Notes: a model not told the origin generated them from the letters alone. 64,000 bases of DNA from Nitrospiraceae bacterium (GCA_037442105.1 JBBIQV010000008.1:1-64000), one strand, 5' to 3'; numbered from the stretch's first letter, positions 1-64,000 are shown. Translations and numbers: made by a program.

Positions 1-20
1 TATGTGTCTTTTCCCGTGAA

Positions 21-181
21 CCGCTTACCGGGATCCGCGTTCCGCTGCCCGCATGTCGTTATCCGCGTTCCGCTCATCGCGATCCGCGAACGGCAATCCG
101 CTATCCGCACCCCGCTGCCGGCAATCAGATTGTGGACATCGGACAACGGTTGACGGACAACGGGGAACGGAGAACGGTTCT
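21..181. repeat. Heptamer-periodic repeat array (CCGCnnn units followed by CGGnnnn units), foldback-type
   Basis: 23 consecutive 7-nt units read from position 21: ccgctta|ccgggat|ccgcgtt|ccgctgc|ccgcatg|...|cggacaa|cggggaa|cggagaa|cggttct. Confidence 0.9.
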
Positions 182-197
182 TGGCCAAGACCATCGA

Positions 198-407
198 TCA
201 TGTATGCGAGAAGAGCGGCTCCATGGAGACTTCCACGTCTTTTTTCTGCACCACTTTTGATGCATCCAGTATCTCGATCTCCAGCGGTTGTCCTTTCGCC
301 GACAGATGCACGATGACTCCTTCGGCAATATCCCTGGAATCTTCGGGCTTCCCTTCGCGTAACTGAATGGTGAGGACATCCGCATCAGGCGAGTATGCGA
401 TCTTCAT
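198..407 (-). CDS. DUF2283-family protein (putative antitoxin), 69 aa
   Basis: MKIAYSPDADVLTIQLREGKPEDSRDIAEGVIVHLSAKGQPLEIEILDAS matches the DUF2283 pattern (Y...D.L.I......S......V.......G....IEI..AS); GGAGGAGG RBS just upstream. Confidence 0.85.
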   Translation of the reverse strand: MKIAYSPDADVLTIQLREGKPEDSRDIAEGVIVHLSAKGQPLEIEILDASKVVQKKDVEVSMEPLFSHT

Positions 408-578
408 ACATTCCTCCTCCCTTGAAATACCGTTCGGCGACAGGATTATAGACGGTGATCGCGCCATTCTGTCCAAGGCGTGGAAGGTTAGAAGAACCTT
501 CAGCGTCTTGCCTTCCGCCATGATGTTGTACACCCGTCCACGTTCATGAGGCTGGGTCGAAAGGACGGTGAGCTTCAT
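385..578 (-). pseudogene. DUF4258-like (RelE/BrnT-fold) toxin with internal deletion and frameshift
   Basis: N-terminus ...VLLTFHALDRMA in one frame; C-terminus ITVYNPVAERYFKGGGMYEDRILA* (459->385) in another frame overlapping the DUF2283 start; the middle is missing. Confidence 0.7.
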
Positions 579-637
579 TTTCGTTGACGTTTTTGTAAGA
601 GCATCCGCTCATGCTCAAAGATTATGCACCAGGGTCC

Positions 638-676
638 CTAACCCACATTATTTATGAGCGCTTCTGCTGCAATTGC
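638..676 (-). mobile_element. Degenerate single end of the MITE family seen at 15444 and 19810
   Basis: ctaacccacattatttatgagcgcttctgctgcaattgc is nearly identical to the reverse complement of the right end of the 15444 element (ctagcgcgcattattcatgagcacttctgctgcaatcgc). Confidence 0.75.
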
Positions 677-706
677 CGAATGCTGTCCCCCAAATCGGCT
701 CGGCAA

Positions 707-1813
707 TTATAGAGCCTTTACCTCATACCGCCCATTCCCCCACACCGCATACTTCCCCACATGCGTGTACTGCCCCAAGATCAGCAACGGCAGAAACTCT
801 TCTACGTCCCCCTCGTAGGTCACCTCGCCGACAAAGCCGCCCATGTCGTGTGAGAGACCGGTCTTCCACGAACGGCGGTCGCGGTCTTCCCAACGCACCT
901 TGCAGCTTACGGTTCGGACGGCTTCCGCTCGTTCGCCGAACGCTTTGAACTCCACATCGAGCGCGTCATCACAGTAGAAATGCGCCAACGCGTTGACCCG
1001 GTCGCGCAGGCGCTTGATGAGATGATGAAACTCGGGACGGGTGACGATCTTGCCGTCGGCTTTGAGATGCGTGGGGGTGAGGAAGCGAATTGTGATCCGC
1101 AGACCGCGATCCGCGAACCGCATTCCGCTTTCCGCTGCCCGCGGACCGCGGATGGCAGATAACGGAGAGCGGTGCGCGGGCTGCGGACTGCGGGCTGCGG
1201 ACAGCAACGAGGCGAGGCGGCGGCAGTCATCGAAGGTGAGACGGGATGGAGAAGGGCGGACCAAGCTGTCGCTGCCGGAATAGACTTCGACGGTTGCGCT
1301 ATCAGCGGCCGGCGGTCCGTTGTCCGTCAGAGCGGAATGCGGGGTGCGGGCGGCGGACAGCGGATTCAGTTGCAGCACTTGCTTGATTGTGTAACGTCCT
1401 CGGCCAAGACCGATGCCTTGGTCGCCGAGTTCACGGAACGTGACCAGGAAGTAGGAAAAATAATCGAGCGCCTTGCCGATGAGGATCAGGTCAAAGAAAA
1501 GGGCCTCGCCTGGCCGGGCCATCGTTTCGATGCCGTTCGGCGGACGCAACACGAAGGGGCGGGGGATGTCTTGGTTCAAGCTCAGCCGGTCGCTGCCCGG
1601 CGGAGGGGTCGGCTCAAAGATCTGCCCATACGGACAGGTGGCTTTCAGGCGGCAGGTGTCACGACACTCGTGTGGCGTCGGGCAGACGAGCTTCTTGAAT
1701 GTGGACCCGAAGGCGCCGCGCAACGTGTTGCCGGGATTGCGAGGGTGGAGGGCCAGCCGGTTTTTCGGCTCCAGTACAAAGCGAAATCGCGCGAGTGAGA
1801 ATGCATGGAGCAT
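707..1813 (-). CDS. cas6: CRISPR-associated RAMP endoribonuclease Cas6 (Cys-rich DUF2276-like subtype) carrying two in-frame repeat insertions
   Basis: TLRGAFG; Cys cluster CPTPHECRDTCRLKATCPY; PRPFVL; GIGLGRGRY; IRFLTP; MGGFVG; C-terminal G-rich loop HVGKYAVWGNG. Start taken at MLHAFSL (1813); the ORF is open to 1873. Confidence 0.9.
   Translation of the reverse strand: MLHAFSLARFRFVLEPKNRLALHPRNPGNTLRGAFGSTFKKLVCPTPHECRDTCRLKATCPYGQIFEPTPPPGSDRLSLNQDIPRPFVLRPPNGIETMARPGEALFFDLILIGKALDYFSYFLVTFRELGDQGIGLGRGRYTIKQVLQLNPLSAARTPHSALTDNGPPAADSATVEVYSGSDSLVRPSPSRLTFDDCRRLASLLSAARSPQPAHRSPLSAIRGPRAAESGMRFADRGLRITIRFLTPTHLKADGKIVTRPEFHHLIKRLRDRVNALAHFYCDDALDVEFKAFGERAEAVRTVSCKVRWEDRDRRSWKTGLSHDMGGFVGEVTYEGDVEEFLPLLILGQYTHVGKYAVWGNGRYEVKAL
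1097..1201. repeat. In-frame heptamer hairpin inside cas6 (15 units, 105 nt = 35 codons)
   Basis: ccgcaga|ccgcgat|ccgcgaa|ccgcatt|ccgcttt|ccgctgc|ccgcgga|ccgcgga ... gagcggt|gcgcggg|ctgcgga|ctgcggg|ctgcgga. Confidence 0.9.
1296..1365. repeat. Second heptamer hairpin inside cas6 (~10 units)
   Basis: gcgctat|cagcggc|cggcggt|ccgttgt|ccgtcag|agcggaa|tgcgggg|tgcgggc|ggcggac|agcggat; encodes PLSAARTPHSALTDNGPPAADSA on the minus strand. Confidence 0.8.
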
Positions 1814-1971
1814 GCGCTGGCTCTTCCGGAAGTCCGGCCTGAGTCGGAACGGGCTTGAACCTAGCAACTCCACCTAGGCCTGTCAAGGCATCAGCCGCCT
1901 CCTGCCTCCCTTGCTTGCGGTTTTGAGCCGATGATAAGATTCCGGCAGATCCTATTAGGAGTCACCCAGCT

Positions 1972-2238
1972 ATGCCGAATATCACGTTGTTGTATTCGCC
2001 GACCTGCGGAGCCTGCCCGTCGGCCAAAAGCCTGTGGAAAGCGCTGCGGGTGAAGTACAGTTTTTCCTATCGCGAGGTGGACATCACCACGCAAGACGGC
2101 CAGGAGCTGGCGAATCGCCACTCGGTCCGAGCCGTGCCGGCCACGATTATCGACGGGCGTTTGACCTTCATCGGTGTGCCGAGTCGTCAGAGCGCGGAGA
2201 AGGCGCTCGAACTGAAAATGAAGCAACGACAAGGGTAG
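1972..2238 (+). CDS. Small thioredoxin/glutaredoxin-like protein
   Basis: SPTCGAC (CxxC), cis-Pro motif RAVPATIIDG, FIGVP; AGGAG RBS. Confidence 0.9.
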   Translation: MPNITLLYSPTCGACPSAKSLWKALRVKYSFSYREVDITTQDGQELANRHSVRAVPATIIDGRLTFIGVPSRQSAEKALELKMKQRQG

Positions 2239-2252
2239 AGGACACACCACTC

Positions 2253-2414
2253 ATGGCGCCGAACGAAGACGAGTATGAGCTGCCTCCCTTACCGGTGATC
2301 GACAAGGGGCCACCGCCGGACTGCCCGATCTGCGGCGATCCGATGGCGTTCATCGACGGAGACTGGGCCTGTGTGGATTGCAACGGCGAATTGCTCGGTC
2401 CGGAAACGGGGTAG
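2253..2414 (+). CDS. Small zinc-ribbon protein, 53 aa
   Basis: MAPNEDEYELPPLPVIDKGPPPDCPICGDPMAFIDGDWACVDCNGELLGPETG has two CxxC pairs; GAGG RBS. Confidence 0.7.
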   Translation: MAPNEDEYELPPLPVIDKGPPPDCPICGDPMAFIDGDWACVDCNGELLGPETG

Positions 2415-2518
2415 CGATAAGTGATGGGTGATGCGTGAGGTGTGATCTGTTATAGGCGGGGATGGCAGGCCGCCTCCCAAGCTTTTATCGTCACCCATCA
2501 CCGATCACTCATCACGGT
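2414..2518. repeat. Heptamer foldback element, GTGA/TCAC subtype
   Basis: gcgataa|gtgatgg|gtgatgc|gtgaggt|gtgatct|gttatag ... tcaccca|tcaccga|tcactca|tcacggt. Confidence 0.85.
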
Positions 2519-2523
2519 CTCTC

Positions 2524-5500
2524 ATGCTTCGCATCCTCACCGGTCCCTTCCATCCCGACCTCGAAGCCGCACTCGTCGAGGATATTCGGCGCCTCAAGGC
2601 TGCGGATTCCTTTGCTCCCCTCACCATCGTCGTTCCATCCGAATCGCTCCGGGGCCGGCTTAAGCGGTTGCTCTGCATCGAGTCGGGACTCGCCCTCCTC
2701 GATGTACAAGTCCTGACCTTTTACCAGTTCGCCCTCCGCCTGTTGATGGAAGCCGACTCCTTCGATCCCTCCACCGTCCATCGAGAATTGTTCTTCAGGG
2801 AAGTGGTGCATCACCTCTTGCGGCTCCACTGTCCGGCCCCTCACTGGTCTGCTCTCACGGAGATGCCCGGCGCGTGGGGCGCACTCCTTGCCACCCTGAG
2901 AGATTTGAAAGACGCGCGCGTGGAAGTGGAGCGGGCCATCGAGGCACTGCACCTCAGTCAAGTCGGTCTTGAGCCTGCAGTCAAGGCCGTGCTCCTGTTC
3001 CACCAGCGGTTTCTGGCGGAGAAGGGACGGCTGCACGCATTGGACGAGGACGATCTCGCGGTCTTTGCGATCGAGCACGTTGAAGCCTCTGCCTTCCTGT
3101 CCCGCCAGCAACGACTTTTCTATTTCGGCTTTTACGATTTGACGCAGGTCCAGCTCGATCTATTCCAGTCAGTGTCGCGTGCCTACCCGACCACCTTGTA
3201 TTTCCCGCTGGTCAAAGGCCATCAGGCCTATAGGTTTGCAGAGAAATTCTTCGAGCGCTACATCTATGGGCTGGTTGCCCATGCGTCCGACGTGGTCACG
3301 GCTGTCCCGTGCGGCGAATCCGCGCATCCGTTGTCCAATCTCTTCGCTTCCGACAGTGCGTCAGTCGCGACGCCAACGTCAATCGGTTCCGGTCCGACGG
3401 TTCGTATCCTTTCTGTCTCCGGACCGATCGACGAGGCGACCATCGTGGCCAAGGATATCCTGGGACTCGTTGAGGAGCGGGGATACGGATTTCAGGAGAT
3501 CGGCGTCGTCGCCCGCACGTTATCCGGCTACGAATCGGTCATCCCGCGGGTCTTCGATCAACATGGGATTCCGTTCACCTCGACGATGGGACGGTCTCTG
3601 GCCGAGTTTCCACTGGTCAAGACGGCGCTCGAACTGCTCGACATTCGCGCGACGGGCTTTCAACGGGAGCCCGTCATCGGCGTGCTTTCTTCTCCCTACT
3701 TTCGTTGGCCTGCCTCCTTAGGCCCTGAAGGGGAGCCGCGTCCAGACCTCTGGGACATGGCGGCGAGGCGGCTCGGCATCACCAAAGGTCTTGAAGAATG
3801 GCGGCGGCTGGCGAACTTTCTGCACAAGGATTTACCGCTTCGAGAATCGGAGGAAGAAGACCTCACTGGTCCACGAGTCCCCGCGCAACAGATCCGCATG
3901 CTCTGGCATGAGGTCTCGCGGATAGCGGACAGGCTGGCGGCGGTTCAGGAGACCAGCACCTGGAACGATTATGCCGCACAGGTTCTCGCGCTGTACGATG
4001 GGTTTCTTGACCCTCAAGCTGCTCCATCGCCTGACGCGGTGTCCACATTCCCGGATGAAACCTTCGAAACGTTTCGAGATGGCCTACAAGAGTTGGGGCG
4101 GTTGGGTGAAATCCAACCCGAGGTGTCTCTGGACGACTTCCTTGCCGCGCTCCATCGGCTCGTGGAGGAGCGGGTATTGCCGATCGGAGCGGGTGAGGGA
4201 ATCGGCGTGCAGGTGCTCGATGCGATGGCGGCGCGCGGAATGTCCTTTCGCGCGTTGTATGTGCTGGGGCTGAACGAGAAAGTCTTCCCCCGTCACATTC
4301 ACGAAGACGCGTTTCTGCGTGACCGCGTGCGGCGATTGCTCGAAGTCGACCTGGGGTTCAAGATCCAGGAAAAACTCGCCGGGTATGACGAAGAACGGCT
4401 GCTGTTCTATCTCCTCTGCAACTCGGCGCGAGGGCAGGTGACCCTGTTGTATCAGCGCGGCGATGCAGCGGGGCGCCCGCTGGTCCCTTCCGGCTATCTC
4501 GATGAAGTGAAACGGCTGCTCGGTGTAGCGGAACAACCGGTGCCCAGACGCGTGAGCAGAAAATTCGAGGAGCTGCCCCAGTACCAAGCTGAACGTCTCA
4601 CGGTTCCCGAACTGACGATGAAACTGCTCCTGGATCGGCGGGTGCCGCGTCGATTGCTCCAAGTGCTTCATCCGGCCGGGGGGGTGATAGAGCGAAGCCT
4701 GCATACCCTCCGGCTTCAGGAAAGCGGGGAGAACCGGCTCGGCCCTCACGATGGCGTGACGGGATTGCTGGAGAATTTCTGGCAGGGAGTGAAGGCCCAC
4801 GGCATTTCGCCCTCCGCGTTGCAAGAGTATGCGATCTGCCCCTTTCGATATTTTTCCGGCTATGTCTTGCGGCTCGAATCTCCGGCGATGCCGGACGCTT
4901 TGGACGTCGTGGGTCCGCTGGAGATTGGACAGCTCATCCACAGGATTTTGCGAGGCTGCCTCGAAATGCTGCGCGAGCAGGGTTATTTCGCCCGACCTTC
5001 TCGGCAGTCGGTTGATCCCCTCGCTATCTTGGACGGCGTAAGCCGGTCGGTCTTCGACGAATACGCCCAATCCCATCCCATCGGCTATCCCCTCCTGTGG
5101 GAATTGCATCAGGAGCGCATCCTCACGTGTCTACGACAAGTGCTGCAGGCGGATCTTGCTGAACTCTCGACCGGCTGGGAACCGGTCTTGTTCGAGCAAA
5201 CGGTCACGGGACGGTTGTCTGTGAGCCTCCCGGAAGGGATTGAAGACGTTCCGCTGAACGGACGGCTGGATCGCGTGGATTGGTCGCCCGCTCTCCATGC
5301 CTACCGGATCATCGATTACAAGTACAAGGCCTCCAATGTGCCGTCGTCGCTGGAAAAGAACCTGAAACTTGCCGCCGTGCGGGCAGCTCGCCTGCAACCG
5401 CCGCTGTACTTAGTGATGGCGCAAGCGACCCTGCCGGCGGAATTGCCCGCCGGCGCCTCCGATGCTCCACCGGTATGTGAAGGGGTCTGGTTTTATTATG

Positions 5501-5838
5501 TGGCGCCCAACTGGGATGAGATGCTCACGCGCACCTCGTTTCCCGGCGATGCCTGGACCTCCGACTTGAAGCAGCCGATGATGCGTGCCCTGCAACAAAT
5601 CATGGGCGGCATTCGCGCGGGCCGGTTTTTCATCTCTCCCGGTACCCTCTGCGAATATTGCGACTATCGGCTCCTGTGTCGCAAGACGCACCAGCCGACA
5701 TCCTGGCGGGCGCGTATGGATCACGGACTCGTGCGGCCGTATCGGGAGTTGCGGCGCGCTCGTCTTGCGGAAGCGCCGGCGGAAGAGACTGCTGTTCGCC
5801 GGAACAACCGAACGGCCGGAGCGCCGAGGAAACCGTAA
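2524..5838 (+). CDS. addB: AddB-like helicase/nuclease subunit (inactive helicase fold plus C-terminal PD-(D/E)XK nuclease with Fe-S Cys motif)
   Basis: SPSALQEYAICPFRYF ... GRLDRVD ... IIDYK ... CEYCDYRLLC; stop overlaps the next start (TAATG). Confidence 0.85.
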   Translation: MLRILTGPFHPDLEAALVEDIRRLKAADSFAPLTIVVPSESLRGRLKRLLCIESGLALLDVQVLTFYQFALRLLMEADSFDPSTVHRELFFREVVHHLLRLHCPAPHWSALTEMPGAWGALLATLRDLKDARVEVERAIEALHLSQVGLEPAVKAVLLFHQRFLAEKGRLHALDEDDLAVFAIEHVEASAFLSRQQRLFYFGFYDLTQVQLDLFQSVSRAYPTTLYFPLVKGHQAYRFAEKFFERYIYGLVAHASDVVTAVPCGESAHPLSNLFASDSASVATPTSIGSGPTVRILSVSGPIDEATIVAKDILGLVEERGYGFQEIGVVARTLSGYESVIPRVFDQHGIPFTSTMGRSLAEFPLVKTALELLDIRATGFQREPVIGVLSSPYFRWPASLGPEGEPRPDLWDMAARRLGITKGLEEWRRLANFLHKDLPLRESEEEDLTGPRVPAQQIRMLWHEVSRIADRLAAVQETSTWNDYAAQVLALYDGFLDPQAAPSPDAVSTFPDETFETFRDGLQELGRLGEIQPEVSLDDFLAALHRLVEERVLPIGAGEGIGVQVLDAMAARGMSFRALYVLGLNEKVFPRHIHEDAFLRDRVRRLLEVDLGFKIQEKLAGYDEERLLFYLLCNSARGQVTLLYQRGDAAGRPLVPSGYLDEVKRLLGVAEQPVPRRVSRKFEELPQYQAERLTVPELTMKLLLDRRVPRRLLQVLHPAGGVIERSLHTLRLQESGENRLGPHDGVTGLLENFWQGVKAHGISPSALQEYAICPFRYFSGYVLRLESPAMPDALDVVGPLEIGQLIHRILRGCLEMLREQGYFARPSRQSVDPLAILDGVSRSVFDEYAQSHPIGYPLLWELHQERILTCLRQVLQADLAELSTGWEPVLFEQTVTGRLSVSLPEGIEDVPLNGRLDRVDWSPALHAYRIIDYKYKASNVPSSLEKNLKLAAVRAARLQPPLYLVMAQATLPAELPAGASDAPPVCEGVWFYYVAPNWDEMLTRTSFPGDAWTSDLKQPMMRALQQIMGGIRAGRFFISPGTLCEYCDYRLLCRKTHQPTSWRARMDHGLVRPYRELRRARLAEAPAEETAVRRNNRTAGAPRKP

Positions 5839-8800
5839 TGGCGACCCTGATCGACACAGACGCGCGCGCTCGGGCCGCCACTGCGACGGATCGAAACATC
5901 GTGGTGACGGCCGGGGCGGGAACCGGAAAGACCACGTTACTCGTCGAACGCTTGATCCATCTCCTGCTGCACCGGCCTGAGCCGCTGGAGATCGGGCACA
6001 TCGTGGCATTGACGTTTACGAACAAAGCTGCGAGCGAAATGAAGCTGCGACTCCGCGATCGGCTCATCGGACTGCGCGAGAACGCGGCGGCACGCCGGGC
6101 TGTCGCGGAGCTGGAAAAGAGCCAGATCGGAACCATCCACAGTTTTGCCGCGCACTTGCTCCGCCTCTATCCGATCGAGAGCGGCGTGGACCCAGCCTTT
6201 CAACAGGACGAAGGAGATCGGTTCAAGGAGTACTTCGATCGGGAGTGGACGCTCTGGTTGGACGTCGAACTTGGGAGCGGGGGAGCCCACCACGAGGTCT
6301 GGCGCGATGCTCTCCGGACGTTACGCCTGGACGATCTCCGAACATTTGCGTCCCGTCTTGCCGGAGAGCTTATTCCGCTCGACCAACCGGTCGAAATGCT
6401 CGACGGGACGGAACTTCCAGCAGCGATTCGTTTGTGGCTCACTGAACATTCCTTGCGAGCCAAGGTTCTGCGGCAGGCTCATCCGAAGGCCAATACGCTC
6501 GAACTCATGCTGGAAGAGGCGGCGGCTTACCTGCAATGCGAGGCGGAGGGCCGTACCCAGGGACGGAATGCACAGGCTGCACTCGATCGATTGGACCGCA
6601 AGCCGCCGGCTATCACCAAAACTTGGTCCGAGGAGGACCATGCGGAAGCCGTCCGTATTCTGAAGGTCGCCAATGCTTGCAGGAAGGTCAGGTCTGGAGC
6701 GCTGCGTCCGCTGCTGCAACTGTTCATCCCCTTTGCGAGGCAATGCCGCGACGGTTTCTTGCAGACCGGGTACGTCTCCTTTGACGGACTTCTGGCGCGG
6801 GCCCGCAACCTCTTACGGGACCATCCGCTCATCCGGCGGCACTTGAAGGCGCAGTTCCGATCGATCCTGGTGGATGAGTTTCAGGATACAGATCCGGTGC
6901 AGTACGAAATGATTCTCTATTTGGCCGAAGCTCCCGGCCAGGAGGTCGCTGATTGGCGACAGGTGCGGTTGGAGCCGGGCAAGCTGTTCATCGTGGGTGA
7001 TCCCAAGCAGTCGATCTACGCTTTCCGCCGTGCCGACATGGAAGCGTACGACACCGTGGTTGAAGATCTGGTGCTGGCGCAGAGTCAACCGGGCGAGCGG
7101 CACACGCTCCAGACGAATTTTCGCAGCCATCACGGATTGATCGCCACGGCGAATGCGCTCTTCGCGCGGATTTTTCCCGGAACCCCGGTCAAAGGATTGC
7201 AGCCGCAGCACGATCCGCTCTTGCCTTACGAGCCACGCGCGCGGCTTCTGTCGCATGAGGGAATCGAAGTCCGATTAGTCAAACCGGAGGAGCCTGATGC
7301 GGATGCCGATACGGCGAGCCGCGCCGAGGCGGAGGAACTTGCCCGCTGGTTGAGCGAGGAGGTGCTGGGACGGGAAGAAATCATGGAGGGACAGGTTTCC
7401 GTCAAGGTCAAACCGGGGCATGTGGCGATGCTGTTCCGATCCTTGACCAACATGAGGGATTATCTCGAAGCCTTCCGCCGTTTCGACATCCCCTGTCTGA
7501 CGGAAGGCGAGAAACACTTTTACGAGCGGCAGGAAATCATCGACGCGATCAATCTCCTTCGCGCGATCGTGAACCCTCACGACCGTCTGGCCCTGGCCGG
7601 CGTGCTGCGATCCTCTCTTGGCGGCGTCACCGATCGTGAAATTGAAGCGCTGGCGCGCGGCAATCTGCTGGATTATCGTATTGCACACGACCTGCCTGGC
7701 CATGAGGCTGAGATCGCCCGCGCGTCTGATGCTGTGCTGCCGCTCTATGCGTTGCTCCGTTCGCTCCATGATGAACTTCCACGCCTTCCCCTCACGGACG
7801 TCATGGATACGGTTCTGGCCAAAGTCCCCTTGGTTGAACTCGCAACCGCTTCGTTGGATCGCGAGCAGGCTGCCGCCAATCTGTACAAGCTGCGCGGCAT
7901 CATGGCTGAGCTGGCGACACGCCCGTCTCTCACATTTCGTGGGCTGGTAGAGGAACTCACCCATCGGGCCATCGCGCTTCCTGAAGAAACCGAAAGTTCG
8001 TTGACGGAAGAACAGTCCGAGGAGAGGGAACAGCAGGGCGCAGTCCGACTCCTCAGCATTCACAAGGCCAAAGGGCTGGAATTCCCGGTCGTGATCCTGG
8101 CCGGACTTCACCGTGGGACGGAGCGCCGCGAGCCGTGCGTGCTCGTTCAGCATGATTGGTCTTCCGGAATCCTCGGTTTGCGGCTCGGCGATCTGCAGAC
8201 CTTCGGCGGTCTCTATGTCGGCAGTAAACTCGCACAGCGTCAGCGGGCCGAGCAGAGCCGGGTCTTGTACGTCGCCATGACGAGGGCGAAACGCCGGTTG
8301 ATTCTGTCCGCCGGTCTTCCCAAGAAGCCTCCGGGCGACAGTTTTCTTTCGCTCATCGCGCAGCAGCTCGCTTGCGACATCGAGGCTCCGGTCGCCGGCG
8401 CGACCACCATCCCGGTTGGTGAAGGGCGGGTAAGCCTACATGTGCGAGAGGGCGCGACGGTTCCCTTCCAAGGCCTGATGCAACGAGAAGATCGCTGGGT
8501 CGAATCGACCGAAGAGGTATCGAGAATTGAGCAGCAATGGCGCAGGCGATGGCGCCGGCGAGAGGAGGCCATCCAACGGCCGATTTTTGTCAGTCCTACG
8601 GCGCTCCAGATTGAGGTAAGCGACAAAGCAGGCGTCCGCCGTCGGTCGGTGAACGAGCGTCAACCGGACGAGGCCCGCCTGATCGGGACCTTAGCCCATC
8701 GGGTGTTGGAGGGATGGGACTACCGGGAGGATCCGAAGAGGCTGGACGATCGGGTTGTGGCTGTCTGTCAGAGGGCGATCTTTTCCGAAGGGGGGAGGGG

Positions 8801-9155
8801 AGCAGATCGGATCGAAGCAGAGCTGCGAAGAGTCTTTGCGAGGTTTATCGGGTCGGAGGCCTATTGCCGACTGACTCAGGCGACGATCATCGGCCAGGAG
8901 GTGCCGTTCAGCATTCCCTGGGAAGGAGATCAGATCATGAGCGGTATCCTGGATCTGCTCTACCGTCTTGACGGCAAGCTCTGGATTGCCGACTATAAGA
9001 CCGATGATGTGCCGGTCGAGGGAGTGCCAGCGCGCATTGAACGCTACCGGGAGCAGGCCCGCATCTATTTGAAAGCGGTCGTGGACAGCACCGGGCAGCC
9101 GGCGGAAGGGTTTCATCTGATCTTTATCCGCCACGGGATTCTGGCGAAGATGTGA
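5838..9155 (+). CDS. addA: AddA-like UvrD helicase/nuclease
   Basis: AGAGTGKT, TFTNKAA, TIHSF, LVDEFQDT, VGDPKQSIYAFR, NFRS, SIHKAKGLEF, YVAMTRA, C-terminal GILDL...IADYKT; start at MATLID. Confidence 0.9.
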   Translation: MATLIDTDARARAATATDRNIVVTAGAGTGKTTLLVERLIHLLLHRPEPLEIGHIVALTFTNKAASEMKLRLRDRLIGLRENAAARRAVAELEKSQIGTIHSFAAHLLRLYPIESGVDPAFQQDEGDRFKEYFDREWTLWLDVELGSGGAHHEVWRDALRTLRLDDLRTFASRLAGELIPLDQPVEMLDGTELPAAIRLWLTEHSLRAKVLRQAHPKANTLELMLEEAAAYLQCEAEGRTQGRNAQAALDRLDRKPPAITKTWSEEDHAEAVRILKVANACRKVRSGALRPLLQLFIPFARQCRDGFLQTGYVSFDGLLARARNLLRDHPLIRRHLKAQFRSILVDEFQDTDPVQYEMILYLAEAPGQEVADWRQVRLEPGKLFIVGDPKQSIYAFRRADMEAYDTVVEDLVLAQSQPGERHTLQTNFRSHHGLIATANALFARIFPGTPVKGLQPQHDPLLPYEPRARLLSHEGIEVRLVKPEEPDADADTASRAEAEELARWLSEEVLGREEIMEGQVSVKVKPGHVAMLFRSLTNMRDYLEAFRRFDIPCLTEGEKHFYERQEIIDAINLLRAIVNPHDRLALAGVLRSSLGGVTDREIEALARGNLLDYRIAHDLPGHEAEIARASDAVLPLYALLRSLHDELPRLPLTDVMDTVLAKVPLVELATASLDREQAAANLYKLRGIMAELATRPSLTFRGLVEELTHRAIALPEETESSLTEEQSEEREQQGAVRLLSIHKAKGLEFPVVILAGLHRGTERREPCVLVQHDWSSGILGLRLGDLQTFGGLYVGSKLAQRQRAEQSRVLYVAMTRAKRRLILSAGLPKKPPGDSFLSLIAQQLACDIEAPVAGATTIPVGEGRVSLHVREGATVPFQGLMQREDRWVESTEEVSRIEQQWRRRWRRREEAIQRPIFVSPTALQIEVSDKAGVRRRSVNERQPDEARLIGTLAHRVLEGWDYREDPKRLDDRVVAVCQRAIFSEGGRGADRIEAELRRVFARFIGSEAYCRLTQATIIGQEVPFSIPWEGDQIMSGILDLLYRLDGKLWIADYKTDDVPVEGVPARIERYREQARIYLKAVVDSTGQPAEGFHLIFIRHGILAKM

Positions 9156-9168
9156 GAGGAGGGGAACC

Positions 9169-9576
9169 GTGATGCACCGGATACTGTGCTTGGTCGTGGG
9201 AGTGGTCCTCGCAGGATGCAGCAGCCAAAGCCACAATGGGGCGCTGCGGCCGCTGACCGCTCCGCCGGGATCGCCCCAGGCCGTCGTGACTCGGCTGGAT
9301 GAGGGCAATAAACTATTTGCCGCGCAGGATTGGGCAGGGGCCAAGGCAGCCTATCTCCAGTCCATTTCGGCGGAGCCCACGCTGGCCGAAGCCCACTACA
9401 ATCTGGGCCTGGCCCTGGAACGATTGGGGGAGAAGACCGAAGCGAAGAAACATTATTTTGAAGCGGCCAATTTGGCGCCGGGCAACAAGGTCATTTGGAA
9501 TGCGCCTCCGCTCCGTAAACGGGCGGAGGAAACCGAATTCAAGAAGAAATCCTTTATGGACGCCTCACCTCGATAG
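9169..9576 (+). CDS. TPR-repeat lipoprotein
   Basis: Lipobox VLAGC; TPR AEAHYNLGLAL. Confidence 0.85.
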   Translation: MMHRILCLVVGVVLAGCSSQSHNGALRPLTAPPGSPQAVVTRLDEGNKLFAAQDWAGAKAAYLQSISAEPTLAEAHYNLGLALERLGEKTEAKKHYFEAANLAPGNKVIWNAPPLRKRAEETEFKKKSFMDASPR

Positions 9577-9590
9577 CAGAATGGGTCATC

Positions 9591-9983
9591 GTGTCGCCAC
9601 CGAAACGCCGGCAGATCTTCGCCCTTTCCGAAGAGGAATTCTCTGTGCTGGTCCGAAAGGCGATCGAGGGGTTGCCTGGCCAATATGCCAAGCTGGTGAG
9701 CAATGTGACCGTGGTCATCGAGGATGAACCGCCGCGCGATGTGCTTGAAGATCTTGGGCTTGAGTCGGGAGATGATTTGCTGGGGTTATATCAGGGAGTT
9801 TCGTTGGACGAGGAGTCGTTCTTCCAGGCAGGCGGCAACCTTCCGGCTCGCATTGCGATCTACCGGGGACCGATTCTGCGATTGTGCCGGACAAAAGCCG
9901 AAGTCGTTCAAGAGGTTCGAGATACCGTGGTCCACGAGATCGGGCATCATTTCGGGCTCGGCGACGAGGACATGCCCTATTGA
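9591..9983 (+). CDS. Minimal zincin-like metallopeptidase (DUF1025/Zincin_1)
   Basis: LLGLYQG, RIAIYRGPI, TVVHEIGHHFG. Confidence 0.9.
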   Translation: MSPPKRRQIFALSEEEFSVLVRKAIEGLPGQYAKLVSNVTVVIEDEPPRDVLEDLGLESGDDLLGLYQGVSLDEESFFQAGGNLPARIAIYRGPILRLCRTKAEVVQEVRDTVVHEIGHHFGLGDEDMPY

Positions 9984-9995
9984 TCAGATTGCGGC

Positions 9996-10079
9996 AAACA
10001 GCCAATAGCGAATAGCTGATAGCAAACAGCGAACAGCAAATAGCTTCAAAGGATACCGGCTATCGGCTATTAGCTACCT
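9996..10079. repeat. Heptamer foldback element, TAGC/GCTA subtype, overlapping the lgt 3' end
   Basis: aaacagc|caatagc|gaatagc|tgatagc|aaacagc|gaacagc|aaatagc, a 14-nt spacer, then gctatcg|gctatta|gctacct. Confidence 0.9.
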
Positions 10080-10866
10080 GCCTCTGGTAAACCAGCGCCA
10101 ACATGAACGCGCCGGCAAAGATCATCGGTAAGGAAAGGACTTGTCCCATGGAGAACGGGCCGAAGATAAGGCCTAAATGCTGGTCCGGTTCGCGAAAAAA
10201 TTCGACGATCAGACGGCAGAGCCCGTAGCCGGTGATGAAACTCCAAAAGATCGTCCCCGGAGGTTTGGGCGTACGACCCAGCAACCAGAGCACTGTAAAG
10301 AGCAACAGCCCCTCCAGCCCGGCCTCATAGAGTTGCGATGGGTGGCGACAGGTCGGGCCTGCGCCGGGGAACACCATACACCAGTCCACGTCCGTCGCTC
10401 GTCCGTAGAGCTCGCCATTGATAAAGTTGCCGAGCCGACCGAAACCTAATCCCACCGGCGTCACGGCTGCCGCCAAGTCCGCTACCGTGTAAGCAGGAAT
10501 TCCCCGTTTTCGGCTGAACAGCCACAGCGCGACGATCGTGCCGAGGAGGCCGCCGTGAAACGACATGCCTCCTTCCCACACGGCAAGAATTTTTTCCGGG
10601 TTTTCGAGGTAGAACGGTAAATTGTAGAACAGCGTGTACCCGATCCGCCCTCCGAGAAACACACCGACTGCCGCGTAGACGACCATGTCGTAAATCTGTT
10701 CCACCGTGATAGCCTGCTTTTGCGACGAGACCCGCAACTTGATGAGAAAGTACGCGGCAGTCAGCCCGATGAGATACATGAGCCCGTACCATCGGAACTG
10801 TAGCGGTCCCAGCCGGAGGAAAACCGGGTCGATATTCGGGTAGGGGATAGCGTGCTGCCAGGTCAT
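10060..10866 (-). CDS. lgt: Prolipoprotein diacylglyceryl transferase
   Basis: WYGLMY, GGRIGY, GGMSFHGG, GRLGNFINGELYGR, RHPSQLYE, EFFREPD. Confidence 0.97.
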   Translation of the reverse strand: MTWQHAIPYPNIDPVFLRLGPLQFRWYGLMYLIGLTAAYFLIKLRVSSQKQAITVEQIYDMVVYAAVGVFLGGRIGYTLFYNLPFYLENPEKILAVWEGGMSFHGGLLGTIVALWLFSRKRGIPAYTVADLAAAVTPVGLGFGRLGNFINGELYGRATDVDWCMVFPGAGPTCRHPSQLYEAGLEGLLLFTVLWLLGRTPKPPGTIFWSFITGYGLCRLIVEFFREPDQHLGLIFGPFSMGQVLSLPMIFAGAFMLALVYQRQVANSR

Positions 10867-11078
10867 GCGACTGTCCTCAGGGTCAAGGCGCGGGGATCAT
10901 AAGAGAGGTGCCCGGTGGTTTGCAAGATGGGTCGAGTCGGAAGGAGGGCAATCGGACTGTCGTCTTTCTGAAACGGTTGTCTCTCATGTTTGTGTGGGAA
11001 ACGCAACCTTTTCTTAACGCTCCTTAATAGCCGGCCTATCCACCCCCACTTTTATTCGCATTTTTGATGATTCCAGGC

Positions 11079-11094
11079 TGGCACGGTTACTGCT
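11079..11094 (+). promoter_or_regulatory. Sigma54 (-24/-12) promoter upstream of ytxH
   Basis: TGGCACGGTTACTGCT = GG-N10-GC with a near-consensus TGGCACG, preceded by an AT-rich tract. Confidence 0.7.
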
Positions 11095-11170
11095 AAGGCA
11101 ACCGGTGAGCGTTCGCCAAGAGTTGGTTCTCACAAATTTCAACACCTCTTGTGAGGAAAGGAGGCTCGCC

Positions 11171-11431
11171 ATGTCAGAGCAGGGACGTCAGGCAGCAAAA
11201 TTGGCGGTATTGGTAGCCGGTGGGGCGGTTCTTGGAGCAGGACTTGGACTGTTGTTTGCTCCGCAGAGTGGCGCGGAGACACGCCGTGACATCGCTCGTT
11301 ATACGAAGAAGGCACAGATTCAGGCAACACGATTCGGTCGTGCCATCAAATCGGGTGTCGCCGGAGTTGTGGAGCGCGGGAAGATGATCGTACAACAGCG
11401 CGATCGGAAACCCTCAATCGAAGCAGCTTAG
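11171..11431 (+). CDS. YtxH-domain protein
   Basis: GGAVLGAGLGLLFAPQSGAETRRDI; AAGGAGG RBS. Confidence 0.9.
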   Translation: MSEQGRQAAKLAVLVAGGAVLGAGLGLLFAPQSGAETRRDIARYTKKAQIQATRFGRAIKSGVAGVVERGKMIVQQRDRKPSIEAA

Positions 11432-11481
11432 TCCCACGGGTTCGACACCGTCTGGTCGGCCACTGACGGCCTGTTGTTGGC

Positions 11482-11538
11482 AGGAGTCTGCCCCCGTATT
11501 CCTTCGTTGCGAGGCGAAGGAATACCGGGTAGACTCCT
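11482..11538. terminator. Long stem-loop downstream of ytxH
   Basis: AGGAGTCT..GTATTCCTTCG, loop, CGAAGGAATAC..AGACTCCT; no U-tract. Confidence 0.5.
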
Positions 11539-11552
11539 CACCCTCCCTTACC

Positions 11553-11581
11553 TTGACCCCTCCTACCCCCGGTGCTAGAGT
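11553..11581 (+). promoter_or_regulatory. Sigma70-type promoter of tRNA-Leu
   Basis: TTGACC-17 nt-TAGAGT. Confidence 0.65.
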
Positions 11582-11602
11582 CTCGCCGCCGTCTCCCTCG
11601 TT

Positions 11603-11692
11603 GCCGGAGTGGCGGAATTGGCAGACGCCAGGGACTTAAAATCCCTTGGGCTCACAAGGCCCGTGCCGGTTCGAGCCCGGCCTCCGGCACCA
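11603..11692 (+). tRNA. tRNA-Leu (anticodon TAA)
   Basis: GCCGGAG acceptor stem, GGCGGAATTGGCAGACGC D-arm, anticodon arm GGGA-CTTAAAA-TCCC, long variable arm, GGTTCGAGCCC T-arm, encoded CCA. Confidence 0.97.
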
Positions 11693-11721
11693 CTCACTCG
11701 AGCCTGTCTCTCCTGATCCGC

Positions 11722-12258
11722 TTACCACTTTCCCAACCATCCGCGCGTCCCGGCGTAATAGGCTGCGATGGCCAAAGCGATGACGATCATGATGTACGTC
11801 GCGTATTCGAGCAACAGGCCGGGACTGACTCCTCGGCTGAGAAACGACAGCGCCGCACTCAGGACGGTAGCCGTGAACGTGATCCGCTTGGGGCAGAGGG
11901 CTGTCTTGTGCTCTTCATAGGCCAGCACAACCCAGACCCCGATCCATGCTATCGCCCCTATCACCAGCGCTCCGAGGAGATCCGTCACCCCGACGACGCC
12001 GGAGTCCCTCGCCAACTCCCACAGCGGCTTCCGTTGCAGTTCTAAAGGAATTCTGAACCATTCGCCGATCGACAAGAGGATCCACAACAGACCGAGTCCA
12101 AGCGCGAAATCGCGTTTGCGCATCTCCTTCGACAGCATGGACGAAAGCTGAACGAGCAGAGTGGGGGGGGCATTGGGAGGAGGCAAGCTGTGGCCACATT
12201 CGCAGACCGGGAACGCGTCGGGATTCATCCGGAAGCAGCGAAGACATTGAATCGGCAT
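11722..12258 (-). CDS. Hypothetical membrane protein with N-terminal Zn ribbon
   Basis: MPIQCLRCFRMNPDAFPVCECGHSL followed by ~4 hydrophobic segments. Confidence 0.65.
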   Translation of the reverse strand: MPIQCLRCFRMNPDAFPVCECGHSLPPPNAPPTLLVQLSSMLSKEMRKRDFALGLGLLWILLSIGEWFRIPLELQRKPLWELARDSGVVGVTDLLGALVIGAIAWIGVWVVLAYEEHKTALCPKRITFTATVLSAALSFLSRGVSPGLLLEYATYIMIVIALAIAAYYAGTRGWLGKW

Positions 12259-12424
12259 GGCAAGTGCTCCGTCTTGAGCTCGCCTATCAAATGTATCATG
12301 CCCGTCCCCTTTTTGTAGTTGCGCGGACGGGGCAGTGATGGCGAGGACTTTGAGGTAGGTGTGCCGAAACGCGAGGCAACCTTGCAAGAGTGTGTGAATA
12401 GAGAAGCAGCGCTCGCAGGCGCGG

Positions 12425-13321
12425 TTAGGGAACGCAGGCCTCACTGCGTTTGGCGGAAATCGATCCCCACCCACCGAGATTGTTGATGAAGGTGCCCTCG
12501 AGACGCTGTCCTTCCTTCGTAAACTGCAAGCTGTCTTCCTGGATTCGACCGGCCGCTTCCCAGCGCAGATAGACGTTGTCGCCTAGTACGACGATTTCCG
12601 TAGAACCGTTGGGCAACTGTCTTCCTAGACCGGGAAAGGGGAAAACCATGACGAGTTTCTGCTCATGGTGGTTCTGATGGTTGTGAATGGTCCACTGCCA
12701 CGCGCCGCAGAGGCGAGCAAGGCCGCGGCGCTCTCGCACCTGATCCTTCCAGTGATGGATGCGTGTCCATTCGACAAACACTTTCTCAAGCGCAGTCGCC
12801 TCCAATTGTTTGGCGAGATTTCTCAGGACCAACGGGGAGACTCCTTGCCGCTCCAGCCATTCGCGTTGCCTGACGAGGTCGCCATCGAGCGCGGTTAGGC
12901 GCGCAGTATCTGCTGTTTTTGTCGCTTCCCAGCTCGACCGAGCCAAGCGCAACGCAGCGAGGCCAGCGGCCAACTGGGTCGCAGAGTTCTGCAGCTCTTG
13001 AATGAACAGGTCCTGAGCCAGCGAGGCGGGCAACGATTTGGCCTGGAGCGTCAGGGCGGCATCGTGCAGTCCGAGCGCCGGACCAAGACTCGCGATAAAG
13101 GCTTTGAGGGCATCGGCTTCGGAAACAATAGCGGCAAGGGTCTCGGCATGTTTCTGTATGACCTGATCAAAATCCGGCAGGCCGGATGTCAGCATTGTCT
13201 GATAGGTGCCGGCAGGAGCAGAGGGAGGAGAGGTTTCGGCGCCGTCGGAAAGAGCTGGCATCCCTCCGCCGAGGAGGCTAAGCAGAAGAAGTGGAACGAA
13301 GCGGTTCATGGGACGAAGCAT
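12425..13321 (-). CDS. Hypothetical exported protein
   Basis: Signal-like N-terminus (MNRFVPLLLLSLLGGG); helical core and beta-rich C-terminus (WQWTIHNHQNH...GGWGSISAKR); start 13321 or 13309. Confidence 0.7.
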   Translation of the reverse strand: MLRPMNRFVPLLLLSLLGGGMPALSDGAETSPPSAPAGTYQTMLTSGLPDFDQVIQKHAETLAAIVSEADALKAFIASLGPALGLHDAALTLQAKSLPASLAQDLFIQELQNSATQLAAGLAALRLARSSWEATKTADTARLTALDGDLVRQREWLERQGVSPLVLRNLAKQLEATALEKVFVEWTRIHHWKDQVRERRGLARLCGAWQWTIHNHQNHHEQKLVMVFPFPGLGRQLPNGSTEIVVLGDNVYLRWEAAGRIQEDSLQFTKEGQRLEGTFINNLGGWGSISAKRSEACVP

Positions 13322-13359
13322 CTGCTGGGCATGCGTGGGACGAAATGACGGCCAGGCAA

Positions 13360-14157
13360 TCACGCGTCTTGCAAGCAAGTCTTGAAGAAGTCCACCGTGG
13401 CATTCCAAGCTTCGGTCGCCGCCTCTTTTCGATAGGTCTCTGTTCGCGTTTCGTTGCAGAAGGCATGAGGGGCGTGGGCGTAGGTACGGATGTCCACGCG
13501 CTTGCCGTACTGCGCCGCTGCCGCGCGAAGTTGATCCACGTCCTGCTGTGTCGCCCACTCATCCCGGCCGGCTTGATGGTAAAGGAGAGGGCAGTACAAG
13601 TCCTTGAGTAGATCGGGAGGCGTCATCATCTTACCGTAAAACGCCACAGCCGCCCGAAGCCGTTTGCGTTGACAGGCGAAGCGCATCGCAAGCGAGCCGC
13701 CCATGCCGAACCCGATCACACCGTGGACGTTGCGTTTGAGGCACTCTCGTGTGTTAAGGAATTCGCAACAGGAGTTAATGTCTTGGAGCAGTGCCGCGTC
13801 GTTATTCCGCGCCATCAGCGCCGCCGCTGCGTCCGCACTCGCCGTGACCATTCCGCCCAATCGTCCGTAGAGATTCGGAATGATCACGCCGTAGCCCTCG
13901 CACGCGAGGCGGCTGCCGAGATCCTTGATCTGAGCGTTCAGTCCCCACCATTCATGCAGCAGCACGATGCCCGGATAACTGCCTTTCTCCTGCGGCCAAA
14001 ATTGGAGACATTCGACTTGGACTTCTTTGGGAACACGCGTCTTGATATAAGGATCGACCGCCGCGTCCGTGATGGTGGGAATCGCCGCTCCGCTGGGAAA
14101 TCGGGCGGTGCCGGTTCCAATCTGCTGCAAGGTGAACGGTGGTGTTCGTTCAGACAT
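13360..14157 (-). CDS. Dienelactone hydrolase family protein lacking the catalytic Cys
   Basis: LHEWWGLN, LACEGY, IGFGMGG (canonical GFCxGG), AFYG, GRDEW, HAF. Confidence 0.9.
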   Translation of the reverse strand: MSERTPPFTLQQIGTGTARFPSGAAIPTITDAAVDPYIKTRVPKEVQVECLQFWPQEKGSYPGIVLLHEWWGLNAQIKDLGSRLACEGYGVIIPNLYGRLGGMVTASADAAAALMARNNDAALLQDINSCCEFLNTRECLKRNVHGVIGFGMGGSLAMRFACQRKRLRAAVAFYGKMMTPPDLLKDLYCPLLYHQAGRDEWATQQDVDQLRAAAAQYGKRVDIRTYAHAPHAFCNETRTETYRKEAATEAWNATVDFFKTCLQDA

Positions 14158-14237
14158 ACGAGGCCTGCTCTGTTCCAAATGGTGAATGCAAATGTGCGAT
14201 TTCTGGTCTATCCTGGTGAGGTAAATCAGTGGTCGGT

Positions 14238-14267
14238 ACTATAGCGATCGGGTCCCGGCCTTGTCAA
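14238..14267 (-). promoter_or_regulatory. Sigma70-type promoter of the DLH gene
   Basis: TTGACA-18 nt-TATAGT on the minus strand. Confidence 0.65.
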
Positions 14268-14339
14268 CGTGAGGCGCTACGCCATCTGTGATACGGCTCA
14301 CATGCTTCACGAAGCAGTGAGAGAATGGGAGGCTGTGAA

Positions 14340-15332
14340 GTGAAGCCGCTGCCGGCTCCTATCAGGATCGGGCTCATCGGATTGGGGCGTCATGGAATCC
14401 GGTATGCCCGCCATCTCCTGCGCGATGTGCCGGAGGCGCGCCTGGTTGCAGTCTGCCGACGGAATCCAACATTGGGCATCGGCTTTCCTGTCGAAGCTGA
14501 GATTCCCTGTTACGGCGAATATCGCAAACTCATTCACGACCCGCGCGTCCAAGCCCTGGTAGTCGTGACCCCGCCGCGATTCAATCGAGAGATCTGCCTC
14601 GCGGCTGTTGAGGCCGGGAAACCGATGCTCATTGAGAAGCCTCTGGCACCGACAGGCCAGGCAGCCCAGGACATGGTCGAAGCTGCGGCTCAAGCCGATG
14701 TTCCCCTGATGACCGCCCATACCCTCCGATTCGATCCCGCCACAATTGCGCTCAAGGCTCAGCTCGGCAAGCTAGGGCGGAGGCACTATCTGACCATGAC
14801 CATTCGCCTTGAGTCCCAGCCTCAAGGGACTCCGTCTGCCGGAGGGGATGGGGACCGAGGAGTGTTGCTGGAGGTGGGCATTCATCTGCTGGACATGGTG
14901 CGCTTTCTGACGGAAGAAGAGGTCGTCGCGGTCAGCGCGCGGATGGACCGGTCTGATGCCGCTGCGCCGGAAACCCGTGCCGCCGTTCAGCTCTGGACCG
15001 CGAGCGGAATGCCATGCCTGGTTGACGTCGCGCGCGTGGCTGTCGGACGGGTGTGCCGCGCCGAGTGGATGGCCGGCGGTGGACAACTCCACGTTGATTG
15101 GCGGCACCAGACGCTCACCCGCATGACTGCTGAGGCCGGGGCGCAAGCGACAACGGTCTCGCCGCAACTCACTATTGTGTCCACGCTCCGCGCCTTTCTC
15201 GAATCGCTCCGGGGAGTACGACCCATTCCGGTCCCCGGCGTCGATGGTCTGAAAGCCGTTCGGATCGCCGATGCCTGTTATCGGTCCGCAGAGCGAGGCG
15301 GACAGCTAGTGAATGTCCAATGCGATAATTAA
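14340..15332 (+). CDS. Gfo/Idh/MocA family oxidoreductase
   Basis: IGLIGLGRHG, GKPMLIEKPLA, RFDP, GVLLEVGIHLLD. Confidence 0.9.
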   Translation: MKPLPAPIRIGLIGLGRHGIRYARHLLRDVPEARLVAVCRRNPTLGIGFPVEAEIPCYGEYRKLIHDPRVQALVVVTPPRFNREICLAAVEAGKPMLIEKPLAPTGQAAQDMVEAAAQADVPLMTAHTLRFDPATIALKAQLGKLGRRHYLTMTIRLESQPQGTPSAGGDGDRGVLLEVGIHLLDMVRFLTEEEVVAVSARMDRSDAAAPETRAAVQLWTASGMPCLVDVARVAVGRVCRAEWMAGGGQLHVDWRHQTLTRMTAEAGAQATTVSPQLTIVSTLRAFLESLRGVRPIPVPGVDGLKAVRIADACYRSAERGGQLVNVQCDN

Positions 15333-15443
15333 CCCGCCGTAATTCTCCGAAGCCGCCACCCTCCTTCGCCCACCTCCGCCTCCGCATGCCGGCTCCTGGA
15401 TCGTTGTCGATCGAGAACTGTCATGTTGGGGGGAGGTCTCGTC

Positions 15444-15639
15444 CTAGCGCGCATTATTCATGACGGTTCGTCGCGAAATCGCGCAGTCGCGTCGCGAGAC
15501 GGGCACGCGGAGCCGCTTGGCCCCAAGGCGTACTTGAACAGTACGTCGAGGGGGCAAGCGGCGAGCCTGCCCGCCGAAGGCTTGTCGCAGCAGCGAATGC
15601 GCGATTGCAGCAGAAGTGCTCATGAATAATGCGCGCTAG
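15444..15639. mobile_element. MITE-like element with perfect 20-bp terminal inverted repeats
   Basis: CTAGCGCGCATTATTCATGA ... TCATGAATAATGCGCGCTAG; nested internal palindromes around ggcgtacttgaacagtacgtc; no coding capacity. Confidence 0.85.
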
Positions 15640-15841
15640 GTATTGGATCGTGCTGGCTTGCCCCTCGAATGTAGGATAGACGACCTGCCTGTCCGTACTG
15701 TAGAGTCAGCACCCAATGACAACTAATGGAGACCAATGAGACAGAACAGGTAGCGCATGGGCTGAGCGGTCGGCAACGTGTTTTCAGCGGGACGGTTGGG
15801 CGAAAAGGGTTATCCAGAGGAAATCATCAGGAGGTGCAACC

Positions 15842-16168
15842 ATGCCGGAACGGGGAGTGAAAATGGAGAAGGCGGTGTCTCTCAACGTGAAGCTGACGCC
15901 GGGGGAGCAAGCGGACCAGCCGGTGTTGGCGAACTACACGACCGTGGGCGTGGCGCAAGGGATGGGCTATCTGGACTTTGGCTTTATCGAGCCTGCGTCA
16001 TTGGCTGCGGTCGTGCGCCGGGCTCAACAGGATGGAGATATTCCCAAGACCCTCGACGGGACCCTCGCCGTGCGGGTGGCGCTGCCGCTGGAGGCGCTCG
16101 CGCGGTTGCAGCAACAACTGCAGCAGGTGGTCGTGGGGCTGCGCGGAAAGCAGGATGTGAAATCGTGA
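15842..16168 (+). CDS. Hypothetical protein, DUF3467-like
   Basis: LANYTTV...YLDFGF...VRVALPLEALARLQQQL pattern; AGGAGG RBS. Confidence 0.65.
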   Translation: MPERGVKMEKAVSLNVKLTPGEQADQPVLANYTTVGVAQGMGYLDFGFIEPASLAAVVRRAQQDGDIPKTLDGTLAVRVALPLEALARLQQQLQQVVVGLRGKQDVKS

Positions 16169-16193
16169 TGGGGACAGGTGCTCTGAAGATTTG

Positions 16194-18422
16194 ATGCTGG
16201 CGGCAGACGAGGGTATACAAACACCGGGTGGAACAGGTCAGGAACCGGATACGGGACTGATCTGTCTACTGATTCTCGCGCGGTTGTACGACCTGCCGGC
16301 GGATGGGGCCCAGCTTCGCCGTCAATTCAGCGACGCCGGCCGACCCTTGTCCGAAACCGACCTCCTCCGCGCCGCCAAACATGTGGGACTCAAGGCAGGT
16401 TGCGTGGAGGCCGACTGGACAGACCTCGCACGCATGCCGCTACCCGCCATCGCGAAGCGCCACGACGGGCGCTATCTCGTGCTGGCCAAAGTCGAGGGCG
16501 AGAAGGTCCTCATTCAAGATCCCGCCGAAGCCCGACCGTTGATCCTGCCGCGCGCCGCCTTCGAGCAGTGCTGGAGTGGGCGGCTGTTCCTCTTCACCAA
16601 GCGGGCTTACCTGCGTCCGCAGGATCTTCGATTCGATTTCACCTGGTTTATTCCGGCCGTGGTCAAATACCGCCGACTGCTTGGGGAAGTGCTGCTTGCC
16701 TCGTTCTTCCTCCAACTGTTCGGACTGCTCACGCCGCTGTTCACGCAAGTCGTGATCGACAAGGTGCTCGTCCACAAGGGATTTACGACCCTGCATGTGC
16801 TTGCTGTCGGGATGGCGGCATTGGCGCTGTTCGAAGCGCTGCTCGGCGGGCTCCGCACCTATCTGTTCGCCCACACGACCAACCGCATGGATGTCGGCCT
16901 CGGGGCGCAGCTCTTCCGCCACATCCTGGCCTTGCCGCTGGCCTATTTTGAAGCCCGGCGTGTCGGCGACACGGTGGCGCGGGTGCGCGAGCTCGAACAC
17001 ATCCGGCAGTTCCTCACCGGCAACTCGGTCACCGTGGTGCTCGACCTCGTCTTCACCGTCGTGTTTGTGGCCGTCATGTGGTTCTACAGTCCTCTCCTGA
17101 CATTGGTCGTCCTTGGTTCGATACCACTCTATGCCGCACTCTCCCTTGCCATTACCCCGATCATCCGGACGCGCCTGAATGAAAAATTCAATCGCGGCGC
17201 CGAGAATCAATCGTTTCTCGTGGAAGCGATGAGCGGCATACACACCGTCAAGGCGCTGGCCCTCGAGCCGCCGCTCCAACGACGGTGGGATGAGCAGCTT
17301 GCCGGCTATGTGCGGGCGAGTTTCCGGGCGACGAGTCTTATCACCGTCACGAGCCAGATCGCCTCGTTCATCCAGAAAGTCACCACCATCGCGGTGCTCT
17401 GGACCGGTGCCTATCTCGTGATCGCCGGCGATCTCAGCATCGGCCAATTGATCGCCTTCAACATGTTGTCGGGCCAGGTGACAGGCCCCCTGTTACGCCT
17501 CGTGAATCTCTGGCAGGAATTTCAACAGGTGGGGATCTCCGTCCAGCGATTAGGCGACGTGCTCAATACACAACCGGAACCGTCCTACAGTCCGAATCGC
17601 ACCACGTTGCCTCGTCTTGCAGGGCGGATCGTCTTCGACGGCGTCACGTTTCGCTATCGCCCCGACGGCCAGGAAGTCTTGCGCAACGTGTCGTTCACAA
17701 TCTCAGCCGGACAGGTCATCGGCGTGGTCGGGCGATCGGGGTCGGGCAAGAGCACCATTGCCAAGCTGATTCAACGGCTCTACGTGCCGGAGCGGGGGCG
17801 GGTCCTGGTGGATGGCGTCGACCTCGCCCAAGTGGATCCTGCCTGGCTGCGTCGCCAAGTCGGCGTGGTGCTTCAGGAAAATTTCTTGTTCAACCGTTCG
17901 GTGCGGGACAACATCGCGCTGACCGATCCGGGCATTGCCATGGAGCGGGTGATCCAGGCGGCGCAACTTGCCGGCGCCCATGAGTTCATCCTGGAACTGC
18001 CGGAAGGCTATGACACGGTGGTCGGCGAACACGGGTGTTCGCTCTCAGGCGGCCAGCGGCAACGCATTGCGATTGCCCGCGCGTTGGTAGCCGATCCACG
18101 GATTCTCATCTTCGACGAAGCGACCAGCGCGCTCGACTACGAATCCGAAGCCATCATCCAGCAGAACATGGCGCACATCTGCAAAGGCCGCACGGTGGTC
18201 ATCATCGCCCATCGGCTGAGCACGGTGCGACCCGCGAACCACATCTATGTCATCGAGAAGGGCGAGATTGTCGAGGAAGGGCCGCACGACGAGCTGCTGA
18301 AACGGAACGGCTTTTATCGCCGGCTGTACAAACATCAGGAGGCCCCTCATCTTCCCCTCTCCCCGCAGGCGGGGAGAGGGATGGGTGAGGGGAACATGGA
18401 ACGCCAACATGGGGTGGCTTAG
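16194..18422 (+). CDS. hlyB: Type I secretion permease/ATPase, HlyB family with C39-like domain
   Basis: FDFTWFIPAVVKYR, QVVIDKVLVH, GRSGSGKST, LSGGQRQR, FDEATSALD, IAHRLST. Confidence 0.95.
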   Translation: MLAADEGIQTPGGTGQEPDTGLICLLILARLYDLPADGAQLRRQFSDAGRPLSETDLLRAAKHVGLKAGCVEADWTDLARMPLPAIAKRHDGRYLVLAKVEGEKVLIQDPAEARPLILPRAAFEQCWSGRLFLFTKRAYLRPQDLRFDFTWFIPAVVKYRRLLGEVLLASFFLQLFGLLTPLFTQVVIDKVLVHKGFTTLHVLAVGMAALALFEALLGGLRTYLFAHTTNRMDVGLGAQLFRHILALPLAYFEARRVGDTVARVRELEHIRQFLTGNSVTVVLDLVFTVVFVAVMWFYSPLLTLVVLGSIPLYAALSLAITPIIRTRLNEKFNRGAENQSFLVEAMSGIHTVKALALEPPLQRRWDEQLAGYVRASFRATSLITVTSQIASFIQKVTTIAVLWTGAYLVIAGDLSIGQLIAFNMLSGQVTGPLLRLVNLWQEFQQVGISVQRLGDVLNTQPEPSYSPNRTTLPRLAGRIVFDGVTFRYRPDGQEVLRNVSFTISAGQVIGVVGRSGSGKSTIAKLIQRLYVPERGRVLVDGVDLAQVDPAWLRRQVGVVLQENFLFNRSVRDNIALTDPGIAMERVIQAAQLAGAHEFILELPEGYDTVVGEHGCSLSGGQRQRIAIARALVADPRILIFDEATSALDYESEAIIQQNMAHICKGRTVVIIAHRLSTVRPANHIYVIEKGEIVEEGPHDELLKRNGFYRRLYKHQEAPHLPLSPQAGRGMGEGNMERQHGVA
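18343..18392. repeat. REP-like palindrome inside the hlyB 3' end
   Basis: CCCCTCATCTTCCCCTCTCCCCGC-AG-GCGGGGAGAGGGATGGGTGAGGGG; encodes PHLPLSPQAGRGMGEG. Confidence 0.8.
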
Positions 18423-19812
18423 CTTTACGAGACATGTCTCCGTCTGGCGCGCAGCCTGGCTGGCCGAAGCAGGGCAGCCGGTCGCAGCCATCCCCTCAGG
18501 CAAAGCGGTGGAATTCCTTCCGGCCGTGCTGGAAATCGAAGAAGCCCCGCCGTCTCCGGTCGGTCGGGCGATTCTCTGGACCATCCTGGCTGTTTTCGTG
18601 GCCGGGATCCTGTGGGCCTATTTCGGCTGGATCGACATCGTCGCCACGGCTCAGGGCAAGATCATTCCCAGCGGCCACTCCAAGGTCATCCAACCGGTCA
18701 TTCAACAGGTCGAGACGGGCATTGTGAGAGCGATTCATGTGCAGGATGGCCAAGCGGTGAAGAAGGGTGACGTGCTGATCGAGCTTGATCCGACGCAGAA
18801 CCGGGCCGACCGCGACCGGGCGGTGAATGAATACCGCGCGGCAAAGGTTGAGGCTGCACGGCTCCGGGCCCTGATCGCAGGAACGTCCACGTTCGAGGCG
18901 CCGGCCGACGTCGATCCGCAGTATATGCTGCTCCAGCAGCAGCTCTTGCGGGACCAGTTGGCCGAGTATCAGGCTCGGGTCGAGGCGGCGCAGCATCTGA
19001 TCAATCAACGCAAGGCCGCGCTGGCCCAGACGCAGGAGACCATCCGGCGGTTGGAAGCCACCGTCCCGATCGAAGCCGAACGCGCCGCAGCGTACAAGAC
19101 CCTGTTGGAGAAGCAGTTCGTCTCCAAGATGGACTATCTGCAATTCGAGGAGCAACGCATTGACAAGGCGCAGGAGCTGGCGCTGCAACGGCAGAAACTG
19201 GTGCAGGACCGAGCCACCTTGGCGGAAGCCGAGAAGAACTATGGGGCTCTGGTGTCGGAGTTTCAGCAATCGAAGCAAGCCGAACTGTTCGCGACCGAGA
19301 CCAAAACCGCCTCGCTGGCGCAAGAGGTGGTCAAAACCGAGCAACGAACCGACCTCCAACGCCTCCTCTCACCGATCGACGGCGTGGTGCAGCAGCTTGC
19401 CGTGCACACGATCGGTGGCGTGGTGACCCCGGCGCAACCATTGATGATCGTGGTCCCGCAGGACCATCCGGTCGAGGTTGAAGCCCAAGTCGAAAACAAG
19501 GATGTCGGGTTTGTCAAAGAAGGCCAGGCTGTCGAGGTCAAGGTGGAAACCTTTCCCTTCACTCTGTATGGGACGATCCCTGGCAAAGTCCTCAGTGTGT
19601 CCGACGATGCGGTGTCCGTCGAAAAAGTGGGGCTGATCTATCCCACACGGGTGAGCCTGGATCGCACCACGATCCAAGTCGAAGGCAAGCAAGTAAACCT
19701 GTCTCCCGGCATGGCGGTCACCGTGGAAATCAAGACCGGCCAGCGGCGCGTGATCGAGTATCTGCTGAGTCCGCTGCTGAAGTCGGTGAAGGAAAGCCTA
19801 AGAGAACGCTAA
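18409..19812 (+). CDS. hlyD: Type I secretion periplasmic adaptor, HlyD family
   Basis: EFLPAVLEI, DIVATAQGKIIP, SPIDGVVQQLAVHTIGGVV, LSPGMAVTVEIKTGQRRVIEYLLSPL...ESLRER. Confidence 0.95.
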   Translation: MGWLSFTRHVSVWRAAWLAEAGQPVAAIPSGKAVEFLPAVLEIEEAPPSPVGRAILWTILAVFVAGILWAYFGWIDIVATAQGKIIPSGHSKVIQPVIQQVETGIVRAIHVQDGQAVKKGDVLIELDPTQNRADRDRAVNEYRAAKVEAARLRALIAGTSTFEAPADVDPQYMLLQQQLLRDQLAEYQARVEAAQHLINQRKAALAQTQETIRRLEATVPIEAERAAAYKTLLEKQFVSKMDYLQFEEQRIDKAQELALQRQKLVQDRATLAEAEKNYGALVSEFQQSKQAELFATETKTASLAQEVVKTEQRTDLQRLLSPIDGVVQQLAVHTIGGVVTPAQPLMIVVPQDHPVEVEAQVENKDVGFVKEGQAVEVKVETFPFTLYGTIPGKVLSVSDDAVSVEKVGLIYPTRVSLDRTTIQVEGKQVNLSPGMAVTVEIKTGQRRVIEYLLSPLLKSVKESLRER

Positions 19813-19972
19813 CCCGCATTATTCATGACGGTTCGTCGCGATCGAAGCCGGCAGCGAATAGCTGATAGTAAATAGCTCAGAAATGTAGATCAACAAGCTG
19901 CTCGCTGTTCGCTACCAGCTACTCGCTCCTTGGTCTTTGCAGGAGAAGCCTTCGTGAATAATGCGCGGGTCA
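19810..19972. mobile_element. Second MITE-family copy with a heptamer hairpin as its core
   Basis: Left end (t)aacccgcattattcatgacggttcgtcgcga matches the 15444 copy; right end gcaggagaagccttcgtgaataatgcgcgggtca; core of nnnnAGC and GCTnnnn heptamers at 19849-19931. Confidence 0.8.
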
Positions 19973-20059
19973 AGGCTGCTGACGAATCACAGGTATGGAG
20001 GGCGGTGAGTTCATGCTCGAAGAACGGCTGATCAATCCACTGCGTCCCATCTTTCGGAG

Positions 20060-20784
20060 AGAAAAGGGGACAGGCTACTTTTCTGAAGATTTTCGCGGCC
20101 GGCCCCGGGGGCGCAGCGTGGAAACGAGGTTCGTGAGCGCAGCAATCTGGGCTTGCCACCCGGGCGTGCCAAAGGGCGCCTGGCGGGCCACGCAGGTGCG
20201 GAGGGCCGAGAGGTCATGATCCGGCAGGGGGTCTTCCAACTGACGAGACCAGTCGGCGGGCAACGGCAGCGGGTCCACCAGCGCGGGATGCTGCAGACTG
20301 CTCCACGGCCAGTCGACGGCCCGGGGGACCAAGCCAGCCCGCACCGGGTTCAGCAGCACGTAGCGCACCACCGTGAGCAGATGGCCGTCGTGCTGAATCG
20401 GAAAACTCTTGAAGCGCCCCTGCCAGACGTGGCCGCTGCTGGCGTAGTGCCGATGATAGCGCCGGACATGACTGGTCAGCCACCACTGCATGAACGGACT
20501 GAGAGCCGCTGGGGTGTGGGGTTGAACCACGAGATGGAAATGGTTGGGCAGCAGACAGAAGCCCAAGACCTGGACCGGGAACTTCGCCTTGGCGCGGGCG
20601 AGCAAGTCGAGGAAGGCGCGGTAATCGCCGTCCTTGTGGAAGACCGTCGCGCGGCCATTACCGCGATTCAACACATGGTAGGCCTGGCCGGCGAGTTGCG
20701 CGCGGGGAATGCGTGGCATTGGAAAGGAAGCCTAAGCAACCGGCGACGGGTTTGCAACCTAAAAAGTAGCCTGTCCCCTTTTCT
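20060..20784 (-). mobile_element. RAYT/Y1-transposase element bounded by perfect 23-bp inverted repeats
   Basis: AGAAAAGGGGACAGGCTACTTTT (20060-20082) and AAAAGTAGCCTGTCCCCTTTTCT (20762-20784). Confidence 0.85.
20075..20719 (-). CDS. REP-associated tyrosine transposase-like HUH (Y1_Tnp) protein
   Basis: MPRIPR, YHVLNRGN, CLLPNHFHL (HUH), GHVWQGRFKS, RYVLLNPVRAG, WPWSS, RPRGRPRK. Confidence 0.92.
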   Translation of the reverse strand: MPRIPRAQLAGQAYHVLNRGNGRATVFHKDGDYRAFLDLLARAKAKFPVQVLGFCLLPNHFHLVVQPHTPAALSPFMQWWLTSHVRRYHRHYASSGHVWQGRFKSFPIQHDGHLLTVVRYVLLNPVRAGLVPRAVDWPWSSLQHPALVDPLPLPADWSRQLEDPLPDHDLSALRTCVARQAPFGTPGWQAQIAALTNLVSTLRPRGRPRKSSEK

Positions 20785-20995
20785 GTTCCCATCCTGCGCG
20801 AGCTGGATGCCATCCGCCAGGAGCGGTATCCGGTCCAGAGTCAGGTGGCCTGAGGGAGAGAGCCGGAGCGATCGACGCCAGGATCACTTTTACAGGAAAA
20901 AAAGGACTTGACCGTGATGCGCGGCAACCGAAGCAGAGAGCCTCAGCATGAGCAGGGGGTACGAAGAAAGAACGGGGAATAAAAGGGAGCGCGGC

Positions 20996-21694
20996 ATGAA
21001 CAATCAACCTGTGTGGTTACGGTTATGCATGACCGTTTGGCTGGTTCTGACCGTTGAGATGAGCACAAGCGCGTGTGCCGGTTTCCTGGGATTGGGGGGG
21101 GATAGCTGGAAGGAAGAGGTCTTGCTCCATGACGGGAGCAAAATTATTGTGGAACGCGCGGTTGAGCGGGGTGGACGGCATGAGGTCGGGCAGAAGCCAC
21201 CGTACAAAGAGCAAAGTCTAAGTTTCACCTTGCCCGGCACCAATCAAGCCATCACCTGGGAGGATCACTACAGCCAAGATCTTGGGCAGGCTAATTTTCT
21301 ACCGATGACGTTGGATATTTCCGGTGGCACACCGTACCTCGTGGTCTATCCGATGGGCTGCTTGTCCTATAACAAATGGGGCCGGCCCAATCCGCCGTAT
21401 GTAGTCTTCCAGTACAAAGGAAAGGAGTGGGCACGGATTCCGCTCCAGGAGTTGCCGGGAGAAATCAAAACACCCAATGTGATTTTCTCCCAGCCCGACG
21501 TCCAGGTAGAGCGATTCGGCAAGCGGTTCATTACGGCGGAAATGATCAAGGGATTAATTGATAGCTATCAACAACCCGAATTCAAAACCCTTCTGCGGGA
21601 GCCGGTGGCACGTGAAAGGTGCCCGCAATATCCACATGGGTTCAAGGCCCCCATCCCAATTGGTCCTACTGCGCCTTCAGAGAAGGACAAATAG
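20996..21694 (+). CDS. Exported/lipoprotein hypothetical, candidate immunity protein for the lipase-RTX
   Basis: Signal peptide with TSAC lipobox-like site; SWKEEVLLHDG, GCLSYNKWGRPNPPY; 38 nt upstream of the RTX gene. CDS is well supported, the immunity role is inferred. Confidence 0.75.
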   Translation: MNNQPVWLRLCMTVWLVLTVEMSTSACAGFLGLGGDSWKEEVLLHDGSKIIVERAVERGGRHEVGQKPPYKEQSLSFTLPGTNQAITWEDHYSQDLGQANFLPMTLDISGGTPYLVVYPMGCLSYNKWGRPNPPYVVFQYKGKEWARIPLQELPGEIKTPNVIFSQPDVQVERFGKRFITAEMIKGLIDSYQQPEFKTLLREPVARERCPQYPHGFKAPIPIGPTAPSEKDK

Positions 21695-21732
21695 AAGAGG
21701 CTAGGCGAGCTGAACATTTATCGGAGGATAAC

Positions 21733-24700
21733 ATGCCCACGGAAGTTGAGTACGCGCTTATGGCAGGTCATGCCTATCGTACGACACGCGATGAGATCAA
21801 TTGGATTCCCGTTCCTCAGGGGTGGACCCCGTTTTCCCATGTGCCCGACCCCGCCACGCCATCTTTTCCCACTACCTCTGGGTTCGAAGCCATCTCATTC
21901 CAGCGCGGTGCCGAAATCGTCATTTCCTACGCAGGAACTGATCCGGCCGATCTGTTAGGAGACATCGCGGCCGATATTGGTCTAGCCACCGGCGTGGGCT
22001 CAGCCCAGCTCTTACAAGCTGCTGAATACTACCTGCAGGTCCAGGCGGCCAACCCCACGGCCAACATTACCTTCACCGGCCACAGTTTGGGCGGCGGGCT
22101 GGCTGCGCTGATGGGCGTGTTCTTTGGCAAGCGGGCGGTGACCTTCGACCAGGCTCCGTTCGCCAATTCAGCGGAGCTGAATGTGCTCACGCCGAACGTC
22201 GCGGCGAATCTCAAGGCTGATCTGCTGACCCGCGGCTATAGCGATGCCGCATTGCAAGGGCTGACCGACTTTCTCGCGCTGCGCGACGCCACTGGAGGCA
22301 TTCCGAACTCCAGTCTGGTGGACAGTATCAATGTCCAGGGTGAGTTCCTCTCCGGCGTGCCCTGGAATATCCCGGACCGCATCGGCATCCCGGTGACCAT
22401 TCCCAACAGCGCCCCCGACGTCTCGGGGTTCGACCTTCACTCGCAAGCGCTGTTGACTGCCTTTGTGCAGAGCATTCAGACGGCGGCGCCGCAACAAACG
22501 TTGCACGACGTCACCTTCAAACTTACCGATCTGATGGGGATGATCTTTTCGAACAGTTTGTTTGCACGCTCAACTGGCACTGCGAATACAACGGAACGTA
22601 ACTTCCTCGAGCGCCTTGTTCAGAATGAAACAGGCAATGCCATGGTAACCCGTTTCACCGACGATCTGTGGAAGTTGGCGAAAGATGGCGGGCTGACGAT
22701 CGCCGACGATCCGACCGCCGCCACCAATCTCGTCAGCAAAGCCCTGACCGCCTTTGCGATGCAGATGTATTACGAGAACACCGCCAACGCCGTGAATGCC
22801 AACAAGGAACTGTTCACCGAAGTGACGGGCGGCGTCCAATTTGATCGTGCCGATGTGGCCGCCACGCTCGACCAAGCCAAGGGGTACAACCTGTACTTTC
22901 AGAACTACCTCAACTCACCCGCCTTTACCGACACCGAACTGCAACTGATTCAATCGCTGCTCCCCGCACTGCGTGATTGGTACGTGCAAGCTGGCGCGAG
23001 CGGCATGAATGCCACCGATACTCTGAATAGAGGAGCCTTCCTGCTGGGCGGCAATGATGCGGATAGCCTGACCGGCGGTACGCAGGCCGATGTGCTGGTG
23101 GGCAATGCCGGCATTGACACGCTGGATGGCAGGGGTGGGAATGATGTGTTGCTCGGTGGCCCCGGCTTCGACACCTATGTCTACAACACGGGCGAGGGGA
23201 CGGATCGGATTGAAGATCCGCAGGGTCAGAATGCTGTTCTTTTCGACCAGCACCTCTTGCAGGGCGGGATTCGGCGGGTCACGGATCCGGTGAATACCTA
23301 CCGGAGTCCGGACGGGCGCTTCAGCTATGTCCAATCTGGTAGCGACCTGATCGTCAACGGCAGTTTGACGATCAAGGATTGGCAGCCAGGCCAGTTCGGT
23401 ATCCGGCTGTTTGGCGAAGCCGACTATGCGCCGGTGACGCGCACCGAGTTTCAGAAAATCGACCATTACATCCAAGTCGGCAATGCTCCAGACGGCACGC
23501 CCCTCTTTGAGCCGGTCTACGCGCCGTTCTTCGACGACAATGGGAATAACACTCAGCTCGCCTCCTGGGAATTGGGTGCGCTGACACCGCCCATCGGCAA
23601 TGAAAACAATCTGATTCACGCCTTAGGTGGCAACGATACCGTGATCAGCGGCGAGGGGGACGACCAGCTATACGGGGACGATGGTGATGATCGGTTAGAA
23701 GGATCGGGCGGTCATGACCGGCTGTACGGAGGAGCCGGCAATGATACGATCAATGGGGATACCTCGTTTGCCCTTACGGGCGGCAATGATTACCTCGACG
23801 GCGGCGAGGGGGACGATCTGTTGCTGGGCAACGCCGGATCGGACGTGATTCTCGGAGGCGCTGGGAATGATAATTTGAATGGTGATGATGGGCAGGCTGA
23901 GACGGCAGGCTCCTACGGGACTGATTTTCTGTACGGCGGTGATGGAGACGATGAATTGCACGGCGCGGGCGGCGCTGATGTGCTGGTCGGTGGAAGCGGT
24001 CAGGATCTCCTCATCGGCGACACCACCCAATATCAGGGCGGTACGCCGGAAGTCGGGGGTGGGGACGCCCTGGATGGTGGCGACGGGGATGATCAGCTCT
24101 TCGGCCTCTATGGCGATGACGTACTGTCGGGCGGACTCGGCCATGACCTCGTCAATGGCCAAGATGGGAATGATGTGCTCTATGGTGGAGATGGAAACGA
24201 TACCTTGTCGGGCGACCTTCGAGTCCGTCCTGCCAATGGGTTATACGATACGGCTGAACACCGAGGCGCCGGTGGAAATGATCTACTCGACGGCGGCGCG
24301 GGCATCGATTTTCTGTATGGCGGAGAAGGCGACGATTTTCTGCGCGGCGGGGCAGACAATGATAGCTTGTACGGCGATTACAACCCCAGTCGTTTTCCGG
24401 TATCCACCTATATGGAGATTGCGGGAGGCAATGACACGCTGAATGGGATCGCCACCGTCTGGGGCAATGATGTGCTGGACGGCGGCGAGGGCAATGATGA
24501 GCTGTACGGCGGCGATGGAAACGACATTTTGTCCGGGAGAGATGGCGACGATGCGCTTTACGGCGGCGATGGTGTCGATCGACTGGATGGTGGAGCAGGC
24601 GTGGATATCCTCGATGGCGGCTTCGGCGACGACGAACTGCACGGTGGAGATGGGAATGATTACCTTGTCGCTGGTCTTGGGAACGATGCGCTGTACGGAG

Positions 24701-27700
24701 AGGACGGAGATGATCGTCTTTCCAGCGGCACAGAGAGTGGCCCGGCGAATTCGATTCTTGATGGAGGTTCAGGCAATGATACCTATGTGATCGACAGTGC
24801 CTCAGACACGGTCCTTGAGTCAGCAGGAAACGGAATTGATACCGTCGAAACAGCGTTCGACTATGTCCTGCCGGAGAATGTTGAAAATCTCACGGTGAGT
24901 GGCGGCTATACGGGTACAGGCAATGCGCTGGATAATGTATTGCGCGGACCGTTTCAGAGTCGGCTTGATGGGCGAGCAGGGAATGACACACTCGTTGATG
25001 CTGGGACATATGTTTTTGGCCGCGGCTATGCTCACGATACCATTATTGAGACCGACACAAGCAGCACGCCGTATTTCCCCGGTGGGGCCGGGGATACCAT
25101 CGAGTTCGCCGCCGATGTACTGCCCGACCAAGTGAGCTGGCAGCGGAGCGGGAATGACCTGATTCTGAACATCACCGGGTCCACGGACACGCTGACGATT
25201 CCGTCCTTCTACACGGTCCTCTTCAATCAAGGAGGCTATCTGTTCTCATCGAATCTGTATGTTCCCGATCAGATCATCAACACCATCTTTGCTTCCTATT
25301 ACGTAGCTCCCGCGCAGGTCGAGCGGGTGCAGTTTGTAGACGGAACGATCTGGGGACCGGATACCTTCGATGCACCGATGATCGGCGCGTACTATGCGAA
25401 TTCTTACACCTTCGGTCGCGGAGATGGCCAAGACAGCATCCTCGATTTCGATTTCACGGGCGAAGGAGCCAGAGACGTGCTCCAAATAGGGACCGGCGTG
25501 TTACCGAGCGACATCACCGTCAGCCGAGTGGGAGATAATTTGCTCCTCGGCATTAATGACACGTCGGATCAGCTCACGGTGCAGTCGCATTTCGCCTCGG
25601 TCTTTGTCCGGCCGTTCTTCTTGTTCTCCGGCAAAACAGTCAGTGCCTATCAACTCGAGCAGGTGCAGTTTACGGATGGGACCTTGTGGGATGCCGCTGC
25701 CATCAACAGCCAGATTCGGGATATCACCGGCACAGAGGCCGCGGATTTCCTTCAAGGGAACGCGAACGACAATACGATTCGCGGACTCGGAGGCGATGAC
25801 ACGCTACATGGTCAGCAGGGGGCCGATGTGCTGGATGGGGGACTCGGGAATGATCAACTATTTGGCGGAGAAGGGAGCGATACGTACCTGTTTGGGAGAG
25901 GGGCGGGGCATGATTACGTCGTGGACTTCGACGCAACCGGCTCAGACGTGGAGGCGATTCGCCTCGGTGCCGGCATCTCGCCGAGCGACGTCACGGTCCA
26001 GGCCGGTGAGTTTGTTGGGGACCTCGATCTCATGATTCATGGGACACCTGACAAGATGACGTGGGGGAACTTTTTCTCAGGGTTCAACTATCACATCGAT
26101 CAGGTTGTGTTCGAAGACGGAACCGTCTGGGATACTCAGGCACTTCTGGCTCATGGAACCGGGCGCGCGGTTGTCGGGACCGATGATGCGGATGTTCTGG
26201 TTGGCTCACCGTTCAATGATGTGCTCGATGGCCTGGGAGGCGATGATTATCTGATCGGCGACGCGGGAGCTGATACGCTGTCGGGGGGAGAGGGCAGCGA
26301 TCTCCTTGATGGCGGGGCCGGTAACGACACACTGTGGGGTGGCCCCAGCGGAATTGGCGGGAGCGGCGAAGGAGGCGGTGGCGAAGAAGGCCCAGCCGCG
26401 ACGGTGGAGGCATTGGACGAAGGCGGGGAAGGCAGCCTTGGGGGTTTCGGCGCTGATTTCTTGATCGGCGGTGCCGGGCACGACACCTATCTGTTCAACC
26501 TCGGCGACGGGATCGACACGATCGAAGATGTGGCGGCGGCCGGTGAGGGTAACCGGATTCAGTTTGGTGCGGGGATTGCCCAAGCAGACCTGACGTTCTT
26601 GCAAGAAGGAACCGTCCTGACGATTCAGGTGGGGGTCAATGGGGATGCGATCAGGCTGACGAACTTTGATCCGTCCAACGTGAGCGGGTCGTTGGTCGTG
26701 GAGACCCTGGCGTTTGACGACGGGAGTCAAGTCGGATTGGCCGGCCTGCTGGGGCCTACGATCACCGAGGGGGATGACATCATTGCGACCGGCGCGGGCG
26801 ATCAGACGATCGATGCGAAGGGCGGCAATGACACCGTGGATACCGGCGCCGACAATGATCAGCTCACAGGCGGGACCGGCAACGATCAACTGGCCGGTGG
26901 CTCCGGTGACGACACCTATGTCTTCAACTTGGGCGACGGGGTGGATACCATCACGGACACGGCGTTGCCCGGTGAAGGCAATACGCTAAGCTTTGGGCCA
27001 GGCATTGCCCCGGCTGACCTCAGCCTTGGCGTCGGTTCCTTGCTCGTCCAGGTCGGCCCGGCCGGCGAGGCGATTCATCTCACCACCTTTGATCCTCAGA
27101 ATGTCTATGGTCCACACACGGTCGAGACCTTCCGTTTTGCGGATGGTACCACGCTGAGCTACCGGCAACTGCTCGATCGCGGGTTCGACCTCACCGGCAC
27201 GGCGGGTGACGACACGATGACGGGGACGAACGTCGTGGACCGCATCACCGGTCTTGGCGGGAACGATCTGCTTCAGTCCGGCGACGGAGACGATGTGCTC
27301 GATGGCGGCGTGGGGGCAGACCGGTTGATCGGAGGAGCAGGCCACGACACGTACGTGATTGATGAATCCGGTGATCTGGTGATCGAGGGAGTGAACGAAG
27401 GGACGGACACCGTCCACAGCTCCATCACATACACCATCGGCGCGAACGTCGAACATCTGGCGCTCACAGGGACCGACGCGATCAACGGAATCGGCAACGA
27501 GCTGAGCAATGTGCTGACCGGGAACAGCGCCGCCAATCTGCTGGATGGACAAAGCGGCGCCGATAGGTTGCTCGGCGGCAAGGGTGATGATACCTACGTG
27601 GTGGATGACCCCAATGATGTGGTGATTGAGCAGGCCGAAGAAGGCACCGACACCGTGCTGAGTACGGTGAGCTACAGGCTGGGCGCCAATGTGGAACACC

Positions 27701-28884
27701 TCACGCTGACAGGCTCGACGGCCATCAATGGGACCGGCAATGCGCTCGACAACGTGTTGACCGGCAACTTGGAAGCCAATGTATTGGATGGAGGCGAGGG
27801 AGCCGATGTGCTGGTCGGGGGCCGTGGCGATGACGTGCTCGACGGCGGCACGGGAGACGATACGTACCGGTATCAGCTCGGTGATGGGCTTGACCGGGTT
27901 TCGGATGGGGCCGGCGCCGATACCGTGCAATTCGGACCGGGCATCTCCTTTGACAGCACCGTGGTCCGGCTGATGGAAGCGGCAGAGAGCACGACCGCGC
28001 ACCTGCGGTTGTTAGATGAAGTGGGGAACGAGCTGACCGATCAGGGCCTGGACATCCGACTGGGCGCAGGCGGGACCTCGCCGATCGAACAGTTCACCTT
28101 TGCGGATGGCCGGACCGTGGCCCTGTCCGACCTTGTCATCGAGACCCGCGTAACGGAGGGGACCCGTCGGGGCGATGTCATCCGCACCGGGCGGCACGAT
28201 GATGTGATCTATGCCGGCAAGGGCGGCGACACCATCTACGCCGGTTCCGGGCACGACACGGTGTACGCCGGCAAAGGCGGCGATCGGATCTACGGCGAAG
28301 CGGGCCATGACTGCCTGTATGGAGAGAAGGGGCAAGATCTCTTGGACGGCGGCTCTGGCGATGATGTGCTCGACGGGGGAAACGGGAACGATACCTTGAT
28401 CGGCGGCCCGGGGACCGACAGGCTCTTGGGCGGGAAGGGCAAAGATACGCTCGACGGAGGGCCGGGCGATGATCTGCTGGATAGCGGCGAGGGCGACGAT
28501 ACGATCCGGTTCGGCCGCGGTGACGGCCATGACCAGCTCATCGGCCGGGCGCACAATCACGGCGACCGGGTCCTCTTCGGGACCGGCATCGGCATCGACC
28601 ATCTGTGGTTCACGCGAACCGGGAACGATCTGAACGTAGACGTACTGGGCGCCTCCGGGTCCGCCGACCGACTCACGATCACGGACTGGTACGACGACAA
28701 GCGTAACCGGGTCGATGAATTTCGGACCGCCGATGGATTCGAGCTGGAGGCGAAACAGGTCGACCAACTCCGTCAAGCGATGGCCGCCCTTGCGCCGCCG
28801 ACGCTGGGTTCTGATCTGAGCTTGCCGCCCGAGCTCAGCAATCAACTCGCTCCTGAACTGGCCGCGGCCTGGGACCATGCCTAG
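21733..28884 (+). CDS. RTX Ca-binding protein with N-terminal alpha/beta-hydrolase (lipase class 3/DUF2974-like) domain, 2383 aa
   Basis: SGFEA..F...EIVISYAGT, FTGHSLGGGLA, FDQAPF, LHSQ; dozens of GGxGxDxLx nonapeptides; RTX-type C-terminus (LWFTRTGNDL...ITDWY...VDQLRQAMA); GGAGG RBS. Confidence 0.93.
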   Translation: MPTEVEYALMAGHAYRTTRDEINWIPVPQGWTPFSHVPDPATPSFPTTSGFEAISFQRGAEIVISYAGTDPADLLGDIAADIGLATGVGSAQLLQAAEYYLQVQAANPTANITFTGHSLGGGLAALMGVFFGKRAVTFDQAPFANSAELNVLTPNVAANLKADLLTRGYSDAALQGLTDFLALRDATGGIPNSSLVDSINVQGEFLSGVPWNIPDRIGIPVTIPNSAPDVSGFDLHSQALLTAFVQSIQTAAPQQTLHDVTFKLTDLMGMIFSNSLFARSTGTANTTERNFLERLVQNETGNAMVTRFTDDLWKLAKDGGLTIADDPTAATNLVSKALTAFAMQMYYENTANAVNANKELFTEVTGGVQFDRADVAATLDQAKGYNLYFQNYLNSPAFTDTELQLIQSLLPALRDWYVQAGASGMNATDTLNRGAFLLGGNDADSLTGGTQADVLVGNAGIDTLDGRGGNDVLLGGPGFDTYVYNTGEGTDRIEDPQGQNAVLFDQHLLQGGIRRVTDPVNTYRSPDGRFSYVQSGSDLIVNGSLTIKDWQPGQFGIRLFGEADYAPVTRTEFQKIDHYIQVGNAPDGTPLFEPVYAPFFDDNGNNTQLASWELGALTPPIGNENNLIHALGGNDTVISGEGDDQLYGDDGDDRLEGSGGHDRLYGGAGNDTINGDTSFALTGGNDYLDGGEGDDLLLGNAGSDVILGGAGNDNLNGDDGQAETAGSYGTDFLYGGDGDDELHGAGGADVLVGGSGQDLLIGDTTQYQGGTPEVGGGDALDGGDGDDQLFGLYGDDVLSGGLGHDLVNGQDGNDVLYGGDGNDTLSGDLRVRPANGLYDTAEHRGAGGNDLLDGGAGIDFLYGGEGDDFLRGGADNDSLYGDYNPSRFPVSTYMEIAGGNDTLNGIATVWGNDVLDGGEGNDELYGGDGNDILSGRDGDDALYGGDGVDRLDGGAGVDILDGGFGDDELHGGDGNDYLVAGLGNDALYGEDGDDRLSSGTESGPANSILDGGSGNDTYVIDSASDTVLESAGNGIDTVETAFDYVLPENVENLTVSGGYTGTGNALDNVLRGPFQSRLDGRAGNDTLVDAGTYVFGRGYAHDTIIETDTSSTPYFPGGAGDTIEFAADVLPDQVSWQRSGNDLILNITGSTDTLTIPSFYTVLFNQGGYLFSSNLYVPDQIINTIFASYYVAPAQVERVQFVDGTIWGPDTFDAPMIGAYYANSYTFGRGDGQDSILDFDFTGEGARDVLQIGTGVLPSDITVSRVGDNLLLGINDTSDQLTVQSHFASVFVRPFFLFSGKTVSAYQLEQVQFTDGTLWDAAAINSQIRDITGTEAADFLQGNANDNTIRGLGGDDTLHGQQGADVLDGGLGNDQLFGGEGSDTYLFGRGAGHDYVVDFDATGSDVEAIRLGAGISPSDVTVQAGEFVGDLDLMIHGTPDKMTWGNFFSGFNYHIDQVVFEDGTVWDTQALLAHGTGRAVVGTDDADVLVGSPFNDVLDGLGGDDYLIGDAGADTLSGGEGSDLLDGGAGNDTLWGGPSGIGGSGEGGGGEEGPAATVEALDEGGEGSLGGFGADFLIGGAGHDTYLFNLGDGIDTIEDVAAAGEGNRIQFGAGIAQADLTFLQEGTVLTIQVGVNGDAIRLTNFDPSNVSGSLVVETLAFDDGSQVGLAGLLGPTITEGDDIIATGAGDQTIDAKGGNDTVDTGADNDQLTGGTGNDQLAGGSGDDTYVFNLGDGVDTITDTALPGEGNTLSFGPGIAPADLSLGVGSLLVQVGPAGEAIHLTTFDPQNVYGPHTVETFRFADGTTLSYRQLLDRGFDLTGTAGDDTMTGTNVVDRITGLGGNDLLQSGDGDDVLDGGVGADRLIGGAGHDTYVIDESGDLVIEGVNEGTDTVHSSITYTIGANVEHLALTGTDAINGIGNELSNVLTGNSAANLLDGQSGADRLLGGKGDDTYVVDDPNDVVIEQAEEGTDTVLSTVSYRLGANVEHLTLTGSTAINGTGNALDNVLTGNLEANVLDGGEGADVLVGGRGDDVLDGGTGDDTYRYQLGDGLDRVSDGAGADTVQFGPGISFDSTVVRLMEAAESTTAHLRLLDEVGNELTDQGLDIRLGAGGTSPIEQFTFADGRTVALSDLVIETRVTEGTRRGDVIRTGRHDDVIYAGKGGDTIYAGSGHDTVYAGKGGDRIYGEAGHDCLYGEKGQDLLDGGSGDDVLDGGNGNDTLIGGPGTDRLLGGKGKDTLDGGPGDDLLDSGEGDDTIRFGRGDGHDQLIGRAHNHGDRVLFGTGIGIDHLWFTRTGNDLNVDVLGASGSADRLTITDWYDDKRNRVDEFRTADGFELEAKQVDQLRQAMAALAPPTLGSDLSLPPELSNQLAPELAAAWDHA

Positions 28885-28894
28885 CAGTTTGGTG

Positions 28895-29131
28895 CTAGGC
28901 GTCCGCGACGATATGCGTGTCGGTCTCTTCGACCCCTTCAATCGCGTGAATTTTGGTGATGACCACTTCGGACAACGCGCGCTCATCCTGGACGCTGATG
29001 AAGACGAATATATCCGGCTGGCCGAAACAGGAATGGGCCTGTTCGACACCCGACAACTTCTTTAACGAGGCCAGGACATCTTTCGTCCTGCCGGCTTTGA
29101 CTTTGATCAGGATGTACGCTTTCGTCGCCAT
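28895..29131 (-). CDS. Stand-alone Lrp/AsnC ligand-binding (RAM) domain protein
   Basis: KAYILIKV..G, FGQPDI, IHAIEGVEETDTHI; AGGAG RBS. Confidence 0.9.
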   Translation of the reverse strand: MATKAYILIKVKAGRTKDVLASLKKLSGVEQAHSCFGQPDIFVFISVQDERALSEVVITKIHAIEGVEETDTHIVADA

Positions 29132-29178
29132 CGCACAGCTCCTTTCGTTGACCGGTTTGCGAACACACCCATTCCAAT

Positions 29179-30750
29179 CTACTGAAGCCCACCGCGGCCT
29201 CCCGGCATCTCACGTCGCTTCGCCACATAGACTTGATGCACGTCCTTGCCACGTGTAATCAACGCTTGCTGCGCATCATAAAAGGTGCGGATTAATAAGT
29301 CTAAGTCCCTGAGGTCCAGGTTGAATTCCCGCAACCCCTCCTGAAATCGCTGCTGATCCCAATTTCCCCGCTGAGTTCCGAACTCGACGATCGCTTCGAT
29401 CGTCTCCGATGTCCACCCATCGGTCTGAAACGCGGCGGCAGCCTCCGAGTCGCGCTCGCGCAGTTTGCGTTCGAGCGCCTGTGAGAAGTACCGGCGGACC
29501 TCCGGGTGAGTACTCTTCATGAAGGCCGACTGAAATTGAATCAAGGCTTTGATCAGTTGATTGGCTTCGGCTGTTCCCTCAGGCGGCAGCACACCAGCCT
29601 CAAGAAACGTCGCCAGTAGGGCCATCACCGCTCCTACTTGCTGCGGGGTTGCGCGACTGCGGGCAGGGCTCTCCTTGCCGGATGTCGAGCCGGCGACAGG
29701 CGGGTGGAAGACCTCTGTGACATTGCTGAACGAACCACCAGGCGTAGGTCCGCCGGCCAGCACATAGACCAGATCCTTCACCACAGCGGAGCCGAGGCCA
29801 TGCCGTCCGGTCGGCATCGGAGCCATCGACTTCCACTGGTTGGACACGGCATCGTAAGCTTCATTGGTTCGAAAGGTTCCTTCAGGAGACTCTCCGCCCA
29901 AGACGTAGATCATGGTGCCGACAGCCGCCGCCGTGATCCCGCTTCTCGCAGTCGGCAGATCGGCCATGCGCGACCAGCTCCCAGTCGCCGGGTCGAACGC
30001 GTCAACGACGGAGAGATTCTTTCCATAATCACCATTGAGCCGCCCACCGATGGCGTAGGTGCGGCCGCCTGCACTCACTGCCGCCAGGTGGTCGCGAGGA
30101 GTCGGAAGCGGGGCCAGACTTGCCCATTGATTCGCGGAGAGATCGTACACCTCGACGGCTGCGGAGTTCGCGGTCCCGTCGTAGCCTCCGATGGCGAAGA
30201 TCTTTCCACCGTGCTGAGCGACCGCCAAGGCACCCCGTGCAGTGGGCATGGGAGGTCCTTCCGTCCATGTGTCCGACGACGGGTTATACACATAGAGTGT
30301 GGCCAGTGGTTGCCAGTTGGAGAAGAAAGACTGGGTGTAGCCTCCAACAACATACAGTCGTTCTCCAATTGCCGCAGCACCTGCGTGATGAATTGTGATG
30401 GGCAGGGGAGCCTTTGCCGACCAGCGGTCAGTGGCAGGATCGTATGCTTCAACGACGTCCGTGATAGCCAATCTGGTCCGATTGATCGAGCTTGGTTCGC
30501 TGAAGCCCCCGACCACATAGATTTTTCCATCGACCGCTGCGGCAGTGACTTCTGTCCGTTTCGTGGGAGCCGGAGCGGCCTGTCGCCACGAGCCGAGACC
30601 AGCCGATTCGGTCGGCTGAAAGGCATGCCCTATGGAGTCGAACGTTGAGAAATGGGCCAGGAAGACAATCGCAGCACCGGCGACCAAGCGAACCGAGGAA
30701 AGCCGTCGCCCAAGAGGGGTGCACCCTGGGAAATCATTCCGGAGGCGCAT
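29179..30750 (-). CDS. Kelch-repeat beta-propeller protein with extra helical C-terminal domain
   Basis: Six Kelch repeats (IYVVGG...YDP..DRW, LYVVGG, IFAIGG, YAIGG, IYVLGG, VYVLAGG); start at MRLRND. Confidence 0.85.
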   Translation of the reverse strand: MRLRNDFPGCTPLGRRLSSVRLVAGAAIVFLAHFSTFDSIGHAFQPTESAGLGSWRQAAPAPTKRTEVTAAAVDGKIYVVGGFSEPSSINRTRLAITDVVEAYDPATDRWSAKAPLPITIHHAGAAAIGERLYVVGGYTQSFFSNWQPLATLYVYNPSSDTWTEGPPMPTARGALAVAQHGGKIFAIGGYDGTANSAAVEVYDLSANQWASLAPLPTPRDHLAAVSAGGRTYAIGGRLNGDYGKNLSVVDAFDPATGSWSRMADLPTARSGITAAAVGTMIYVLGGESPEGTFRTNEAYDAVSNQWKSMAPMPTGRHGLGSAVVKDLVYVLAGGPTPGGSFSNVTEVFHPPVAGSTSGKESPARSRATPQQVGAVMALLATFLEAGVLPPEGTAEANQLIKALIQFQSAFMKSTHPEVRRYFSQALERKLRERDSEAAAAFQTDGWTSETIEAIVEFGTQRGNWDQQRFQEGLREFNLDLRDLDLLIRTFYDAQQALITRGKDVHQVYVAKRREMPGGRGGLQ

Positions 30751-30837
30751 GGCGCGATTATACAGAGACTGCCTGAGGCATTCCAGTTGATGAATAGCCG
30801 GTCGATCGCAATAACTCTCGCTTTGCTTTCGCCTGTG

Positions 30838-30867
30838 TTGAAATGCCACGGAACGACTGCCTATAAT
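30838..30867 (+). promoter_or_regulatory. Sigma70-type promoter of comM
   Basis: TTGAAA-18 nt-TATAAT. Confidence 0.65.
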
Positions 30868-30925
30868 CGCCGCGGCGCATCGTCGGTGTAAGAACTGCGA
30901 CGGCTGAGAAAAGTGGGAGGAAGGT

Positions 30926-32455
30926 GTGCTGGCTAAAGTCACCAGCGCTGCGGTGGTCGGGCTTGAGGCGCACTTGATCGATGTGGAAGTCGACATTGCA
31001 GGAGGGCTTCCACAGTTTTCTGTGGTGGGACTTCCGGACGCCACCGTCCGAGAGAGCCGGGATCGTGTGCGGGCGGCGTTGAAGAACACGGGCTTTCATT
31101 TTCCCATCAAGAAAATTACCGTCAACTTGGCGCCTGCCGGTCTGAAGAAAGAGGGCTCCGGGCTGGATCTCGCTATCGCGATCGGTATCTTGGTCGCCGA
31201 AGACGTCTTGCCGGCCGAATCGGTCGAGCGGAAGGTGTTGGTCGGTGAACTGTCGCTGGATGGGCGGATCAAGCCGATCACCGGGGCGCTGTCCATCGGG
31301 ATGGTCTGCCGAAGAAGCCACAGCTTGCTTCTTCCCGCCGAAAATGCCTCGGAAGCCGCGATGGTCGAAGGCGTGTCGGCTTTTCCTCTTCATACCTTGC
31401 CCGAAGCCGTCGAATTCCTCCGTGGCAACCAACCGGTTCTGCCGGCTGTCGCGGCTCAGGATGGGCTCCTGACCGCTCGGTCCGTTGAAGATGAAGATTT
31501 TGCCGATGTGAAGGGACAAGAGCAGGCCAAGCGCGCACTCGAAGTGGCTGCCGCAGGAGGACACAATCTGCTGATGATCGGCCCGCCTGGTTCCGGCAAG
31601 ACGATGCTGGCGCGCCGTATCCCGACCATTCTGCCGCTGCTCCAGCAAGAGGAGTCCATAGAAACGACGCGTGTTCACAGTGTGTCCGGTCTCTTGAACG
31701 ACGGCACTCCGCTCATCACCGTGCGTCCCTTTCGCGCTCCGCATCATAGTATTTCGGACGCGGGACTGATCGGCGGCGGCACGGTGCCGAAGCCGGGCGA
31801 AGTTTCGCTGGCACATAACGGGGTGTTGTTCTTGGACGAGATCCTCGAGTTCAAACGGCCGGTTCTGGACGGGTTGCGGCAGCCGCTCGAAGACGGGACG
31901 GTGGTGCTGACTCGAGCCAGCGGGTCCCTGCGGTACCCGTCTCGCTTCATGCTCGTGGCGGCGATGAATCCCTGTCCCTGCGGGTATTACGGCGACCGCT
32001 CGCGGGAATGTGTCTGCACGCCTCATCAAGTAAGGCGCTATCGGAGCCGGCTCTCCGGTCCCTTGTTGGACCGGCTGGATCTTCACGTCGAGGTGCCGCC
32101 CGTCCATGTGCGCGAGTTGCGGGACGAAGGACCGACTCCGGAAAACTCCGCCGTGATCCGCGCGCGTGTGTTAGGGGCGCGCACGAGGCAGGCGGATCGG
32201 TACAAAGGGGAGAAGATCTATACGAACGCCCAGCTCAAGCCGAGGCATCTCAAGCGGTACTGCCGGCTTGATGGACCGAGCCGCGATATGCTCGAACACG
32301 CCATGACTCGTTTGGGTCTTTCGGCACGAGCTCACGGGCGCATCCTCCGCGTGGCACGGACGATCGCGGACTTGGCAGGTGAGGAGACGATACAGTCCAG
32401 CCATGTTGCGGAGGCTATTCAATATCGAAGCTATGATCGGCGGATTGAATCCTGA
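30926..32455 (+). CDS. comM: YifB/ComM Mg-chelatase-like AAA+ ATPase
   Basis: VGLPDATVRESRDRV, NLAPA, GELSLDG, GPPGSGKT, FRAPHH, PGEVSLAHNGVLFLDE, MNPCPCG, SGPLLDRLD. Confidence 0.95.
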   Translation: MLAKVTSAAVVGLEAHLIDVEVDIAGGLPQFSVVGLPDATVRESRDRVRAALKNTGFHFPIKKITVNLAPAGLKKEGSGLDLAIAIGILVAEDVLPAESVERKVLVGELSLDGRIKPITGALSIGMVCRRSHSLLLPAENASEAAMVEGVSAFPLHTLPEAVEFLRGNQPVLPAVAAQDGLLTARSVEDEDFADVKGQEQAKRALEVAAAGGHNLLMIGPPGSGKTMLARRIPTILPLLQQEESIETTRVHSVSGLLNDGTPLITVRPFRAPHHSISDAGLIGGGTVPKPGEVSLAHNGVLFLDEILEFKRPVLDGLRQPLEDGTVVLTRASGSLRYPSRFMLVAAMNPCPCGYYGDRSRECVCTPHQVRRYRSRLSGPLLDRLDLHVEVPPVHVRELRDEGPTPENSAVIRARVLGARTRQADRYKGEKIYTNAQLKPRHLKRYCRLDGPSRDMLEHAMTRLGLSARAHGRILRVARTIADLAGEETIQSSHVAEAIQYRSYDRRIES

Positions 32456-32470
32456 CGGGGAGTGCCGCCC

Positions 32471-32677
32471 ATGATCAGAGTGTTCGCTTGGTGGTTTGTG
32501 ATCGGGGCCACGATGGCGTTGGCGGTCATCATGCTGCAGGGCGGCATTCGCGAGGTGATGCAGGCGCAGGGATCGTTATGGGAAGTCAAACTCGTGGAGT
32601 TGCTCACGGCGATCGTCGGCGGTGGGCTGCTCGGTGGGTGTATCGCTCTGATTTTGGATCGGATCAAGAAGCCATAA
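32471..32677 (+). CDS. Small two-TM membrane protein
   Basis: Two hydrophobic segments; fills the operon gap. Confidence 0.6.
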   Translation: MIRVFAWWFVIGATMALAVIMLQGGIREVMQAQGSLWEVKLVELLTAIVGGGLLGGCIALILDRIKKP

Positions 32678-32716
32678 TGGGCGCGGGGCACGAGGCAATG
32701 GGTGACGGAGGAACAT

Positions 32717-33142
32717 ATGGACATTGAAATCGGATCGAACCTGTACAGCAACACGGACGGTACGGTCGAGGTCGAGGGCGTGCCGCAGCTCCATCTGTCC
32801 ATCAAGAAACCGTCCGGTGCCCTTCTCGTGAACTTCGCCCTGTTTGACGGGGCCGGCAAACTGCAAGCCAAACTTGTCGACAGCAGCCTCGCATTTAACG
32901 AACGGCGTGCGTATGAATTGTCGAAGACAACCACCGGCCTCCTACTCAAACACAGCGCGTCGGGGACAGTGATTCTGCAGTTAGACCTCATACAGCCGGA
33001 TCGTGTGATCTTCAACCTGGGCGAGTTCCACACGATCAAGGGACATCTCTTCCAGGTCTCACCGACGGAGTGGAAGGTAGACAAGCACCAATTGAGCGGC
33101 CGCAAAACCGATTCGAAAGGCGGGGCTGTGGTGATCGGTTAG
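32717..33142 (+). CDS. Hypothetical beta-rich protein
   Basis: [15 protein letters not shown]...; GGAGG RBS; stop overlaps the clpB stop. Confidence 0.75.
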
Positions 33143-35742
33143 CTTGCGCAGGCTTCAACCGTCGGAATAATCACGATCTGGTCGTCCTTCACATCCACCG
33201 TCGCCGTTTCTCCGTCCCGGAGTTCCCCCTTCACCAGATGTCGCGCCAAGGGAGTCTCGATCTCTTGTTGCACCAGTCGCTTTAACGGACGAGCTCCGTA
33301 CACAGGATCGTATCCGCGCGTTCCGAGTCGTGTGAGTGCCGCCGGCGTCACCGCGAGCTTGATGCGTCGCTCGGCCAGTCGCTTACGCAGGCGATCGAGC
33401 TGGATATCGACGATCTTGATCAGATGGTCTCCGCTGAGCGGATGGAAGACGACGATCTCATCCACCCTATTCAAGAATTCCGGTCGAAGATGCCGGCGGA
33501 GTTCCCCCAGGACCATCGACCGCATTTGCTCGTAGGGCTGTCCCGCCTGCTGAGACTCCAAAATATGCTGGCTCCCGATGTTGGACGTCATGATCAGGAC
33601 GGTGTTCTTGAAATCGACCGTCCTCCCCTGGGAGTCCGTCAGGCGTCCGTCGTCCAGTACCTGGAGGAAGATATTGAACACGTCGTAGTGTGCTTTCTCG
33701 ATCTCATCGAACAGGATGACCGAGAAGGGATGGCGCCGGACTGCTTCCGTGAGCTGCCCCCCTTCTTCATACCCCACGTAGCCGGGAGGCGCACCGATCA
33801 GACGGGCGACGGTGTGTTTCTCCATGTACTCGGACATGTCGATGCGGATGAGGTTTGCTTCGTCATCAAAGAGCGTTGCCGCTAAAGCTCTGGCCAACTC
33901 CGTTTTCCCCACGCCCGTGGGACCCAAGAAAAGAAACGACCCGATGGGACGGTTTGGATCTTTGATGCCGGACCGTGCCCGTACGACGGCATCGGCCACC
34001 GCGCGAACGGCTTCGTCTTGCCCGACGACCCGCTGGTGCAAGAGGTCTTCGAGCTTGAGCAATTTCTCCATTTCGCCTTCGACGAGACGGCTGACCGGGA
34101 TGCCGGTCCAGCGGCTGACCACGGAGGCGATATCGTCTTCATCGACTTCTTCCTTGAGCAACCGGCTCTCGCCTTGCTTTTTGACGAGATGTTGCTGTTC
34201 AATCGCCAGTTCGCGCTCCAAGCGCGGAAGCTCTCCGTAGCGCAATTCGGCCACCCGATTCAGATCGTAGGCTCGCTCCGATTTCTCGATGGCGAGCTTC
34301 ACCTCTTCCATCTGCCGGCGGATCGTGCGGAGCCGCGCGACCGAGGCTTTTTCCGATTCCCAACGGGTCTTCAAGGCTTGGAGGTCGCGATTTTTCTCGC
34401 TGAGCTCCTGTTCGAGCGTGCCCAGCCTGGCCTTGCTGGCGGGGTCCTGCTCCTTCCGCAAGGCTTCCCGCTCGATTTCCAGTTGCATGACCTTGCGGGA
34501 CACCTCGTCCAGTTCCGCGGGAAGACTGTCGATCTCGGTGCGCAGCCGGGCCGCTGCTTCATCCACCAGGTCGATGGCTTTGTCCGGCAAAAAACGATCG
34601 GCGATGTACCGATGGGAGAGTTTGGCGGCCGCTACCAGCGCCGCGTCCTTGATCCTGACGCCATGATGGACCTCGTATCGCTCCTTCAGGCCGCGCAGGA
34701 TCGAGATGGTGTTTTCCACGGTCGGCTGGTCGATAAGCACCGTTTGGAATCGCCGTTCCAGCGCCGCATCCTTCTCGATGTGCTTGCGGTACTCGTCCAG
34801 CGTCGTGGCGCCGATCAAGTGGAGTTCTCCACGCGCGAGCATGGGCTTGAGCAAGTTTGCCGCATCCATCGCTCCTTCAGCCGCACCGGCTCCGACGACC
34901 GTGTGCAACTCGTCGATGAACAACAGCACCTGTCCCTGCGCCGCTTGGATTTCCTTGAGCACAGCCTTGAGGCGTTCTTCGAACTCGCCCCGGAACTTGG
35001 CTCCTGCCACGAGCGATCCCATGTCCAGCACGATCACACGCTTCTGCTTGAGCCCTTCGGGGACATCTCCCTTTACGATGCGCTGAGCCAGTCCCTCCAC
35101 AATGGCGGTTTTCCCGACGCCCGGTTCGCCGATCAGCACCGGATTATTCTTCGTCCTGCGGGATAAGATTTGAATGACGCGGCGGATTTCCTCATCTCGA
35201 CCGATGACGGGATCGAGCTTGCCTTGGCTTGCCAGCTTGGTCAAGTCGCGACCATACTTCTCAAGCGCCTGATAGGTTCCCTCCGGGTCCTGAGTGGTGA
35301 CCCGCTGATGACCCCGTACTTGCTGGAGCGCCGCCAAGAGTCGATCGCGCGTCAGCCCCAGACGTTTGAAGACCCCGCCCTCCTCCGCCATGGCCAGCAG
35401 GACATGTTCCACGCTGAGGAACTCATCCCGCAGTGCCTTCATCTCCTGTTCAGATCGAGTCAACAACTGGGCGAGACGGGGAGTGAGATGAATCTGACCG
35501 GGCCCGGCGCCGGGGCCCTGGACTTGGGGGATTTTCCCAAGCGCCTGTTCGACGGCCTGCCGAACCGCAGCGACCGACACGCCGGCCTGCTCCAGTAGGG
35601 CTCCCGTCATGCCGCCTTCCTGTTCCAGCAACGCGACCAGCACATGCTCGACATCCACACCCTGGTGGCTTCGGCGCATTGCATGGGCGGAGGCCGCCTG
35701 GACGGCGTCTTGGAGTTTCACGGTCATGCGGTTCATATCCAT
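33139..35742 (-). CDS. clpB: ATP-dependent chaperone ClpB
   Basis: GEPGVGKT and GPTGVGKT Walker A motifs, [11 protein letters not shown], coiled-coil middle domain, [17 protein letters not shown]. Confidence 0.98.
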
Positions 35743-35920
35743 CGGAGACCTCCTATCCGTATGCCGGCATGTACCGCTCGGCCTTGGTCCGAGGTAATCA
35801 CATTCGATGGCAAGTCAATAGGAGTGGCTGACTGCCGCGAAACCATACTCTACTGTCTTTGAGGCGGTTGGTCGAGTCTTCCTTTTCTCGGCTTGACCGC
35901 ACGAGACCCTCCAGACTATT

Positions 35921-36775
35921 GTGCCGTACGACGAGATCACGAGTAGGAGACGGGTCGTGGGTAGTCTTATTGCCGGCATCCTTGGTCTGTACCGCGCAGC
36001 GGCTTGGTCGACGGTGCGTTCCTTCACTCGTGGCTGGATCACAATCATTGCCGTGATCGTCTTCAGCGGGTTGATGGTCCTTGCCACCATGGTTTCAGCG
36101 CCGCTCGGGATCGCCGGAGGATTTCTGCTCGGAGCGATCAATGCACTCTTGATCGGCGCGACCCTGAGCCTCATCGAACAATCTCTGAAAGGTATGCGCA
36201 CTCTTGGCATCCAGGATGTGCTCGGCAGTTTCGGTCGGTACTTTTGGGATGTGATCGGAGTCGGCTTTGTCCTGTGGGTGCCCTTGCTGTTGCTGGACGT
36301 TGGAATGAGCGCCAATCCTTACGGCGGGTTCATCTCGACGGCGGCACTGTTGCTCCTGTTCATTTTGCTGAATCCGGCTCCGGAGGTGATCTACCAAACT
36401 CGGCACGACTCTCCGCTTGATGTCATCAAAGCGAGTTATGAGTTTGTCTTGGAAAACTGGATCGAATGGTTCCTCCCTTTCGTGCTCGTCCTGGCGCCGC
36501 TCGGTCTGTCGTTTTTCTTCAGCCTGTCCGGCCGGTTAGGGCGAGGCGCGGGGCTCGACTTCTTCCAGGTCGTGATTGTGCCCTTCACCCTCCTGACCGC
36601 GTGGCTCTCCTACCTGGGCCTTCCTGAGGAGGTGAGCGCGGCGCTCGTGCTCTTGATGACTCCTCCACTGGCTGTGGCGCTGTTATGTTTTCGAGGACAT
36701 CTCTTTGCCGTCCTCTCTGGGTCCACTCGCCGGCAACGTTTGTTCCAGAGCCAATCGCAGCGGCAGGACGGTTAA
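35921..36775 (+). CDS. Hypothetical multi-pass membrane protein
   Basis: 284-aa ORF with multiple hydrophobic segments (LLNPAPEVIYQ, ENWIEW, FRGHLF). Confidence 0.75.
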   Translation: MPYDEITSRRRVVGSLIAGILGLYRAAAWSTVRSFTRGWITIIAVIVFSGLMVLATMVSAPLGIAGGFLLGAINALLIGATLSLIEQSLKGMRTLGIQDVLGSFGRYFWDVIGVGFVLWVPLLLLDVGMSANPYGGFISTAALLLLFILLNPAPEVIYQTRHDSPLDVIKASYEFVLENWIEWFLPFVLVLAPLGLSFFFSLSGRLGRGAGLDFFQVVIVPFTLLTAWLSYLGLPEEVSAALVLLMTPPLAVALLCFRGHLFAVLSGSTRRQRLFQSQSQRQDG

Positions 36776-36949
36776 CGTGCACCGGCTCGCGGGGCGCTCG
36801 CAACTCCCTGTCGTCCCGTGAACATCATGGCAGTGACCACGCCCCCATTATTTTCATAGAAGTTCTTGAGCGGACATGAAAAATGTTGTATGGGTTTACC
36901 TACACCTCGATGAAAACCGGCCTCTTCTGATCTAAAGAGGGTATGGGTA

Positions 36950-38422
36950 GTGCGCCTATCGATCTTTTGGAGGTTGGTCCTCACCTCCCTGATCATCATT
37001 ACCGTCATGGCCGGGGTGAACCTCTACGCGCTTTATCAACTTCGGCAGCTCACGGCCCTGAGTACAGAAATGGTCTCTTACCACTACCCCGCCATCGAGA
37101 CCGCGAAACACCTCTTGAGTTCGTTGTACGGGCAGTTGCAGAACGAAAAGAAATTTGCGGCCGTTCATGACGCCACGTTTCTACGAAATTTCGAAGAAGA
37201 AGTTGAAGAATTCCAGCGTACGTCGCAGGCGCTGCAGCGACAAGAGACTTCCCCCCAGGGACAAAAGCTCCTCCACGAGATCGAACGGCTGCAGCAAGAG
37301 CGCTTGACACTCTTTCGCGAGACGTTCCAGTCGCCTGACGAACCCCCTCAGACCCCTCCTGCTAGCTATGAGGGCCGGCGGGACGGACTCACGGATCGCA
37401 TGACGTCTGCGCTCCAGAGCTATATCGCGACGCACGAGGCGCGGGTGAGCGTGGGAGTCAGCGAATCCCGCTCGAGCGCCGCCCAGGCTCAGGCGGTAAC
37501 AGAGCAACTTGTGCTGGTGGCGTTGTTGTTCGGGCTAGGGCTGGCCGGGATCGCGAGTTACACCATCTTGCGACCGCTCCGGCACCTTCAAAGCCATATC
37601 AAACAAATCGGACAGGGCAATTTTGGAACACCTCTTCAGATCAAGGCGCCCACCGAATTGCGCGACTTGGTCGACACGGTCAACTGGATGGGGCAAAAGC
37701 TGCAGCAGTTGGACGATATGAAGTCCGAGTTCCTGGCACATGTCTCGCACGAGTTGCGCACGCCGATGGCGTCACTGCAGGAGGGCACGAACCTCCTGTT
37801 GGATGAGATTCCAGGCCCGTTGACTCAGGATCAACGCACAACCCTGCGCATCATGTCCGATAGCAGCCGGCGGCTTATACATCTGATCAGTACCATCTTG
37901 GACCTCTCCAAGATGGAAGCTGGAATGATGGAGTACCGGATTATCCCGACGGACCTCAGGCGGGTGGTGGATATCTCCGTCAACAAGATCCGCCTCTTAG
38001 CCGATGCGAAACACGTTCAGCTCCTGGTTGAGGCGGAAGGGGACCGCATATGGGTCAAGGCCGACGCGGCTAGAATTGAACAAGTCCTCGATAATCTTCT
38101 CTCCAACGCATTAAAATTCAGTCCAGAGGGGGCGATCGTCAAACTGCACATGAAACGAGACGGACGATCCGGCATCCTGGTGGTTTCCGTTATTGATGCG
38201 GGACCAGGTATCGCTGCCGCAGACCTTCCGCATATCTTCGAGCGGTTTTATCAAGGCCGGACAAAGGAAAAACATACATCAGCCGGAAGCGGACTTGGCA
38301 TGGCCTTGGCCAAGAAAGTAGTCGAAGCCCATGGTGGTCGGATCTGGATCGAGAGTGAGGTCGGGAAGGGCACCACTGTACGCTTTACCCTTCGCTTGAC
38401 AAAGCCGGAGGGGAGCGCATGA
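36950..38422 (+). CDS. HAMP sensor histidine kinase, GlrK/QseE-like
   Basis: Two TMs, HAMP, VSHELRTP, NLLSNALKF, DAGPGI, GSGLG. Confidence 0.92.
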   Translation: MRLSIFWRLVLTSLIIITVMAGVNLYALYQLRQLTALSTEMVSYHYPAIETAKHLLSSLYGQLQNEKKFAAVHDATFLRNFEEEVEEFQRTSQALQRQETSPQGQKLLHEIERLQQERLTLFRETFQSPDEPPQTPPASYEGRRDGLTDRMTSALQSYIATHEARVSVGVSESRSSAAQAQAVTEQLVLVALLFGLGLAGIASYTILRPLRHLQSHIKQIGQGNFGTPLQIKAPTELRDLVDTVNWMGQKLQQLDDMKSEFLAHVSHELRTPMASLQEGTNLLLDEIPGPLTQDQRTTLRIMSDSSRRLIHLISTILDLSKMEAGMMEYRIIPTDLRRVVDISVNKIRLLADAKHVQLLVEAEGDRIWVKADAARIEQVLDNLLSNALKFSPEGAIVKLHMKRDGRSGILVVSVIDAGPGIAAADLPHIFERFYQGRTKEKHTSAGSGLGMALAKKVVEAHGGRIWIESEVGKGTTVRFTLRLTKPEGSA

Positions 38423-39198
38423 TCCATACCGCCGCTATCTTCATCCGTCTGTTCCCACTCCTTGCCTGTTTCGCGTGGGGTTGCGCGTCGCTGAGTTCTC
38501 CCCCTCCGCCGTCTTCGCCATTGTTCACCGTCGAGGCAAGTGAAGCGAAAACCTTGCACAACTTGGGGCGCAAACAGGAGGCCTTGATCGCTAAGTGCGA
38601 AGAGACAAGTTCCTGCGATCATACCTATTTCACTCGCGCCCTGGTCGCTTTATTTGAGAATCGCGAGACCGCGGCCAAATACTTCGAGAAGGTCATTGCG
38701 GTCTCGCCGAAGAGCCAGCTTGCTGCTTCCAGTAAACTGTGGATTCAGCTTCTGCAGTCAACCTCGTCGTCCGCTGAACCCTCCTGGTTGCAGGCAGTTC
38801 TTGCCGCGCCCTCGATTTCGGAGAATAGCGCTGCGTTAACCCAGGCAACAGGGCGCCTGGTTCGAGACTTGCTTGATCGGGAGGTCATGATCCAACAGTT
38901 ACGCGTGACAAAGGAATCCGATAGCCAGGCGGTCGAAGCCCTGCAACGTGAGCTACTGGGCCGCGACAAAAAGCTTGATGCGCTTACGCCGAAACGCGAA
39001 CCGCCCCGTCCCGCATCGGATACGGTCACATTGCAGACGTTGCAGAAACAATTGCATGACCGTGACAAGCGCATTGAGGAGCTCACCAGCCAACTTGAGG
39101 CATTGAAACGGATCGACCAGGAAATGCGGGAAAAACTTCGCCCGATCAAACCGCCTCCGCACACGCTCCATTCACCAAGCTCGGAGACTAAACCATAG
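38419..39198 (+). CDS. Coiled-coil lipoprotein, QseG-like by position
   Basis: Lipobox AWGC; C-terminal LTSQLEALKRIDQEM; sits between kinase and regulator. Confidence 0.75.
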   Translation: MIHTAAIFIRLFPLLACFAWGCASLSSPPPPSSPLFTVEASEAKTLHNLGRKQEALIAKCEETSSCDHTYFTRALVALFENRETAAKYFEKVIAVSPKSQLAASSKLWIQLLQSTSSSAEPSWLQAVLAAPSISENSAALTQATGRLVRDLLDREVMIQQLRVTKESDSQAVEALQRELLGRDKKLDALTPKREPPRPASDTVTLQTLQKQLHDRDKRIEELTSQLEALKRIDQEMREKLRPIKPPPHTLHSPSSETKP

Positions 39199-39202
39199 GT
39201 AC

Positions 39203-40612
39203 ATGATGGACCACGAACGAATTCTTGTTGTGGATGATGACGAAGGTCTGCTCCACCTGTTGAAGATGCGGCTCACCGCGATGGGGTTCGAGGTCACTCC
39301 CTGCACAAGTGGGCAGGAGGCGCTCGCCATCACGCGGCGCGAGGTCTTTGATCTGGTTGTGACCGACCTGCGATTGAGGGGGGAGAACGGATTGGATGTG
39401 ACTGAGGAGTTGTTGCGGATTCATCCGGGGTTGCCGGTGGTCATTCTGACCGCCCACGGCAGCATCCCCAACGCCGTTGAAGCGATGCAGCGCGGCGCCT
39501 TCGGATATCTGACTAAGCCTTTCGATGATAAGGAGCTGAAGGCGACTCTCGAAAAAGCGCTGTCCCAGCAACGGATGAGTCGGGAGATCCAGCGACTCAA
39601 GTCGCTGGTCAAAGAACTCTACGGGATCGAGAATGTGATTGCGAGAAGCCCCGCTATGCAGCGGCTGTTCCAGCAAGTGGCCCAGGTGGCTGACTCGGAT
39701 GCCACGGTTCTCTTGTGCGGAGAGACGGGGACAGGCAAGGAAGTCCTCGCGCGGGTCATTCATACGAATAGCCGACGCTCCAAAGGCCCCTTCATCGCGC
39801 TGAATTGCGCCGCGATTCCGGAAACCCTGTTTGAAAGTGAATTGTTCGGCCATGTACGGGGGGCGTTCACCAGCGCTCACGGTCCTAAACGCGGACTGTT
39901 CCAAAGCGCGCATGGCGGAACGCTTTTCTTGGACGAGATCGGCGACATGCCGCTCGGCATGCAGGTGAAACTGTTGCGTGCCGTGCAGGAGCGTGAGGTC
40001 CGTGAGGTCGGAGCGGAGCACTCAACTAAAGTCGATGTCAGAATCCTCGCTGCTACGAACAGAGATCTCGGTGAAGCAGTCAAAGTAGGGAGTTTTCGCA
40101 ACGATCTGTATTACCGGATTTCTGTTGTTCCGTTACAGATTCCGCCGCTTCGCGAGCGGCGTGATGATATTCCGTTGTTGGCTCAGCATTTTCTGAAATT
40201 GAGCGCGAAGCGGATCAACAAAGACATCCGCGGGTTCACACCGGCTGCGATGCAGCGGTTGATGGTCTATACCTGGCCTGGCAACGTGCGCGAACTTGAA
40301 AATGCCGTTGAAAAGGCTGTGGTGATGTCTCGTCAAGACATGGTGACTCCCGACCTTCTTCCGACAAACGGAATTACTCAGGAGGCCCCGCTCAAGCCAC
40401 TCACAGAGGCTAAAGAAGAGTTTGAAAAAGCGTATCTGAAAAATCTTCTGCAAATGACCGGCGGCAATATCTCCCGCGCAGCGCAATTTGCCGGCCGCTA
40501 TCGGGCCGACTTCTACAAGATGTTGAGAAAATACGGCCTCCATCCTTCTTCCACAAAAGGCAAGCCGGAATCTCAGCTTGATGAGCTGGAAGAGGATCTG
40601 AAGGAAGCCTAG
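39203..40612 (+). CDS. Sigma54-dependent response regulator, GlrR/QseF-like
   Basis: REC, GETGTGKE, ELFGHVRGAFTSA, WPGNVRELEN, HTH GNISRAAQFAGRYRADFYKML. Confidence 0.92.
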   Translation: MMDHERILVVDDDEGLLHLLKMRLTAMGFEVTPCTSGQEALAITRREVFDLVVTDLRLRGENGLDVTEELLRIHPGLPVVILTAHGSIPNAVEAMQRGAFGYLTKPFDDKELKATLEKALSQQRMSREIQRLKSLVKELYGIENVIARSPAMQRLFQQVAQVADSDATVLLCGETGTGKEVLARVIHTNSRRSKGPFIALNCAAIPETLFESELFGHVRGAFTSAHGPKRGLFQSAHGGTLFLDEIGDMPLGMQVKLLRAVQEREVREVGAEHSTKVDVRILAATNRDLGEAVKVGSFRNDLYYRISVVPLQIPPLRERRDDIPLLAQHFLKLSAKRINKDIRGFTPAAMQRLMVYTWPGNVRELENAVEKAVVMSRQDMVTPDLLPTNGITQEAPLKPLTEAKEEFEKAYLKNLLQMTGGNISRAAQFAGRYRADFYKMLRKYGLHPSSTKGKPESQLDELEEDLKEA

Positions 40613-40720
40613 CCCCCCTCGCCAGAGAAATCTCTTCTTCCACCATCAGCATCTTCGTCCGGCGCCGCGTTGTTTGCCGCGATTCATTGACACCTCGTAG
40701 CCATTTGTTAGTCTGGGCTG

Positions 40721-42331
40721 ATGTTACGGCGTAAGCCAAGGTTGTGTGCCTGTGCACTGAGATTCGTTCTTGCTGCCGCCGCCTTCGTCTTGATGCTTCC
40801 TCTTGCCTATGCTCAAACTCCGCCGAGCACCGAAACCTTCGATCTGAGTCTTTCGAAGGGCCTCATCGAGTTCGGCAAGGGACGGTACGAGAAAGCGGTC
40901 GAGCAATTTGAGCGTGCGGTGGCGGCTGTCCCCGATGATATTGACGCGCGTGATTACCTGGGCCAAGCTTTGCTGCGACTTAAGAAGCCTCAGGAGGCTC
41001 TCGCGATTTTTCAACAACTAGTAGAGGAGGATCCTTCGTCAGGACGGGCGCTGTTGGGATTAGGCATCGCTCAAATCAGTCTTGGCCGATACGAGGAAGC
41101 TCTCAAAAGTTTGAACGCAGCGGAACGCGTTCTGCCCGACAATGCCTTGGTTTATTATTACCAAGGCATGGTGCATCACCAGCTTCAAGCCTTCAACCAA
41201 ACGCCGGCTTTGTTTTCCCGCGCGATGGCGCTGAGTCCTGACTTGACTCCTTCTGCACGGTATTACACGGGCATCGCCTATTACCAGCGAGGCTTGCTCG
41301 AAGACGCCCAAAGAGAATTCCGGGAAGCCATCGCCGGCGGAGAGCCAGAGTCCGAACTCGCCCGTTCTGCTCGGGAATTCCTGGAGTACAAGGGTGAGCT
41401 TCCGAAAGAACCTCGGAAGTGGGATCTGAGTCTGAGCATAAGCGAACAATATGACAGCAACGTGGTTCTTCTTCCGATCGGCACCCAGCCTCCCGGTGGG
41501 GATGGAACCACCGGCATCTCTCGAAAGGACGATTTCCGAACGACATTCTACGCTCGCGGCGAGTACCGGCCTATTCAGACCAAGGATTGGACGGCAGGGG
41601 CAACCTATGGCTTTTACCAAAGCGTGCACCGAACCCTGAGCCTGTTTAACGTTGAAGACCATTCCCCATCCCTCTTTGTAGCTCGTCAAATGGGAGCGGT
41701 TCAAACTCGATTCCAGTATATATTCGACTATGTCAAGGTCGGCCAATCGCCCTATCTCATCGCGCATGCGCTCCAACCAATCGTCACGATCGCCGAGGAA
41801 GGCAATATGTTTACGCAGTTTCAATTTCGCTACCAGCACAAAGACTTCCAGCATGGTCTTTTCCCTGGAAACTCTGCTCGTGACGGCAAGAATTGGCTGG
41901 CAGGAGTGGCCCAGTACGTCTATTTTGCGGAGGGGGCCGGCCACTATCGCGTCGGCTATACCTTCGACACGGATAGAACCGGAGGAGGTTCTCCTTCGGT
42001 TGCCACGCCTGGTGATCAGACAAATGCAGATTGGGCCTATAAGGCTCATCGTTTGTCGATGTCTGTGTCGGCACCTCCTGTGCTTACGATTAATCCGAGT
42101 GTAGCCTTTGATTACTACCGGCAGGAATACGAAAAACCTAATTCCTTTTCGGAGACCGGAGCCACGCGCCGGCGCGATAACATTCTCTTCTTTACGGCGA
42201 CGCTCGGTCGCAATCTCACCGACTCAATTTCCATCGCATTGGAATACAACTATACTCGCGACGAATCCAACATCTTGGTTTTTAACTATGCCCGCAGCAT
42301 TTATTCGCTGACCCTCAGCGGTCATTTCTAG
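40721..42331 (+). CDS. Exported TPR protein with C-terminal outer-membrane beta-barrel
   Basis: Signal peptide, multiple TPRs, then EQYDSNV and alternating aromatic strands, terminal Phe (LTLSGHF). Confidence 0.85.
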   Translation: MLRRKPRLCACALRFVLAAAAFVLMLPLAYAQTPPSTETFDLSLSKGLIEFGKGRYEKAVEQFERAVAAVPDDIDARDYLGQALLRLKKPQEALAIFQQLVEEDPSSGRALLGLGIAQISLGRYEEALKSLNAAERVLPDNALVYYYQGMVHHQLQAFNQTPALFSRAMALSPDLTPSARYYTGIAYYQRGLLEDAQREFREAIAGGEPESELARSAREFLEYKGELPKEPRKWDLSLSISEQYDSNVVLLPIGTQPPGGDGTTGISRKDDFRTTFYARGEYRPIQTKDWTAGATYGFYQSVHRTLSLFNVEDHSPSLFVARQMGAVQTRFQYIFDYVKVGQSPYLIAHALQPIVTIAEEGNMFTQFQFRYQHKDFQHGLFPGNSARDGKNWLAGVAQYVYFAEGAGHYRVGYTFDTDRTGGGSPSVATPGDQTNADWAYKAHRLSMSVSAPPVLTINPSVAFDYYRQEYEKPNSFSETGATRRRDNILFFTATLGRNLTDSISIALEYNYTRDESNILVFNYARSIYSLTLSGHF

Positions 42332-42718
42332 AGCGGTCTCAAGCGGCTGCTCACCGTGGTTCTCCCGAGCCACCCTCCTTTCATCTAAACCGACACGAGA
42401 GAAGAACAACGGCGCTTGAAGCGCGCGTTGTTGTCGTTCATGCGTAATCGAAAAGTATCTCACCGGACAAGTTTGTTCGCGCCGAAATTTGTCGGGATAA
42501 GAGACGGACTTTGCCCTCGATTTCCCCCCGATAAACTAAAGTCTGGCACCCAGTACTTAAGAGGAATAAGGCCACCTTGGCCCTGAATTTATGCGGGGTT
42601 TTGTCGGAAGGGTCGAGAGGCTTTCGAAAGAGCGACCGATGGGTCACAAGGTACGATTTGTGCGAAGACCATAGCGAGGTTTCGGTCATTTCCAGCGATG
42701 GAAAGAAAGAGGTGCGAG

Positions 42719-44362
42719 ATGAAGACACGAAGGTCACGGATGATTGTCGTGGTTTTTGGAACGATTTGTTTGAGCTGGTCCCTAGCGTTCGCGCAGGATA
42801 GCCCCGGTCAGAGCATAGGCCTGTTCACTGCTGCACAAGGCAATGTGACCGTTACTCATCCAGGCACGGCTCGTGTACAACCAGTCAATGTCCATGATGA
42901 AGTTCTGTTCAGAGACGTGATTGAAACCCAAAACGAATCGAGAACGAAAGCGTTCTTTGAGGATGACAGCATTCTCACCGTTGGAGAAAACAGTAAAGTC
43001 GAAATCACCGAATACATCTATAAACCTGATCAAAACACACGTCGGACCGTGGTTAAACTCCTTCAAGGACAGCTCCGAGCGCTGGTGTCGAAGGTGTTTA
43101 CAGGATCAGGCTCGAAGTTTGAAATTCATACTCCCACGGCTGTAGCGGCGGCGCGTGGGACCTATTTCGTGGTTTGGTTCGAAGACGGAGTGAGCGGCAT
43201 CGCGAACATCGGACATTCCGGTCGCGTAGCCTTCACATCGGGGGGGACGGAGATCATTGTCGATCCGGGCAGATTTTCCACTGCTGTGGCGGGAGGAGTT
43301 CCGACACAGCCGCATGGTATCAGTACAGGCCTTCCTGGTACCGAGCACGGTGAGCTGAAGGCCGAGGAGAAGATCCAACAAACAGAGGAAACAGAGGAAA
43401 AGGTGGTGGGGAAGATTCAACAAGCAGAGGAAAAGGTAACTGAGAAAACACTGCAAGCGGAAGAAGAAGGGAAAAAGGCAGTGGAGAAGATCCAATCGAC
43501 AGAGGAAAAGGCGAATGAAAAGACACGACTAAAAGAAGAAGAGGCGACGGAAAAGAGAATCAAGCGGGTAGACAAGAACCTCGCGGCAGAGATCGTTGAA
43601 AGGACGGAGAAAAGGGAGGTGGAGAAGCACGATCGCGCGAAGGGAAAGATCGATAATGGAACGGCGGCCACTCTCGCCAGAGTCATGAAAGCGGTCGAGG
43701 GAACTGTACTAAAAGATACTCCCAAGCGCGAGGCACCCAAAGATGCCATCCGTGCATTTCATCATGCCCCACATGTAAGCCCACTGGTTTCTGCCATCGC
43801 AAAGCCGGCGCCGGGGACCAAACAGACTCGGTCCGGTAAATCCGATAACATCGAATCCGACACAGCCAAGGAAAAGCCTGTCCGTGGTCGTAATGATAAC
43901 GAGCCGGCGATCACCCAGGCGATGACCGAAGGTTCACCGACAACTTCACTTGCCTCCTCGACCGGGGCAAACCCGGCTCCTGCGGTGCCGGTCGCCTCGG
44001 CTGGGTCTGGGCCGATGGCAGGTCCGGCAGCACCAAATGTCAGCGCGGCTCCGACCACTGTGGTGCTTGCGGCACCGGCTGCCCCCGCCGTGGCGGTTGT
44101 TCCAGCGGCCCCGGTTGTGCCTGTTGTTCCGGCGGCGCCAGTGGTGCCTGTAGTTCCGGCCGCCCCTGCTGTGGCGGTCATTCCAGCGGCCCCGGTTGTT
44201 TCCGTACCAGCGCCAGCTCCGGTAACGCCGACCGTCAAAGTGGCGCCTATCACCCCCCCGGCCGTTATCTCGGGAGCATCTGAGCACATTAACCGGGAGC
44301 GTGAAAATCGGGAACGTGAGAACCGTAATCGTGAGCGCGACCGTCAGCGCGGTAGAAGATAG
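42719..44362 (+). CDS. Exported FecR-domain protein with long low-complexity C-terminal extension
   Basis: Signal peptide; D.IET...F.DDSILTVGENS, FEIHTPTAVAAARGT; Glu/Lys-rich repeats, PAAPVVPVV repeats, RE/RN tail. Confidence 0.88.
   Translation: MKTRRSRMIVVVFGTICLSWSLAFAQDSPGQSIGLFTAAQGNVTVTHPGTARVQPVNVHDEVLFRDVIETQNESRTKAFFEDDSILTVGENSKVEITEYIYKPDQNTRRTVVKLLQGQLRALVSKVFTGSGSKFEIHTPTAVAAARGTYFVVWFEDGVSGIANIGHSGRVAFTSGGTEIIVDPGRFSTAVAGGVPTQPHGISTGLPGTEHGELKAEEKIQQTEETEEKVVGKIQQAEEKVTEKTLQAEEEGKKAVEKIQSTEEKANEKTRLKEEEATEKRIKRVDKNLAAEIVERTEKREVEKHDRAKGKIDNGTAATLARVMKAVEGTVLKDTPKREAPKDAIRAFHHAPHVSPLVSAIAKPAPGTKQTRSGKSDNIESDTAKEKPVRGRNDNEPAITQAMTEGSPTTSLASSTGANPAPAVPVASAGSGPMAGPAAPNVSAAPTTVVLAAPAAPAVAVVPAAPVVPVVPAAPVVPVVPAAPAVAVIPAAPVVSVPAPAPVTPTVKVAPITPPAVISGASEHINRERENRERENRNRERDRQRGRR
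44075..44209 (+). repeat. 27-nt coding tandem repeat (5 x PAAPxVxVV)
   Basis: PAAPAVAVV PAAPVVPVV PAAPVVPVV PAAPAVAVI PAAPVVSVP. Confidence 0.85.
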
Positions 44363-44370
44363 TAACCTCA

Positions 44371-44393
44371 GGGGCTCTGCTTCGCAGAGCCCC
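44371..44393. terminator. Perfect hairpin after the FecR gene
   Basis: GGGGCTCTGC-TTC-GCAGAGCCCC; no U-tract. Confidence 0.5.
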
Positions 44394-44527
44394 GCATCCT
44401 CCACTCCTTGTGCTTTGACTGCATCTTTCCTTGTCCTCCCAACCGAACCGTGCAATATCTATTTCTCAAGGAATCGGAACAGCGGTCACTGTGCGTGACG
44501 AAAAACCGATTCGATAAGAAGGGCAAA

Positions 44528-46690
44528 ATGGCCCTGCTCTGGCGACCAAAGATAGCGATCGGCCATCGTCTGGGAATTGGCGTGCGGATCGGCCTCACCA
44601 TTCTCATGGCTTGGCTGTCGTGGCTCGGGCCGGGCCCGTTGATCAGACTTGAGAATACCTTCCTCGACTCCCAGTTCAAGCTTCGCGGCACACGATCAGT
44701 CGGCCAAGAGGTTGTGCTGGTTGTGATAGACGAACGAAGCCTGCAGGAACTCGGGCGATGGCCTTGGTCTCGCGACAAGCAAGCTCAATTGGTGAGCGAG
44801 ATCGGAATGGGGGGCGCGAAGGTGGTGGGGCTCGACCTTATCTATGCCGAGGCTGAGACAGGAGAGATTTTACGCGATGTACGGAAAATCATCTCAACAA
44901 CACAATCGACTGGTACTCTCCCTGTGGCCTCGCAACAGATTCTGGAAAGAATGCTGGAGGTTGCTGATGCAGACCGCCAGTTCGCAAACAGTCTGCGTGC
45001 TGCCCACAATGTAGTGTTGGCTTTCCCGCTCATCGTGCCGGAGACACGATTGGCTCAACAGGATGTCCTGCAAAAAGCCGATCCGCTGCAGGTGATCAAG
45101 AAGAGCGAATTCATGCTCGTGAGGCAGGCAAGCAACCGCGAAGCATTGCAACCATACCGGGCCACTGCCGCACTTCCCCCTCTTGCACCGTTCGTTGACG
45201 AGGCCGTCGGCCTCGGGCATGTCTATACCCTTCCCGACCCGGATGGCGTGACGAGGCACGAGTATGTGGCGCTCCGGTATGGAGATGCGTATTACCCGTC
45301 CTTTGCGCTCGAGATCGCTCGTTCTTACCTGGGGGTTCCAAGGGAGCGCATGTCCTTGGTCCTTGAGGAAGGGGTGCATTTCGATGACGTCGTGATCCCC
45401 ATCGATCAGAGAGCGAGGATGCTCATTAATTACGCCGGACCTGAACGGAGCTTTCCGTACGTCTCTGCCACAGACGTCATCCATAAGCGCGTGCCGCCGG
45501 AAATATTTAAGGGGAAAGCCGTCCTCGTCGGGGGCACAGCACTCGGGACGTACGATCAGAAAGCCACTCCCTTATCGGCCAATTTCCCCGGCGTGGAAAA
45601 GAACGCGACGGTTGTCGAGAACATCGTTCACCGTCAGTTCTTGCGCAGAAGTGTCTGGTGGTCCGGTCCACTCGAAATCAGTCTGGTCCTCCTTTTTGGG
45701 TTGACTCTTACCTATGCCCTCCAGAACTTGCGGGCCTTGCCGGGGACCGTTATAACCGGAACGGCCTTTCTGGGATATCTCGCGACGTCAGAATATCTGT
45801 TCATCTCACAGGGCACATCGATTCCCGTCATTACCCCGCTGTTGACCATCGCTCTGGTGTTCATTGCGAGTACGATCTCGAGTTTCATAGCGAAAGAAAA
45901 ACAAGCTAAAGACGTCCGGGCTATGTTCTCTAGCTATGTCAGTCCGCGGATCGTTGAGGAATTGATGAGCTCTCCCTCAAAAGCCACCCTTGGCGGCCAG
46001 CGGAAGGAATTGACGATGCTGTTTGCCGATCTCACCGGATTTACGAGTTTCAGCGAAAAGCGCCCGGCCGAGGAAGTCGTGGCTCAGCTTAACGAGTATC
46101 TGGGCGCGATGACGGACATTGTGTTCCGTTGGAACGGCACGCTGGACAAGTTTGTCGGCGATGAGATCGTCGTCTTTTGGGGGGCACCCATGGATCAGCC
46201 GGACCATGCCGAACTTGCCATCAAATGCGCCCTCCACATGCAAAAGCGTTTGGGGGAACTCCAAGCAAAATGGAGGGCGGAAGGTAAAACCCAACTCGAC
46301 AATGGCATAGGCATCAACACCGGTGTTGCAGTAGTCGGCAATATCGGAGCAGAGGGTAAGAAGATGGACTATACCGTCATCGGCGACCAGGTGAATCTTG
46401 CGGCGCGATTCCAAGGGTTGACCCGGCGATTTGGCTGCTCGATTGTCGTGACGGAAAGTACGGCCGAGCGGATCAAAGGCCTCATCGAAGTAGAGGACTG
46501 CGGCGATAATCGTGGCCGCTTGGGGCATGTGCGCCTTAGAAAATTAGGTGCGGTAAAGGTCCGTGGGCGGGAGAAAATCGTTGGGGCGTACACGGTAGAA
46601 GCATTGCGACTGGGAGAAGCTTCGCAGGTAGAAGACACGACGGAAAGTCCGGCTATCGAGTCGGCGGAAGAAAGCTCTCAGGCGGCGTAG
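44528..46690 (+). CDS. CHASE2-domain class III adenylate cyclase
   Basis: VIDERSLQELGRWPWSR, DPDGVTR, PGVE; three TMs; FADLTGFT, DKFVGD, GINTG, YTVIGDQVNLAAR (Lys/Thr substrate residues of class IIIb adenylate cyclases). Confidence 0.92.
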   Translation: MALLWRPKIAIGHRLGIGVRIGLTILMAWLSWLGPGPLIRLENTFLDSQFKLRGTRSVGQEVVLVVIDERSLQELGRWPWSRDKQAQLVSEIGMGGAKVVGLDLIYAEAETGEILRDVRKIISTTQSTGTLPVASQQILERMLEVADADRQFANSLRAAHNVVLAFPLIVPETRLAQQDVLQKADPLQVIKKSEFMLVRQASNREALQPYRATAALPPLAPFVDEAVGLGHVYTLPDPDGVTRHEYVALRYGDAYYPSFALEIARSYLGVPRERMSLVLEEGVHFDDVVIPIDQRARMLINYAGPERSFPYVSATDVIHKRVPPEIFKGKAVLVGGTALGTYDQKATPLSANFPGVEKNATVVENIVHRQFLRRSVWWSGPLEISLVLLFGLTLTYALQNLRALPGTVITGTAFLGYLATSEYLFISQGTSIPVITPLLTIALVFIASTISSFIAKEKQAKDVRAMFSSYVSPRIVEELMSSPSKATLGGQRKELTMLFADLTGFTSFSEKRPAEEVVAQLNEYLGAMTDIVFRWNGTLDKFVGDEIVVFWGAPMDQPDHAELAIKCALHMQKRLGELQAKWRAEGKTQLDNGIGINTGVAVVGNIGAEGKKMDYTVIGDQVNLAARFQGLTRRFGCSIVVTESTAERIKGLIEVEDCGDNRGRLGHVRLRKLGAVKVRGREKIVGAYTVEALRLGEASQVEDTTESPAIESAEESSQAA

Positions 46691-48177
46691 CTTTTGCCGG
46701 GGCGAGGGATCCTATGAGCGAGCCGATACACTTTTGCCTCCACAAACAACTCAAAGAGATGTGAATCTATCTTGCCCTGCGCCGCCTTCTTACCTAGGAT
46801 TTCGAGCGCTTGTCCGGTCGGCACGGCAGCCTTATAGGGACGATCCGACGCTGTCAGCGCATCGTAGATATCGGTGATCGTCATCATGCGGGCCTGGACG
46901 GGAATCTGGTCACCGGCGCTCCGCCACGGATACCCCGTTCCGTCGAGCTTCTCATGGTGATGCGAGGCAATCAGGGGTACGTTCTGGAGAGACTTGGTCC
47001 ACGGGATCTTGGACAGGAAGTCAAAGGTGTGGGCGACATGGCTTTCTATTTGAAGCCGCTCATTGGGTGTGAGCGTGCCTTCCGGGATCGATAGTGCGGT
47101 CACTTCCTCTGTCGTGAGAAAAGGCTTCGATCCCTCGAACGAGTCGTAGCGCAACCGAGCGATTTCACGGATTCGCTCAATCCCTCCTGCCGGCAAGACA
47201 TTTGGCCGGTTGCAAGTCATCAGAAACGCATACATTACATCAATGTCCTTCATCCTGTGCGAGAGTTCTCGATCCAGTTCCTCTAGCTCCAAGGTGGCGT
47301 CTGCACGGTCCCTGGATTGAAGAATCTCGATCTTGCGCCGCAGCGTGCTCACTTCGAGGGTACGCTTGATGAAGTCGAACCGCGCCTTCAGAAGCGCGAC
47401 ATCGCCCGGGTAGAGCTTGAGTTCCTTGACCAGTACGTGCTCGCGGACGCCCACCTTTCCAAAATCATGCAACACAGCCGCGTAGCGGATCTCTTTCATT
47501 TGATCCGCATTGAACCTCACGGCGGCATAGGGGCCCCGATCCACACGATCGACCACCTGGGCCAGTCGGCAGGTCAGGAGGGCGACGCGGTTGCTATGAC
47601 CACTGGTCGTCGGATCACGACTTTCGATCGCCTGTACGCTGGCGGAAATAAATCCCTCGAACAGACGGTTGATCTCTTCATACAGGTTGGCGTTTTCGAT
47701 CGCGATCCCGACTTGATGGCCGAGCGCCACGAAATTCTGCAGGTCTTCCTCTCCGAAGAGCCCGCCGTTCTTCCGGTTGATGGCTTGCAGCACGCCGAGG
47801 AGTTTCTCGCGCGCCTTGACCGGCACACAGACCATATTGCGAGTGACAAATCCGCTTTTGTGATCCGCCTTGCGCCAGAAGCGCGGATCGTGTTGGACAT
47901 CGTTGACGATGACGGGCTCCCCTGTTTTCGCCACGTATCCGGCAATGCCTTCGCCCAGTTTGAGACGAAACTGGCGGACCGCCTCCCCCTTGTCGCCCAA
48001 GGCCACTTCGAAATACAGCTCTCCTGCCTCCTCATCCAATAGCAACAGAGAGCCGGCCTCGGCCTCCATCAGCACGGTGGCGGCATCGATAGCCCGTTTT
48101 CTGATTTCAGCCTGGTCGAGGCTGGAATTCAGCAGCGCGCTGATCTCCTGGAACTTGCTGAGAGTGCGATCTTTCAT
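46678..48177 (-). CDS. GAF plus HD-GYP phosphodiesterase
   Basis: GAF (GEGIAGYV, NRKNG..F..ED); SRDPTTSGHS, LHDFGKVG, HHEKLDGTGYP, DIYDALT..DRPYK. Confidence 0.92.
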   Translation of the reverse strand: MKDRTLSKFQEISALLNSSLDQAEIRKRAIDAATVLMEAEAGSLLLLDEEAGELYFEVALGDKGEAVRQFRLKLGEGIAGYVAKTGEPVIVNDVQHDPRFWRKADHKSGFVTRNMVCVPVKAREKLLGVLQAINRKNGGLFGEEDLQNFVALGHQVGIAIENANLYEEINRLFEGFISASVQAIESRDPTTSGHSNRVALLTCRLAQVVDRVDRGPYAAVRFNADQMKEIRYAAVLHDFGKVGVREHVLVKELKLYPGDVALLKARFDFIKRTLEVSTLRRKIEILQSRDRADATLELEELDRELSHRMKDIDVMYAFLMTCNRPNVLPAGGIERIREIARLRYDSFEGSKPFLTTEEVTALSIPEGTLTPNERLQIESHVAHTFDFLSKIPWTKSLQNVPLIASHHHEKLDGTGYPWRSAGDQIPVQARMMTITDIYDALTASDRPYKAAVPTGQALEILGKKAAQGKIDSHLFELFVEAKVYRLAHRIPRPGKSYAA

Positions 48178-48360
48178 CTACCAGTCATGTCTCCATGAAA
48201 CCTGGCGAATCTCTCGTTAAGTCTAGCAGAAAGCCTGTAAATTGCTTCTGAATCAGCGAAACTTTTCCGAGCCAAAATGGATTGGCCAAGGCGGGACTTT
48301 CGAGCAAGAAGGAAGAAGGAAAGCGAACGACAACGTGCCTTGGAATGCAGGCGAGACAAA

Positions 48361-48436
48361 TGGAGCTGGCGAGAGGAATCGAACCTCCAACCGGCGGTTT
48401 ACAAAACCGCTGCTCTGCCGATTGAGCTACGCCAGC
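48361..48436 (-). tRNA. tRNA-Thr (anticodon TGT)
   Basis: Reverse complement GCTGGCGTAGCTCAATCGGCAGAGCAGCGGTTTTGTAAACCGCCGGTTGGAGGTTCGATTCCTCTCGCCAGCTCCA, 76 nt with CCA. Confidence 0.97.
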
Positions 48437-48476
48437 CAGTCATCATCATTATTTTGAGGGAGGCGAAAGCAGCGTG

Positions 48477-48505
48477 AACCTAACAAGAGCCCCCTCGCCT
48501 GTCAA
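48477..48505 (-). promoter_or_regulatory. Sigma70-type promoter of tRNA-Thr
   Basis: TTGACA-17 nt-TAGGTT on the minus strand. Confidence 0.6.
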
Positions 48506-48700
48506 GCCGCGGGGGCTCTTCTGTCAAGTGTCCGTGTCTGTCGCTTGAATAATCGGCGAAATACTATTATAAGCTGCGTTCAGGACAGCTCCTGGCCTGA
48601 ACGGGTCGGTCTCCATGCCGGAAGCTGACTTCTACGGTATGCACGTCCACTGCAGTTTTGATTAAACCTCACGTATTGGGGGCGAGCGGGGAGGAAGATC

Positions 48701-50113
48701 ATGAGCCAGTCCCATGTGCTAGTGGTCGATGATGATCCCGCAGTCCGCGAGGTCTTGCTCGAAACCCTCACCAATGAAGGGCACCGAGTAACGGTGGCGG
48801 TCGATGGTCCTGCCGCGATCCAGGTGGTCAAAGAGACGCCGGTCCAAGTGGTCGTGACCGATCTGCAACTTCCTGGGATAGATGGTCTCGAGATCTTGGA
48901 CCGCGTGTCTCGGCTCGATTCAAAAATCGTGACGATCGTCATGACCGGCTACGGCACGATCGACTATGCGGTCCGGGCCATGAAGGCCGGCGCGTTCGAT
49001 TTCATCACGAAACCGTTCGAGCCGGAGACGGTCGCCGTCATCGTCAACAAGGCGTTGGAGGTGCAGCGCCTTCGTCAGGAAAATCATCTACTGCGGAAAG
49101 CCGTCCGCGATCAATACAAGCTGGAATATTTGGTCGGCACCAGCGAACCGATGCGGCGCGTGCTCGAGTTCGTCGAGAAGGTCGCCGATAGCGACAGCAC
49201 CGTTCTCATTCAGGGAGAGAGCGGGACCGGCAAGGAACTTGTCGCACGAATGCTGCACTTCAACAGCTTACGCAAAGATCGTCCGCTGGTTCCTGTCAAC
49301 TGCGGAGCTATTCCGGAAAGCCTGCTCGAATCCGAGTTGTTCGGCCACGAAAGGGGCGCGTTTACCGGCGCGGCCCACACGCGCATGGGGCGGTTCGAGT
49401 TGGCGCACGGCGGGACGGTCTTTCTCGATGAAATCGGCGAGATGAGTCTGGCGCTGCAAGTCAAGTTGCTGCGCGTTCTGCAAGAGCGGTCGTTCGAGCG
49501 GGTAGGGGGGACACGAACGATCAACGTGGATGTCCGAATTATCGCTGCCACCAATCAAGATCTAGAGTTGGCCGTGCAGGAGAAACGCTTTCGGCAGGAC
49601 CTGTACTACCGCCTCAACGTCATCCCCATCACGATTCCACCGCTGAGGGAGCGACGGAGCGACATCCCGTTACTGGTCGATCATTTCCTTGCGATATTCA
49701 ATCGCACCAAGCAGACGACTATCACAGGGTGTGATCCCGGTGCGATGACGCATCTTATGGAATATGCGTGGCCGGGGAACATCCGTGAGCTTGAAAACAT
49801 GATCGAGCGCCTCGTGGTCCTGAAAAAGTCCGGATCCATCGGCGTGTCCGACCTCCCGGAACGTCTCCTTCAGCGCACGCCGGCGCCGGAAGAGCCCAAA
49901 GAACAATTCATTCGATTCAGCGACCAGGGCGTCAATCTGACGAAGGAACTCGAGCAGTTCGAAAATCGACTCATTGTCGAAGCGCTCCGCCAAGCCAACG
50001 GGATCACCAGCAAAGCGGCCCAGTTGCTCCAACTGAACCGCACGACGCTCGTCGAGAAATTAAAGCGCAAAGGATTCGATCCCAAGGTTCACGGTTATCC
50101 CATCCAGCACTGA
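48701..50113 (+). CDS. Sigma54-dependent response regulator, FleQ/FlrA-like flagellar master regulator
   Basis: REC, GESGTGKE, VNCGAIP, GAFTGA, HTH AAQLLQLNRTTLVEKLK; heads the flagellar cluster. Confidence 0.88.
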   Translation: MSQSHVLVVDDDPAVREVLLETLTNEGHRVTVAVDGPAAIQVVKETPVQVVVTDLQLPGIDGLEILDRVSRLDSKIVTIVMTGYGTIDYAVRAMKAGAFDFITKPFEPETVAVIVNKALEVQRLRQENHLLRKAVRDQYKLEYLVGTSEPMRRVLEFVEKVADSDSTVLIQGESGTGKELVARMLHFNSLRKDRPLVPVNCGAIPESLLESELFGHERGAFTGAAHTRMGRFELAHGGTVFLDEIGEMSLALQVKLLRVLQERSFERVGGTRTINVDVRIIAATNQDLELAVQEKRFRQDLYYRLNVIPITIPPLRERRSDIPLLVDHFLAIFNRTKQTTITGCDPGAMTHLMEYAWPGNIRELENMIERLVVLKKSGSIGVSDLPERLLQRTPAPEEPKEQFIRFSDQGVNLTKELEQFENRLIVEALRQANGITSKAAQLLQLNRTTLVEKLKRKGFDPKVHGYPIQH

Positions 50114-50142
50114 CGGTCACCAGCCGTTTCCTCTCAATCCCT

Positions 50143-50187
50143 GTCAATCGTTTGACCAGCACGGTGATTCCGTGTCGAACGGTTGAC
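50143..50187. promoter_or_regulatory. Tandem enhancer (UAS) palindromes GTC(A/G)-N6-TGAC
   Basis: GTCAATCGTTTGAC (50143) and GTCGAACGGTTGAC (50174), 31 bp apart, upstream of a sigma54 promoter. Confidence 0.65.
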
Positions 50188-50260
50188 AGCCGTCACGTCA
50201 CGGAACCGCTCGCGACATCGTTTTCTACCGCATTTCGAGCACGTTTTCTCCAACTGGCAG

Positions 50261-50276
50261 GGGCACAAAACTTGCT
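50261..50276 (+). promoter_or_regulatory. Sigma54 promoter of the TPR-flrB-flrC-flg/fli operon
   Basis: GGGCACAAAACTTGCT = GG-N10-GC with GGCAC and TTGCT. Confidence 0.75.
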
Positions 50277-50293
50277 GACCCCTTCGTGTGCCT

Positions 50294-52450
50294 ATGGGAA
50301 TCATGACATTCATCTGGCGGTTGCTTGCCTGTCTGTCGACGCAGATTGTGCCGTTCTATATCGCCAATGCAACTGCCACTGCTACTCCGCCGGCGACACC
50401 CGCCTCCGCGAACGCCGCGCCGGCACGCCTTGTCACAACGCCCCAACCATCGTGGGGTGCAATGCCCGATGATGGGCCACGCTACGATCCGGCTCTGCAG
50501 GGGCAAGATGCGCTGCAATTCCAGGAGGCGCTTGCTGCATTCAAACGTGGGCAATACGTCACGGCGCGTGAAGGATTTAACGCGCTCGCTAAGCTTTACC
50601 CGCAAAGTTCGCTGGTCCCGACGACGTTGGCTTTCTTGGCCGACCTGACGGTGTTGGAGCAGCCGACCGGCCGTGGACGGACGGAGGCCATCAATCAATA
50701 CCGCGTTCTCATTCGAACATATCCTAAGGATGCGAATGCCTCGCGTGCAGAATGGCGGATCGGCGATCTCTATGTCGAAATGGGATGGTTTCATGAAGCC
50801 AAAGCCGCGTATGAGCATGCCTTGTCGCGTGCCGCACAACGTCACGACGCCGACCGAGCCATGCTGGGGTTGGGGTTCACTTTCATCGCGCTGGGGAAAT
50901 GGACGGAAGCGGAACAGACGTTCGACGCGATCCGCAAACGTACCACCGATGATCGTGTGCTTATGCGGACGACGCTGGGCCTCGCCAGCGCGTTACATTC
51001 CCAACATCGCAAGTGGGAGGCGCAGCCGCTGTACGAAATGCTACACCGGCGGTGGCCGGACTTCCTGCGAAAAGACCCCGATGGGCTGCTGCGATACGGA
51101 GATATTCTCTTTGACGCAAACCGGCCGCAGCAGGCCCGCGAAATCTATGCCCTCCTATACAACCTCTATCCCTCGCACAAGGATGCCGGCAACGCATTGG
51201 TTCGTCTTGGGGACAGTTGCCACCAGTTAGGCCTCCGGAGGCACGCTGAGCTGTTTTACCTCGCCGCACGGACGCAATACGCAGGCACTTCGGCCGAGGC
51301 GATCGCACGCATGCGGCTCGCAAAGATGGAACAAGAAATCGCCGTCTCGGCCGGAGAGGAACTCTTGAGGATGAAGGTCGGGGGCATAATCCGTGGCGCC
51401 GCCTCGTCCTATCTGGAGTCACCTGAACTCGAACATATTTACGAGGCCATTGCCGAGGAGCACGAGCATGACGTCCTCGGTAGCGAGGCGATGTTCCATT
51501 TGGCGGAGCATCATGAGCTGCGCGGTGATTGGATGGGCGCCACCCAGACTTATCAAGATGTCACCCGGCGGACCGGCCTGGTCCAGCGCGACCCATGGCC
51601 TCGCGCCGCCGGATTACGCCTGGTGACGATTCTGAAACCCTGGCTCGAAGCCGCGCTGAAAGCCCACGATGATTTCAATGTCGTTATGATGTTCCATCGG
51701 CACGGACAGGTCCCGGAACAATACTACGCGGGAACGGACCTCTTGTTGCAGGTCGCCGGCGCACATCGCCGCCTGGGGTTTGCCGCCGGGGCCGCACATT
51801 TGTACCAAACTTTGGTGCGCGATGTGAGAGCGGTGATCTTGCATGAAGTGGCCCTCATCGGTCTGGGCCTGAGCTATTTGGACCAACGGGATCCTGTGGC
51901 GGCGAGGAAAGTGTTCGAGCGTTTCCGCCTCCAGTATCCCCTGAGTCCATATTCCACGCTTGTCTTGCGCCAGTTGACGGCGGCGATGTTGCAGCAGGGA
52001 GATCGAGCGAGCGCTATTCGGCTGATGCGGCAGTGGCTGAAGCTCCACCCACGCGATCCTGAACGAGGCTGGATGCAGGTGGCGCTGGCGAGAACCCTGG
52101 CGGAAGATCGGAAAACCGAGGAAGCGGTTGCGGTATTTGAGGAGGCCTCCCGCAACCAAGTGTTACGCGCTCATAGCGACCTCCTCCTTTTTGCAGACCT
52201 CCTGACGACGCTCAAGAAACATCACCGGGCCGTGGACCTTTATCAGCGCGTACTGATCTCAAATCCGGAACCGGAGCAGGCCGAATGGGCGCGTCTGCAA
52301 ATCGTCCGAAATCTGGCCACACAAAAACGGTATGGACCGGCGCGGGCCGTGCTGTTGCCCGGCGCGGGATCCGGCGATCCACTCCTGCATCGCGCGACGG
52401 CGGTCATTCAAACCAGCCTCCGCACGACCACCGAGAAAGAAGGAGGATGA
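50294..52450 (+). CDS. Exported TPR-repeat protein in the flagellar cluster
   Basis: Signal-like N-terminus; many TPR-like helical repeats (YP....A..A...IGD.Y); start 50294 or 50303. Confidence 0.85.
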   Translation: MGIMTFIWRLLACLSTQIVPFYIANATATATPPATPASANAAPARLVTTPQPSWGAMPDDGPRYDPALQGQDALQFQEALAAFKRGQYVTAREGFNALAKLYPQSSLVPTTLAFLADLTVLEQPTGRGRTEAINQYRVLIRTYPKDANASRAEWRIGDLYVEMGWFHEAKAAYEHALSRAAQRHDADRAMLGLGFTFIALGKWTEAEQTFDAIRKRTTDDRVLMRTTLGLASALHSQHRKWEAQPLYEMLHRRWPDFLRKDPDGLLRYGDILFDANRPQQAREIYALLYNLYPSHKDAGNALVRLGDSCHQLGLRRHAELFYLAARTQYAGTSAEAIARMRLAKMEQEIAVSAGEELLRMKVGGIIRGAASSYLESPELEHIYEAIAEEHEHDVLGSEAMFHLAEHHELRGDWMGATQTYQDVTRRTGLVQRDPWPRAAGLRLVTILKPWLEAALKAHDDFNVVMMFHRHGQVPEQYYAGTDLLLQVAGAHRRLGFAAGAAHLYQTLVRDVRAVILHEVALIGLGLSYLDQRDPVAARKVFERFRLQYPLSPYSTLVLRQLTAAMLQQGDRASAIRLMRQWLKLHPRDPERGWMQVALARTLAEDRKTEEAVAVFEEASRNQVLRAHSDLLLFADLLTTLKKHHRAVDLYQRVLISNPEPEQAEWARLQIVRNLATQKRYGPARAVLLPGAGSGDPLLHRATAVIQTSLRTTTEKEGG

Positions 52451-52454
52451 CGTT

Positions 52455-53756
52455 ATGAGCGTGCACTCTGCGCCGGCAATCGCCGACACCGACTTGCTGC
52501 AGGAAGCCTTTCGCAGCTTCGATGACGCTGCGGCAACCCTGCAACATTCCTATCGTGCGCTGACGTGCCGGTTGGAGCAGTTGGACCTCGAACTCGCGGA
52601 CCGCAACGATGCGCTCCGCCGGAACCTGCGCGTGAACGACGAATTGCGCGAGCATCTGACGGCGATTCTGGAATGTCTCTCGACCGGCATTCTCGTGACG
52701 GACGGGGAGGGAACGATCACACGCTGTAACCCGGCCAGCGAGCAGCTCCTTGGACTGACGCGTGACCGGATCGTGGGGCAGCCTTTGGCAACCTGCCTTC
52801 GGGAAGCGCATCTGGACGGTGACGGCTATCCTTTGTCCACCAAGACCGGCGCTGTTGTGACCCTGAGCCAGAAGGGGTTGCGGAATGCAGAGGGACACCC
52901 ATCGGGAGGCCTCACGTTGATCCAGGACGTCACCACGGTCCGACAGCTCGAGGATCGCCTGCATCGCCGCAACCGCTTGGCAGCCATGGGGGAGATGGTC
53001 GGGCGAATCGCTCATGAAATTCGGAACCCGCTCGGCAGCATCGAGCTGTTTGCCTCGATGCTGCGTCGCGATTTGAAACACGAACCGGCACTGCGGAGTT
53101 ACGCGGAGCATATCTCGTCGTCCGTCCAGCTTTTGAATCGTCTGCTGTCGAATCTCCTGCTCTATACCAAACCCGACTGTTCGCACGCAGAGTGGCACGA
53201 GACGGAAACGGTGATTCTCGACGCACTGACCCTCGCAGCCCATGCCATTGCCAAGGCCCGCATCGACATCCGCCTCCAGGTCGATCCAGCCGCATCGCTG
53301 ATCTGGTGCGATGCAAGCCAATTGAAACAAACGCTCCTCAATCTGATCTTGAACAGCGTCCAAGCCATGCCCGGCGGCGGCACCCTGACTTTCTCTGCGA
53401 CGCTGGGGGAGGAACGACCTCCGCTTGGGCCGAGCCTGCGTCTCTCCGTGGCGGACAGCGGTGTTGGAATCTCCCTCGCGCATCGCTCGCGGATATTCGA
53501 TCCATTTTTCACGACCAAGGACGAAGGTACGGGGCTGGGATTGGCCATCGTTCATGCCATCGTCGAGGCCCATCGTGGAAGGATCGACGTCGACAGCACG
53601 CCCGGTCAGGGTACGACGTTCACGATGATATTTCCGTTGAACGGTTCCAAGTCATTGAGCGACTTCCAGCCGCCATCCGCCTCGCAACCAGGCACGGACC
53701 GGAGTAGGACCGCGAATCCTGTGAGTCTGCGCCTAAAAGAGGAGTTGACAGTATGA
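52455..53756 (+). CDS. PAS histidine kinase, FlrB/FleS/FlgS-like
   Basis: LQEAFRSF..A...L..SY..L N-terminus, PAS, RLAAMGEM...AHEIRNPLG, FDPFFTTK.EGTGLGL. Confidence 0.9.
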   Translation: MSVHSAPAIADTDLLQEAFRSFDDAAATLQHSYRALTCRLEQLDLELADRNDALRRNLRVNDELREHLTAILECLSTGILVTDGEGTITRCNPASEQLLGLTRDRIVGQPLATCLREAHLDGDGYPLSTKTGAVVTLSQKGLRNAEGHPSGGLTLIQDVTTVRQLEDRLHRRNRLAAMGEMVGRIAHEIRNPLGSIELFASMLRRDLKHEPALRSYAEHISSSVQLLNRLLSNLLLYTKPDCSHAEWHETETVILDALTLAAHAIAKARIDIRLQVDPAASLIWCDASQLKQTLLNLILNSVQAMPGGGTLTFSATLGEERPPLGPSLRLSVADSGVGISLAHRSRIFDPFFTTKDEGTGLGLAIVHAIVEAHRGRIDVDSTPGQGTTFTMIFPLNGSKSLSDFQPPSASQPGTDRSRTANPVSLRLKEELTV

Positions 53757-55168
53757 ATGAGGGCGAACTCGTATCCCTGCCGCCCGACTCCGGGTCGGAG
53801 CGGAAGCAGATCCTCATTGCCGATGACGACCCTTCCATGAGAGCGGCGCTGGCCGAAACCGTCCGGCGCCTCGGCTACGATGTTCAGCTTTCCATGGACG
53901 GACAGGACGCCCTCGAACGAGCTGCCAAGACCAAACCCTGGCTTGTTCTGACCGATCTCAAGATGCCGCGTCTCGGAGGACTCGATCTCGTGAAAGACCT
54001 CAAACGACGGTCGCCCTCGACCGTTCTCGTCTTGATGACCGCCTACGGCACGGTCGAAACCGCCGTCGAGGCCATGAAGTACGGCGCCAGCGATTACCTT
54101 CTCAAACCCTTTTCGACCGACTTGCTCGAGCGTGTCATCGCAAATCTTCACAGCGCAACGCCCGACGACCCCCCTCAAGCCGGCTTCACCTCCGGAGAAC
54201 AACGATCCATTCTTTCTCAAGACCCCGGCATGATCCGTCTGTTGAGCACCATCGAAGGAGTGGCGGCCAGTCAGGCCACAATCATGATCAGCGGAGAAAG
54301 CGGCACAGGTAAGGAACTCCTTGCCCGGTTCATTCATAGCCGCAGCCCGCGCGCCCATCGCCCGTTTATTGCCGTCAATTGCGCGGCGCTGCCGGATGGT
54401 CTGCTCGAAAGCGAACTCTTCGGGTACGAGCGCGGTGCGTTCACCGGTGCCGTCATGCGCAAGCAAGGGAAGTTCGAGATGGCTCATACCGGTACCCTGC
54501 TTCTGGACGAAATCAGTGAAATGAACCTGGGACTCCAGGCCAAGTTGCTCCGTGTCCTGCAGGAACGCGAGGTAGATCGGGTCGGGGGGCGGGAACCGGT
54601 GACCGTGAACATTCGCGTCATTGCCACGACGAATCGGTCGCTGTACCGGGAAGTCGAGGCGGGCCGATTCCGCGAAGACCTGTTTTACCGGCTCAACGTG
54701 TTTCCCGTCACAGTACCCCCGTTGCGAGAGCGATCCTCCGACATTCCGTTACTGGCGAGGCATTTCGCCAAGGCCACGGCCGCACGCAATGGCTTGCCCG
54801 CGCCGTCCATCTCGGATGCAGCGTTGGCCAGGCTCCACGAGCGTCCGTGGAAAGGGAATGTGCGCGAATTGGAAAACGTAATGGAGCGGGCCGTCCTGCT
54901 GGCGACAGGCGGCATGATCGCGCCGGAGCATGTATCCGAAGATACTGTTGCGCCGATTACGGTCCGGCCGGCTGAGGGTCAGACTTCTAGTGGAACCGGC
55001 AACGGCTCATTATGGGAAATGGAACGGGAATTGATTTTTCAGACCCTGGCGCGCACCAAAGACAATCGGACCCACGCAGCGAGAGAACTCGGCATCAGCA
55101 TCCGTACGCTGCGCAATAAGCTTCGGGAGTACCGCCAGCACGAAGGACAGGTGATCGGCAGAGATTGA
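53753..55168 (+). CDS. Sigma54 response regulator, FlrC/FleR/FlgR-like
   Basis: REC, GESGTGKE, GAFTGA, NRTHAARELGISIRTLRNKLREY. Confidence 0.92.
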   Translation: MNEGELVSLPPDSGSERKQILIADDDPSMRAALAETVRRLGYDVQLSMDGQDALERAAKTKPWLVLTDLKMPRLGGLDLVKDLKRRSPSTVLVLMTAYGTVETAVEAMKYGASDYLLKPFSTDLLERVIANLHSATPDDPPQAGFTSGEQRSILSQDPGMIRLLSTIEGVAASQATIMISGESGTGKELLARFIHSRSPRAHRPFIAVNCAALPDGLLESELFGYERGAFTGAVMRKQGKFEMAHTGTLLLDEISEMNLGLQAKLLRVLQEREVDRVGGREPVTVNIRVIATTNRSLYREVEAGRFREDLFYRLNVFPVTVPPLRERSSDIPLLARHFAKATAARNGLPAPSISDAALARLHERPWKGNVRELENVMERAVLLATGGMIAPEHVSEDTVAPITVRPAEGQTSSGTGNGSLWEMERELIFQTLARTKDNRTHAARELGISIRTLRNKLREYRQHEGQVIGRD

Positions 55169-55232
55169 TGGGCGTGGCCGGCAATTCTTGCCCGGGGTGG
55201 GCATTTTCGGGAAAAGCGAAAGGAGCGAGTGC

Positions 55233-55640
55233 TTGAATATCTTCGACAAAACGATGGGACTTATCGAGCGCACCCTCGATCTCCGGAGCATGCGTCAGCG
55301 CCTGATCGCCTCCAACATCGCCAATGAAGAAACGCCCGGCTACCGTGCCACCGACCTGCACTTCCAGGACGCCCTCTCGGCAGCCACTCGAGGCCGTCTG
55401 CCAGTCAATCTGGCCGTCACGCACGGACAGCATATCGGCCCACGCGGGGCGGGGATCCGGCAAGTGACTGGCCGCGTCGCCCAGGTTCCGGCCGGCGATC
55501 TGCCGCTCGATGCCAACTCGGTCAACATCGAGCTCGAACTTGCGAAACTGTCCGACAACGCCATGCAATACAACGGCGCCGCGACCATCATGGCCATCCG
55601 GCTACGCCAATTGCTGAGCGCGATTCGAGATGCGAGGTAA
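55233..55640 (+). CDS. flgB: Flagellar basal-body rod protein FlgB
   Basis: RQRLIASNIANEETPGY, D.NSVNIE.E; TTG start after AGGAG. Confidence 0.93.
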   Translation: MNIFDKTMGLIERTLDLRSMRQRLIASNIANEETPGYRATDLHFQDALSAATRGRLPVNLAVTHGQHIGPRGAGIRQVTGRVAQVPAGDLPLDANSVNIELELAKLSDNAMQYNGAATIMAIRLRQLLSAIRDAR

Positions 55641-55731
55641 GTGAAGCGGATAGCAAACAGCGGATAGCGAACAGCGAATAGCGTAAGAGAGTTCTTGCTT
55701 CCAGCTATTTGCTGCCGGCTATTCGCTCATC
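55641..55731. repeat. Heptamer foldback element, TAGC/GCTA subtype, between flgB and flgC
   Basis: gtgaagc|ggatagc|aaacagc|ggatagc|gaacagc|gaatagc, a 14-nt spacer, then gcttcca|gctattt|gctgccg|gctattc|gctcatc. Confidence 0.9.
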
Positions 55732-55744
55732 AAGGAGGACCTTT

Positions 55745-56194
55745 ATGGACATGACCGACAGCATTGCGGTTTCCGTCTCCGCGTTGGACGCCCAACGACG
55801 CCGGCTCAATGTTATCGCCAGCAATCTGGCTAACGCGCAATCGACACGAACCGAGAGCGGCGGACCCTATCGCCGTCGCGACGTCGTGTTCCAATCGTCT
55901 CCGGTCGGGAGTCATTTTCAGCAGGTTTTCCGGAAGATCGCCACGGGGCCCACTGCTCACGCCCTCGAAGGCGTCCGCGTCTCGCGGGTCATCGAGGATT
56001 CCAAACCGGGCCAGGTCGTTTACGATCCGCGTCATCCGGATGCGGATGCGAAGGGCTTCGTGCGGTTGCCGAACGTCAACGTGATGGAAGAAATGGTCAA
56101 CATGATCGGGGCGTCCCGCTCGTACGAGGCGAATGTGCAGGCCATCAACGCGACCCGCGCGATGTGGAACCGCGCGCTCGAAATCGGGAGGTAG
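55745..56194 (+). CDS. flgC: Flagellar basal-body rod protein FlgC
   Basis: RLNVIASNLANAQSTR, GGPYRRR, YDPRHPDAD, PNVN..EEMVNMI.ASRSYEAN. Confidence 0.96.
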   Translation: MDMTDSIAVSVSALDAQRRRLNVIASNLANAQSTRTESGGPYRRRDVVFQSSPVGSHFQQVFRKIATGPTAHALEGVRVSRVIEDSKPGQVVYDPRHPDADAKGFVRLPNVNVMEEMVNMIGASRSYEANVQAINATRAMWNRALEIGR

Positions 56195-56196
56195 CC

Positions 56197-56508
56197 ATGG
56201 ACCCTGTCAGGATCGGTGTTTCCGCTATTCCTGCCGTCGGCAATTCGCCCGCCCCTTCAGCGGTCGGACACGCCGGCAGTGCGCACGAAAACGGTTTTCT
56301 GGACACTTTGAAAGATGCAATCACGCAGGTCAATGACATCCAGTTGCAGGCCAGCCACGCGGTCGATGAACTCATGACCGGCCGGACGCAGAATATTCAC
56401 CAAACGATGGTCGCATTGCAGCAGGCGGATATCTCGTTCCAGCTCATGATGCAGATTCGCAATAAGCTGGTGGGCGCTTACGAAGAAATTCAACGGATGC
56501 AGATTTGA
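56197..56508 (+). CDS. fliE: Flagellar hook-basal body protein FliE
   Basis: QIRNKLVGAYEEIQRMQI. Confidence 0.95.
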   Translation: MDPVRIGVSAIPAVGNSPAPSAVGHAGSAHENGFLDTLKDAITQVNDIQLQASHAVDELMTGRTQNIHQTMVALQQADISFQLMMQIRNKLVGAYEEIQRMQI

Positions 56509-56567
56509 CCATCCTGCTGAGAGACTCTGACAGCAAAGCTCCCTCTTAACGAAAGGGAACACCACCC

Positions 56568-58133
56568 ATGTTCGAGCCGCTGAGTCGCTTCACGGTCAAC
56601 CAACGTATGATCGTCCTGCTGGCCCTCGCCGGTTCGGTCGCCGGGTTGATTGCGATCGCCCTCTGGACGCAGCAGCCGGACATGCAGGTGCTCTTTTCGA
56701 ACCTGTCCACCGAAGATGCCTCGTCGATCGTCGACAAGCTGAAAGAACTGAAAGTGCCGTACGAGATGAGCGGCGGCGGAACGACGGTTCTCGTCCCGAG
56801 CGCACAGGTCCACGACCTCCGGCTCCAGTTGGCGGGACAGGGCCTTCCGCACGGCGGCGGGATCGGCTTCGAGATTTTCGACCGCTCGACCCTGGGCATG
56901 TCGGAGTTCGTCCAAAAGCTCAATTACCGTCGTGCCCTCCAAGGCGAGCTGGCGCGCACGGTGGCGCAGATGCCGGGTGTCGAGCGAGCGCGCGTGCATC
57001 TTGCGATTCCCGAACGGCGGCTCTTCAGCACGGAACACGATCGCCCGCGGGCGTCGGTGGTGGTGTCGCTCCATAACGGCCAATTGCTGAGCAAGGGACA
57101 AGTGCAGGGCATCGTGCATTTAGTGGCGAGTAGCGTCGAAGGGCTCCAGGCTCGCGATGTCACCATAGTGGACGGGCAAGGGCGTCTCTTGTCGAGTACC
57201 GCGGCCGATGACTCGACGGGCCTCACCGGTTCACAACTCGAGTACCAGCAAACGTTGGAGAAAGATACCGAGACGCGCATCCAGACGATGCTGGAACGGA
57301 TCGTCGGCGCCAACAAGGCCGTCGTCCGCGTATCCAGCGTGCTGGACTTCCGAAAGGTTGAAACGACGGAAGAACGGTTCGACCCCAACGGCCAGGTCGT
57401 CCGCAGCGAGCAGCGAGGGCAGGAAAAGTCGAGCGGCGTCAACGGTGCCTCCGGCGGTGTACCTGGTGTGCAGTCGAACGTGCCCCCTGGAACGGAACAG
57501 GAGGCTGCGCAAACGAGCTCGAGCGCCAGCCAGACCAAGAACGAGACCGTGAACTATGAAATCAGCCGCACCGTGTCGCGAATCGTGGAACCGACCGGCA
57601 CCATCAAGAAGCTGTCCGTGGCCGTGTTGGTGGACGGAACCTACGAGGTTGCCAAGCCCGCGGAAGGTGACAAGACGACTACGGGCGAATCGACGAGGAA
57701 ATATATCCCGCGGTCCGCAGAAGAAATGACTCGGATCGAAGAGATCGTCAAGAAAGCGATGGGTTATTCGGCCGAACGGCAGGATCAGGTGGAGGTGGTC
57801 AACATCCAGTTCGGCTTCGGCGAAGAGAGTCAGCCGACTGGTACGGAAACAGTCGCTGAGCCTCAGAAACTCTGGGCTCCCTATGTCCGGTACGGCGTCG
57901 GCGGGCTGTTGTTCTTACTCCTCTTGTTCTTCGTGGTGCGTCCGCTGTTAACCATGTTGGCGGCGTCCCCGACTTCGAGCGCATCCGCCGAGACACTGTC
58001 GTTGCCGGCCTCGGTCAGTCAAGTCGAAGCGTCTTTGGGAGGAAAGCCACGGGCGCAGATCGTCGACATGGCGCGGGGGAATCCTGATGCGACCGCCGTC
58101 GTCGTCAAGCAATGGCTCAAGAGTAACGCGTGA
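56568..58133 (+). CDS. fliF: Flagellar MS-ring protein FliF
   Basis: GFEIFD, RALQGELART, ARVHLAIPE, VHLVASSV.GL, NYEIS, LSVAVLVDG, VVKQWL. Confidence 0.96.
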   Translation: MFEPLSRFTVNQRMIVLLALAGSVAGLIAIALWTQQPDMQVLFSNLSTEDASSIVDKLKELKVPYEMSGGGTTVLVPSAQVHDLRLQLAGQGLPHGGGIGFEIFDRSTLGMSEFVQKLNYRRALQGELARTVAQMPGVERARVHLAIPERRLFSTEHDRPRASVVVSLHNGQLLSKGQVQGIVHLVASSVEGLQARDVTIVDGQGRLLSSTAADDSTGLTGSQLEYQQTLEKDTETRIQTMLERIVGANKAVVRVSSVLDFRKVETTEERFDPNGQVVRSEQRGQEKSSGVNGASGGVPGVQSNVPPGTEQEAAQTSSSASQTKNETVNYEISRTVSRIVEPTGTIKKLSVAVLVDGTYEVAKPAEGDKTTTGESTRKYIPRSAEEMTRIEEIVKKAMGYSAERQDQVEVVNIQFGFGEESQPTGTETVAEPQKLWAPYVRYGVGGLLFLLLLFFVVRPLLTMLAASPTSSASAETLSLPASVSQVEASLGGKPRAQIVDMARGNPDATAVVVKQWLKSNA

Positions 58134-58145
58134 GGGTTATGCACG

Positions 58146-59138
58146 ATGACCAAAGAACTGTCCGGGGAACAAAAAGCCGCCATCCTGTTGCGTGCCATCG
58201 GCGAAGACGCGGCCGCGCAAGTCATGAAGTGTTTGGACCCCGCAGAGATCAGAAAATTGGGGTCTTACATGAAAGACACCGCCAACATCTCGAAAGATGA
58301 AGAGGACGTAGTCATCGCAGAGTTCGACAAGGAAAACGCGCGGGGCGAAACCCAGTTTGAAGGCAAGGAATATATCAAGAATATTCTCATCAAAGCCTTG
58401 GGCGTCGAAAAAGCGGCGCCTCTCCTCGAATCCATTAATACCAAAACCTATCCGGGCATCGATGCGTTGAAGTGGATCGACGCCAAGACCGTGGTGCAGA
58501 TGCTCAAGGTCGAACATCCGCAAACGATCGCCGTCGTCTTGGCCCACTTGGAATCGGATCAAGCGGGCCAAGTGCTGGCGGGGCTGCCCGATACCTTGCG
58601 CGCCGACGTGGCCATGCGCCTCGCCACGATAGAGGAGGTTCATCCTGACGTGCTCGAGGAATTGAGCAATTCGCTCCAGCAGATCCTCACAGCTAATACG
58701 GGATCACGACCGTCGAGCGTCGGAGGGACCGAAGTAATCGCCGATATTCTGACTCGACTCGACAAGGCGGTCGAGAGCGGCATCATGACCAAGATTTCCG
58801 AACGCAACCAGACGTTGGCGGACAACATTCGTGCTCTGATGTTCGTCTTCGACGACCTAATCAAGCTGGATGATCGCGCGATGCAGGAACTTATGAAAGA
58901 GATCAGCAAGGAAGATCTTCCCATTGCGTTGCGAGGGGCCAGCCAGGATGTCAGGGACAAGTTTTTCAAAAATATGTCCAGCCGGGCCGCCGAGATGCTC
59001 AAGGAGGATATGGAGACCCGCGGGCCGGTCAAGATCAGCGACGTTCAGAAGACCCAACAAAACATCCTCAAAGTGTGCCGCAAGCTCGAAGAGGAAGGGC
59101 GCATCGTGATAGGCGGCGGAGGAGAAACGCTGGTCTAA
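58146..59138 (+). CDS. fliG: Flagellar motor switch protein FliG
   Basis: QKAAILL, EHPQTIA, MFVFDDL, ALRGA, NMSSRAA. Confidence 0.96.
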   Translation: MTKELSGEQKAAILLRAIGEDAAAQVMKCLDPAEIRKLGSYMKDTANISKDEEDVVIAEFDKENARGETQFEGKEYIKNILIKALGVEKAAPLLESINTKTYPGIDALKWIDAKTVVQMLKVEHPQTIAVVLAHLESDQAGQVLAGLPDTLRADVAMRLATIEEVHPDVLEELSNSLQQILTANTGSRPSSVGGTEVIADILTRLDKAVESGIMTKISERNQTLADNIRALMFVFDDLIKLDDRAMQELMKEISKEDLPIALRGASQDVRDKFFKNMSSRAAEMLKEDMETRGPVKISDVQKTQQNILKVCRKLEEEGRIVIGGGGETLV

Positions 59139-60191
59139 ATGTCGATGGCCACAAATGTCCGAGATCCCAGCACAAATGCTCTGCGAACGGCACCCCGCGA
59201 CGCGGCCCTGGAATCCATCCTGGTCGTGGACGATGAAGAATCGCTGCGCGACCTGCTTTCGACGATTCTCGGCGGCGAGGGGTACCAGGTTGCCGTCGCC
59301 GCGACGGGCGAGGATGCGCTGCGGCACTTGAAGGCCCATCCGGTCGATCTCCTCATCGCCGACATCAAGCTTCCCGACACGGACGGCATCACGCTGATCC
59401 GGCGAGCTTTTGAGATCGACGCCAAGCTCTTGGCGATCGCGATCACCGGCCACGGGAGCGTGGACTTGGCCGTCAACGCAATGAAGGCCGGCGCGTCGGA
59501 TTTTCTCACGAAGCCCTTCCAGCCCGAGCTTGTGTCCCTGACCGTCAAACGTCTGGCCGATCTTCGACGGCTTCAACAGGAGAATACGGTATTGAAACAT
59601 TCGCTTATCCGATCAGGGAGCGTCCGCGTCAACGCCGTCGCCCTTGCCGACTTCGCCAATGGCGGGCGAGTGGAGGGGCCCGACGGCTTGACGGAGTTTG
59701 AGCGGGGACTCGCCGAAGGGGAACGGCGCGTTGTCCAACGCGACGGCGCGGCGCGTGAGCGAGCGCGCACCTTGTTGACGACCCTGGCGCAGCGTCTCGA
59801 AGAGGCATGGAAAAACCTCCACGTTTCGGTGGAAGGGGAAGTGAACGCGCTCGCGTTCGCCATTGCCGAGAAGGTTTTGCGACAGGCGGCAGAAGAGAAA
59901 CGCGACGCCGTGCTCGACCAGGTGCGAGCCGCGCTGGCCCATGTGCACGACAGCGGGATCGTGCACATCCGCGCCCATCCGTCTGATATCCCGATCTTGG
60001 AGTCCGCACGCGACTGTTTGGGAAAGAACTGCGAGCGTGCGGTGACGTTCGTTTTGGCGGGTGATCCGAACGTCTCTCCGGGCGGCTGTCTCGTCCAAAC
60101 CGCCAGCCGGTTGGTGGACGCCACCTTGGAAGCGCAACTGTTACGGCTAGGAGACGCGATTCGACGAAGGGAACGCCGTGAAATCCGTTGA
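59139..60191 (+). CDS. fliH: FliH with N-terminal response-regulator receiver domain
   Basis: REC (ILVVDDE, IADIKLP, ITGHG, FLTKPF), then FERGLAEG, LAFAIAEKVL, IRAHPSD, D.NVSPGGCLVQT..RLVDATLEAQL; lies between fliG and fliI. Confidence 0.9.
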   Translation: MSMATNVRDPSTNALRTAPRDAALESILVVDDEESLRDLLSTILGGEGYQVAVAATGEDALRHLKAHPVDLLIADIKLPDTDGITLIRRAFEIDAKLLAIAITGHGSVDLAVNAMKAGASDFLTKPFQPELVSLTVKRLADLRRLQQENTVLKHSLIRSGSVRVNAVALADFANGGRVEGPDGLTEFERGLAEGERRVVQRDGAARERARTLLTTLAQRLEEAWKNLHVSVEGEVNALAFAIAEKVLRQAAEEKRDAVLDQVRAALAHVHDSGIVHIRAHPSDIPILESARDCLGKNCERAVTFVLAGDPNVSPGGCLVQTASRLVDATLEAQLLRLGDAIRRRERREIR

Positions 60192-61485
60192 CCTGTTGGA
60201 AGGTATCGATCCGCTTGTCGTGCATGGCCGGGTGTCCCAGGCGGTCGGCATCGTGATTGAAGGCTACGGACCGGTCACCTCGGTCGGAGAAGTCTGCGAC
60301 ATCACCAGAGAGGACGGGCAGGGCACGGTGTTGGCGGAAGTCGTCGGATTCCGAGGAGAACGGGTGCTCCTCATGCCGCTCGGCGAGATGCAGGGGATCG
60401 GACCGGGCAGTCGCCTTCTGATGAAAGGACAAGCCGCTGCCGTTCCTGTCGGGTCTCAACTCTTGGGGAGGATTGTGAACGGACTGGGAGAACCCATGGA
60501 CGGCCGCGGTGCCGTGGCTGCCGAGACGACGTATCCTCTCCACGCACCGCCTCCCGATCCCTTGCGACGCGCCCGGATTACCCGTCCGCTTGATCTTGGC
60601 GTGCGAGCCTTGAATGCCCTGCTTTCATGCGGTATCGGCCAGAAACTCGGCATCTTCGCCACCTCGGGTGTCGGGAAGAGCGTGCTGCTGGGGATGATCA
60701 GCCGCTACACCTCGGCCGACGTCAATGTCATCGCTCTTGTCGGTGAGCGTGGTCGTGAGGTCAAGGAGTTTCTCGAACGCGATCTCACGCCTGCCGCGCT
60801 CCAACGATCCGTCGTTGTCGTTGCAACATCGGATCAGCCGCCGCTTATCCGCATCCGTGGCGCCCTGCTGGCTACCGCCATCGCCGAGTACTTCCGGGAT
60901 TGCGGTCAGCAGGTATTGCTCATGATGGATTCCTTGACCCGCCTGGCCTACGGGCAGCGCGAGATCGGCCTGGCCATCGGCGAACCTCCGACGACGAAGG
61001 GGTATACGCCGTCCGTCTTTACGCTTTTGCCGAAATTGCTGGAGCGAGTGGGCACCTGCCAAGGTGCCGGATCGATCACCGGCCTGTACACGGTCTTGGT
61101 GGACGGCGACGAACTCTCCGATCCGATTGCAGAAACAGCACGCTCGATCCTGGACGGCCATATCGTGCTCTCTCGCGAACTCGCTGCTCGCAGCCACTTC
61201 CCGGCGATCGACATTTTGCAGAGCGCCAGCCGAGTCATGCGCGATATCGTGACCCCGGCTCATTATGCGGCGGCGAGACGGATCGTGGAGTTGTCGGCGG
61301 TGTATCGGCGATCGGAAGACCTGATCACCCTCGGCGCATACAAGCCCGGCGCCAACAAAGATCTGGACCGCGCGGTGGCTGCACAAGACGCAATCATGGC
61401 ATTCCTCCGGCAAGATCTCGATACGCGGGACGATTGGGCGCACTCAATTGACGCGCTCCTGAAGCTCGAACAGGCAACCAGATGA
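60178..61485 (+). CDS. fliI: Flagellar export ATPase FliI
   Basis: SGVGKS, LVGERGREV, VVVVATSD, MDSLTR, GEPPTTKGYTPSVF, LDGHIVLSR. Confidence 0.96.
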   Translation: MKSVDLLEGIDPLVVHGRVSQAVGIVIEGYGPVTSVGEVCDITREDGQGTVLAEVVGFRGERVLLMPLGEMQGIGPGSRLLMKGQAAAVPVGSQLLGRIVNGLGEPMDGRGAVAAETTYPLHAPPPDPLRRARITRPLDLGVRALNALLSCGIGQKLGIFATSGVGKSVLLGMISRYTSADVNVIALVGERGREVKEFLERDLTPAALQRSVVVVATSDQPPLIRIRGALLATAIAEYFRDCGQQVLLMMDSLTRLAYGQREIGLAIGEPPTTKGYTPSVFTLLPKLLERVGTCQGAGSITGLYTVLVDGDELSDPIAETARSILDGHIVLSRELAARSHFPAIDILQSASRVMRDIVTPAHYAAARRIVELSAVYRRSEDLITLGAYKPGANKDLDRAVAAQDAIMAFLRQDLDTRDDWAHSIDALLKLEQATR

Positions 61486-61913
61486 ACCTCACCGTCCTCC
61501 GAACGTACCGGGCGCAATTGGAAGACCGGCTTCAAGCTGAATTGGCTCAACTGACCGAATCGCTGCACGAGACCGAAACCAGACGGGTGCAGCTCGAAGC
61601 CGAGGCGGACGCGAAGGCGCAGGCCTACCTACGGAAGAGCCAAGCCGGGATGACTCCGGGAGAAGCCGAAGATCACTATGCCGCGATGGACGTCCTGGCC
61701 GGGCTGATCGCGCAAGCGCGGCAGCAAGAAGCACACATTCAAGCCGTACGGAAGCAGAAGCAGGCGGATGTGCTCGATGCGGCACGCGAACGCAAGAAGT
61801 TGGATATTCTGGCAGACCGGCAACAACAGGAACGCCGGCTCCGGCAGGAACGTCAGGTCCAACGACTCCTGGACGAGGTCGCCGGCCGGCGTGCGAGGCG
61901 CGATCAGGATTGA
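61482..61913 (+). CDS. fliJ: Flagellar export protein FliJ
   Basis: 143-aa coiled coil after fliI; A.RERKKL.IL...Q..LDE. Confidence 0.8.
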   Translation: MNLTVLRTYRAQLEDRLQAELAQLTESLHETETRRVQLEAEADAKAQAYLRKSQAGMTPGEAEDHYAAMDVLAGLIAQARQQEAHIQAVRKQKQADVLDAARERKKLDILADRQQQERRLRQERQVQRLLDEVAGRRARRDQD

Positions 61914-62701
61914 CCATGACCCCACGACGCCAACAGCCGCGCCCCGTGTTATCTCCTGTGCCGGTACCGCTGCGGGCAAACTCTACGTTCCGCCCTATTG
62001 TCCTTGGCGCCGTCCTCTCGCTTTCTCTGCTCGGCTCGTGGGGACTCGGACTGCTCGTCCAAGCTTCATCGCCTTCGGGTCAGGCTGCGCCAGCATCGCT
62101 TACTCCGGCCTCCGCACCACCGGCTCAGCCGCCCGACGCCACCGTGAAAAGCGTGGCTGCCGGTATCGATCCCTTGGCGCCTTCTTCCGATCCCAAGGCC
62201 AAAGCGCAGCCCGCCAGTGCCGGCGCTTCAGAAGCGAACCAACACGCCGTTCAGGGACCGGCCGTCGATATTCCGCAAGAAGTCATCGAGATGTTGGATT
62301 TGCGAAAACACGATCTCGATAAACGCGAAGAAGCCGTCCGTGTGTCGGAAGAGCGGCTCACCCTCTTGAAGGCCGAGCTCGAACAGATTTTGACGAAGGT
62401 GGAGGAAGCGGAGAAGAAACACAAGGATGTCAAGGACAAACAAGACAAGACTGTTGCGGACCAGAAAGCCAAAGCGGAACAAAAAGCCGCCGACGTGCGG
62501 AACCAGCACCAGGCCCAACTCATTAAGATCTTCGAGAGCATGCCGCCGGAAGAAGCAGCCGCCAGGCTCGAGAAAATGCCGGACCGCAAAGCAGTCGAAG
62601 TTCTACGGCTTCTCAAAGGGAAGACCGCCGGCGCGATTTTATCTTCCGTCAAGGTCGAGCGTGCCGCAAGACTCACGGAACAGTTGCTCGCGACTCCTTG
62701 A
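61910..62701 (+). CDS. MotE/FlbB/YlxF-like (MgtE_N-like) flagellar protein
   Basis: TM, coiled coil, then LIKIFESMPPEEAA..LEKM....AV.VL..L....AGAIL. Confidence 0.8.
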   Translation: MTMTPRRQQPRPVLSPVPVPLRANSTFRPIVLGAVLSLSLLGSWGLGLLVQASSPSGQAAPASLTPASAPPAQPPDATVKSVAAGIDPLAPSSDPKAKAQPASAGASEANQHAVQGPAVDIPQEVIEMLDLRKHDLDKREEAVRVSEERLTLLKAELEQILTKVEEAEKKHKDVKDKQDKTVADQKAKAEQKAADVRNQHQAQLIKIFESMPPEEAAARLEKMPDRKAVEVLRLLKGKTAGAILSSVKVERAARLTEQLLATP

Positions 62702-62725
62702 TTACCCTCACGTGCACAGTCCGCG

Positions 62726-62849
62726 GGAAAGTTTTGCCTTAGCGTCCTGCAACTTTTTCCGATTCCTGCCGGCAACTCTCTTCTGATTCGTCAAAATACC
62801 GCGCCATTTGCATCCGCGATGTTCTCCTTCACATGGCACATCCCTTGAA
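62726..62849 (+). promoter_or_regulatory. Candidate UAS pair plus sigma54-like promoter upstream of fliK
   Basis: GGAAAGTTTTGCC (62726), TGCAACTTTTTCC (62748), TGGCACATCCCTTGAA (62834; GG-N10-GA). Confidence 0.55.
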
Positions 62850-62902
62850 TACTTCCACAGCGAATGATGAGTTGGCGATTGTCCTGAACGGGCGTGCGCG
62901 AC

Positions 62903-64000
62903 ATGCAATTTACAGCCATACTTCCCAATCTTGTGAACGGCAAGGCAGCAGACGCCTCGGTAGCTTCAGGCCCGTCCGATCCTCGTCAACATTCCTCCGC
63001 GTCGGGATCCTCAGTGAACGGGTTTCTCACGGTCTTCCACGAAGCCCACACCATGAGCCCCTGCTGTCCCGGTGTTGGTGCGGCGGAAGACGCATCCTCG
63101 GAAAGCATGGGCATGGATTCGGAAAACCTCGCCCATTCCATGCCTCCACTCTTACTGGGTCTTGCCGGTACGCTGCTCTCAGCAACTCAATCCGTCTCGC
63201 CCCTCACTCCGAATGAATCCGTCGCATCCGCGTCTGTCGGCGAGGAATCCGTTTCAACCACCGCGCTTGCTGCGATGGCGCAAGTCGCTTCTTCGACAGG
63301 GCATGAACAGGGAATCACACAGAGTCAGACGGCAGCAATTGCGACGTTCTCTGATGATGAAACAGAGACACCCCTCCCCCCGACTGTGTCCCAAGCGATA
63401 TTGACCTCACATGCGGCCGTGCCTGATGAGGCAGAACAAACGAATCTTGTTGCGCCCACCGCGAGCGGGATAGCAGCCACGCACGAAGAACCCGGTACGT
63501 TTCTCAGCAATGAATCCTCATCCAATGAACCCGTGCTCTCTTCCTCTACTACGGAGTTACGCTCCATGGCGAACGCCGGACAGCCGCCCATGTCCACGGA
63601 TGAACAACTTGTTCCATCACCTACTGCACGGCCTCCCGTGAATGCTGACATCCAAGAGGTAGGGGAGAAGGTGCCAGGGACGGACTTGGACGGGAGATTG
63701 ACGGTTCACCAGACTGCCGCGACCCGTGCCGACCGTGCTGCATCCCGCAATGCCGATGGCAACGACCAGCCCCCGGTTGAGGAGAGGGTATCGCCTACGG
63801 GCCGGCTGTCCGATTCGTCGTCCGGCCGGCCTTCTTTCTCGGTCCAGGCCGGTCGTTCTTATAGAGAGACAGAGCAAGACTCGACTCGATCGTTTCAGCA
63901 GGGATCATCCTCGCTCACGCAAGGCGATCCACACCAAGTCCATCACATCTCCGCCACCTCCCAGTTCAATATTCCGGTGATCGCAGCGGGACACACGGCG
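62903..64000 (+). CDS. fliK: Partial low-complexity protein, probable hook-length control protein FliK (runs off the window)
   Basis: ATG CAA TTT ACA GCC...; Ser/Ala/Glu/Pro-rich frame with no stop seen; position after fliJ-motE; the diagnostic C-terminal domain is outside the window. Confidence 0.6.
   Translation, partial: MQFTAILPNLVNGKAADASVASGPSDPRQHSSASGSSVNGFLTVFHEAHTMSPCCPGVGAAEDASSESMGMDSENLAHSMPPLLLGLAGTLLSATQSVSPLTPNESVASASVGEESVSTTALAAMAQVASSTGHEQGITQSQTAAIATFSDDETETPLPPTVSQAILTSHAAVPDEAEQTNLVAPTASGIAATHEEPGTFLSNESSSNEPVLSSSTTELRSMANAGQPPMSTDEQLVPSPTARPPVNADIQEVGEKVPGTDLDGRLTVHQTAATRADRAASRNADGNDQPPVEERVSPTGRLSDSSSGRPSFSVQAGRSYRETEQDSTRSFQQGSSSLTQGDPHQVHHISATSQFNIPVIAAGHTA

Follow-up and report, generated by a model that had tools for sequence, protein, structure and literature searches.

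Heptamer-periodic hairpin blocks in two loops of a Nitrospiraceae Cas6 as probable translated repeat passengers

The cas6 gene at the start of a Nitrospiraceae contig carries, in an open reading frame, two blocks of heptamer-periodic DNA that fall in loops of a conserved protein core. The two blocks are probably translated passengers, that is, locally copied repeat arms that grow in register in permissive Cas6 loops while selection keeps the frame. The window analyzed here (64,000 nucleotides) opens contig C8 of genome G000, an assembly of 2.81 Mb in 62 contigs that is 86.7% complete. Its features are listed in Table 1 together with corresponding ones at the cas loci of relatives; the large block occupies site 2 and the small block site 1.

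Table 1. Positions of cas6, its repeat blocks, and associated features (window positions, or locus and position for relatives)
Feature	Position	Strand	Description
CCG-type facing heptamer array	14-184	.	Intergenic, downstream of cas6; contig begins here
Small gene, DUF2283	198-386	-	Between cas6 and array
Small gene, no family match	386-578	-	Between cas6 and array
One end of multicopy MITE-like element	634-673	+	27-nt motif, 31 copies in genome; depth peak of related contigs
cas6	707-1813	-	368 aa, intact; two-RRM fold, Cys motif and Gly-rich loop retained
Site 2 (large)	1089-1207, periodic core 1097-1201	-	Facing CCG-type heptamer arms, hairpin
Site 1 (small)	1292-1372, periodic core 1297-1366	-	Weaker CCG-type heptamer hairpin
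Complete MITE-like copies	15445-15640, 19809-19968		~20-nt terminal inverted repeats
Y1 (RAYT-like) transposase gene	20062-20782	-	PF01797 match 20357-20683; adjoins MITE copy
cas1-cas2 gaps carrying hairpin or four-helix gene	L177:7483-7860, L180:18592-18798, L182:14040-14135		In relatives
CCG-type hairpin between cas4 and CRISPR leader	L177:6549-6611, L180:19625-19715, L182:14975-15054		In relatives

The cas6 gene and its genomic setting

The gene had been named cas6 in a preliminary description of the window, and correctly so: its product matches PF10040 at 71.8 bits against a cut-off of 25 (Pfam profile), and the top Foldseek matches of the modeled protein are Cas6 structures (4c9d, E 2e-11). 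From homologue comparison and our own codon model, its likely start is ATG 1813 and not GTG 1873. The closest named homologues among the matches listed are Cas6 proteins of Nitrospira and Nitrospirota, 64 to 80% identical, which suggests a Nitrospiraceae host, and the residues of the G-loop are invariant or nearly so in the homologue alignment. No NCBIfam family was matched at E ≤ 1e-10. A sequence search of the PDB with the Cas6 alignment returned a single weak Cas6 match (E 0.039), too short for placing the loops on an RNA-bound structure.

Against four orthologues the core dN/dS is 0.084 to 0.124 (287 core codons), and in a quick core-only tree the Cas6 terminal branch is 0.093 and the median 0.15; addB was unusable as a dN/dS control, being too diverged (41% identity, dS 1.8). 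On these sequence comparisons, the enzyme core is maintained by purifying selection.

These values bear on the idea that cas6 is a decaying orphan in which repeats accumulated under relaxed selection. The cas6 loci of relatives hold type I-D, I-B, and III-B genes together with arrays. In the G000 assembly we found no CRISPR array and no relative of cas1, RAMP, cas3, cas7, or cas10, and tblastn of the assembly with 23 cas-locus proteins returned just a SEC-C motif and a weak CARF match. This absence would suit an orphan, as would the filling of both sites. The low core dN/dS and the terminal branch argue the opposite, and such inserts are also present in relatives that have cas operons and arrays (L002 and L003). 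Moreover, contig C8 ends 700 bases past cas6, at the point where the syntenic same-genus locus L100 continues into the operon, and the assembly is incomplete. We regard decay as very improbable.

Two heptamer blocks in loops of the enzyme

Both blocks lie where they had first been described, as strictly 7-nt periodic; the periodicity is in fact degenerate. In the large block, identity is 0.71 at lag 7, 0.63 at lag 14, and 0.57 at lag 21, against 0.18 to 0.30 at the remaining lags from 2 to 20. The small block has 10 units, with a lag-7 identity of 0.57 and about 0.25 at other lags, and was missed by the genome-wide period-7 scan at its threshold of 0.55. Each block consists of CCG(C) units followed by inverted (G)CGG units. 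The arms pair solely via the periodic core (37/53 and 19/34 positions); the right arm extends into conserved codons, and the left arm starts as an approximate reverse complement of the right arm. The array downstream of cas6 had been assigned to the same sequence type, which agrees with our data: it too is heptamer periodic (lag-7 identity of 0.55 at 21-181), and it is the best non-self BLAST partner of the large block in G000, with 83% identity over 47 nt at a distance of ~1 kb. The translated peptides quoted earlier for the two blocks were reproduced exactly.

Relative to the empty same-genus orthologue at the same locus (L100), the net gain is 84 nt (28 aa) at site 2 and 54 nt (18 aa) at site 1, as taken from a codon-anchored comparison with that orthologue and not from pairwise DNA alignment. 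The earlier count of 15 units, or 105 nt, thus stands for the periodic core of the large block but not for its gain, which is smaller because the array overlaps the ancestral loop. Likewise, the proposed condition that a heptamer array be a multiple of 21 nt to keep frame holds for growth in register but not for all insertions, the 54 nt of the small block being a multiple of neither 7 nor 21. An assembly artefact is ruled out, since an independent data set has a longer form of the element and homologues carry such inserts; a contig of run X1, possibly the source, spans 1013-2700 with no difference from the window.

We aligned 59 homologues out of 120 listed (447 found). As had been anticipated, the core is continuous and the homologues are gapped at exactly the two peptides. 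The AF2 model of Cas6 with its inserts (pTM 0.85) has core helices and strands in the same order as that of the empty orthologue P0010 (pTM 0.89), and confidence falls to 51 to 71 locally, solely at the loops, so that both inserts sit in low-confidence loops of an otherwise unchanged fold. Site 1 (residues ~150 to 173) is a β-hairpin turn of the N-terminal half, with 5 residues between strands 141-149 and 155-161 in the empty form and about 24 here. Site 2 (residues ~207 to 237) is the helix-to-strand linker preceding the C-terminal RRM, where the loop from the helix to the first strand of the C-terminal half grows from about 6 to about 31 residues. The model, read with general knowledge of Cas6, suggests that this is the inter-RRM linker.

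A length ladder at site 2

Between fixed anchors, site 2 of the 59 homologues measures 15 (n = 3), 17 (n = 3), 18 (n = 33), 21 (n = 1), 25 (n = 4), 31 (n = 2), 32 (n = 4), 38 (n = 1), 39 (n = 4), 46 (n = 2, one being this Cas6), 52 (n = 1), or 61 (n = 1) residues. While 40 of the 59 have no lengthening, 14 of the 19 lengthened forms (at least 25 aa) fall on 18 + 7k, 4 on 17 + 7k, and 1 on neither. The binomial P value of this ladder is 8e-9, an overstatement, since kin are not independent. Seven residues correspond to 21 nt or three heptamers, which is therefore the smallest in-register change that keeps the frame. In the loci whose DNA was compared, lag-7 identity is 0.51 to 0.56 in the lengthened homologues L002, L003, L021, and L105 and 0.21 to 0.38 in six short ones. 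Peptides of this kind in the lengthened homologues thus come with 7-nt periodicity in the DNA, and together with the alignment gaps and the low-confidence loops this bears out the original proposal that a repeat family is making new protein loops. Locus L024, with a loop of base length, has a different heptamer type (lag-7 identity of 0.57) and unchanged length. Among distant homologues, whose locus titles point mostly to Acidobacteriota, the linker sometimes has other periodic peptides (L092, 0.54; L127, 0.49; L152, 0.49), and in most of these homologues the loop is nonperiodic.

Length variation is also seen in a contig that is ~98% identical to the window (data sets X2 and X3, which give identical numbers and are counted as one). 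Its positions 1 to 790 correspond to 360-1149 of the window and its positions 866 to 1497 to 1141-1772, which places 84 (4 × 21) extra bases inside the site 2 block, as read from contig offsets and not from its letters. On the core-only quick tree, the insert label needs 14 changes, in line with shuffled labels (mean of 16.2; 61/500 as low), and the well-supported branches of this poorly resolved tree force just 2 changes. Repeated gain and loss of the site 2 insert seems likely from these comparisons.

Site 1 behaves differently. Its length is 18 residues in 41 of the 59 homologues, and none of the 17 longer forms exceeds 18 aa by a multiple of 7. A 21-nt rule for all inserts is ruled out by these lengths and by five other genes considered below. 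A PSPLxGEGxGEG-like peptide occupies site 1 of P0005, P0027, P0039, P0049, P0050, and P0054; judged by the peptides, this looks like a different palindromic repeat family using that loop.

The heptamer family across the genome

With N-runs masked and genes called by our own codon model, G000 contains 214 period-7 segments, compared with 0, 5, 1, and 0 for periods 5, 8, 10, and 11. They are intergenic in 169 cases, at gene edges in 21, and inside called genes in 24, one of which is probably spurious; 15 of 20 scanned host genes match named families, among them MetG, XerC, two CheB, PepN, CobB, MiaA, and a NuoG-like protein. Comparison of five host genes with their orthologues places the element in a variable loop, which in relatives is occupied by nonperiodic sequence or by another periodic type; the lengths are not in steps of 7. 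Both CheB paralogues (G000 C6:12630-13664 and C25:2538-3605) have a heptamer element in the receiver-methylesterase linker, and the two are of different subtypes. Facing arms are found in all three window elements and in many of the listed genome copies. Elements less than 5 kb apart share their subtype in 77 of 161 pairs compared with 56.5 after permutation (P = 0.006). Three further heptamer arrays in the window, at 2421-2515, 9994-10044, and 55645-55727, belong to other subtypes (TCA and AGC), the first being a facing pair before addB. The window also contains 27-nt tandem repeats of about four copies each at 24463-24572 and 44081-44193, the former RTX-like by its Gly-Asp-rich consensus.

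A second repeat family in this genome, MITE-like and with terminal inverted repeats, has exchangeable interiors, with REP-like cargo in one copy and an AGC-type heptamer hairpin in another; it is possible that this family is a vehicle for one heptamer subtype. The Y1 gene next to a copy of this family lies between 21-nt inverted repeats, which are at about 20062-20082 and 20762-20782.

Could a trans-acting enzyme have moved discrete elements of the RPE or MITE-like kind into cas6? The blocks are palindromic and in frame, as described for RPEs (PMC10969869); some MITE-like copies carry a heptamer hairpin; the genome has three Y1 transposase matches; and site 1 accepts inserts of unrelated lengths and types. 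Nevertheless, neither block has a full-length copy elsewhere in the genome, the best non-self match being the short one to the neighboring array, and the MITE terminal motif is absent from both. No target-site duplication fits the empty site: flanking repeats are just 4 to 5 nt, and the 5-nt repeat at site 1 implies 76 nt, compared with the 54-nt net gain. Growth in place would account for both the ladder and the way in which the right arm overlaps conserved codons. Transposition of this sort is quite unlikely, and the preliminary description's comparison with a discrete RPE-like invader is not supported, since there is no conserved full-length copy, no peptide in common, and no clean target-site duplication.

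The CCG subtype and the cas locus

Only 10 of the 214 elements in G000 are of the CCG type. In the cas loci of three relatives whose operon is readable from cas6 to the array, all 13 elements are of this type, compared with 1 of 31 in the other 20 segments, G013's own cas6 insert being set aside. The three loci are kin, so the restriction is a trait of one lineage. Second CRISPR loci of the same genomes contain no CCG element in five segments. That heptamer CCG arrays mark CRISPR loci in general is ruled out, as none occurs in the second CRISPR loci of G013 and G024 or on the cas6 contig of G017.

Within the lineage, the cas1-cas2 gap exists in three states. It is empty, at about 10 nt, in L103 (L103:20461-20471) and L104; G001 and G013 have a CCG hairpin without an ORF there; and G024 has a partial four-helix-bundle gene (PF05635) flanked by CCG arms. 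A CCG hairpin between cas4 and the leader lies in the same place in three genomes, about 100 nt before the first repeat, and arrays like that at 14-184 occur downstream of cas6 in relatives. All five PF05635 four-helix genes of G000 have periodic flanks (scores of 0.48 to 0.64); the flanks reach 0.5 on both sides in 3 of these 5 genes, compared with 67 of 2,680 genes genome-wide. The elements of the window have no four-helix ORF between their arms.

A more active role for such genes can be imagined, in which the four-helix (IVS/Avd-like) cassette belongs to an undescribed machinery able to copy its own heptamer subtype in cis to neighboring DNA. The Cas6 linker would then become a quantised, strain-variable, Arg-rich loop, changing in 7-residue steps and tuning crRNA processing, and the intergenic hairpins would set processing points of the cas transcript. 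We consider this distinctly unlikely.

Other features of these loci deserve mention. The two small genes between cas6 and the array may be a toxin-antitoxin-like passenger; contigs of related organisms join 175/178 to 720 over the stretch 198-578, a weak junction with just 26 to 29 nt on its short side. Gaps in the cas operons of relatives hold HEPN/nucleotidyltransferase, PIN, MazF, or AbiEii modules. Partial cas6 duplicates lie near the intact gene in relatives (L002:2620-2880, L102:3590-3850, and L107:8175-8563, with partial matches in G001, G013, and G024); these pieces are close downstream or upstream of the intact gene and mixed with toxin-antitoxin fragments.

Hairpins in the mRNA

Both blocks form hairpins on the mRNA strand, as had been suggested. 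Each folds into a long interrupted hairpin, of -71 kcal/mol at site 2 (z = -7.04) and -30.2 kcal/mol at site 1 (z = -3.62), and in neither case was any of 200 shuffles as good; the stems are runs of 4 to 6 bp with internal loops between them. The array segment 21-170 folds with a z score of -2.95. Rfam searches over 1-2600 gave four matches, all far below the gathering score (chance hairpin/miRNA), and no CRISPR family.

These stems could act as RNA through a host enzyme or through their structure, with RNase III cutting, slower decay, or slower translation tuning cas dosage and the peptide a by-product. Besides the strong stems, three relatives point this way, with CCG hairpins that recur at junctions of cas genes and immediately ahead of the array leader, as does the RNase III gene encoded in G000. 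The internal loops breaking the stems tell against it, and so do sequences and lengths that are not conserved and a patchy presence, given the near-empty cas1-cas2 gap of L103 and L104 and the 40 homologues without a lengthened site 2. A function at the RNA level is unlikely on balance.

Cas6 enzymes generally read both the sequence and the stem of their repeat. Downstream of the closest cas6 genes lie arrays with a common 37-nt repeat, which has a 6-bp stem and a 3' handle. The best ungapped match of this cognate repeat in window 1-1900 is 18 to 19 of 35 to 37 nt, compared with a mean of 19.1 and a maximum of 22 in random genome windows; the best match in the whole genome is 24. Since the match is at chance level, the hairpins are unlikely Cas6 substrates. 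The preliminary description had nevertheless speculated that they let Cas6 regulate itself, binding or cleaving its own mRNA as negative feedback. The cas6 mRNA does contain the hairpins, in relatives the CCG subtype is restricted to this cas locus, and repeat-like regulatory elements near cas6 are described for type I-B loci (10.1101/2023.03.03.530964), though these act via cr-like RNAs on promoters and are a different thing from the cas6 hairpins. The chance-level match weighs against the idea, as do the second CRISPR loci devoid of CCG elements, the absence of inserts from most homologues, and the occurrence of the same class in unrelated genes (metG, xerC, cheB, and cobB). We consider such feedback highly improbable. 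In a literature search covering few subscription journals, no report of heptamer hairpins in Cas6 or Nitrospira, or of Cas6 cutting its own mRNA, was found among the matches listed.

Proposed origin of the blocks

Translated repeat growth in permissive loops, which we favor, might proceed as follows. The linker loop would carry a short CCG/CGG-type seed in fixed phase, to which slippage or unequal recombination adds, or from which it removes, whole 7-nt units. Changes of three units (21 nt, 7 aa) alone would keep the frame and survive, and such frame-filtered changes would produce the 18-25-32-39-46 ladder. The second, inverted arm may come from template switching or from copying of the neighboring array. 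The local subtype probably came from the arms of a four-helix-bundle (23S-IVS-protein) cassette and from its ORF-less leftovers, both situated between genes in this lineage of cas operons. Most likely, Cas6 still folds and, where an array exists, processes crRNA, with the loops near-neutral.

Several observations run counter to this account. The lengths of site 1 depart from the ladder, and several of its inserts resemble a different palindromic family; steps of 7 are absent in the five other genes; and the heptamer type of L024, with no change in length, is not explained by slippage of one seed. Neither cas6 element has a four-helix ORF, and translation and Cas6 activity are themselves deduced from the gene. 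The poor resolution of the tree and the failure to find another cas gene or an array in the incomplete assembly also count against it.

Relation to known repeats and significance

Heptameric long simple-sequence repeats of bacteria were treated by Mrazek et al. 2007 (as summarised in PMC4679880); heptamers are described in Xanthomonas and Nostoc (PMC4692102), and four-heptamer elements (n = 49) in Geobacter metallireducens are given as "intergenic and intragenic" (PMC2700814). The elements described here resemble these in period, degenerate units, mainly intergenic location, facing hairpin pairs, and occasional intragenic copies; G000 has the period-7 excess (214 versus 0 to 5), the intergenic majority (169/214), and, in the 84-nt longer allele, variation in unit number. 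The cas6 blocks belong with the heptameric simple repeats, a known but poorly explained class. Unlike the heptameric repeats described elsewhere, those of G000 are of several subtypes, of which one is tied to a single lineage of cas loci. In-frame growth in 21-nt steps can be followed across orthologues in the middle of a folded enzyme, whereas coding copies were found mainly at protein ends in the Beggiatoaceae paper. What this case adds is the quantised ladder within a single enzyme loop, together with the longer allele and a subtype bound to one locus.

Like RPEs and intragenic REPs (PMC10969869 and PMC3733652), the blocks are in-frame palindromic DNA in working genes, adding ~20 to 30 residues, sometimes twice per gene. 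RPEs, however, are discrete families of ~150 bp with a conserved peptide, and the cas6 elements are periodic sequences that vary in length in register and lack a set size, defined ends, or a constant peptide; REPs (GTAG/CGTC) are tagged stems of 20 to 40 bp, compared with 70 to 170 nt of periodic sequence in the cas6 and array elements. The ORF-bearing 23S rRNA IVS of Coxiella (PF05635; PMC4990558) likewise has variable-copy heptamers beside a four-helix ORF and facing, pairable arms, but the cas6 elements contain no separate ORF and sit within the coding region of an mRNA, where they are presumably translated. With Borg tandem repeats (PMC9879509) they have in common that fast-evolving repeats make new flexible protein segments whose frame is under selection; the Borg repeats are direct and give perfect amino acid repeats, and those here have a 7-nt degenerate unit and an inverted arm and lie on a bacterial chromosome.

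There is no new CRISPR biology in this gene unless the loops or hairpins prove functional. For annotators, it is a warning that such peptides are repeat derived. Why bacteria have many heptamer repeats, and how these spread, becomes testable at one locus. Site 2 offers a clean natural series from noncoding repeat to protein, with one loop empty or extended by 7, 14, 21, or 28 residues in an enzyme for which crRNA cleavage is an easy assay.
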